From positions 1-35,476 of the forward strand of contig CAIQBQ010000108.1 of the NCBI GenBank assembly GCA_903870105.1: a stretch of DNA of 35,476 nt, given 5' to 3'. Position numbers and translations under genes: made by a program. This document shows positions 1 to 35,476 of this stretch, one piece after another (the stretch's first letter is position 1; every line of letters begins with the position of its first letter). The notes below the pieces were generated by a model. It was not told where the DNA came from, did no database searches, and saw only the letters and a program-made list of their open reading frames with translations. Origin of the DNA: an uncultured Alphaproteobacteria bacterium (GTDB lineage: Bacteria > Pseudomonadota > Alphaproteobacteria > Rickettsiales > UBA1997).

Positions 1-794
1 TTAAAAATTTCCGGACGCGCTTCGTCAAAAGTGATTATTGGCAAAGAATCTGTTTTTGCTTTTTTAACTTTTTTTACGATTTCTTCCGCTGAATCGGTAA
101 GATTAATTCGTGATAAATCCGATTCATCCGACTTGCTCATTTTTCTTGTTCCATCTTGTAGAGACATGATGCGCTTGACTCCAGACACAATCATCGGATC
201 AGGTAGCTTAAAATATTCACAAGCAAAACGACGATTAAATGCGCCGGCAATGTCGCGAGTTAATTCAAGATGTTGTTTTTGATCTTCGCCAACTGGAACT
301 AAATCTGCTTTGTAGAGAAGGATGTCGGCGGCCATTAAGACCGGGTAAGAGTAGAGTCCAAGATAAGATGAGCCAGTTTCTGCATAAAATTTAAAATCTT
401 CCTGACTCAATTCTTTCGAGTGGTCGTATGCATCACCTATCCTTTCACGAGGGGTCTTGGATTTTTCTTTAAACTGCGTCATCCGATTCAACCAACCCAT
501 TGGTGTCAAAGTGCCAAGAACCCAGGCCAATTCAGCATGTTCAGCCACTTCACCTTGTACAAAAAGTGTAGTTTTTGCCGGATCCAATCCGCAGGCCAAA
601 TAAACAGCGGCAGCGTCTAAAATATTTTGACGAAGCACTTTTGGATCTTGGGGCAGGGTGATTGCGTGCAAATTCATGATGCCGAAAATGCAGTGATGCG
701 TTTCTTGCAAGTCAATCCAGTTGCGGATTGCGCCAAGATAATTTCCGAGATGAAGATTGCCGGTTGGCTGGATTCCAGAGAAGACGGTTTTCAT
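1..794 (-). CDS. trpS: tryptophanyl-tRNA synthetase (3' end outside the window; missing from the ORF track)
   Basis: Reverse-strand translation from CAT at 792-794 gives MKTVFSGIQPTGNLHLGNYLGA (HIGH-like), YPVLMAADILLY, VPVGEDQKQHLELTRDIA and KKMSKS (KMSKS). Confidence 0.97.
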   Translation of the reverse strand, partial: MKTVFSGIQPTGNLHLGNYLGAIRNWIDLQETHHCIFGIMNLHAITLPQDPKVLRQNILDAAAVYLACGLDPAKTTLFVQGEVAEHAELAWVLGTLTPMGWLNRMTQFKEKSKTPRERIGDAYDHSKELSQEDFKFYAETGSSYLGLYSYPVLMAADILLYKADLVPVGEDQKQHLELTRDIAGAFNRRFACEYFKLPDPMIVSGVKRIMSLQDGTRKMSKSDESDLSRINLTDSAEEIVKKVKKAKTDSLPIITFDEARPEIF

Positions 795-806
795 TTTTAA
801 GTCAGT

Positions 807-897
807 TGTCATTCCCGCGAAGGCGGGAATCCAGAAAATTAAACGATCTGAGTTTATTGGAAGTGAGCACTGAATCCCCGCCTTCGTGAGGATGACA
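807..897. repeat. palindromic element, GTCATTCCCGCGAAGGCGGGAATCCAG type (Rickettsia RPE / CGTC-REP-like)
   Basis: TGTCATTCCCGCGAAGGCGGGAATCCAG ... CTGAATCCCCGCCTTCGTGAGGATGACA form imperfect terminal inverted arms. The left arm is itself a hairpin. Confidence 0.85.
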
Positions 898-941
898 GGG
901 AAGGTTGTCTTTAAAGGCGGCGCAACTTACGGTCGCGATCT

Positions 942-1344
942 TGTAAGGCAAGCGGGTGATCGCTGGTTTTAATTTGGAAACAGATTTGAAAATCAGAGGA
1001 AAGTCCGGACTCCACGAGAGAATGATACCAGCTAACGGCTGGCCACGTCGGTTCGAATAAAATAGGACAGTTGAGGGAAAGTGTCACAGAGAATATACCG
1101 CTAAGTCGCAAGACCAGTAAGGATGAAAACGCGAGGTAAGAGCTCACGCGCTTGTGTGGTAACACACATTTGGAAAAACCCTATCTGGAGCAAAGTCAAA
1201 TAGGAATGGCTGGGCTTTAATGCTCAAGTGCGCTCTCGCACTGCTATTCGGGTAGACTGCTTGAGCCTAGTGGCAACGCTAGGCCTAGATGAATGATCAC
1301 CACCCGGCAACGGGCACAGGATCCGGCTTACAGCTTGCCTTACA
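942..1344 (+). ncRNA. rnpB: RNase P RNA (bacterial class A)
   Basis: P1 helix TGTAAGGCAAGC/GCTTGCCTTACA. Conserved motifs GAGGAAAGTCCGG, GAAAGTGTCACAGA, GGTAAGAGC, GGAGCAA, TAGATGAATGA and ACAGGATCCGGCTTA. Confidence 0.97.
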
Positions 1345-1349
1345 TTTTT

Positions 1350-1775
1350 TTATTGAGTCAGCGAAGAGATAAAAAATCGCACAACTTGAATCTTGTCTTC
1401 TTTAGCAAATTCAATTTCTAAATCTTCTTTTTCACGCTTTAATTTAACCGAATTTTCGTCATTTTCAGATACTCTCCATCCCATTTCGGGCAAGGTTTTT
1501 AAGTAAAAAAATTTAACTTGTTTTGGCTCAAGATTTGTCGAGTAACTAGATGTAATTATGCTGCCAGAAGCTGAATCAAATCCTAAAGCGCCGTCGTAAA
1601 TTTTTTCCATTCCAACTAAAAGAGGAATGTCTTCACTGCCTTGCACAAAGTCTTCAGAGGCAAGAGGCTCTTCGACTGAATTGTGAGTTTCTTGCTGAAA
1701 TTTCTTCTCTAATTTTGGCGAATCAATGCAGGAAAAAAGTAAAAAAAATGGAACGAGAAGAAGAATTTTTTTCAT
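1350..1775 (-). CDS. hypothetical lipoprotein
   Basis: MKKILLLVPFFLLFSC is a lipoprotein signal peptide. The second Met of ORF 1350..1790 is taken as the start. Confidence 0.75.
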   Translation of the reverse strand: MKKILLLVPFFLLFSCIDSPKLEKKFQQETHNSVEEPLASEDFVQGSEDIPLLVGMEKIYDGALGFDSASGSIITSSYSTNLEPKQVKFFYLKTLPEMGWRVSENDENSVKLKREKEDLEIEFAKEDKIQVVRFFISSLTQ

Positions 1776-1777
1776 TA

Positions 1778-2590
1778 TCACTTTTGACATTGGTTGCAGA
1801 AAAAGCTGGAGCGGCCGTTTTGCACGATTCTTTGGATCAGGTTTTTACATTGCAAACATTTTCCCTTGGCGCGTCCGTAAACTTTAAATCCGTCCTGAAA
1901 TTTTCCGGAATTTCCGTGTGAGTCAATGTAATCAGAAATTGACGAGCCCCCGGCCTTAATGGCCGCTTTGATTATTTTTTTTATTGAGGAGATTAGTTTT
2001 TCGATTTCGTTTTTTGCGAGCGAATCAGAATTGCGTAGCGGAGAAATTCCAGAATCGAAGAGAGATTCATTAGCGTAAATATTGCCAACACCTACAACCA
2101 CATGGTTGTCCATGATCGTGTTTTTGATATTGGTTTTTTTGCTGCGTAATTTTTTGGCGAAGTCGGTAAAATTAAATTCTTTCTCGAGTGGCTCTGGTCC
2201 TAGCTTTACAAGCATTTTATGTTTTAAGAGATCTTTAGTTTTTACCAAATCAACAAACCCAAAACGACGTGGATCGTTAAAAACTAACCAAGTTCCGTCA
2301 GTAAATTCATGGGCGAAGTGATCGTGTTTTAACTTAGAAAATTCTTGCTCGATAGTAATTCTTCCGCTCATTCCCAGATGAATAATCAGGCTTAAATCAT
2401 TGCTCAGATTAATAATTAAGTAACGTGCGCGGCGAAAAATTTCTGAAATCTTTGCACCTTTTAAGGCTTGAAAATCAAGGCTGGTTTCTAATCTTAGTTT
2501 CTTTTCGGAGCGAAAAATTTTCGTGATTTTCTTTCCGACAATATTTTCTAATCCGCGACGGATCGTTTCTACTTCAGGCAATTCAGGCAT
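1778..2590 (-). CDS. mutM: formamidopyrimidine-DNA glycosylase / AP lyase
   Basis: N-terminal MPELPEVE (the catalytic Pro fixes the start at 2590), [21 protein letters not shown], and a C-terminal C4 zinc finger. Confidence 0.97.
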
Positions 2591-3256
2591 ATGAGTCACA
2601 AACTTACTCTTCCAACTAGCGCGACAGATAATCGCGTTTTACTTCACAGCTGCTGCGCACCTTGCGCAGGAGACTTGATGGAGCGAATGAAAGAATCGGG
2701 AATTGAGGTTACGATTTTTTTCTACAATCCGAATATTCATCCAAAAAAGGAATATGAAATTCGTAAAGAAGAGAACATTCGTTTCGCTGAAAAACTTGGA
2801 ATGCCATTTATTGATGCGGATTACGATGTGCAAAATTGGTTCAAGCGCGCCAAGGGCTTAGAATGGGCGCCAGAAAAAGGAGAGCGCTGCACAAAATGTT
2901 TCGACATGCGCTTCGAGCGCACCGCGCTTTATGCTTTTGAAAATGGCTTTACGACAATTAGTTCGTCGCTCGGAATTTCGCGCTGGAAAGATATGAATCA
3001 AATTAACGAATGCGGAATTCGCGCGGCAAAAAATTACGAAGGTATTTCTTATTGGACTTACAATTGGCGCAAAGAAGGTGGGGGAGCCCGCATGTATGAA
3101 ATTGCTAAGCGCGAAGAATTTTACAAACAGGAATATTGCGGTTGTATTTTTTCCCTTCGCGATTCAAACGCCTGGCGCGTAAAAAATGGTCGTGAAGAAA
3201 TTAAAATCGGCGAAGAATTTTACCGCGATATTTTAGCAAACCAATCAACTAACTAA
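2591..3256 (+). CDS. queH: epoxyqueuosine reductase QueH (DUF208)
   Basis: [28 protein letters not shown] and YKQEYCGC motifs. Confidence 0.93.
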
Positions 3257-3260
3257 TTTT

Positions 3261-4301
3261 ATGAAACTTCTAAAAATTATTTCTCTTTTTGTGTTTTTGT
3301 CTTGTTCGGCACAGGCAAAAAATGTGGTGATTCTTGCCACTGGCGGAACTATCGCCGGAGCTGGCGATTCATGTGTTGGTTCAAAATATGCGCCGGGAAA
3401 AGTTGGTATTGATCAAGTCGTAAAAAACATTCCAGGGCTTAATAAGCTCGCCGATATTCAAGTTGAGCAAGTTATGCAAATTGCGAGCCAAGACATGAAT
3501 AATGAGGTATGGTTAAATATTGCAAAAAGAGTAAATGAGCTTCTTGCGCAGAGCTCGGTACAAGGTTTGGTTATTACTCACGGCACTGACACTCTCGAAG
3601 AAACGGCATATTTTTTGAATCTTGTTGTGAAGAGTAAAAAGCCGGTGGTGCTAGTTGGCGCAATGCGTCCTTCGACTTCACTTAGTTCAGATGGTGCGTT
3701 AAATCTTTACAATGCAGTTGCTCTTGCCGCTTCAAAAGATGCTTACGACAAGGGTGTTTTGGTAATGTTTAACGACGAAATTTTTGCCGCACGCGACGTG
3801 GCAAAAACCAACACAACAAATGTTTCGTCATTCAAAGCGCTTAATTCTGGCATGATTGGAACGGTGCTTTACGGCGCAGTAAAATTTTACTACAGCCCAC
3901 TTCGCGCTCATACTAATCAGACAGTTTTTGATGTTAGAAAAACAGAATCTTTGCCGAAGGTTGAAATCATTTACGCTCACGCTGGTGTTGATGTTAGCGT
4001 GATTGATTACTTAGTTGAATCAGGAGCGAAAGGAATAATTTTAGCGGGAGTTGGCGATGGAAATATCAGTAAACTCGGAGTAGAAAAACTTGCGGCAGCG
4101 GCAAAAAAAGGAGTGTTAATTGTGCGCAGCTCGCACCTTGGTTCTGGTTTAGTTGAGCCTAATGTTGAGATCGAAGACGATAGCCTGGGTTTTATAACAG
4201 CGGATAATCTGAGTCCGCAAAAGGCAAGAATTCTGGCGATGTTAGCGCTGACTAAGACTAATGATGTGAAGAAGGCGAGGGGGATGTTTGCTAAATATTA
4301 G
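3261..4301 (+). CDS. ansB: periplasmic type II L-asparaginase / glutaminase-asparaginase
   Basis: Signal peptide. Catalytic motifs ATGGTIAG and HGTDTLEET, plus GAMRP and L.PQKARIL. Confidence 0.93.
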   Translation: MKLLKIISLFVFLSCSAQAKNVVILATGGTIAGAGDSCVGSKYAPGKVGIDQVVKNIPGLNKLADIQVEQVMQIASQDMNNEVWLNIAKRVNELLAQSSVQGLVITHGTDTLEETAYFLNLVVKSKKPVVLVGAMRPSTSLSSDGALNLYNAVALAASKDAYDKGVLVMFNDEIFAARDVAKTNTTNVSSFKALNSGMIGTVLYGAVKFYYSPLRAHTNQTVFDVRKTESLPKVEIIYAHAGVDVSVIDYLVESGAKGIILAGVGDGNISKLGVEKLAAAAKKGVLIVRSSHLGSGLVEPNVEIEDDSLGFITADNLSPQKARILAMLALTKTNDVKKARGMFAKY

Positions 4302-4334
4302 GCAAATCAACCAAAGTAAATTCTTGATAAGTAT

Positions 4335-4409
4335 TGGAGCGGGCGAAGGGATTCGAATCCTCGACATTCACCTTGGCAAGGTGACACTCTACCACTGAGC
4401 TACGCCCGC
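4335..4409 (-). tRNA. tRNA-Gly(GCC)
   Basis: Reverse complement GCGGGCGTAGCTCAGTGGTAGAG...CACCT TGCCA AGGTG...CGCCCGCTCCA, 75 nt with encoded CCA. Confidence 0.96.
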
Positions 4410-4531
4410 ATACTTATTTCCCTAATGAAAGGGTCGTGCAACGTAGGGACGAGGAAAATAATTTGCAAATGGCGAAGTCATAAATAGTTTCAATCGGCTT
4501 TCTAGCCTTTATTTTCAAGCTCTCGTTCAAT

Positions 4532-5134
4532 ATGAAAATTTTCAAAATTCGCTACATTCTTCTTTTGGCATTGCTTACATCTTGTGTTGAAACCGTAGTT
4601 ATTGGTTCAATTGGAGGTGGAGTTTTAGCGTCGCGCGAGAAAACCATGCAAGACACACGCAGCGACGTCATGATTGCTGTGACGCTTAGTGCAGACTTCA
4701 TTAGTCATGGTTTAAAAATGCCAGGAAACTCAGTAAATTTTACTGTTAATGAAGGCAGAGTATTGCTTACCGGCATCGTTCGCGATCCACAAAAAGCTAA
4801 AATCGCACAAGATATTTCTTGGATGGTAATGGGTGTGAAAGAAGTAATTGACGAGATTCAGCCGCATGAAGAGGGAATGTTTTTTAAAGACTTTTCTTCC
4901 GCTTTTCGTGATTACTTAATCAGTGCCAAAGTAGAGTCGAAGCTACTAATGACGCGCGATGTGATCTGGCCAAATTATAAAATTACCACAGTGGGAAGTA
5001 CGGTTTATTTGCTTGGCGTAGCGGTTAATGATTTTGAAATGCAACGAGTGCTGACAATTGTTTCTAAGGTTTACGGTGTTGAGAAAGTTGTTAATCACGT
5101 GCTATTAAGAGATGATCAAAGAAGACGCGGATAA
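4532..5134 (+). CDS. dual BON-domain lipoprotein (DolP/YraP/OsmY family)
   Basis: Lipobox LLTSC. EGRVLLTG, GVKEVIDEI, VYLLG and GVEKVVN are BON motifs. Confidence 0.9.
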   Translation: MKIFKIRYILLLALLTSCVETVVIGSIGGGVLASREKTMQDTRSDVMIAVTLSADFISHGLKMPGNSVNFTVNEGRVLLTGIVRDPQKAKIAQDISWMVMGVKEVIDEIQPHEEGMFFKDFSSAFRDYLISAKVESKLLMTRDVIWPNYKITTVGSTVYLLGVAVNDFEMQRVLTIVSKVYGVEKVVNHVLLRDDQRRRG

Positions 5135-6494
5135 CAAAATTATTACTTTCGGTTGTCGCTTAAATTCTTACGAATCTGAAGCAATCAAAGAAGCTCTAAA
5201 AAAAACTGATCAGAAAAATCTTTTAGTTTTTAATTCTTGCGCAGTAACCGCAGAAGCTGAGCGCGAGCTTCGTTCTGCCGTGCGTCGTGCTAAGCGCGAC
5301 AATCCTGATGTTAGAATTGTTGTAACTGGTTGTGCCGCCCAAATAGATCCAGAAAAATACGCGAAAATGGCAGAAGTGGATTTGGTTTTGGGTAATGCAG
5401 AAAAGTCGAATTCAGAAAGCTATAATTTCTCCAACACCCTTCCGCCGGTTGAGCGCAGTCGAAACCAAGGACGAAGTCACGATTCCGACATCGCCCACAA
5501 AGATCAAATTTTCTTCGCCGCAAAAAAATCTGCACAAATTTTTCTAACCCCCAACGAGACCTCTAAAATCAAGGTCAATGACATCATGTCCGTGCGCGAC
5601 ACAGCTCCGCAACTTGTCTCTTATTTTGAAAATAGAACCCGCGCTTTCCTCGAAATTCAGAATGGTTGTAATCACCGCTGCACTTTTTGCGTAATACCGT
5701 TTGGCCGTGGAAATAGCCGCTCAGTGGCATTTGGTGAAATAGTTTCGCAAGTAAAAAAAATGGTCGCCGCAGGTCACCAGGAAGTAGTTTTTACCGGCGT
5801 AGATATTTCTGGTTACGGCGAAGATTTGGCAGTGCCGATTACTTTATCGAGCATGATTAAGCGTTTGCTCAAGCTGGTTCCTGAGCTTCCACGTTTGCGA
5901 CTTTCTTCAATCGATGTCGCTGAAATTGACGACAAAAATACTGGGGAATTTTTTGAAATTTTGCGCGATGAACCGCGTTTTATGCCTTATTTGCATCTCA
6001 GTGTTCAGTCGGGAGATGACGTGATTTTGAAGCGAATGAAGCGTCGTCATAATCGCCAACAAGTTTTAGATTTTTGTGCTAAGGCGCGCCAAATCAGGCC
6101 AGAAATCACTTTTGGCGCTGACATCATTGCTGGTTTTCCAACTGAAACCGACGAGATGTTTCAAAATTCTGTGCGCTTAATTGAAGAAGCTGGAATTATT
6201 TTTACTCATATTTTTCCTTATTCAAAACGCGATGGAACCCCAGCTGCCAAGATGCCGCAGGTTAATGGAAAAATAATTAAAGAGCGCGGGAAAATTTTGC
6301 GCGAGACCGGAGTGCGTGAATTACAGAAATTTTTAGCCAAGCAAATTGGCAAAAATTTAAGTGTAATTTTAGAGAAAGATGGATTCGGAAAATCAGAAAA
6401 TTTTCTCGACGTAAAAATCTCACGCGGAAAATCTGGAGAGATCGTTAGAGTCAAAGCTGAAGGGGTCGAAGAGAATTATTTGATTGGAGAATAA
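5112..6494 (+). CDS. mtaB: tRNA t6A methylthiotransferase (radical SAM) with internal insertion
   Basis: TFGCRLNSYES, NSCAVT, QNGCNHRCTFC (CxxxCxxC), RLRLSS, HLSVQSG and ADIIAGFPTET. Confidence 0.93.
   Translation: MIKEDADNKIITFGCRLNSYESEAIKEALKKTDQKNLLVFNSCAVTAEAERELRSAVRRAKRDNPDVRIVVTGCAAQIDPEKYAKMAEVDLVLGNAEKSNSESYNFSNTLPPVERSRNQGRSHDSDIAHKDQIFFAAKKSAQIFLTPNETSKIKVNDIMSVRDTAPQLVSYFENRTRAFLEIQNGCNHRCTFCVIPFGRGNSRSVAFGEIVSQVKKMVAAGHQEVVFTGVDISGYGEDLAVPITLSSMIKRLLKLVPELPRLRLSSIDVAEIDDKNTGEFFEILRDEPRFMPYLHLSVQSGDDVILKRMKRRHNRQQVLDFCAKARQIRPEITFGADIIAGFPTETDEMFQNSVRLIEEAGIIFTHIFPYSKRDGTPAAKMPQVNGKIIKERGKILRETGVRELQKFLAKQIGKNLSVILEKDGFGKSENFLDVKISRGKSGEIVRVKAEGVEENYLIGE
5437..5500. repeat. intragenic copy of the right-end palindromic element, in frame within mtaB
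   Basis: 5442-5470 matches the left arm at 34986-35014 at 27/29 nt. 5481-5498 matches the right-arm core at 13/18 nt. Confidence 0.88.
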
Positions 6495-6682
6495 ATAAAA
6501 ATTTTGCCTTGATTTTCTACTCTGGTACAAAATTTGCCTAATATCTCAAGAGATCAATCAGAGGGCTATTTTCAATTCACGTGTTTCGGGCATGAACTTG
6601 TGAATTGAGTAGAATAATTCATCTAATTCATGAGGTCATGATTTTGTGAGCAGAAAACACTAATTGGTTTTAGTTGCGCTTG

Positions 6683-7411
6683 CTAATGCACTGCCACATT
6701 ACTATTTGAAACGGCTGACGCATCTTTAATCTCTAAATTTTTTGGTGGATTTTTTTCTAATTCGCGGCGTGCTTTTTCGAAATCTTTTTGGAATTGTTTA
6801 TTTTGCATTAAGCCACCAAGAACAATCCGCGAGAGTTGTTCTCCGGCGACAATGTCGTGCGGGTAATGCATTCCAACCAGTACTCTTCTTTGAGCAATTT
6901 TTTTAGCGAGTTTTTGTAGGTCAGAAGATTTTTGTGGAATAAGTAGTCCGATGATTTGTGCGCTAACCGAACCATTGCTTGCATGTCCACTTGGATATGA
7001 CGGGCCTTGGCTTGGAGTGATCAACATATTAACTTTTTTGTCGATGTAAGGACGAGTAATGTTCCAGTGTTCTTTAACATTATCATTTGCCGCTTTTGTT
7101 GTTGCAGAGGTGCGGTCAAGCAATTGGTAAAGGTGAGGATAAGACTCTCTTGTTAATGAACGATCGGCGTACAAAACAAAAATTTCTGGGCGAAGATATT
7201 TTTCACGCGAAGCCAATTCCAATTCGTTGAGATTGAAATTTTTTTGGAGCTTAATGATTTGTTGAATATCATCTTGTTGCTCTTTGCTATTATCTGCAAA
7301 AGGTGGCTCAATCAGGGTTGGTGGAATTGAATTACCTGCGAAATATTTTTCTGTTGTTGCGCTGCAGGCCGAAAGAATTAGAAAAAAGAGCGCAAAAATT
7401 TGATGCTTCAT
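6683..7411 (-). CDS. PAP2-family (class A) acid phosphatase, lipoprotein
   Basis: K.HW..TRP, SYPSGH and RRVLVGMHYPHD are phosphatase motifs. Lipobox LSAC. Confidence 0.92.
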   Translation of the reverse strand: MKHQIFALFFLILSACSATTEKYFAGNSIPPTLIEPPFADNSKEQQDDIQQIIKLQKNFNLNELELASREKYLRPEIFVLYADRSLTRESYPHLYQLLDRTSATTKAANDNVKEHWNITRPYIDKKVNMLITPSQGPSYPSGHASNGSVSAQIIGLLIPQKSSDLQKLAKKIAQRRVLVGMHYPHDIVAGEQLSRIVLGGLMQNKQFQKDFEKARRELEKNPPKNLEIKDASAVSNSNVAVH

Positions 7412-7435
7412 TTGAGAAAAATTTGATTTTAAAAC

Positions 7436-7897
7436 ATGACAAAACAGAAAAACAAAAATCGCAAACGAACTTTGTCACGCTTAATTGCGGTGCAAGTTTT
7501 GTATCAGTATGATTACCACTTAGAAAAAAAATCTTACGAGGAGATTAAGAAAGATTTAATCGAAAATTACATTTTAAATTCTGATGACGAAATTTCTTCT
7601 TACCAAGATGAAATTGATGCAATTTTTTTGGATAAGTTGATTGCGGCGCCGCAAATGTTTGTGGAAATTGATCAAGAACTTTCAGCTTTTTTGCAAAAGG
7701 GTTGGAGTTTGGGCTCGGTCGACAAAGTAATATTGCAGATTCTGCGTCTTGCAGTTTTTGAATTGCAGATGTTGAAAGATATTCCGCCGAAGGTTGTGGT
7801 TGATGAATATGTCGGCATTGCAGCAAGTTTTTTTGATCAGAAAAAAGTTACCTTTGTTAACGCCATTTTGGATAAATTTTTAGATAAATTGAAATGA
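7436..7897 (+). CDS. nusB: transcription antitermination factor NusB
   Basis: R..SRL.AVQ.LYQ, ILRLAVFEL, P.KVVVDEYV and FVNAILD. Confidence 0.95.
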   Translation: MTKQKNKNRKRTLSRLIAVQVLYQYDYHLEKKSYEEIKKDLIENYILNSDDEISSYQDEIDAIFLDKLIAAPQMFVEIDQELSAFLQKGWSLGSVDKVILQILRLAVFELQMLKDIPPKVVVDEYVGIAASFFDQKKVTFVNAILDKFLDKLK

Positions 7898-9177
7898 AAT
7901 TTCTGAGTTACAAAAAGCAAAAAAAGCAAGATTCCCTTTTCATCGAAGATGTTACCATCTCAGATATTTCTAATACTGTCGGCACTCCATTTTATTGCTA
8001 TTCACGAAAGAATTTAGTGGAAAATTTTCGGAATTTTTCTGATGCATTCATGCGGGCAGGAATTTCTCAAGAAGGAAGTTTTGGTTATAAAATTTGCTAC
8101 GCGATCAAGGCCAATTTTAACATTCATCTCGTAAAGATTTTAGCCGAGCTAGGATCTGGAATTGACGCGGTTTCAGCTGGGGAGGTTTTTCGCGCAATCA
8201 GAGCGGGGGTTAGTCCGAAAAAAATTGTTTTCGCCGGAGTTGGCAAAACGCGCGAAGAAATTTCTTACGCTTTGAAAAATGGTGTTGAGGAATTTTCGGT
8301 TGAGTCTGTGCCGGAAATGTTTTTGTTAAGTGAGGTGGCTGTAAGCTTGAAGAAAAAGGCAAAATTTTCTCTGCGTGTTAATCCGAATGTTGACGCCGGA
8401 ACTCATGACAAAATTTCTACGGGCAGAAAGGGTGACAAATTTGGCGTGGATATTGAGTTGGCGGAAGAGGTTTATGCGAAAGCGGCAAAGCTGCCAGGTC
8501 TTGAGATTCATGGTATAGCAATGCATATTGGTTCGCAGATCACCACAATTGAGCCATTCACTGCTGCTTTCAAAAAATTGCGCGAATTGTGTTTAACGCT
8601 GCGCAAAAATGGTCACAAAATTTCCGCTCTCGATTTCGGCGGCGGCATCGGAATTCTCTATAAAAATGAGACTACACTTTTGATTCAAGATTACGTAGAT
8701 CTGATCAAAGAAATCACCACAGACCTAAAAGTTAAAATCACTATCGCGCCAGGCAGGGCTCTGGTTGGCAGCGCAGGAATTCTAGTAAGTAAAATTATTT
8801 TCCTTAAAGAGACTTCGGTAAAAAATTTTGCGATTATTGACGCGGCGATGAATGATTTAATGCGTCCGGGGCTTTACGGTTCTTACCACGAAATTCTTCC
8901 GGTGATTAAAAAATCTGGCACGAAATCTAATTACGATTTGGCCGGTCCGATTTGCGAAACGACAGATGTGCTCGCACAAAATCGTGAATTAATTGACCCA
9001 AGATCGGACGACTTATTAGCTTTCATTAGTGCTGGCGCTTACGGCTCATCAATGTCTAACGAGTATAACTGTCGCCCGCTTATCCCAGAAGTTTTGGTGG
9101 ATGGAAATAGTTTTAAGGTGATTCGTCGTCGTCCAAGTTTTGAAGAAATGTTACATTTAGAGGTGGAAGATGAGTAA
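7894..9177 (+). CDS. lysA: diaminopimelate decarboxylase
   Basis: YAIKAN (PLP Lys), HIGSQ, DFGGG, GPICETTD and GAYGSSMS. Confidence 0.96.
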   Translation: MKFLSYKKQKKQDSLFIEDVTISDISNTVGTPFYCYSRKNLVENFRNFSDAFMRAGISQEGSFGYKICYAIKANFNIHLVKILAELGSGIDAVSAGEVFRAIRAGVSPKKIVFAGVGKTREEISYALKNGVEEFSVESVPEMFLLSEVAVSLKKKAKFSLRVNPNVDAGTHDKISTGRKGDKFGVDIELAEEVYAKAAKLPGLEIHGIAMHIGSQITTIEPFTAAFKKLRELCLTLRKNGHKISALDFGGGIGILYKNETTLLIQDYVDLIKEITTDLKVKITIAPGRALVGSAGILVSKIIFLKETSVKNFAIIDAAMNDLMRPGLYGSYHEILPVIKKSGTKSNYDLAGPICETTDVLAQNRELIDPRSDDLLAFISAGAYGSSMSNEYNCRPLIPEVLVDGNSFKVIRRRPSFEEMLHLEVEDE

Positions 9178-9703
9178 AAAAATTTTAATCGCCAAAGTCT
9201 CTTCACCCTTTGGAATCAGGGGCGAGGTTAAAATAATCGCCTTCTGCGACAATCATCTTAATCTCGAAAAATATTCTCTAACTGATGCCAAGGGAAATGA
9301 GATCAGACTTAAAATCAGTAATAAAAATAAAACAGTGATTGGCGCAAGTAATGGAGACCCAATAGTGATTGCGAAAATTGATGGAATCAATGATCGCAAT
9401 GCTTCCGAGCTTGCACGCAATCTAGAGATTTTTGCCGATCGCGCTGATTTCGAACCGACTTCAGAAGATGAATTCTATTATTCTGACTTAATTGGACTTG
9501 ATGTTGTTGATGCGAATTCAAAAAAAATTGGTAATATTATCGCCGTCTCAGAATATGGCGCTGGCGGGGTTATTGATATTAAATTCACAGACAATCGAGT
9601 TGAAAATTTTCCCTTCAAAAATCAAATTTTTCCGGAAGTAAATCTGCAGAAAAATTTCATCCGGATGGAAGATATTGAGACCGTTGACGGTGATAAAGAT
9701 TAA
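9170..9703 (+). CDS. rimM: 16S rRNA processing protein RimM
   Basis: FGIRGEVKI, GINDRN and EDEFYYSDLIGL. Confidence 0.94.
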   Translation: MSKKILIAKVSSPFGIRGEVKIIAFCDNHLNLEKYSLTDAKGNEIRLKISNKNKTVIGASNGDPIVIAKIDGINDRNASELARNLEIFADRADFEPTSEDEFYYSDLIGLDVVDANSKKIGNIIAVSEYGAGGVIDIKFTDNRVENFPFKNQIFPEVNLQKNFIRMEDIETVDGDKD

Positions 9704-9771
9704 AAATTATTATTTGTTATAAAATTCCTGGATCTTTGCGGAAGCGATGATTCAAAAAAATAATTATTAAA

Positions 9772-10314
9772 ATGTTAAAAATATTTCAGATTTCTGTTTT
9801 TCTAATTCTTACTTCTTGTGCGCTATCAGGAAGATCTAACGACAAAAGCGTTACTAAATACATCACCGGCGCAACCAAGGTTAATGAGACGAAGGACGTT
9901 CACGTAATAAATATTTTCAGAGCGATAGGCACACCAAATAATGTGGTGGCAATCGACAAGTATAAATATTACCAATGGGATTATTCGAGAACGGTTGGAG
10001 TTAGCACCATCCTAGGCGGAGGCAGCACCACTTTTTACTGCAAACTTTCTGCAGAGACGCAAAACAACAAGATTAAAACTTTGAATTGGTATGGAAATCA
10101 GTGTGATATTTTCCTCGATCTCATTAAGGAATATTTTCAGGATAAGCTCAATGTGGCGATAATTTTGGACGAAGATAGCAAGCAGCAAAGCACCGCGCCT
10201 TCCACTGCGCCTTTAGCTCCAAAAGTTGAGAATGTTGTTGAGCAGATAGTGCCAAGAAAATCTGCTGAGAGCGCAAATGTTGTCGACCATCAAGGGGATG
10301 CCGCCATTCACTAG
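9772..10314 (+). CDS. hypothetical lipoprotein
   Basis: 180-aa ORF with lipobox LTSC and a low-complexity C-terminus. Confidence 0.75.
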   Translation: MLKIFQISVFLILTSCALSGRSNDKSVTKYITGATKVNETKDVHVINIFRAIGTPNNVVAIDKYKYYQWDYSRTVGVSTILGGGSTTFYCKLSAETQNNKIKTLNWYGNQCDIFLDLIKEYFQDKLNVAIILDEDSKQQSTAPSTAPLAPKVENVVEQIVPRKSAESANVVDHQGDAAIH

Positions 10315-10864
10315 ACAAGATTTTTGATCGCTTAGAATAACAATTCTGGCGAGCTAAAAAAGAAGACCTTTTCTTTTTTAAAAAAATATTTTTTAGAGCT
10401 CTTTGGCCAAGTAAGAAAGCATTCTAAATCTCTGGTGACGCTGTTGACGAAAGAGAGAGGGAAAAAAGTTTCGTTAAAAGGTGATCGATGTATTTTTTGG
10501 CTGAGCGATGCTGCAAGTGGAAAAACCAGCAAGGGGATTAATAGGCATCAACACGTGAAGATATTCCAGGGCTTTCAAACAGTCTTTTCTGCTCTTTTTT
10601 AAACACGTTTCAAATAGCTCTGATATTTTGTATTTTTACCCTATCGGATTGAATTGATTTTCCCCCTGCTTCATAAAAATAATTCGAGTTGAATTAAGGT
10701 TTTTTTAAGCTCTTCTTTGACAACCTTCTCTTGGTCGAAAAAGGAGAATCAGAGGCTAGTCTTTCTTAGTCTTATGGCCCTGACTGTATTGGATGAGGAG
10801 TTATTAAGGAGCCTTTATTTTTAAGGCTTAATTAGGCATCTTTGTACTGTGCCATCCTGGTGGA

Positions 10865-10941
10865 TGGCGGGAGTGACGGGACTCGAACCCGCGGCCTCTT
10901 GCGTGACAGGCAAGCGCTCTAACCAACTGAGCTACACCCCC
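10865..10941 (-). tRNA. tRNA-Asp(GTC)
   Basis: Reverse complement GGGGGTGTAGCTCAGTTGGTTAGAGCGCTTGCCTGTCACGCAAG...GGTTCGAGTCC...CCCGCCA, 77 nt. Confidence 0.97.
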
Positions 10942-10999
10942 TAATAAGTAAGAACAATGATAATAATCTTAGTTTATGAAATAATCTTCCAACTAAGAT

Positions 11000-11075
11000 T
11001 GGTGGGTGATGACAGGCTCGAACTGCCGACCCTCTCCTTGTAAGGGAGATGCTCTACCAACTGAGCTAATCACCC
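11000..11075 (-). tRNA. tRNA-Val(TAC)
   Basis: Reverse complement GGGTGATTAGCTCAGTTGGTAGAGCATCTCCCTTACAAGGAGA...GTTCGAGC...CACCCACCA, 76 nt. Confidence 0.97.
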
Positions 11076-11270
11076 ATAAATTTTTTTAAGCTAAACCCTG
11101 ACTTTAATGCCGCTTATCTTATGACTTGCTCAAAAGGATTATTAATCTTTTTGTCTTAGATAAATGTCTCTTGAGCTCTCTCAAAAAGTTACTTTTGCGA
11201 GAGTCTCAGAATTTTTTTCCAATAATTCTAAAACAAAATGGTTTTATAAATTTTGGAGAAATTTTTTTAG

Positions 11271-11304
11271 AAAAAACTCCTTACGCGAATATTTTCGCGT
11301 AAGG
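11271..11304 (-). terminator. intrinsic terminator of the HU gene
   Basis: 11-bp stem CCTTACGCGAA/TTCGCGTAAGG (11279-11304) followed by a U6 tract on the minus strand, just after the HU stop. Confidence 0.8.
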
Positions 11305-11312
11305 GTTGGAAA

Positions 11313-11585
11313 CTATTTTACAGAATCTTTCAATGCTTTACCAGCAGCGAATTTTACGCGCTTAGATGCTTTGATTTGGATCTCTTTGCCAGTTTGAGGA
11401 TTGCGACCTTTTCTAGCGGCAGTTTTTACTACTTTAAAAGTACCAAATCCGATCAAGGTAACTACATCACCTTTTTTAAGAGCTTTAGTAGTTGCTTTAA
11501 GAAGAGCTTCTACAGCCGCGCTAGCATCTTTTTGAGAAAGACCAGTTTGGTTGGCAATTTCTTTAATTAAATCTGTTTTGTGCAT
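11313..11585 (-). CDS. hup: DNA-binding protein HU
   Basis: VTLIGFGTF, RKGRNPQTG and FAAGKALKD. Confidence 0.96.
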   Translation of the reverse strand: MHKTDLIKEIANQTGLSQKDASAAVEALLKATTKALKKGDVVTLIGFGTFKVVKTAARKGRNPQTGKEIQIKASKRVKFAAGKALKDSVK

Positions 11586-11720
11586 ATTAATGATCTCTTT
11601 TGATTAATATTTTGAGGAAAGAAACATGTCACGAAGCAGCTTGTAGACTGGCTCCGTACCAAGTTGCTCCGAGAAATTATTTACGAAAAATTTGAAAGCA
11701 ACTACTATTCTAAATTATTT

Positions 11721-12332
11721 TTAGGTGCTGAGACCAAGACTGGTGCGGCTCGACAAAAATAGGTTTTTTTCTGTCACAGTAAAATCAAGATTCTGATCCG
11801 TCTCTTCAATCGGCAGATAATCTTGTGAGAGCTGGAAATCAAAGGCTAAACCGATTGTTATAATTTTGGGTTTTTTCTTTTTTAGAGATTCTATTGTACG
11901 ATCAAAAAATCCGCCACCCATGCCGAGCCTTGATAATCGTAAATCGAACGCAAGTAGCGGTAAAATCAAAAAATCAGGAGAGATTATTTTTCCTTCCGCG
12001 GGCTCCTTGATTTTTGTAAAAGATTTATTGGCAACAAATTCAGCCTCTTGATCAAATAAAGTAAATTGTAGCGGTTTATTTGCGGTGATGATTTTTGGAT
12101 AAGAAAAGAGAATTTGGTTTTTTATAAAATGCTCTGCAATCAGATTAGTTGAAACCTCGCTTGGCATTGCAAGGTAAAGAGAGAAAATTTTATCAGAGTT
12201 CTTTTCATAAAATTTGGGCAGAAGATTTTGTAAAAAATTTTCGTTAATTTGTTGCGATCTGGTTTTGATCTCATCTTGCGATAATAACGCCCTCTTGGCT
12301 TTAAATATTTTGCGCAGATCAGCTTTGCTCAT
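11721..12332 (-). CDS. fau: 5-formyltetrahydrofolate cyclo-ligase
   Basis: K..LR...K.KR, PLLAFD, RLGMGGGFFDR and GLAFDFQ. Confidence 0.94.
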   Translation of the reverse strand: MSKADLRKIFKAKRALLSQDEIKTRSQQINENFLQNLLPKFYEKNSDKIFSLYLAMPSEVSTNLIAEHFIKNQILFSYPKIITANKPLQFTLFDQEAEFVANKSFTKIKEPAEGKIISPDFLILPLLAFDLRLSRLGMGGGFFDRTIESLKKKKPKIITIGLAFDFQLSQDYLPIEETDQNLDFTVTEKNLFLSSRTSLGLST

Positions 12333-12634
12333 CAAAGTTTTTGAATTTTTTTTGTTAAATTTCCGATGTAGTTTGCGATATTCTCAATGTTGTCACTCAT
12401 CGAATTACATACTTCTTGAGAGGTAAATTTCTCTTCTGTTGCAGATATTAATTCTTCTTCCATGGTCAGTGCGGCCATTACTAATAGCATTTTTTCGTCA
12501 GAAAATTTTAACGAGAATGATAATTCATCAAGTCTTTGATTTAAGCGTTTAACGAGTTCTAGTAATTTTTCTTTCTCCTCGGTTTTGCAGGCGATTTTGT
12601 AGTGCGATTTACCGATTTGGATTTCAACTGTCAT
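12332..12634 (-). CDS. zapA: cell division protein ZapA
   Basis: V.IQIG...YKIAC...E...L and LLVMAAL motifs; adjacent to fau. Confidence 0.88.
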   Translation of the reverse strand: MTVEIQIGKSHYKIACKTEEKEKLLELVKRLNQRLDELSFSLKFSDEKMLLVMAALTMEEELISATEEKFTSQEVCNSMSDNIENIANYIGNLTKKIQKL

Positions 12635-12977
12635 ATTTTTCGATTACTTCATGAAGCGCTGCTAGATCAACTTCTATCGCTTCAGCTAAATCATTTTTTT
12701 GTTGACGAAAATTCTCGATTCTTTGCCCAAGAACTTTGTTTGTTTCGCGTAAAAACTCAGTCTCTTTTCCCAATTCGGATAGCTCTTTTTGTAGGCGATT
12801 TATTTCTGTGCCGATGCGAGAAATTACGACTGACTTTGATTCATCATCAGTCGTGAGTAATTCTGGGTTTAAAGACGCTTCGCGAATTTTTTCCTTAACG
12901 GCTTCTTCAAGATTTTTTAACGCATCGGATAAATGCTTTCGAGCTTGATTAAATTTGGCTTCACCCTCGAGCTTCAT
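12624..12977 (-). CDS. coiled-coil protein upstream of zapA (ZapB/DUF4164-like position)
   Basis: Heptad-rich 117-aa ORF translationally coupled to argJ and zapA. Confidence 0.65.
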   Translation of the reverse strand: MKLEGEAKFNQARKHLSDALKNLEEAVKEKIREASLNPELLTTDDESKSVVISRIGTEINRLQKELSELGKETEFLRETNKVLGQRIENFRQQKNDLAEAIEVDLAALHEVIEKYDS

Positions 12978-14161
12978 GAGCGATAATCCTTGTTAATTTT
13001 GATGTATTCTTCGTTTAAGTCGCATGTCCAAACGACTGCTCTACTTGCGCCAATTCCAAGATTTACAGAAATTTTTACCTCCGATCCGGTAAGATATTTA
13101 TGAGCTAAATTTTCTACATATTCCGGATGTTTTGCTCCGTCTTTAGTGATTGGATGATCACCAATTTTAATGATTATTTTTTCAGGCGAAGTTTCTGAAC
13201 AAGATTTTCCAATGGCCATAACGATACGTCCCCAGTTAGGATCTGCCGCCGCAATCGCAGTTTTAACCAAAGGCGAATTGGCGATTGAAAAGGCGACTTC
13301 CTTGGCCTGTTCGTAAGTTCTGGCGCCCTCAACTTCGATTTCGATTAGTTTTTTTGCACCTTCGCCATCAATTACAATCATCTTTGCGAGGCCTAAGGCT
13401 AATTCGTTTAGCGTGTTTTTAAATTCGGTAAGTTCGAGTGAATGCGAATCAATGATTTCATGGCTTCCAACTTCTTTCGTGGCGAATAATAAAACAGTAT
13501 CATTCGTTGACTGGTCTGAGTCGACAGTGATTGCATTGAAGCTATGCTCGACAGTTTCTTTGAGTAAAATTTGTAAAGTTGTAGGGCAAATATTGGCGTC
13601 GGTAAAAATATAGCCAAGCATTGTCGCCATGTTTGGCGCGATCATTCCCGAGCCTTTAGAAAAACCAATTAGTGTAACATTGTTGCCGGCAATTTTGCAG
13701 GTTCTGTTGATTAGTTTTATCTTGGTGTCTGTGGTCATGATCGCTTGTGCAGCCTTGTTCCACGAAGATTCGTTGATGGTAGAATCTTTAACCATTTGCG
13801 GGATTGCCGCTTCGATTAATTCAACTTTTAAGGTTTCACCAATTACTCCAGTTGAAGAAATAAGAACTTCTTCCGGCTTACAGCCAAGATCTTTTGCAAC
13901 TTTATTTGCAGTTCTCAAAACTGCTTCTTCTCCTTCTTTTCCGGTGAAGGCGTTAGCATTTCCGGCATTGACGATTAAAGCTCTAGCCTTGCCGCTTTTG
14001 ACATTTTTCTTACACCAAACTACGGGCGCTGCAGGCATTGAAGAAGTCGTGAAGACTCCGGCAACATTGGTTGGTCGGTCAAAAGTGATGAGCAAAAGAT
14101 CATCACGGTTTTTATATTTTAAACCACAATTCGTGGTGCTGATTTTTAATCCTTTAAGCAT
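12974..14161 (-). CDS. argJ: ornithine acetyltransferase / N-acetylglutamate synthase ArgJ
   Basis: VNAGNANAFTG, STGVIG, IMTTDT, KGSGMIAPNMATML, STND and DGEGA. Confidence 0.97.
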   Translation of the reverse strand: MLKGLKISTTNCGLKYKNRDDLLLITFDRPTNVAGVFTTSSMPAAPVVWCKKNVKSGKARALIVNAGNANAFTGKEGEEAVLRTANKVAKDLGCKPEEVLISSTGVIGETLKVELIEAAIPQMVKDSTINESSWNKAAQAIMTTDTKIKLINRTCKIAGNNVTLIGFSKGSGMIAPNMATMLGYIFTDANICPTTLQILLKETVEHSFNAITVDSDQSTNDTVLLFATKEVGSHEIIDSHSLELTEFKNTLNELALGLAKMIVIDGEGAKKLIEIEVEGARTYEQAKEVAFSIANSPLVKTAIAAADPNWGRIVMAIGKSCSETSPEKIIIKIGDHPITKDGAKHPEYVENLAHKYLTGSEVKISVNLGIGASRAVVWTCDLNEEYIKINKDYRS

Positions 14162-14948
14162 TAGCAAACTCCTGAATTTTTTTAGTTACTGCAGCGACAA
14201 TTTCATCGCATGATTTGTTTTCCGCCATTTCTTTCACTAGTGCCGAGCCAACAACCACAGCATCTACACCAATTTGAGAAAATTCTCTAACTTGTTGCGG
14301 CGTTTGAATTCCAAAGCCGATGGCGATTGGTAATTTAGAAATTTTTTTCAGGTTTTGTAAATTTTCTACATTATCTTGAGCCTTTGCCATAGTGGTGCCG
14401 GTGATGCCAAGAAGTGAAATTAAATATAAAAATCCTCCAGCATTTTTGGTGATTTTTTTCTGACGTTTAAAGTCGGTTGTCGGTGAGATTAGTTTGATTA
14501 GATCGAGTTTTGTTTTTGAGATTTGCGGCATAATTTCGTGCTCTTCTTCTTGCGGAAGATCGACGATTAAAAAGCCATCAACTCCAGATTCCTCTGCTTC
14601 GACAAAGATTTTATTTAAGCCGAATTTCAAGACTGGATTGTAGTAAGTCATCAGAATCAGCGGAGTTTTTTTGTTAGTCTGGCGAAATTCAGAAACCATT
14701 TTTAAGGTTTTTTGAAGAGTCATTCCGTTAGCAATCGAAAGCTTCGCAGCGATCTCGATTGTGGGCCCATCTCCTGCGGGATCAAGAAATGGTACGCCAA
14801 GTTCAATCAAATCGGCGCCGGCCGCAGGCATAGCTTTAAGTGTTGCAAGTGAAGTTTCATAATTCGGATCTCCAGCGCAAATGTAAGCAATTAACGCAGA
14901 TTTTTTTTGAGCGCGAAGCTCTTTGAATTTTTGTTCGATTCGCTTCAT
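14154..14948 (-). CDS. trpA: tryptophan synthase alpha chain
   Basis: AGDP, IELGVPF.DP..DGPTI, LMTYYNP, GITG, GFGI and VVGSA. Confidence 0.97.
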   Translation of the reverse strand: MKRIEQKFKELRAQKKSALIAYICAGDPNYETSLATLKAMPAAGADLIELGVPFLDPAGDGPTIEIAAKLSIANGMTLQKTLKMVSEFRQTNKKTPLILMTYYNPVLKFGLNKIFVEAEESGVDGFLIVDLPQEEEHEIMPQISKTKLDLIKLISPTTDFKRQKKITKNAGGFLYLISLLGITGTTMAKAQDNVENLQNLKKISKLPIAIGFGIQTPQQVREFSQIGVDAVVVGSALVKEMAENKSCDEIVAAVTKKIQEFANA

Positions 14949-16132
14949 TATAATTTCACTCCCAAATGTTTTGCGATGGTGTTGATGTCTTTATCTCCGC
15001 GGCCCGAGATGTTGACGATGATGCATTGATCCTTTCTCATTTTCTTTGCGAGTTTACAAGCAAAAGAAACGGCGTGCGATGATTCTAGAGCTGGAATAAT
15101 CCCTTCTGTTTGGCATAAAAGTTGGAAGGCTTCTACCGCTTCTTCGTCTGTCGCACTAACATATTCTACTCTTTTGGTCTCGTGCAAATGAGCGTGCTCA
15201 GGGCCGATTCCGGGATAATCCAAGCCAGCAGAAATCGAGTGCGCGTCTTGAATTTGTCCGTCGGAATTTTGCAGGAAAAAAGTTTTGTTACCGTGTAGAA
15301 CTGCAATAGAACCCTTGCTGATTGATGCAGAATGCTCATCACTTTCTAGGCCTTTTCCGGCAGCTTCAACTCCGAACATTTTTACTTTGTCTTTGAGGAA
15401 TGGATGGAATAAGCCAATTGAGTTTGATCCGCCACCGATGCAGGCAACCAAAGCGTCAGGCAATTTTCCTTCAGCTTTTTTAAACTGCACCTTCGCCTCT
15501 TTTCCAATCACTGAATGGAAGTCGCGAACCATTGTTGGATAAGGGTGTGGGCCAGTAACGGTGCCAAGCAAATAGTAAGTGTCGCGAGAATTGGCAATCC
15601 AATCACGCATCGCTTCATTAATGGCATTTTTTAAACTTTTTGAACCAGTATTAACCGTTACAACTTCTGCTCCGAGTAGCTTCATACGAAAAACATTTTG
15701 CGCCTGACGCTCAACATCTTTTGCGCCCATGTAAATCACGCAAGGTAAGGAAAAAAGTGCGCAAACTGTTGCGGTTGCTACCCCATGTTGACCAGCTCCT
15801 GTCTCGGCAATGATGCGCTTCTTGCCCATTCTTTTAGCAAGCAAGATTTGTCCTAAGCAGTTATTGATTTTGTGCGAACCGGTGTGGTTGAGCTCATCAC
15901 GTTTCAAATAAATCTTTGCGCCATTTTCTCCTTCGGCTATTTTTTTAGTAAGTCGTTCAGCCAGATATAGCGGGCTTGGACGACCAACGTAATGTTTTAA
16001 ATAGTAGGCAAGCTCTTTCTGAAACCCAGGATCTTTTTTGGCTTTCGCGTAGGCGGCTTCAAGTTCTAAGACAGCTGGCATCAAACTTTCAGCGACATAT
16101 TGGCCACCGAATTGACCGAAATTTTTTTTCAT
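14948..16132 (-). CDS. trpB: tryptophan synthase beta chain
   Basis: [36 protein letters not shown] and SGRGDKD. Confidence 0.98.
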
Positions 16133-16330
16133 ATTGAGGGTAGGAGTAAGGATTTAGGCGAACCTTGGGTGAAAGTTGAAAATATGCAAGACGAGTATGT
16201 GACGAGTTTCTTTGATCCTCGCCTTTGGGATAATGGCGCTTAAAGCAAATGTCCCAGTTGTTCGGATCATCCTTGAGAAGGAGAAGATTAAGAAAGAAAT
16301 GATGTCGCTCAATTTCTTTGTTTTTTCCAG

Positions 16331-16392
16331 TTGACATCCCATTTTACCTCCACAAATTTCCGTACTTTCCCAAATATTTCCTAAATATCCCG
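16331..16392. promoter_or_regulatory. putative mraZ promoter (-35 TTGACA) with roughly 10-bp periodic MraZ-box-like repeats
   Basis: TTGACA at 16331-16336. TCCCA/TCCAC/TCCGT/TCCCA/TCCTA/TCCCG recur every 9-12 bp up to the GTG start and read as TGGGA-like on the minus strand. Confidence 0.55.
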
Positions 16393-16841
16393 TGGCTTTA
16401 TTTCTCTCAACCTTCACAAACAAAATCGACGCCAAGGGTAGGGTATCAGTGCCTGTACAGTTTCGCGCTTCTTTGGTGAATGAGAGCTTTTCGGGGATGG
16501 TGGTTTATGAGTCTTTCATCAATGACTGTGTTGAAGGCTGCGATATTGAGCGCATCAAAAAACTTTCTGAATCAATTGATAATTTAGATCCATTTTCTGA
16601 AGAGCGTGATGCCTTTGCTGCTGCGGTTTTGGGTGGCTCTGTTCAACTTTCTATTGATGGTGATGGCCGCGTAATTTTGCCGGAAAACCTGCTTAAAAAA
16701 CTGAAGATAAAATCAGAAATCACTTTTGTTGGTAAGGGCTCAACTTTTGAAATTTGGGAACCAAAGAAGTGTGAGTTGTACATGGCTCAAGCCATGAAAG
16801 ATGCGAAGACTAATCGCAAGTTATTGAAGGTTGCGAAATGA
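16392..16841 (+). CDS. mraZ: dcw cluster transcriptional repressor MraZ
   Basis: IDAKGRVSVP..FR, IDGDGRVILP and FVGKG..FEIW. Confidence 0.96.
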   Translation: MALFLSTFTNKIDAKGRVSVPVQFRASLVNESFSGMVVYESFINDCVEGCDIERIKKLSESIDNLDPFSEERDAFAAAVLGGSVQLSIDGDGRVILPENLLKKLKIKSEITFVGKGSTFEIWEPKKCELYMAQAMKDAKTNRKLLKVAK

Positions 16842-17758
16842 GTCATCAGCCAGTTCTTCTCAAAGAGGTAATAGCAAACTTAAAACCGGAAAAAGATGGA
16901 ACATATCTTGATGGCACTTTTGGTGCTGGTGGTTACTCCCGCGCTATTCTTGAAGCAGTGCAGTGCAATTTATTTGCCATTGATCGTGACGAAAGTGCAA
17001 AAAAATTTGCTGAAAAATTAACAAAAAATTTTCCGGACCATTTTGTTTTTCTATCGGGAAAATTTTCTGAAAGTGAAAGGCTTCTAAATGAGCAAAATGC
17101 TCCTAAGCTAGATGGAATGGTCTTTGATATCGGTGTTTCTTCGATGCAACTTGATGACAGATCGCGCGGATTTTCTTTTGATTCTGAAGCAAAACTCGAC
17201 ATGCGCATGGATCAAAATTCTTTTCCGAGTGCTTTTGAAGTAGTTAACGAATCTAGTGAGAAAGAGCTTGCGCAGATCATTAAAGAATTTGGCGACGAGC
17301 CAAAAGCGCGTCAGATTGCGAAAAAAATTATCGCCGCGCGCGCGGTAAAACCAATTACTACTTGCCAGGATTTGGCGCAAATAGTTCGCTCACTTTATTA
17401 CGGTTATTCGAAGACTGATCCATCAACTAGAACTTTTCAGGCTCTAAGAATTTTTGTTAATCAAGAGCTAGAAGAACTCAAGGCCGCACTGGCTTCATCG
17501 CTTACTTTACTTAAAAAAGGCGGACGTCTTGTCGTCGTTTCTTTTCACTCACTCGAAGACTCAATAGTCAAAAATTTTCTTAAAGAAGAGTCGGGTTTAA
17601 GCCAAACATTTTCGCGCTATCAGCCGATTTCAGAGCAGCAAAATTCGTCCAAAAATTTTCATGTATTAACTAAGTCAGCAATTTCTCCGACAGCGGAAGA
17701 AATTGCTGCAAATCCGCGCGCGCGTTCTGCCAAGATGCGTGTGGCGGTAAGAATTTAA
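16838..17758 (+). CDS. rsmH: 16S rRNA m4C1402 methyltransferase
   Basis: HQPVLL, DGTFGAGGY, DIGVSSMQLD, LDMRM, FQALRI, SFHSLED and NPRARSAK. Confidence 0.97.
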   Translation: MSHQPVLLKEVIANLKPEKDGTYLDGTFGAGGYSRAILEAVQCNLFAIDRDESAKKFAEKLTKNFPDHFVFLSGKFSESERLLNEQNAPKLDGMVFDIGVSSMQLDDRSRGFSFDSEAKLDMRMDQNSFPSAFEVVNESSEKELAQIIKEFGDEPKARQIAKKIIAARAVKPITTCQDLAQIVRSLYYGYSKTDPSTRTFQALRIFVNQELEELKAALASSLTLLKKGGRLVVVSFHSLEDSIVKNFLKEESGLSQTFSRYQPISEQQNSSKNFHVLTKSAISPTAEEIAANPRARSAKMRVAVRI

Positions 17759-17760
17759 CA

Positions 17761-18132
17761 ATGAGCAATCAAAAATTTTACCTAACCAATTCAGCGTTAA
17801 TTTCTGGAATCATTCTCAGCATTATTTTGATGTTTGTGGTGCAGTTCAAAGTTGAATCTCTGCAAGATGAAATTGCTAAGGCTGAAAATGAAATCGCTTC
17901 TTACCAAGATCAAATTCAGTTTTTGGAAGTGGAGTGGGTTTATTTAACTAGGCCGGAAAGGTTGCGTACTCTAGCTACAAACTACTTACAAAATAACGGT
18001 TACGCCTTGGCCAGTCAGATTAAAAATGTTGATGATTTAGAAAAATATTACCTAGCGACTTACGAAAAAACTGAAGTAGACAAACTGGCTTTAGGCGATG
18101 AGAGTAAAGAAGCGCCAACGATTTCCTTTTAA
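17761..18132 (+). CDS. ftsL: cell division protein FtsL
   Basis: One TM helix, a coiled coil and LEVEWVYLTRPERL; directly after rsmH. Confidence 0.88.
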   Translation: MSNQKFYLTNSALISGIILSIILMFVVQFKVESLQDEIAKAENEIASYQDQIQFLEVEWVYLTRPERLRTLATNYLQNNGYALASQIKNVDDLEKYYLATYEKTEVDKLALGDESKEAPTISF

Positions 18133-18215
18133 GAAATTCATTTAAATTTAGTCTCAATATCTATCGCCCAACTCGGCTGCGCGCCTTTTTGTTGGGTGCT
18201 CATTTATCGCTATTC

Positions 18216-19598
18216 ATGAATCTATTCCGTAAGAAAAATATTCACGATCTCCTCGAAGATAGTAAAAAAAATACCCTTAAAAAAACATTGAATGCCACTG
18301 ATCTTGTTATGATTGGTATTGGCGGAACTGTTGGCACTGGAATCTTCGTTGTTACCGGAATTGCCGCGGCAAAATATGCTGGGCCTGCAATTGCTATTTC
18401 TTATTTGATTGCTGCTTTGGCCTGTGTTTTTGCCGCTCTTGCTTACGCAGAACTGGCTTCAATGGTTCCTCTTGCTGGAAGTGCTTACACTTATTCCTAC
18501 GTTGCAATGGGAGAGTTTGTTGCTTGGATGGTCGGCTGGATTTTGATTTTGGAATATGAGGCGGCGGCTTCAACTGTTGCCTCGGGGTGGTCGGGATATG
18601 TCATAGGAATTCTGAAGTCTGCAGGGATTATTATTCCTGAGATGCTTACGAAAACTCCTGATGAAGGCGGACTAATTAACTTGCCGGCAGTGCTCATTAT
18701 TTTTTTCATCAGTGGAATGCTTTATCGCGGAATGAAACAGGGAATAACGCTGAATCGTTTTTTAGTCGGGATAAAATTGGTGGTAATTTTCATGTTTCTC
18801 ATGATCGCAACTCCACAAATCAAAACGGAAAATTTGGCAGACTTCATGCCCTTTGGAATCAATGGAATTATGATGGGGGCCGCTGTAGTTTTTTATGCTT
18901 ACATCGGTTTTGACTGCATTGCCACCGCTGCGGAGGAGTGTAAAAATCCTAAACGAGATTTGCCGATTGGAATTATCGCTTCGCTGTTTGTTTGCATGAT
19001 TCTCTACACCTCGGTTTCTTTAGTGCTTAACGGAATTTCTCATTATTCCAGTCTCAATAATGCCGAGCCAGTTGCTAAGGCATTACGTGAAAATGGAAGT
19101 GCCATCGGATCATCTTTGGTAGCAACAGGTGCTGTTGCTGGGATAACTTCGGTATTATTGATTTTAATCTACAGCCAATCACGAATTTTTTTCGTGATGT
19201 CGCGCGACCTCTTGCTTCCGGGTTTTTTAAGCAAGCTTCATCCCAAATTTAACACTCCGCATTATTCACTGATGTTAACCGCTTTCGTTGCTGCAACAAT
19301 CGCCGGCTTTCTTCCTCTTGAGCTTCTTGGCCGCTTAGTAAGTATCGGAGCTCTCTCCTCTTTTATGGTTGTAGCTATTGGCGTGATGACCTTAAGAGTT
19401 ACTGATCCGAATGCGCATCGATCATTCAAATGTCCGATGGTTAATATCACTGCTCCAATCGCGATTTTAAGCTGCGGCTATCTGCTTTATACTTTGCTTA
19501 TCCAAAGTGGATTTTGGTTCTTGATGTGGCTATCTCTTGGCTTTGTGGTGTATTTTTCTTACGGCTATCACAAATCTCCGCTAAGGAAAAAGAAGTAA
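18216..19598 (+). CDS. APC-family (cationic amino acid transporter-like) permease
   Basis: IGIGGTVGTGIFV, YAELAS, GSAYTYSY and FYAYIGFD. Confidence 0.93.
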   Translation: MNLFRKKNIHDLLEDSKKNTLKKTLNATDLVMIGIGGTVGTGIFVVTGIAAAKYAGPAIAISYLIAALACVFAALAYAELASMVPLAGSAYTYSYVAMGEFVAWMVGWILILEYEAAASTVASGWSGYVIGILKSAGIIIPEMLTKTPDEGGLINLPAVLIIFFISGMLYRGMKQGITLNRFLVGIKLVVIFMFLMIATPQIKTENLADFMPFGINGIMMGAAVVFYAYIGFDCIATAAEECKNPKRDLPIGIIASLFVCMILYTSVSLVLNGISHYSSLNNAEPVAKALRENGSAIGSSLVATGAVAGITSVLLILIYSQSRIFFVMSRDLLLPGFLSKLHPKFNTPHYSLMLTAFVAATIAGFLPLELLGRLVSIGALSSFMVVAIGVMTLRVTDPNAHRSFKCPMVNITAPIAILSCGYLLYTLLIQSGFWFLMWLSLGFVVYFSYGYHKSPLRKKK

Positions 19599-19682
19599 TT
19601 TGCTTTCAGTTTGAGAGGAGTTGAAGCCTCTAAAGTTTTATTCCCCAATTCTTGATTTACTTCGGATCGGCGGATCGATTTA

Positions 19683-20948
19683 TTAGAAAACTTTGTTGAC
19701 GATTTCGCGTTGTGGCACTGGAATTTTAATACCGTGTTCTTGGAACTTTTTCCAAATACCAATCATCACTTCACCCTTTGGCTTCATGCGCCCTTCAACA
19801 ATGTCGTTGATCCAAAAATAAAGAGTAATCTTGATGTCATGCTCGCCAAAATTAGTGACAGAGCATTCAATTTCTGGGTAGCTCAAGCAACGTTGATTTT
19901 CTTTGGCACTAGCAACCATAAGCTCGCAGGCTTGTTCCAAATCTGTGCCATGAGCAACGCCGAGAATGATTTCAATGCGGGCGCGATTGTTGGAATAAGT
20001 CCAGTTTGTTACTTTATTGATGATAAATTCCTCGTTTGGAATCATGATTTCTTTGCCATCCATCGTTTCGACTAAAGTGTAGCGGCCACCAAAATGTTTG
20101 ATCGTGCCGTAAATATTTCCGTTATCGAGCTCAACAATATCGCCGATTTCCACCGATTTTTCGAAAAGCAAAATAATGCCGCTGATAAAATTCGAGGCAA
20201 TTTTCTGCAAACCAAACCCAATTCCGACACCGACCGCACCGCCTATTACTGCAAGAGTTGTGAGGTCGACTCCAAAAGTTTTTAGCAAAACTATTAGAAC
20301 AATCGCGTAAATTGTGATGTCGATGATTTTGCCAATTATGCCTTTAGTGCTTGTCTTAATTGACTTGCTGCTATCGATGTAAGACTTGCTCTTGTGTCTG
20401 ATTAATCCCGAAATCCAGAAAAGGGTGATCAAAACAATGACGGCTTTGATGATCAAGTAAGCAGAAATTTTTACGCTACCTATTTTGAACGATAGCTCAT
20501 CGAGATAGAGAATTGATGGATCTAGCAGGTCAAAAATATTTAATAACAAAGCTGGCATCAAAAATAATCCAGCGACATTAGTGACTAAGCTGCTGCCAGA
20601 AGAAATACGTAAAAAGCGTAAAAATAAAAATAGCGCGACTAGCTTTATTGTGACCAAAAAGACGATAATTTCTTTAAAAAATTTTCCGTAAATTGAAAAG
20701 CCAATAGCAAGGAAAAGCAATGAAAGCGCTGGATAAAGCATTGGTATCACGAATCGCGTGATTAAGCGATTTGCGCCTAAATCGCGTTGTAAATTTTTAC
20801 TAAGAATTTTGGCGAAGAAAAATTTCCGGCTAAATTTGTAGCAAAAATAGGCCAGAATGAAGCAAAAAATTAACGAGAGTGATTGCCAGTAGAAACTTGG
20901 ACTGGCAATGGTTTGTTCGATTACTTCGAATATTTTATCGTAGTTCAT
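19683..20948 (-). CDS. MscS-family mechanosensitive channel
   Basis: GGAVGVGIGFGLQKIASNFISGIILL, IPN..F and VTNW. Confidence 0.93.
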   Translation of the reverse strand: MNYDKIFEVIEQTIASPSFYWQSLSLIFCFILAYFCYKFSRKFFFAKILSKNLQRDLGANRLITRFVIPMLYPALSLLFLAIGFSIYGKFFKEIIVFLVTIKLVALFLFLRFLRISSGSSLVTNVAGLFLMPALLLNIFDLLDPSILYLDELSFKIGSVKISAYLIIKAVIVLITLFWISGLIRHKSKSYIDSSKSIKTSTKGIIGKIIDITIYAIVLIVLLKTFGVDLTTLAVIGGAVGVGIGFGLQKIASNFISGIILLFEKSVEIGDIVELDNGNIYGTIKHFGGRYTLVETMDGKEIMIPNEEFIINKVTNWTYSNNRARIEIILGVAHGTDLEQACELMVASAKENQRCLSYPEIECSVTNFGEHDIKITLYFWINDIVEGRMKPKGEVMIGIWKKFQEHGIKIPVPQREIVNKVF

Positions 20949-20965
20949 TTTGTTTAAAATTTACC

Positions 20966-21007
20966 CTTCGACCCTCTCACTGCAAGGCTGCGCTGAGCTT
21001 GTCGAAG
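20966..21007. repeat. short palindromic remnant (CTTCGAC...GCTGAGCTTGTCGAAG)
   Basis: 7-bp inverted ends CTTCGAC/GTCGAAG. The TGAGC-NN-GTCGAA core resembles the TGAGC-NNN-GTCGAA core of the right-end repeat. Confidence 0.5.
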
Positions 21008-21011
21008 TATT

Positions 21012-22493
21012 TTACTCTCCTTGGCCTGAGGTGTATCCAGGCTTGCCGTCAAAGAGATACAAACCTTCATATTTAACGAAATCAAATTTTTTCTCGTTTA
21101 GAATCGAGAGCATTTCGATGATGTCTTGATGTGAAATTTTCTTAGTTGCGTCGATGATTTCGTTGCTTGATTTGCCAGTGATTCCCTTGCCGATAAAACG
21201 CAAAACAGTTAAGCCTTTTGAGTAGTTGGGCATCATGTATTGATCTAAAAGTGGCCATAGTAGAAGCCCTTTTGCGCTAATCATTTTTACTTCTAACTTT
21301 TCACTCTCCATTTGTTTTAGAACATCAAGCAAATCGGAGAATTCTTTTGGCCAATCGAGGAATAGATCGAAGCCGATTAGTGATTTTATCTCAAGCTGTT
21401 GGTTACTAACTGTCGGTTTGTTTTCAGCTTGCTTAGGGCTTACTACTAGCTCTGCCAAATGGCTTGGCTTTTTACCTAAATTCTCAATCACCGCAACGGT
21501 AAATTCTTTCGTGCCAACTTTCTTTTTACTGGTCACGGCATTGTAAATGTCGGCAGTGTGAGTGCCGTCCTCAATTGTTTTGTAGAGAGCATTTCTGATC
21601 TTAATCGCTACCTCATTTTGACCAAGGTGCACTAACATCATCACCGCGGCGTGAATCAAACCAGTTGGATTAGCGATATCTTGCCCAGCTATGTCTGGCG
21701 CGGATCCATGGATTGCTTCAAACATGGCATAATCTTTGCCGATATTTGCTGATCCGGCTAGGCCCACAGAACCAGAGGTTTCAGCGACTACATCAGAAAT
21801 AATATCGCCGTAAAGATTCATTGTTACAATCACGTCAAAAATTTCTGGCTTAGCGGCAAGGCGCGCCGTTCCTATGTCGATGATGTAGTGATCATTTTTA
21901 ATTTCGGGATATTCCTTCGCGATTTCGTCAAAAACTTTATGAAAAGTGCCGTCGGTCATTTTCATAATATTGTCCTTGGAAAAACAGCTGACCTTCTTGC
22001 GATTATTGGCGACGGCATATTCAAAAGCGTAACGAACAATTTTTTCACAACCCTCACGAGTTACCAGTTTTAAGCACTCGTAAGTTTGATCAGTTTGGCG
22101 ATATTCAATTCCAGCGTAGAGATCCTCTTCATTTTCACGGACGATAACCACATCCATCTTTGGGAATTTTGTAGTGATGAAGGGATGAAATGACGAGATA
22201 GGACGAACATTGGCGAAGAGTCCAAGTTTTTTGCGCAGAGTTACGTTGAGACTTTTGTAACCACCACCTTGCGGCGTGGTAATTGGTGCTTTTAGTAAAA
22301 CACGAGTGCTATTCAAATTCTCAAAAGCCGATGGCATCAAGCCAGAGTTGAAGCCTTTTTCATAAATATTTTTACCAACTTCGATGATGTTAATTTCGAT
22401 ATTTGAGCCAGCCTCACGCAAAATTTCTAAAGTGCTGTCCATGATTTCCGGACCAATGCCATCTCCGTAAGCAACTGTGATTTGTTTCGTCAT
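21012..22493 (-). CDS. icd: isocitrate dehydrogenase (Rickettsia/Thermus type with C-terminal extension)
   Basis: GDGIGPEI, KAPITTPQGGGYKSLNVTLR, NLYGDIISD, FEAIHGSAPDIAG; C-terminal GQGE. Confidence 0.95.
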   Translation of the reverse strand: MTKQITVAYGDGIGPEIMDSTLEILREAGSNIEINIIEVGKNIYEKGFNSGLMPSAFENLNSTRVLLKAPITTPQGGGYKSLNVTLRKKLGLFANVRPISSFHPFITTKFPKMDVVIVRENEEDLYAGIEYRQTDQTYECLKLVTREGCEKIVRYAFEYAVANNRKKVSCFSKDNIMKMTDGTFHKVFDEIAKEYPEIKNDHYIIDIGTARLAAKPEIFDVIVTMNLYGDIISDVVAETSGSVGLAGSANIGKDYAMFEAIHGSAPDIAGQDIANPTGLIHAAVMMLVHLGQNEVAIKIRNALYKTIEDGTHTADIYNAVTSKKKVGTKEFTVAVIENLGKKPSHLAELVVSPKQAENKPTVSNQQLEIKSLIGFDLFLDWPKEFSDLLDVLKQMESEKLEVKMISAKGLLLWPLLDQYMMPNYSKGLTVLRFIGKGITGKSSNEIIDATKKISHQDIIEMLSILNEKKFDFVKYEGLYLFDGKPGYTSGQGE

Positions 22494-22632
22494 TTTAGAT
22501 TTTAATTTTAGGTTTCTGATTTGCCGATCTTTCTAAGCACAACATTCAATCATGCAATTCGACGCACTAGAAATCCAAAAAATTATTGAAGAAAAACGCC
22601 TGATTTTTGGTAAAAAAATCGAAGAATTTTTG

Positions 22633-24507
22633 ATGAAAAAATTAATCAGATTTTTTGCTTTTTGCGGCAAGGTTTTTGCGGCTAAACCCACCGCTTTACT
22701 TGGCTCGATAATCATCGTTGCAACAAGTATTTTAGCCCAATCTTCTCGTGACTTAGGGCATGATTCTGCAACCTATCTAGAAATCGCCGAAAAGATGCTT
22801 GCTGGCGGTAGATATTATTACGATTTCTTCGAGTCTAATTTGCCGCTGAATTTTTTGCTGACGATGATTCCGGTTTTATTAGCTAAGTTTTTTGATTTTA
22901 ACCAAATCGCTAGCGCAGAAATTTTTTGGAATTTGCTTGGAATTCTATCAATTTATTCTTCGAATCGAATTCTTCTCCGATCACAATTTGCAAAGGATTC
23001 TGCTGTTTTAAATTTAATCATCCTGACTTTCGCTGCCGGATTTTTCTGGCGTGTTTTTACTCTGCAGTTCAATGAATTTGGCACCAAAACAACATACCTA
23101 CTTGCCGTTGTTCTTCCTTATATTTCTTATCATTTACTTGATGAAGCGAATCTCAAAAAATCTGATCAAATTTTAATCGGCATTTTAGCCGCATTGCTTT
23201 TTTGTCTTAAGCCACATTACGGGATTTTTGTCATCATTTTTGAGTTGGCAAAAATGCTCAAACTGCGCAGTTTTTTCTCTGTTTTTTGCTTAAGAAATTA
23301 CGTCACTTTGGCGCTGCTGATTTGTTATTTATCTACTCTTTTTCGATTTTTTCCTGACTACATCAACAATATTTCAAAGCTTGCTTCAGCCTATTACGGC
23401 AATTCTTATAATCTTACCCTTTACGTATTTACTCGCGATCTATTCCCGATTTTTTTGCTAATAATTCTCTGCTTCGATTTATTAAAAAAAGAAGAGATTA
23501 CGCGCCGTTTATTTTTATCAATCGGCGCTGCTGCTTTTTTAGTTTTGTTAGAATTAATCGGCGGACTTGATCAACGCTTTGTTTTCTATTCTTTGTCTTT
23601 GCCGCTGATTGCTTTGACGATTCTTTTTTTATGCAGAAATCATTTTGTTAATTGGCGTCGTGACGGATTTATTTTGGCTTCAATTTTATTGTTACCGCAA
23701 GCTGATCCAGAAAGTATTTTCTTCGTTTTAACAAATGTTTCGTGTTTTTGGATGATATTTCTTCCGATTGTTTGGAAGAAAATTAATAGCGTCGAAAAAC
23801 TTTGTTTTATTACTCTTGCGCCACTTACGTTTCTTTCATTACTCAACTCAGATCTGGCGGAAATCTCTCTGGCGATTTCAACAATTATTTTGGTTTTTAT
23901 TCTGTTTCTGGGTCAGAAATTTTATCAAAAGAAAGAACTGTCGCGACTATCTGCCTGCTCAGTTTTTTTGGTGTTATCTTATTTAATTAGCCTTCATATC
24001 GCATCAATTTTTGATCTAAAAACCTATTACGAATATCATAAATTCAGCTCACCAACTCATTTTACTTCAGAGATAGTTAAGGTGATTAAGCACTACAGCA
24101 AGAAAGATGAATCGGTTGTTTCTATCTCCCCAGGAATTCCAGGAACTTATCCAATGATTAGATATGCTGGTAAAAAAAATGAACTTCCCTTTTTGGAATA
24201 TGGATCTCTTTTTAAGCAAATTGGCGATAACAATAAAACTGATTCAGAACAGCTAATATCTAGGCTGAAAGAGCAATTAAAATCTCCGAATAATAAATTA
24301 TTTTTTGTCGAAATATGGCGCCAGATGGATGAGACAGATGATAAAAAATGCTCAATTAATTTTCTCGAATATTATTTTCGCGATGCAGAATTCAAAAAAA
24401 TATTTTTAGAGAATTATGTTTTTCTTACTCGAATTACCGAGATAACTAAACTATCGAGAGGCCAAGAAGGAATTGATCGCGATGCGGAAGTTTACATTAG
24501 AAAATAA
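22633..24507 (+). CDS. polytopic membrane protein, GT-C-fold glycosyltransferase-like (paralog 1)
   Basis: D..TYL..A..ML.G.RYYYDFFESNLP after the first TM, EFGTKT, KPHY and many TM helices. The start is uncertain (22552 or 22633). Confidence 0.6.
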   Translation: MKKLIRFFAFCGKVFAAKPTALLGSIIIVATSILAQSSRDLGHDSATYLEIAEKMLAGGRYYYDFFESNLPLNFLLTMIPVLLAKFFDFNQIASAEIFWNLLGILSIYSSNRILLRSQFAKDSAVLNLIILTFAAGFFWRVFTLQFNEFGTKTTYLLAVVLPYISYHLLDEANLKKSDQILIGILAALLFCLKPHYGIFVIIFELAKMLKLRSFFSVFCLRNYVTLALLICYLSTLFRFFPDYINNISKLASAYYGNSYNLTLYVFTRDLFPIFLLIILCFDLLKKEEITRRLFLSIGAAAFLVLLELIGGLDQRFVFYSLSLPLIALTILFLCRNHFVNWRRDGFILASILLLPQADPESIFFVLTNVSCFWMIFLPIVWKKINSVEKLCFITLAPLTFLSLLNSDLAEISLAISTIILVFILFLGQKFYQKKELSRLSACSVFLVLSYLISLHIASIFDLKTYYEYHKFSSPTHFTSEIVKVIKHYSKKDESVVSISPGIPGTYPMIRYAGKKNELPFLEYGSLFKQIGDNNKTDSEQLISRLKEQLKSPNNKLFFVEIWRQMDETDDKKCSINFLEYYFRDAEFKKIFLENYVFLTRITEITKLSRGQEGIDRDAEVYIRK

Positions 24508-26440
24508 ATCACTTTTTATCCCATGTGCAGCGATTTTTTTGCTCAGCATTTTTTTGCGTTCGCTTATTGATATTGGTCCGGATACCGGAATTTATTTGAG
24601 TCTCGGCAAAAAAGTTGCGGAAGGAAAAAGATATTATTACGACTTTTTTGAGAGTAATTTTCCGATCTCATTTTATTTCTACGCCCTTGAATATCGACTT
24701 TCCGCGCTTCTTCATATTGATCCAATTATCACTTCTGAAATCGTCATTAATTTACTCGCTTTAACATCAATTTCTTGGTCGGCAAAAATTCTGGCGCAAA
24801 GCGAAATTTATCAAAATAGGGCGCATTACAATCTGATCATCATCGGATATTTTTTAGGATTTTTTCTGCGACCGCTTTCTTTGCAACTTGGCGAATTTGG
24901 CACGAAAACCAGCTTTCTGCTCTTGTTACTATTTCCATATATTTCTTACTCATTTCCACGGCGATTAAGTTTTTCTAAAAAAGATTTAATCGCTCGCGGA
25001 TGCTTGATTGGCCTGATGCCATGCTTCAAGCCTCATTACTTAATTTTTCCGCTAGTAATTGAGTTTTACAAATTTTGGCAAAAAAAATCCGTTAGTTTTT
25101 TCTTCGAATTTGACAAGTTGTTCGCTGTGCTGATCTACACATCCTACTTATTTTGGATGCTAAAATTCATGCCAGAATTTTTTGAATTCATGGTGCCGAT
25201 GTGGGCAAAGATTTACGGCTCTTACGACAATAATGCGATTTTTTTAGGAAATTTTTTACGATTAATTGCTGTCCATATTGGGCCTTTTGCTTTTAGTTTT
25301 TTGATTTTTTCGCGCTTAAAACCAGATGAGAATGACAAGATTTTGCTGCTTTTTTTCTCTGCATCTCTGCTGCTTTTCATTCTAGAGAATGCGATGACTA
25401 TCGACCAATCGGTAATTTTTTACGCCGTTAGCACTATCTGTGTTTTGAAGTTTACTTCCGACTTAATCGCTTCAAAAAAAATAATTTTTTCTGAGAATAA
25501 ATTTATCATCATCTTACTGCTTTTTCTTCCGCTTTTTGATTTGGGAATTTTCCCTGCGGCAATTTTTGGTTTAAGTGGATTCGCCAGCGCTTGGTGGCTT
25601 ATTGCGCCGATTATTTTGATTCGTTATCCAAGAATTTTGTTGATTTACTTGGCGCTACTTTTCCTAGCTGTGATGGTGATGAAGTATTACGGTGCTTGGC
25701 CTTATATCGCATTTAATCTCACTGCCTTGTTCGGGATTTTGTTTTTTTATGAGAGAAAAATTTACGCAAAAATTTCTAAAAAATTTTCAGTTTTTTCCAT
25801 TTTTTTAATTACCGCTTCGATCTCGAGTTTGTTTCATCTTTATCTTTATAGCGCGGTTGAGTCTGTGGTTCACAAAGATAATTACAGCTTTCCCAACAAG
25901 ATGTCTGACATGATTAATTACTACGCTAAAGAATTTGCGCCGGCAAAAGAGGATGAAACATTAATGATTTCAATGGGTAATGGTTTTAATTTTTCACGAT
26001 TAAATTATTTGCATAAAGAAAATCTTCAAAAATTTCACATTGCTTCGATGCAGGCTAATTTTGGATCTGCTGGCAATAGTTCAATGTTTAACATCGAGAA
26101 TCGAGATAGAATTTTTGTTAGTTATTATCTTTTCGATGACATCAGAGCTGCGTTAAAAAATCCGCAGACTAAAATAGTTTTTGTCAGCAACGCTCCAGAC
26201 ATTTTAAACAAGAAAGACCGCTGTCTTATTGGCTCATTGGAATATTATTTTCTTGATCAGAGTTTTAGAAAATTTTTCTTCAAAAATTTTCGTTTCGAAA
26301 ATCATGTGATCATTAATCATGAGGTTGAGGTGATGAAAAATATTCCGCTTATTACTGGCGTGAAGCCAAGTATTTTTGACCAAGTCACCAAATCAAAAAA
26401 ACAGGTTCTGCATGATTTTGAAATCTATATTCGCAAATAA
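24482..26440 (+). CDS. polytopic membrane protein, GT-C-fold glycosyltransferase-like (paralog 2)
   Basis: Shares D...YL....V..G.RYYYDFFESN.P, EFGTKT, KPHY, C.I..LEYYF.D..F and the terminal E.YIRK with the upstream gene. Confidence 0.6.
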   Translation: MRKFTLENKSLFIPCAAIFLLSIFLRSLIDIGPDTGIYLSLGKKVAEGKRYYYDFFESNFPISFYFYALEYRLSALLHIDPIITSEIVINLLALTSISWSAKILAQSEIYQNRAHYNLIIIGYFLGFFLRPLSLQLGEFGTKTSFLLLLLFPYISYSFPRRLSFSKKDLIARGCLIGLMPCFKPHYLIFPLVIEFYKFWQKKSVSFFFEFDKLFAVLIYTSYLFWMLKFMPEFFEFMVPMWAKIYGSYDNNAIFLGNFLRLIAVHIGPFAFSFLIFSRLKPDENDKILLLFFSASLLLFILENAMTIDQSVIFYAVSTICVLKFTSDLIASKKIIFSENKFIIILLLFLPLFDLGIFPAAIFGLSGFASAWWLIAPIILIRYPRILLIYLALLFLAVMVMKYYGAWPYIAFNLTALFGILFFYERKIYAKISKKFSVFSIFLITASISSLFHLYLYSAVESVVHKDNYSFPNKMSDMINYYAKEFAPAKEDETLMISMGNGFNFSRLNYLHKENLQKFHIASMQANFGSAGNSSMFNIENRDRIFVSYYLFDDIRAALKNPQTKIVFVSNAPDILNKKDRCLIGSLEYYFLDQSFRKFFFKNFRFENHVIINHEVEVMKNIPLITGVKPSIFDQVTKSKKQVLHDFEIYIRK

Positions 26441-27992
26441 AAAAGTTATTTCTCTATTTGTCGGGGCTTTTGCTGCACTTGCTTTCGCGCCATTTCACTT
26501 CTTTCCAGCGGCAATAATTTCCTTCTCAGTTTTTTATTTTCTACTCGATAAAATTGAGCAGAAAAAAGAAATTTTTTGGCTGGGATTTACTTTCGGATTC
26601 GGACATTTTCTTGCTGGAATTTATTGGATCTCCATCTCGCTTCTTGTTGATGCCAAGCAATTTGCCTGGCTAATTCCCTTCGCGCTGACTTTGATTCCAT
26701 CAGCTCTAGCTCTTTATGCGGCGCTGTTTGCGCTCACTTACAAGTTTTTGATTGGTAAATTTAATCTAAAAATAACTTACCAAAAAATTCTTCTCTTCGC
26801 TCTCTGCTGGCTATTCTTTGAGGTGTTGCGCTCAAATCTTTTTTCAGGATTTCCGTGGAATTTACTCGGCTATATCTGGCTATTCGATGCGCATTTTGCA
26901 CAGCTCGCTTCGGTCTTTGGCGTCTACGGACTCACCATTTTCGCAGTATTAGTTTCATTATTGCCGATTTTACTTTTTCAAAAAAAATCTTCGCGTGGAG
27001 ACAAGGTTTTTGCTGGAATAATCATTACTTTTTTGTGCGGAAATTTGCTTTTTGCACATTTTTATATCGACGAGACAAAAATTGTTAATGATCACGAATC
27101 GAAGATCCGTCTAGTTCAAGCCAATGTTAAACAAGAGTTGAAATGGGATGAGCGCGAGAAATTAAAAGATTTTTTTCGTCAGATCGAGCTCACTAACGCA
27201 GAAAATTCAAAAAATATTAAAGCGGTGATTTGGTCTGAAACATCCGTGCCTTACGTCATTGACGACAATCCAATTTTAATTGCCCACCTACTTAAAGCAG
27301 TGCCAGAGAATGCCGTGTTAATTACGGGTGGATTGAGGCTAGAGAGGAAGAATGTTTGGAACAGTATTTTTGTAATTAATAAGAGTGGCGTTTTAGAGCA
27401 TTACGACAAGCACCACCTTGTTCCATTCGGTGAGTACGTTCCCTTGCAGGAATTATTGTCATCTTTATTCCTAGGAAATGTCGTTGATGGCATTACTGGA
27501 GGTGGAGTTGGATTCAGCTCTGGTGAAGGTCCAAAGACTTTAGTAACGGAGAATTTTTCCTTTTCTCCTTTGGTTTGTTATGAAGTAATTTTTTCTGATG
27601 AGGTGGTCGATAGAAACAATCTTCCGGATATGTTTGTTAACCTAACCAATGATGCATGGTTTGGAAATAGTAGTGGACCTTACCAACATTTCGACATGTC
27701 CAAAATGCGCGCAATCGAATATGGAATTCCATTAATTCGCGTAGCAAATACTGGCATTACAGCTTTGGTTGATCCATTTGGTCGAGTCGTTAATCAAATC
27801 GATTTGAATCAAACTGGGACGATTGATGTTGATCTAATGAAAAATTCTAGAACTACTATTTACGCAACCTATTGCTACTTGCCACTGCTCTTGTTACTTG
27901 CAGCCATGCTTTGCTTCTTAACATTTTCATCACACACACAATGGAAATTAGAAAAATTACCCCGATCGATAAACACATCTCCAAAAAATTAA
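26412..27992 (+). CDS. lnt: apolipoprotein N-acyltransferase
   Basis: GFPWNLLGY, WSET, YDKHHLVPFGEYVP, VCYEVIF, TNDAWFG and RVANTGIT. Confidence 0.96.
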   Translation: MILKSIFANKKVISLFVGAFAALAFAPFHFFPAAIISFSVFYFLLDKIEQKKEIFWLGFTFGFGHFLAGIYWISISLLVDAKQFAWLIPFALTLIPSALALYAALFALTYKFLIGKFNLKITYQKILLFALCWLFFEVLRSNLFSGFPWNLLGYIWLFDAHFAQLASVFGVYGLTIFAVLVSLLPILLFQKKSSRGDKVFAGIIITFLCGNLLFAHFYIDETKIVNDHESKIRLVQANVKQELKWDEREKLKDFFRQIELTNAENSKNIKAVIWSETSVPYVIDDNPILIAHLLKAVPENAVLITGGLRLERKNVWNSIFVINKSGVLEHYDKHHLVPFGEYVPLQELLSSLFLGNVVDGITGGGVGFSSGEGPKTLVTENFSFSPLVCYEVIFSDEVVDRNNLPDMFVNLTNDAWFGNSSGPYQHFDMSKMRAIEYGIPLIRVANTGITALVDPFGRVVNQIDLNQTGTIDVDLMKNSRTTIYATYCYLPLLLLLAAMLCFLTFSSHTQWKLEKLPRSINTSPKN

Positions 27993-28360
27993 GGCAGTTT
28001 CGCCGCGCCGCCGGCATCAGTCAAAAAAAACTTGGAGAGCTCACCAATATCAGTTTTCAGCAAATTCAAAAATACGAAAAAGCTCAGAACCGTATCTCAT
28101 CTAGTAAGTTGTTTGAATTTTCTCAGTTGTTGAAGCAGCCAATCTCAGGCTTTTTTTGCTACCTCGAATCAGACAATGGTCACTACGGTTATGATTTTAA
28201 AAGTGAGAACCAACTGTTGAAGGATGCGAAAGATGGAGATGAGGAGCTGCTCCCACTAATTCGCTCTTTTAAGCGCATCGAAAATAGTCAAATAAAAAAA
28301 TATCTGCTGTCACTCATCGTCTCAATTTCCAAGCCGCAAAATAAAAAGATCAAACTCTGA
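27941..28360 (+). CDS. XRE-family HTH transcriptional regulator
   Basis: ISQKKLG....ISFQQIQKYEK..NRIS. This type is commonly found after lnt in alphaproteobacteria. Confidence 0.9.
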   Translation: MEIRKITPIDKHISKKLRQFRRAAGISQKKLGELTNISFQQIQKYEKAQNRISSSKLFEFSQLLKQPISGFFCYLESDNGHYGYDFKSENQLLKDAKDGDEELLPLIRSFKRIENSQIKKYLLSLIVSISKPQNKKIKL

Positions 28361-28378
28361 GCGATCTTCCTTGATCAA

Positions 28379-29143
28379 TTAACTTTCGAACGAAGTTAGC
28401 GACTTAACGGGGAAGTGATTACGTTCCGGCTTGATCTCGGCAACATTTTTCTTTTTGCGACGACGACGACGGTCGCGCTTAACTTTACGAACCTTAGTAG
28501 AGTCAGCAACGAGTCTATGCTTGATGTGTGAATCAACTATTTCTTCAAATTCTTTTGCGTGACCAGAAAAGAAATGGTCGGCGCCGTGAATCATTTGATA
28601 AGCTACGGAAGCACCATCTCTTGCAGCAAGTTTTTCAGATAATTTTGCTGAATCTGCTTCTTTAGTGATGTCATCTTTTCCACCTTGAACTATTAGGCCG
28701 GAAGATGTGCAGGGCACGATAAAATTAAAATCGTATTTTGTAGCTGGCGGAGCGGCAAGAATGTAATTTTCAAATTCTGGTCTACGCATTACAAGCTGTA
28801 GGGCGATCCATGAGCCAAAGGAAAAGCCGCCAATCCAATATTCAGTAGCTTCCATATTTTGATCGTGAAGCCAATTTGTAGCGGCTGTAGCGTCTAGAAG
28901 CTCACCAAGTCCATTGTCAAACTTTCCTTCTGATCTGCCGACGCCACGAAAATTTATGCGCAAAACAGAGAATCCGTTAGAGACGAAAGCTTTGTAAATA
29001 TTGTAAGTAATTTTGTTATTCATGGTGCCGCCATGAAGTGGGTGAGGGTGAAGCACCAAAGCTACGGGAGCTTTAGGATTAATGTTTTGATGATAACGCC
29101 CTTCAATTCTTCCAGCGGGGCCACTAATGATTACTTCAGGCAT
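28379..29143 (-). CDS. alpha/beta hydrolase
   Basis: GPAGRIEGRY, HPHPLHGGTMNN, NFRGVGRS, GFSFG nucleophile elbow and GADHFF. Confidence 0.93.
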   Translation of the reverse strand: MPEVIISGPAGRIEGRYHQNINPKAPVALVLHPHPLHGGTMNNKITYNIYKAFVSNGFSVLRINFRGVGRSEGKFDNGLGELLDATAATNWLHDQNMEATEYWIGGFSFGSWIALQLVMRRPEFENYILAAPPATKYDFNFIVPCTSSGLIVQGGKDDITKEADSAKLSEKLAARDGASVAYQMIHGADHFFSGHAKEFEEIVDSHIKHRLVADSTKVRKVKRDRRRRRKKKNVAEIKPERNHFPVKSLTSFES

Positions 29144-29340
29144 TAGTTAGTTTTGTCCCATTGAACTGGTTTTTGTTCCCCATCTACAACCAACTGGTTT
29201 GAACCGGCATATTTTGCCGCCATGTATTTGCCGTGTCCGGCATGAACTCCGTAGTAATAAACTGGCTCGATTTCCTTGTCGTTAAATTTTCTTTTGGCGA
29301 CGTTCTTAACGCGATTCTTCGGATTGTTCTTAGTACCCAT
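29143..29340 (-). CDS. small basic hypothetical protein (65 aa)
   Basis: ATG start, and its stop overlaps the hydrolase start (TAATG). Confidence 0.7.
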   Translation of the reverse strand: MGTKNNPKNRVKNVAKRKFNDKEIEPVYYYGVHAGHGKYMAAKYAGSNQLVVDGEQKPVQWDKTN

Positions 29341-29423
29341 TGCTTTAGCGAGATTTTTTAAGTTGGAAAAAAATGAAGGGCCGGCAAAGTAGGAATCAAT
29401 CCTCCAAAATCAAGTTTTAAAAA

Positions 29424-30614
29424 ATGCCTAAATTCAACCGTTTAAAAGATTGCGTTGTTACCAATAAAAACGTGATCATTCGCGTAGATATCAATGTTCC
29501 GATGAGTAACGGAAAAATTGATGATGACACTCGAATTAAAGCCGTAATTCCGACGCTTAAATATCTCGCTGAAAATAAAGCAAAAGTGATCGTGATTTCA
29601 CATTTTGGTCGTCCAGAAGGAATGGTAGATCCTTCAATGTCAATCAAACCTTTAGTTGCTCACGTTCAGGAATTGCTTGGCTCAATCAAGGTTAGTTTTG
29701 TTGATGATTGTATTGGCGAGAAAGTAATAAAAGCTGTTGAAGCCATGAATTACGGAGAGGTAATCATGTTGGAAAATCTACGTTTCTACAAACAAGAAAC
29801 CAAAAACGATCCAGAATTTTCGCGTAAATTAGCAAGTCTTGGAAATCTCTACGTGAATGACGCATTTTCTTGTTCACACCGCGCCCACGCTTCGATCACT
29901 GGTATTCCGGCGATCTTAAAATCAGCTGCTGGATTTTTGATGGAAGAAGAATTAGACGGCCTGACTAATCATTTAGAAAACGCCAAAAAACCGATGATGG
30001 CCGTTGTTGGTGGAGCAAAAGTTTCAACAAAATTAGATTTGCTAAACTCACTCTCAAAAAAAGCGCAAACCATTGTGGTTGGTGGTGGTATGGCCAATAC
30101 ATTTCTTTACGCTTTGGGAAAAAATATTGGAAAATCTTTGTGTGAAAAAGATCTAAAAGAAACAGCCTTAGAAATTCTGAAAAATGTGCGAGTTCTTCTT
30201 CCGATCGATGTTGTTGTTGCAAAAAAATTCCAACAAAATGCGCCGTGCCGAACTGTTTTGGTTGATGAAGTTGCCGATGACGACATGATTCTCGACATCG
30301 GCGCGGCAAGCAGCGCCAAGATTGCCGAGGAGCTAGCGAAGCATCAAACTTTAGTTTGGAATGGGCCACTTGGCGCTTTCGAAATTAAACCTTTTAACAT
30401 CGGAACTGAAAGTTTTGCACGCACTGCCGCAGATCTTACCGAAGCTGGAAAATTAATTTCGGTTTCTGGCGGTGGAGATTCTGTTTCTGCTCTTAACTCA
30501 ATTGGTTTAGCAGAAAAATTTACTTACATCTCAACTGCTGGCGGAGCATTTCTTGAATGGTTAGAGGGTAAGGATTTGCCAGGCGTAGCGGCACTTTCTA
30601 TTCCTCGTTCATAA
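29424..30614 (+). CDS. pgk: phosphoglycerate kinase
   Basis: RVDINVP, SHFGRP, LENLRF, GGAKVSTK, WNGPLG and STAGGAFLEWLEG. Confidence 0.98.
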   Translation: MPKFNRLKDCVVTNKNVIIRVDINVPMSNGKIDDDTRIKAVIPTLKYLAENKAKVIVISHFGRPEGMVDPSMSIKPLVAHVQELLGSIKVSFVDDCIGEKVIKAVEAMNYGEVIMLENLRFYKQETKNDPEFSRKLASLGNLYVNDAFSCSHRAHASITGIPAILKSAAGFLMEEELDGLTNHLENAKKPMMAVVGGAKVSTKLDLLNSLSKKAQTIVVGGGMANTFLYALGKNIGKSLCEKDLKETALEILKNVRVLLPIDVVVAKKFQQNAPCRTVLVDEVADDDMILDIGAASSAKIAEELAKHQTLVWNGPLGAFEIKPFNIGTESFARTAADLTEAGKLISVSGGGDSVSALNSIGLAEKFTYISTAGGAFLEWLEGKDLPGVAALSIPRS

Positions 30615-30882
30615 TCAGAGTTCTTTCCTCATTGGTCTCTAAATCTTTGACCTGAATTCTTGTTCCACCCGCAATCGATTCCATGAATAAAACTTTTACG
30701 GTGCGATAATTGTCGATTTTGGAATCGTAGAATTGAATCACCAAACCTTCTCGCACCAGGTTTCCTTCGCCGATTTCAATTTCGGCTTTATTGTCGAAAT
30801 CGTATCCGGTCCAGGCTAGTGTTGGCTTAATGGTAAGAAAAAAAATTGCTGCGATAGTAAGAAGTAGTGGTGTAGTTTTCAT
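30598..30882 (-). CDS. small secreted protein (resembles the DUF5334 family)
   Basis: Signal peptide from MKTTPLLL, then AWTGYD...IEIGEGNLVREG..IQFYD. The family assignment is from recall. Confidence 0.7.
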   Translation of the reverse strand: MKTTPLLLTIAAIFFLTIKPTLAWTGYDFDNKAEIEIGEGNLVREGLVIQFYDSKIDNYRTVKVLFMESIAGGTRIQVKDLETNEERTLIMNEE

Positions 30883-30980
30883 GGTTGACTTTTGTTGGTG
30901 TTGTGAATTTGATGCGCGCCCCTTTCGCAGGGGAAGGTAGCAAGATTTTGCTACATTACTTACTTTCAAGAAATTTTATT

Positions 30981-31058
30981 CGGGGCGTAGCGCAGTCTGG
31001 CTAGCGCACCTGGTTTGGGACCAGGGGGTCGGGAGTTCGAATCTCTCCGCCCCGACCA
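30981..31058 (+). tRNA. tRNA-Pro(TGG)
   Basis: CGGGGCGTAGCGCAG...CCTGG TTTGGGA CCAGG...GTTCGAATC...CGCCCCGACCA. Confidence 0.97.
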
Positions 31059-31190
31059 AAATTTCTGCTAAGCCGATCTTTTGAGGTGAGCTTTCTCTAA
31101 AATTCTTGATCGAAGTATTTTTATGCGCCTCGCCAGGATGTTACAAATACATCGCAGCCGAGTTAGCTCAGCGAAATTTCCCTGCCCAGA

Positions 31191-31523
31191 ATGAATCTCA
31201 AAGAAGTTCACGATTACAGATTCCTTGCGACCCCTGATGACACTGCTGTTAAAGCTGACAAAAAATTCTCCAAATCAAAATTTCTAAAAAATTTTCTAAA
31301 AGAAATTTGGGCTAAGAAAGAGCCTAAGCAAAGAATGCACGAAAATATGATTAAGCAGGCTTTAAGAACTTTGCCCAAAAAAGGCGATAAGTCAGCGCTG
31401 AAGGCCATCGACATCGATTGTAATAATCTGTCAAAAAAATTTCTGATCGAAAACTTTTCTTTACAAAAAGAGTCGGTAAAAATTTCACAACAAATGAAGT
31501 TTGATTTTAGTCTGCATAATTAA
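31191..31523 (+). CDS. possible Lys-rich hypothetical protein or remnant
   Basis: 110-aa ATG ORF with no recognisable motif. Confidence 0.35.
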   Translation: MNLKEVHDYRFLATPDDTAVKADKKFSKSKFLKNFLKEIWAKKEPKQRMHENMIKQALRTLPKKGDKSALKAIDIDCNNLSKKFLIENFSLQKESVKISQQMKFDFSLHN

Positions 31524-31763
31524 ATTCAGGCGAAGAAAATCAGACTCGAAAATGCCGTCTACTTATTTTAAGAAAAACGGCTCTCACACAAAAAAAATTT
31601 TTTAAATCACGGCTAAAAATTTCGCTGAATGGGTTTTTAGTTTTTCTAAAAAACATTCTTTTTGCGATCTTTCGACCAGAAAACATAATGCTGGAAAGCA
31701 CCTGATTTCACTGGTTGCAAATGGCTTTGAGTTTCAAAAACTTCAATTTGACTTAATCTAAAA

Positions 31764-34436
31764 ATGACAGTTACAACCCCTGGGCAAAAATTCGTTTATT
31801 CTTTCGGCGACGGTAAATCTGAAGGCGACGCTTCGATGAAAAGTCTTCTTGGTGGCAAAGGCGCTAACCTTGCAGAAATGTCTAAAATGGGTTTGCCAGT
31901 TCCCCCTGGATTTACGATTACTACCGAGTTCTGCGATTTTTATTATAAGAACGACAAGAAATTTCCTGACTCTTTGAGAAAAGAAGTTGCGGTTGCGCTC
32001 GCACAAATCGAAGAAAAAATCGGTGCAAAATTTGGTGATGAAAAAAATCCCCTACTTTTTTCTGTTCGCTCCGGCGCTAGAGCTTCAATGCCTGGCATGA
32101 TGGATACAGTTTTGAATTTAGGCCTAAACGACAAAACAGTTTTGGGTTTAGCAGAAAAATCTGGCAATCGTCGTTTCGCTTTCGACTCTTACCGTCGCTT
32201 CATCCAAATGTATTCGAACGTTGTTCTTGGTTTTGATCACCACAATTTCGAAGTGATTTTGGACGAGAAAAAACATGAATTTGGCGCTTCTGCCGACACA
32301 GATTTAAGTACGGAAAATCTCGAAGAAATTGTCGCTCTTTTTAAATCTGAAGTGAAAAAAGAATTGGGTTTTGATTTTCCACAAGATGTTAATGAACAGC
32401 TCTGGGGCGCGGTTGAAGCGGTTTTTGCTTCTTGGATGAATAATCGCGCAATCGTTTACCGCCAACTAAATGACATCCCCGCCTCTTGGGGAACTGCGGT
32501 TAATGTGCAATCGATGGTTTTTGGAAATATGGGAGACGCTTCGGCAACAGGAGTGGCGTTTACTCGCAACCCCTCAACGGGCACGAAAGAACTTTACGGC
32601 GAATATTTAATCAATGCCCAAGGCGAAGATGTTGTGGCGGGAATTCGCACTCCGCAATCAATCACCAACTCAGGCAAGAAGCAGCTCAACTCCGTTCTTC
32701 CTTCAATGGAAGAAACCATGCTTGATGTGTTTTTAGAGCTCGAAAAAATTTATAAAAAACTCGAGCTGCATTATCGCGACATGCAGGATATCGAATTCAC
32801 CGTGCAAAATAAAAAGCTGTGGATGCTACAGACTCGTAACGGCAAACGTACCGCTCACGCTGCAGTAAAAATCGCTGTCGACATGGTTGAAGAAAATTTG
32901 ATCAGCAAAAAAGAAGCTTTGTTGCGCATTGATCCATCAAGTCTTGATCAACTTCTGCACCCAACTCTCGACCCAAAAGCAAAAGTTCAAGTTATTGCGA
33001 AAGGTCTTCCGGCTTCTCCAGGCGCGGCTTCTGGCATCGTTGTATTTTCTTCTGCCGAAGCAGAAAAAAAATCAGAAAATGGCGGAAAAGTTATTTTAGT
33101 TCGTGTTGAAACTAGCCCTGAAGACATCAAGGGAATGCATGTGTCGCAAGGAATTCTCACCGCTCGCGGCGGCATGACATCACACGCGGCCGTTGTGGCG
33201 CGTGGCATGGGAACGCCTTGTGTTTCTGGCGCATCTGGTCTTCACGTTGATCAAGGTGGTCAATTTTTCACCGCAGGTGGCGTTAAAGTGAAACAAGGCG
33301 ACATCATTACCATCAACGGTTCAACCGGTGATGTGATTCTTGGTTCGGTGCCAACTTTGAAGCCAAATCTTTCTGGTGATTTTGAAACAATCATGAAATG
33401 GGCTGACGAAGTTCGCGTGCTTCGAGTTCGTACAAATGCTGAAACCCCACTTGATTGCCAAGTTGCGCGCGACTTTGGTTGCGAAGGTATTGGTTTGTGC
33501 AGAACTGAGCACATGTTTTTCAGCGAAGATCGCATTATTTCTGTGCGCGAAATGATTTTGGCGGAAACGCTTGAAGGTCGTAAAAAAGCCCTTGCGAAAT
33601 TGCTGCCAATGCAGCGTAAAGACTTCGTCGAGATCTTCAAAATTATGGCCGGATTACCGGTGACGATTCGTCTTCTTGATCCTCCTCTTCATGAATTTTT
33701 GCCGCATAAAGAAAGCGAAATAGCTGAAGTTGCAAAAGCCGTTGGCGTTGATGTTGGTTACGTCAAACACCGTATCAGCCAACTTCACGAACAAAATCCA
33801 ATGCTTGGCCACCGCGGTTGTCGTCTCGGAATTTCTTATCCAGAAATCTACGAAATGCAGGCGAGAGCAATTTTTGAAGCCGCTTCAATCGTTAAGAAAG
33901 AGACCGGTAAAGACGTACTTCTAGAAATAATGGTGCCGCTAGTTGCGACTAAGAAAGAGCTGCAAATCTTAAAAGCATTAATCGTTGCAACCGAAAAATC
34001 CGTCGAACAAGAAACCGGCGCGAAGCTAAACTACATGGTTGGCACGATGATCGAGCTTCCTAGAGCAGCGCTACTCGCCGACCAAATCGCCGAAGAAGCC
34101 GAATTTTTTAGCTTTGGAACAAATGACTTAACCCAAACAACTTTCGGATTAAGCCGCGACGATTCCGCCAGCTTTCTTAGTCATTACCAAAAAGCCGGAA
34201 TTTTAGAAAAAGATCCCTTTGCCGAACTAGACCAAGAAGGGGTAGGCGCATTAATCAAAATTGCCGTCGAGAAAGGAAAGGCGACTCGCAAAGACATTAA
34301 ACTAGGAATCTGCGGCGAACACGGCGGCAACCCCGCATCAATCGAATTCTGCCACAAAGCAGGCCTGAACTACGTGAGCTGCTCACCTTACCGCGTTCCA
34401 ATTGCGAGATTGGCAGCGGCTAGAGCGGGGTTGTAA
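31764..34436 (+). CDS. ppdK: pyruvate, phosphate dikinase
   Basis: LLGGKGANLAEM, SMPGMMDTVLN, GGMTSHAAVVARG (phospho-His), CRTEHMFF, FGTNDLTQ and GICGEHGG. Confidence 0.98.
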   Translation: MTVTTPGQKFVYSFGDGKSEGDASMKSLLGGKGANLAEMSKMGLPVPPGFTITTEFCDFYYKNDKKFPDSLRKEVAVALAQIEEKIGAKFGDEKNPLLFSVRSGARASMPGMMDTVLNLGLNDKTVLGLAEKSGNRRFAFDSYRRFIQMYSNVVLGFDHHNFEVILDEKKHEFGASADTDLSTENLEEIVALFKSEVKKELGFDFPQDVNEQLWGAVEAVFASWMNNRAIVYRQLNDIPASWGTAVNVQSMVFGNMGDASATGVAFTRNPSTGTKELYGEYLINAQGEDVVAGIRTPQSITNSGKKQLNSVLPSMEETMLDVFLELEKIYKKLELHYRDMQDIEFTVQNKKLWMLQTRNGKRTAHAAVKIAVDMVEENLISKKEALLRIDPSSLDQLLHPTLDPKAKVQVIAKGLPASPGAASGIVVFSSAEAEKKSENGGKVILVRVETSPEDIKGMHVSQGILTARGGMTSHAAVVARGMGTPCVSGASGLHVDQGGQFFTAGGVKVKQGDIITINGSTGDVILGSVPTLKPNLSGDFETIMKWADEVRVLRVRTNAETPLDCQVARDFGCEGIGLCRTEHMFFSEDRIISVREMILAETLEGRKKALAKLLPMQRKDFVEIFKIMAGLPVTIRLLDPPLHEFLPHKESEIAEVAKAVGVDVGYVKHRISQLHEQNPMLGHRGCRLGISYPEIYEMQARAIFEAASIVKKETGKDVLLEIMVPLVATKKELQILKALIVATEKSVEQETGAKLNYMVGTMIELPRAALLADQIAEEAEFFSFGTNDLTQTTFGLSRDDSASFLSHYQKAGILEKDPFAELDQEGVGALIKIAVEKGKATRKDIKLGICGEHGGNPASIEFCHKAGLNYVSCSPYRVPIARLAAARAGL

Positions 34437-34453
34437 CTACTTCTCCGTACTTA

Positions 34454-34996
34454 ATGAGTATTACATTAGATAAACAGCAGGCGGTAAAAGAGAATATCGA
34501 ACAAGCAATTTGGAGCGTGTTTGAAAATCAAAATTATGCAGCTTCGACAACTTTAATAGGATCAGCTTCTTCAGTGCTAAAAGATTTATTGAGCGATGGA
34601 TCTTTTAGAAAAACTACAAGCAATCTTTTTCCTGAAATTAGCGAGAGGAAAATCTATGAAGAGTTGGATAAAATCTGGAATTTCTGTAAACACGCCAAGA
34701 AAAAAAGTGAGAAGAAAATCTTGCTAGAGGAAGAAGATACTTTGATTTCGATCCTTTTGGTAATCAGGGATTATCGAACGCTATATGCCAATACAACCTT
34801 ACTTATGGGGTCTTATGAACTGTGGTTTTGCGCTAAGAATCAGAGTTTTTTTGAATGCTTCCCAGATGAGAAAAGAGTCGTAATAGTTCAAGAGTTTGGT
34901 GAATTGTATAAGGAAGAACTACTGTCTGTTCAGATTAAAAAAGGATGGATGGTTATAAAAAAGCATATTGAGAAGCGATCCCTTCCCGCTGGTTGA
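34454..34996 (+). CDS. hypothetical protein (possibly HEPN-like); stop codon lies inside the repeat
   Basis: 180-aa ORF with a WNFCKHA motif. The TGA at 34994-34996 is inside the repeat's left arm. Confidence 0.65.
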   Translation: MSITLDKQQAVKENIEQAIWSVFENQNYAASTTLIGSASSVLKDLLSDGSFRKTTSNLFPEISERKIYEELDKIWNFCKHAKKKSEKKILLEEEDTLISILLVIRDYRTLYANTTLLMGSYELWFCAKNQSFFECFPDEKRVVIVQEFGELYKEELLSVQIKKGWMVIKKHIEKRSLPAG

Positions 34997-35100
34997 GCGA
35001 AGTCGAAACCAAGGGGAGGGCCTCGGGGGTTTCTTATCCTTGGTTTCGACTTCGCTCAACCAGCGGATAAGAAAGAAAACCGGCGGATAAGAAAGTTAAG
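34976..35100. repeat. palindromic repeat unit 1 (REPIN-like)
   Basis: Perfect 29-bp inverted arms at 34986-35014 and 35038-35066 with a 23-nt spacer. Confidence 0.95.
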
Positions 35101-35140
35101 CAGTGGATAAGAAAGTTTCGCTACGGATAAGAAATTTTAA
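35061..35140 (+). repeat. 4 x 20-bp tandem repeat with GGATAAGAAA core
   Basis: cagcGGATAAGAAAgaaaac / cggcGGATAAGAAAgttaag / cagtGGATAAGAAAgtttcg / ctacGGATAAGAAAttttaa. Confidence 0.92.
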
Positions 35141-35235
35141 TATCGCAGCTAGATACAAATTTACCAACTAACCCAAGCTATTGCAGGAACCCCGTCTTGA
35201 ATTAATCCAGCGACAATTACACTAATTACAAAACT

Positions 35236-35360
35236 CGATCCCTTCCCGCTGGTTGAGCGGAGTCGAAACCAAGGGGAGGGCCTCGGGGGTTTCTTATCCT
35301 TGGTTTCGACTTCGCTCAACCAGCGGATAAGAAAGACAACCAGCGGATAAGAAAGTTAAG
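35236..35360. repeat. palindromic repeat unit 2
   Basis: Direct copy of 34976-35100 at +260 bp, with 3 mismatches in 125 bp. Confidence 0.95.
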
Positions 35361-35373
35361 TCACAGAGCTCGA

Positions 35374-35410
35374 CTTGGTTTCGACTTCGCTCAACCGGCG
35401 GATAAGAAAG
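35374..35410. repeat. lone right arm of the palindromic repeat
   Basis: CTTGGTTTCGACTTCGCTCAACCGGCGGATAAGAAAG. Confidence 0.92.
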
Positions 35411-35441
35411 TAAACATCACACCAATCAAACCCACACTCAC

Positions 35442-35476
35442 ATGCCACACATGTATATTCTCGAATGTGCAGACAA
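35442..35476 (+). CDS. probable small GIY-YIG nuclease (UPF0213/YhbQ-like), 5' fragment only
   Basis: Translates as MPHMYILECAD, matching the (V/M)YILxCxD..YxG start typical of standalone GIY-YIG proteins. Only 11 codons are visible. Confidence 0.65.
   Translation, partial: MPHMYILECAD

What the first reader, a model, noticed from the sequence alone, without database searches (positions are those of the whole stretch)
5437..5500. The right-end palindromic element is inserted in frame inside mtaB
Seen: 5442-5470 is 27/29 identical to the left arm at 34986-35014, and a degenerate right arm (13/18) follows at 5481-5498. It encodes TLPPVERSRNQGRSHDSDIAHK in the linker between the N-terminal MTTase domain and the radical SAM domain, with the frame intact. 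Known: Rickettsia palindromic elements similarly add peptide segments to proteins. Inference: this family is or was mobile and creates new protein sequence. One arm is well preserved while the other has decayed.
Basis: partly seen in the sequence, partly recalled or inferred. Interest (0 to 1): 0.75.

Follow-up and report, generated by a model that had tools for sequence, protein, structure and literature searches.

The report
Hairpin repeat fragment inside mtaB linker
One half of a small hairpin-shaped DNA repeat that is scattered through this bacterium's genome sits in frame inside the tRNA-modifying enzyme MtaB and adds a few amino acids to a flexible linker, much as known palindromic elements do in Rickettsia proteins.

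Summary
Mostly confirmed. Window 5441-5471 is a solo left arm (27/29 identical) of a perfect-palindrome repeat. The 24-mer arm has 60 matches in this 1.43-Mb genome and 0 in the reversed control. It lies in an intact mtaB (TIGR01579, 425 bits) and is read as PVERSRNQG in the linker between the N-terminal and radical-SAM domains.

It is the native DSDIAHKD box, found unchanged in four species with 0-1 arm copies, and in G050 it follows a true right arm.

In the 44-genome genus, 9 of 40 readable mtaB linkers carry an arm. Three are complete hairpins, and one sister pair keeps complementary halves. These nine are 9 of the 10 genomes with at least 18 arms, against 0 of 29 with 3 or fewer. They fall in at least four lineages.

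About 12 species keep a hairpin-free 24-25-codon linker. Other species carry different palindromes there.

The same family is in frame, always read VERSRN, in an ABC ATPase, transketolase and acetyl-CoA synthetase of this genome. No RAYT gene and no target duplication were found.

Verdict: a Rickettsia-palindromic-element-like repeat in a new lineage, a new member of a known kind, with a striking insertion hotspot.

The parts
5112..6494 (+). mtaB, tRNA (t6A37) methylthiotransferase. Intact 460-aa ORF.
   Evidence: ORF list. TIGR01579 scores 425 bits against a cut-off of 357. Pfam UPF0004 covers aa 10-94 and Radical_SAM aa 181-357.
5394..5567 (+). Interdomain linker, about aa 95-152. It is lengthened in this genus. 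The first half (after ESY) is hypervariable and the second half (HKDxIFFxxKKSxxxFL) is conserved.
   Evidence: The alignment of 30 orthologues shows that five other families lack the extension and a sixth (G038) has a shorter one. Against solved MiaB 7mjv, query 95-152 faces chain 118-139. The variable part runs from 63 to 180 nt across 40 species.
5441..5471 (+). Solo left arm of the palindromic repeat family, read in frame as (P)PVERSRNQG.
   Evidence: 27/29 identical to 34986-35014. 94-97% complementary to the right arms at 35037-35067, 35297-35327 and 35374-35402. G007 has the complete hairpin at the same position.
5472..5480 (+). Three codons (RSH) of unclear origin between the arm and the native box.
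   Evidence: They have no counterpart in the G007 element or in native linkers.
5481..5504 (+). Native DSDIAHKD box.
   Evidence: The same box occurs in G023, G019, G056 and G047, which hold 0-1 arm copies. In G050 it lies downstream of a true right arm. The 13/18 count is checked.
34986..35066 (.). Complete intergenic copy of the family: 29-nt arms that are 100% complementary, with a 23-nt loop.
   Evidence: the repeat finder pair I5. Fold of 34980-35072 gives -66.1 kcal/mol, z -9.5.
35246..35402 (.). A second complete copy (35246-35326) and a solo right arm (35374-35402), each followed by repeats of the arm end plus ATAAGAAAG.
   Evidence: the repeat finder families D1-D3 and pairs I7, I9. 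blastn of the window end against the genome.

Best explanation
Window 5441-5471 is one half of a short hairpin-type (perfect palindrome) repeat. The family has 24-29-nt arms in this genome and 12-45-nt variable loops, and occupies about 39 places in this genome. This copy is fixed inside mtaB in the one codon phase that reads P-V-E-R-S-R-N-Q-G. It sits in a linker between the N-terminal domain and the radical-SAM core. That linker is long in this genus, hypervariable and probably unstructured.

The element replaced about 10 codons of a native 24-25-codon linker. The flanks NFSN and DSDIAHKD are native.

A complete hairpin once stood here. The loop and right arm were then lost, which removed a roughly -60 kcal/mol hairpin from the mRNA and DNA. 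What remains is a tolerated passenger peptide, not a functional module.

The family spreads within genomes by an unknown route that does not depend on a RAYT transposase. It lands again and again in the same few permissive sites. The mtaB linker is one of these, and other palindromic families use it in other species.

Shown: the repeat family, the in-frame reading, the intact MtaB, presence in some orthologues and absence in others, other in-frame hosts, and loss of folding.

Inferred: that the direction of change was from full hairpin to half, that the peptide is neutral, that the insertions were independent, and how the element moves.
For: Family: 60 arm matches against 0 in the control in the own genome, and 39 merged places. 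The family is confined to the genus: 0 of 16 other families of the order sampled.

In frame in an intact MtaB.

Same site in relatives. G007 (96% identical MtaB) has 29-nt arms and a 15-nt loop, read LVERSRNQGRQDPALGFDYAQPAG. G042 and G050 have complete elements. The sister pair G017 and G048 keeps the left arm only and the right arm only, which implies a complete ancestor followed by loss of one half.

Association with copy number: 9 of the 10 genomes with at least 18 arms have an arm in the mtaB linker, against 0 of 29 with 3 or fewer.

Lineages: the four-gene tree puts the carriers in at least four lineages. G042 nests with G014 and G043, which have the native linker (support 1.0). G017 pairs with G048 (0.998). 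The G000 clade groups with G001 and G005 (0.993-1.0). In the MtaB-only tree the trait needs 4 changes, and well-supported branches force at least 2.

Native linker: 12 species have a 72-75-nt linker with no hairpin (z between -1.2 and +1.4).

Other in-frame hosts in this genome: a two-domain ABC ATPase with a complete element between the domains; transketolase with two tandem arms between the N and Pyr domains; and acetyl-CoA synthetase. Their orthologues vary in whether they carry it.

Reading frame: every left arm seen inside a gene is read VERSRN. These are mtaB in 4 lineages, the ABC ATPase, transketolase, acetyl-CoA synthetase in 2-3 lineages, a helicase in L094 and a Fluviicola restriction-modification protein in L130. 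The other open phase (LSEVETK) was never seen. The third phase has a TGA stop.

Loss of hairpin: z +0.26 against -9.5.

Empty intergenic site in G001.
Against: No exact empty site exists for mtaB in the nearest relative. G001 (88% identical) has a different, unexplained 27-codon sequence (SLQQQSSSFDSVRLRGFHESSSKDDTA).

The carrier alleles are not 'native plus element'. They are replacements, so transfer of the allele between species by recombination could mimic repeated insertion.

The direction of change within the G000 clade (full to half, or half completed by gene conversion in G007) is not resolved. The bases after the arm differ between G000 and G007.

The 13/18 likeness of the native box to a right arm is rarer than chance in this window. 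It might be a relic of a much older copy.

The trees rest on 1-4 genes, and the position of G050 is unresolved (support 0.46).

Disorder of the linker and neutrality of the peptide were not tested.

No mobilising enzyme and no target-site duplication were found.
Confidence: 0.85

Rival explanations
1. Single ancient insertion. The element entered the mtaB linker once, early in the genus. It was inherited vertically, kept similar to the genome's other copies by gene conversion, and lost or overwritten in most lineages. Alternatively, the filled allele moved between species by homologous recombination. Either way there was no repeated insertion.
For: In all carriers the element ends just before the (DS)DIAHKD box, and in G000 and G017 it starts exactly 7 codons after ESY. 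The ppdK-[element]-GIY-YIG spacer is also filled at the same syntenic place in G000, G007 and the distant G042, each with its own genome's subtype. That pattern fits old copies homogenised within each genome. G044, G004 and G009 share similar CGTC-type linker alleles although they are not close relatives.
Against: The hairpin-free 24-25-codon linker is similar in sequence across both main branches of the genus (G056, G041, G020, G047, G014, G043, G054, G019, G023). It therefore looks ancestral. A lineage that had replaced it could regain it only by recombination. G014 and G043 have the native linker and are the closest group to G042 (support 1.0).
Confidence: 0.3
2. Exapted element. The arm, or the peptide PVERSRNQG, now serves MtaB or its expression, for example as a spacer of required length, a protein contact, or an mRNA signal.
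For: PVERSRNQ is kept in all five genomes of the G000 clade, and in G017 at 79% MtaB identity. Every in-gene copy uses the same hydrophilic reading frame.
Against: The linker varies from 63 to 180 nt and its content is unrelated in 31 of 40 species, yet the rest of MtaB is 71-98% identical to the window's. The one arm position that differs among carriers, GAGCG(A/C/G)AG, varies in the same way in intergenic copies. Half-copies of either arm occur. The constant frame is as well explained by selection against the stop-containing and less tolerable frames.
Confidence: 0.07
3. The motif is native to MtaB and the dispersed copies are scattered gene fragments, or the resemblance is an assembly artefact of a repeat-rich metagenome bin.
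For: The window comes from a fragmented assembly of 160 contigs, and many contigs end in this repeat.
Against: The same arm lies in mtaB in four other independently assembled genomes of the clade (G010, G021, G055, G007), with their own substitutions. Dispersed copies are perfect hairpins with no other mtaB sequence. Thirty-one of 40 orthologues lack the motif.
Confidence: 0.02

Closest known systems
Rickettsia palindromic elements (RPEs)
   Same: Both are dispersed palindromic repeats in a small alphaproteobacterial genome. Both insert in frame into unrelated housekeeping genes, each family in one reading frame, and add a peptide at sites the protein can tolerate. Neither has a known transposase. 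What I read: the passage on RPEs in the MITE review PMC10969869 and passages of PMC3733652. The original Ogata et al. papers are recalled only.
   Different: This element is shorter: 60-117 nt at the G000 places and 100-124 nt for the extended palindrome in G042, against about 150 bp quoted for RPEs. Its loops are variable. The host is an uncultured genus whose contigs are titled 'MAG: Rickettsiales bacterium', not Rickettsia. Sequence relatedness to any RPE family could not be tested. New here: at least four lineages hit the same linker, other palindrome families use that linker too, and copies decay to half-elements.
CGTC- and GTAG-tagged REPs and REP dimers (Di Nocera et al. 2013, PMC3733652; abstract, sections 6 and 14, and passages read)
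   Same: These are short palindromic repeats, often arranged as head-to-head dimers that can fold into one large hairpin. The CGTC type is common in Alphaproteobacteria and lacks a dedicated transposase. Intragenic dimers encode 20-30 aa, and many lie in repair genes. Here a helicase (L094) also carries one. True CGTC-type REPs also occur in this genome and genus: window 807-897, and the mtaB linkers of G008, G015, G053, G004, G009, G044 and G048.
   Different: A single arm of the VERSRN family does not form the defining stem-loop of 8-9 bp with a 4-5-nt loop. Its best fold is a 4-bp stem at -5.2 kcal/mol. The outer tag is CGCT or CGCC in this genome, and CGTC only in G042 and G050. No RAYT gene passes the cut-off.
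Bacterial MITEs such as Correia/NEMIS, ERIC, RUP and SPRITE (review PMC10969869, passage read)
   Same: Small, non-autonomous, with inverted-repeat ends. They fold as RNA, sit at the ends of genes, and sometimes fuse in frame with host ORFs.
   Different: No target-site duplication appears in 20 G042 copies or at the filled and empty site pair. In G000 and G042 no arm pair was seen to flank a transposase-sized ORF. The flanks are often complementary (A-run and T-run) rather than direct repeats.
Mobile GC-cluster palindromes of yeast mitochondria that sit in frame in VAR1 (recalled, not read here)
   Same: Short palindromes tolerated in frame within a coding region.
   Different: They occur in an organelle, are GC-rich and have unrelated sequence.

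Membership tests
Rickettsia palindromic elements (RPE) | A dispersed palindromic repeat able to fold as a hairpin | tested here: met
   29-nt arms are 100% complementary and the fold gives -66.1 kcal/mol, z -9.5. Arm complementarity is 96% over 20 G042 copies.
Rickettsia palindromic elements (RPE) | In-frame insertion into several unrelated protein genes, in one conserved reading frame | tested here: met
   mtaB, an ABC ATPase, transketolase and acetyl-CoA synthetase in G000. Every in-gene left arm is read VERSRN.
Rickettsia palindromic elements (RPE) | Sequence homology to one of the described RPE families, and residence in the genus Rickettsia | not testable with these tools
   No RPE consensus was available. 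Contigs carrying the element are titled 'Rickettsiales bacterium' or 'Rhizobium sp. Q54' MAGs, not Rickettsia.
CGTC-tagged REP (Di Nocera 2013) | A 20-40-bp unit that is itself a stem-loop, with an 8-9-bp stem starting with AT, a 4-5-nt loop and a CCA tail | tested here: not met
   A single 29-nt arm folds only to a 4-bp stem at -5.2 kcal/mol. The criteria come from PMC3733652 section 6.
CGTC-tagged REP (Di Nocera 2013) | A terminal CGTC (or TGTC/CCTC) tag | tested here: inconclusive
   The outer end reads CGTC in 17 of 20 G042 copies, and in the mtaB copies of G042 and G050. It reads CGCT or CGCC in G000.
GTAG REP / RAYT system | An associated RAYT (IS200/IS605-type Y1 transposase) gene | tested here: not met
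   PF01797 in G000 gives one hit at 21.1 bits, below the 23-bit cut-off, inside a 1610-aa frame. The positive controls scored in 6 of 14 genomes. The assembly is 97% complete, so absence is not proven.
MITE | Target-site duplication and a parent IS with the same terminal inverted repeats | tested here: not met
   No direct repeats flank the 20 G042 copies or the filled site compared with G001's empty site. The arm pairs examined in G000 and G042 are under about 120 nt apart, or belong to separate elements.
MtaB (TIGR01579), the host gene | Full-length match above the curated cut-off, with UPF0004 and radical-SAM domains and the CxxxCxxC motif | tested here: met
   425 bits against 357. Domains. 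NGCNHRCTFCVIP is present.

The most novel reading that the evidence does not exclude
The hairpin repeats of this genus do not insert at random. They home to sites that already hold a hairpin, and overwrite it. A few landing pads are therefore refilled by whichever palindrome family is active in that genome. The mtaB linker, the ppdK-GIY-YIG spacer and some intergenic sites are such pads, and translation of the mtaB copy is a by-product.

The 14-nt core TGAGCGNAGTCGAA is shared with repeats in Cyanobacteria, Moraxellaceae, Bacteroidota and others. It would then be the recognition site of a conserved, still unidentified mobilising protein, and small GIY-YIG nucleases are one candidate.

For: three kinds of site hold different families in different species. 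Copy number in a genome tracks occupancy of the mtaB linker for two families. One GIY-YIG gene is bracketed by inverted CGTC REPs.

Against: G017 has 44 arms but no small GIY-YIG gene, while G056 has 1 arm and two such genes.
Probability: 0.15. Interest if true: 0.8.

Novelty: new member of a known kind. Interest (0 to 1): 0.55.

Why it matters
This extends the phenomenon of selfish palindromes that write peptides into proteins from Rickettsia to an uncultured freshwater genus of 44 sequenced species. That gives a natural series for study: a hairpin-free linker, complete hairpins, and left-only or right-only halves, all in one essential-looking enzyme.

The series shows how such inserts arrive, are trimmed and are tolerated. 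It marks the linker between the MTTase N domain and the radical-SAM domain as freely expandable.

The link between a family's copy number and its presence in this one linker makes the open question of how transposase-less REP/RPE-type repeats choose their targets directly testable.

In practice, these repeats break assemblies and create spurious small ORFs and oversized 'variant' proteins in MAG annotation.

Tried and rejected
- Rfam gathering scan of the whole window. No family covers 5437-5500 or 34976-35415. The only matches are RNase P RNA and four tRNAs.
- RAYT search (PF01797). Nothing above the cut-off.
- GIY-YIG as mobiliser. One subfamily lies next to elements at a syntenic locus in G000, G007 and G042. 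Across five genomes, though, the number of small GIY-YIG genes does not follow arm number. The one G017 hit is the C-terminal end of a 1008-aa open frame, of which 210 aa were read, and the element lies after its stop. This stays a lead, not a finding.
- Target-site duplication. None seen.
- The third sequence folded used wrong coordinates (L033:2880-2990) and says nothing about the G007 element.
- One search used a 4-nt loop where the G008 repeat has 5 nt, so its near-empty result is uninformative. One search replaced it.
- One search failed on a bad reference format. I fetched the stretches as loci instead.
- Structure prediction of MtaB from alignment A1 was not accepted. Disorder and surface exposure of the linker are therefore inferred only from hypervariability, from its absence in five of the six other-family orthologues, and from the short linker in solved MiaB.
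- Earlier notes of this scan held nothing for this genome or sequence.
- The careful IQ-TREE search did not finish, so the quick tree is reported.
- Literature. Searches for RPEs and in-frame insertion, GIY-YIG with palindromic repeats (which returned only organelle papers) and 'protein coding palindromes' found no description of this element or genus. That covers three full-text searches, not an exhaustive claim. The supplementary table of intragenic REPs in PMC3733652 was not opened.
Full report
**The observation**

Window 5442-5470 matches 34986-35014 at 27 of 29 bases. The repeat finder groups 5437-5470 with 34981-35014 and 35241-35274. It also pairs 5441-5471 with the right arms at 35037-35067 and 35297-35327 at 94% complementarity.

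The 24-base arm, allowing 3 mismatches, matches 6 times in the window against 0.00 expected from 100 shuffles. In the whole 1.43-Mb, 160-contig genome it matches 29 + 31 = 60 times, against 0 for the reversed control. A short-word blastn merges the copies into 39 places.

Typical copies in G000 are near-perfect hairpins with 24-29-nt arms and loops of 12-45 nt that differ from copy to copy.

ORF 5112-6494 is intact. It is MtaB: TIGR01579 scores 425 bits against a cut-off of 357. UPF0004 covers residues 10-94 and Radical_SAM covers 181-357. It reads ...ESYNFSNTLPPVERSRNQGRSHDSDIAHKDQIFF... across the finding. The arm is therefore real, belongs to a dispersed family, and is in frame in the interdomain linker.

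**The supposed second arm**

Apart from true repeat copies, only 6 other positions of 70,918 in the window reach 13 or more.

However, these bases encode DSDIAH of a DSDIAHKD box that belongs to the native linker of the genus. The same box stands in G023, G019, G056 and G047, and those genomes hold 0-1 copies of the arm. In G050 the box follows directly after a genuine right arm...GFNEAQPAG-V-DSDIAHKD.

This copy has therefore lost its right arm; the arm has not decayed in place. Accordingly 5430-5510 does not fold better than shuffles (-11.5 kcal/mol, z +0.26). The intergenic copy at 34980-35072 gives -66.1 kcal/mol, z -9.5.

**The linker in relatives**

The genus holds 44 genomes. MtaB was found in 41 of them at E <= 1e-100, and 40 linkers could be read. 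G059 is cut by a contig end. G005, G051 and G052 gave no match.

Five of the six orthologues from other families of the order lack the extension altogether, and the sixth (G038) has a shorter one. Against the nearest solved structure, MiaB 7mjv, query residues 95-152 face only chain residues 118-139.

Within the genus the second half of the linker (HKDxIFFxxKKSxxxFL) is conserved. The first half varies from 63 to 180 nt. Twelve species carry a 72-75-nt form with no hairpin (z between -1.2 and +1.4), and most of these are variations of ENFSN..(Q/E)KITNSDSDIA. They lie on both main branches of the genus. I take this form as ancestral.

**Which species carry the arm in mtaB**

Nine of the 40 linkers carry an arm of the family:
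- G000, G010, G021 and G055 have a solo left arm.
- G007 (96% identical MtaB) has a complete hairpin with 29-nt arms and a 15-nt loop at the same place, read LVERSRNQGRQDPALGFDYAQPAG.
- G042 and G050 have complete elements.
- G017 has only the left arm.
- G048, the sister of G017, has only the right arm (AGFDSAQL), followed by a different repeat.

The complementary halves in the sister pair G017 and G048 (support 0.998) show that complete copies break down into halves. The same probably happened in the G000 group. The opposite direction, in which G007 was completed by gene conversion, is not excluded, because the bases after the arm differ between G000 and G007.

In all carriers the element replaces the middle of the native linker (about 10 codons in G000) instead of simply adding to it.

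**One event or several**

Arm counts (20-mer, up to 2 mismatches) across the genus are: G007 81, G000 71, G042 61, G021 57, G010 50, G055 49, G017 44, G048 33, G003 20, G050 18, G001 10. The other 33 genomes have 3 or fewer, and the controls give 0-1.

Nine of the ten genomes with at least 18 arms have one in the mtaB linker. The exception is G003, which has another palindrome there. None of the 29 readable genomes with 3 or fewer arms has one. Related genomes are not independent, so I count lineages rather than genomes.

A FastTree of MtaB, transketolase, acetyl-CoA synthetase and the ABC ATPase used 2159 columns. Thirty-five genomes were kept, and those with under 45% of columns filled were dropped. 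It puts the carriers in four places:
- the G000 clade, with G001 and G005 (support 0.993-1.0);
- G042, nested with G006/G024 (0.98) and with G014/G043/G044 (1.0);
- G017 with G048 (0.998);
- G050, whose position is unresolved at 0.46.

On an MtaB-only quick IQ-TREE the trait needs 4 changes, and the well-supported branches force at least 2. The careful search did not finish.

A lineage that has replaced the native linker cannot regain it except by recombination. I therefore favour three or four separate arrivals. A single old insertion with homogenisation, or transfer of the allele between species, remains a serious rival (about 0.3).

**A hotspot for palindromes in general**

Twelve of the 40 linkers fold with z <= -3, and 13 hold a perfect inverted repeat of at least 8 bp. 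By eye, about 22 of 40 contain repeat-derived sequence:
- nine from the VERSRN family;
- CGTC-tagged palindromes in G008, G015, G053, G004, G009, G044 and G048;
- palindromes built of heptamer runs in G011, G057 and G012;
- others in G049, G022, G045 and G003.

The CGTC-type 12-mer is itself a dispersed family. It has 154 copies in G015, 130 in G009, 77 in G048, 53 in G008, 26 in G004, 25 in G053 and 17 in G044, with controls of 0-2. These are the genomes that carry it in mtaB.

The same kind of turnover occurs outside genes. At one orthologous intergenic site, G000, G010 and G007 hold a VERSRN-type hairpin while G001 holds a CGTC-type dimer. At another site G001 is empty where the others have a roughly 125-nt insert containing the element.

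**Other proteins**

In this genome the family is also in frame in three long ORFs, named by Pfam:
- A two-domain ABC ATPase (C103) has a complete element, LVERSRNQGKVPAADLGFDSAQP, between its two ABC domains.
- Transketolase (C116) has two tandem arms between the N and Pyr domains, where about 60 native residues kept by 23 of 30 orthologues are missing.
- Acetyl-CoA synthetase (C152) has a solo arm.

Orthologue alignments of the top 30 loci of each show that presence varies. The ABC insert is in 6 of 30. The transketolase arms are in 5 of 30, as two copies, or one in G007. The synthetase arm is in G000, G055, G005 and G017, and other repeat families sit at the same site in G001 and G045.

Elsewhere, a DEAD-box helicase domain on a contig titled 'Proteobacteria bacterium' (L094) and a restriction-modification-like protein of a Fluviicola MAG (L130) also read VERSRN or VERSQN in frame.

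Every in-gene left arm uses this phase. Of the other two phases, one contains TGA and the other (LSEVETK) was never seen.

**How the family behaves**

Twenty copies from G042 are roughly 100-nt palindromes. Their arms are 96.3% complementary (847 of 880 positions). One arm position takes all four bases, and the partner is complementary in 17 of 20 copies. The hairpin is thus maintained, either by selection or by the copying process itself.

The flanks show no target duplication. About half extend the stem, often as an A-run on one side and a T-run on the other, like a two-way terminator.

No RAYT gene passes the cut-off in G000. Rfam has no family for the element. The mechanism of spread is unknown.

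**Comparison with known elements**

Functionally this is the Rickettsia palindromic element situation: palindromic repeats inserted in frame into unrelated genes, each family in one reading frame (review passage in PMC10969869).

Structurally it is closest to the REP dimers of Di Nocera et al. (PMC3733652). Those authors note that CGTC-type REPs predominate in Alphaproteobacteria, lack a dedicated transposase, include RPE-4 and RPE-6, and occur inside genes encoding 20-30 residues.

The VERSRN arm fails the unit definition of those REPs. It does not form its own 8-9-bp stem-loop, and it carries the CGTC tag only in some species. Homology to any RPE could not be tested. I file it as a new member of a known kind. 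It works like an RPE or REP dimer, but membership in a described family is not shown.

**Host**

Contigs that carry the exact arm are titled 'MAG: Rickettsiales bacterium' or 'MAG: Rhizobium sp. Q54'. The latter is probably a naming error.

The arm pattern was absent from one genome each of 16 other families of the order. Yet the exact 22-mer also turned up singly in MAGs of Microcoleus and other Cyanobacteria, Moraxellaceae, Comamonadaceae, Bacteroidota and a Treponema, next to related hairpin motifs.

Noticed in passing
window 34976-35476: A cluster downstream of a pyruvate phosphate dikinase-like ORF. It holds two complete elements, a solo right arm, tandem repeats of the arm end plus ATAAGAAAG, and the first codons of a small GIY-YIG nuclease gene (from 35442 or 35451) cut by the window end. 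The order ppdK, then element, then GIY-YIG recurs in G007 and in the distant G042, each with that genome's own element subtype. Contig C127 of G000 holds a second copy of the element-GIY-YIG part.
   Followed up: partly
G000 contig C30:890-1250 (locus L272): A second small GIY-YIG gene is bracketed by inverted copies of a CGTC-type palindrome (GTCATCCCCGCGCAGGCGGGGATCC). It looks like a gene sitting in the loop of a large hairpin element. This could be an autonomous form of these repeats, but it was not tested further.
   Followed up: partly
window 807-897: A head-to-head dimer of a CGTC/TGTC-tagged REP (TGTCATTCCCGCGAAGGCGGGAATCCAG with its inverted partner, 82% complementary). It lies just upstream of the RNase P RNA gene (944-1346).
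   Followed up: no
loci L067-L138: The exact 22-base arm occurs singly in MAGs of other phyla: Microcoleus and other Oscillatoriales, Moraxellaceae, Comamonadaceae, Saprospiraceae, Fluviicola, Bacteroidales and Treponema. It usually lies next to related motifs such as CCCTTCGACTNCGCTCAGGG. The shared core is TGAGCGNAGTCGAA. In a Moraxellaceae MAG (L086) a GIY-YIG gene end abuts the repeats.
   Followed up: partly
L317 2047-2112 and 8796-8870 (G000 C43), compared with G001 C34: At one orthologous intergenic site the G000 clade holds a VERSRN-type hairpin and G001 holds a CGTC-type REP dimer. At a second site G001 is empty, so its two genes nearly abut.
   Followed up: yes
G000 C116:3-1289 (transketolase): In the G000 clade, G001 and G005, about 60 residues between the N and Pyr domains are missing. 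These are the KEWEEKF...FKQKI..EKPK segment kept by 23 of 30 orthologues. They are partly replaced by repeat arms or other short sequences.
   Followed up: partly
loci L061-L126: Several MAG records carrying this element are titled 'Rhizobium sp. Q54', although their sequence matches the small low-GC Rickettsiales-like genus. This is probably a taxonomy label error in the public records.
   Followed up: no
mtaB linkers of G011, G057 and G012 (loci L040, L283, L046): These linkers hold palindromes whose arms are tandem heptamers, (AAGTCGT)n or (AAGTGGT)n facing their complements. They are read as ...KSKVVSRKS...LTTYDLRLTT. This is a different kind of in-frame hairpin from the REP-like ones.
   Followed up: no
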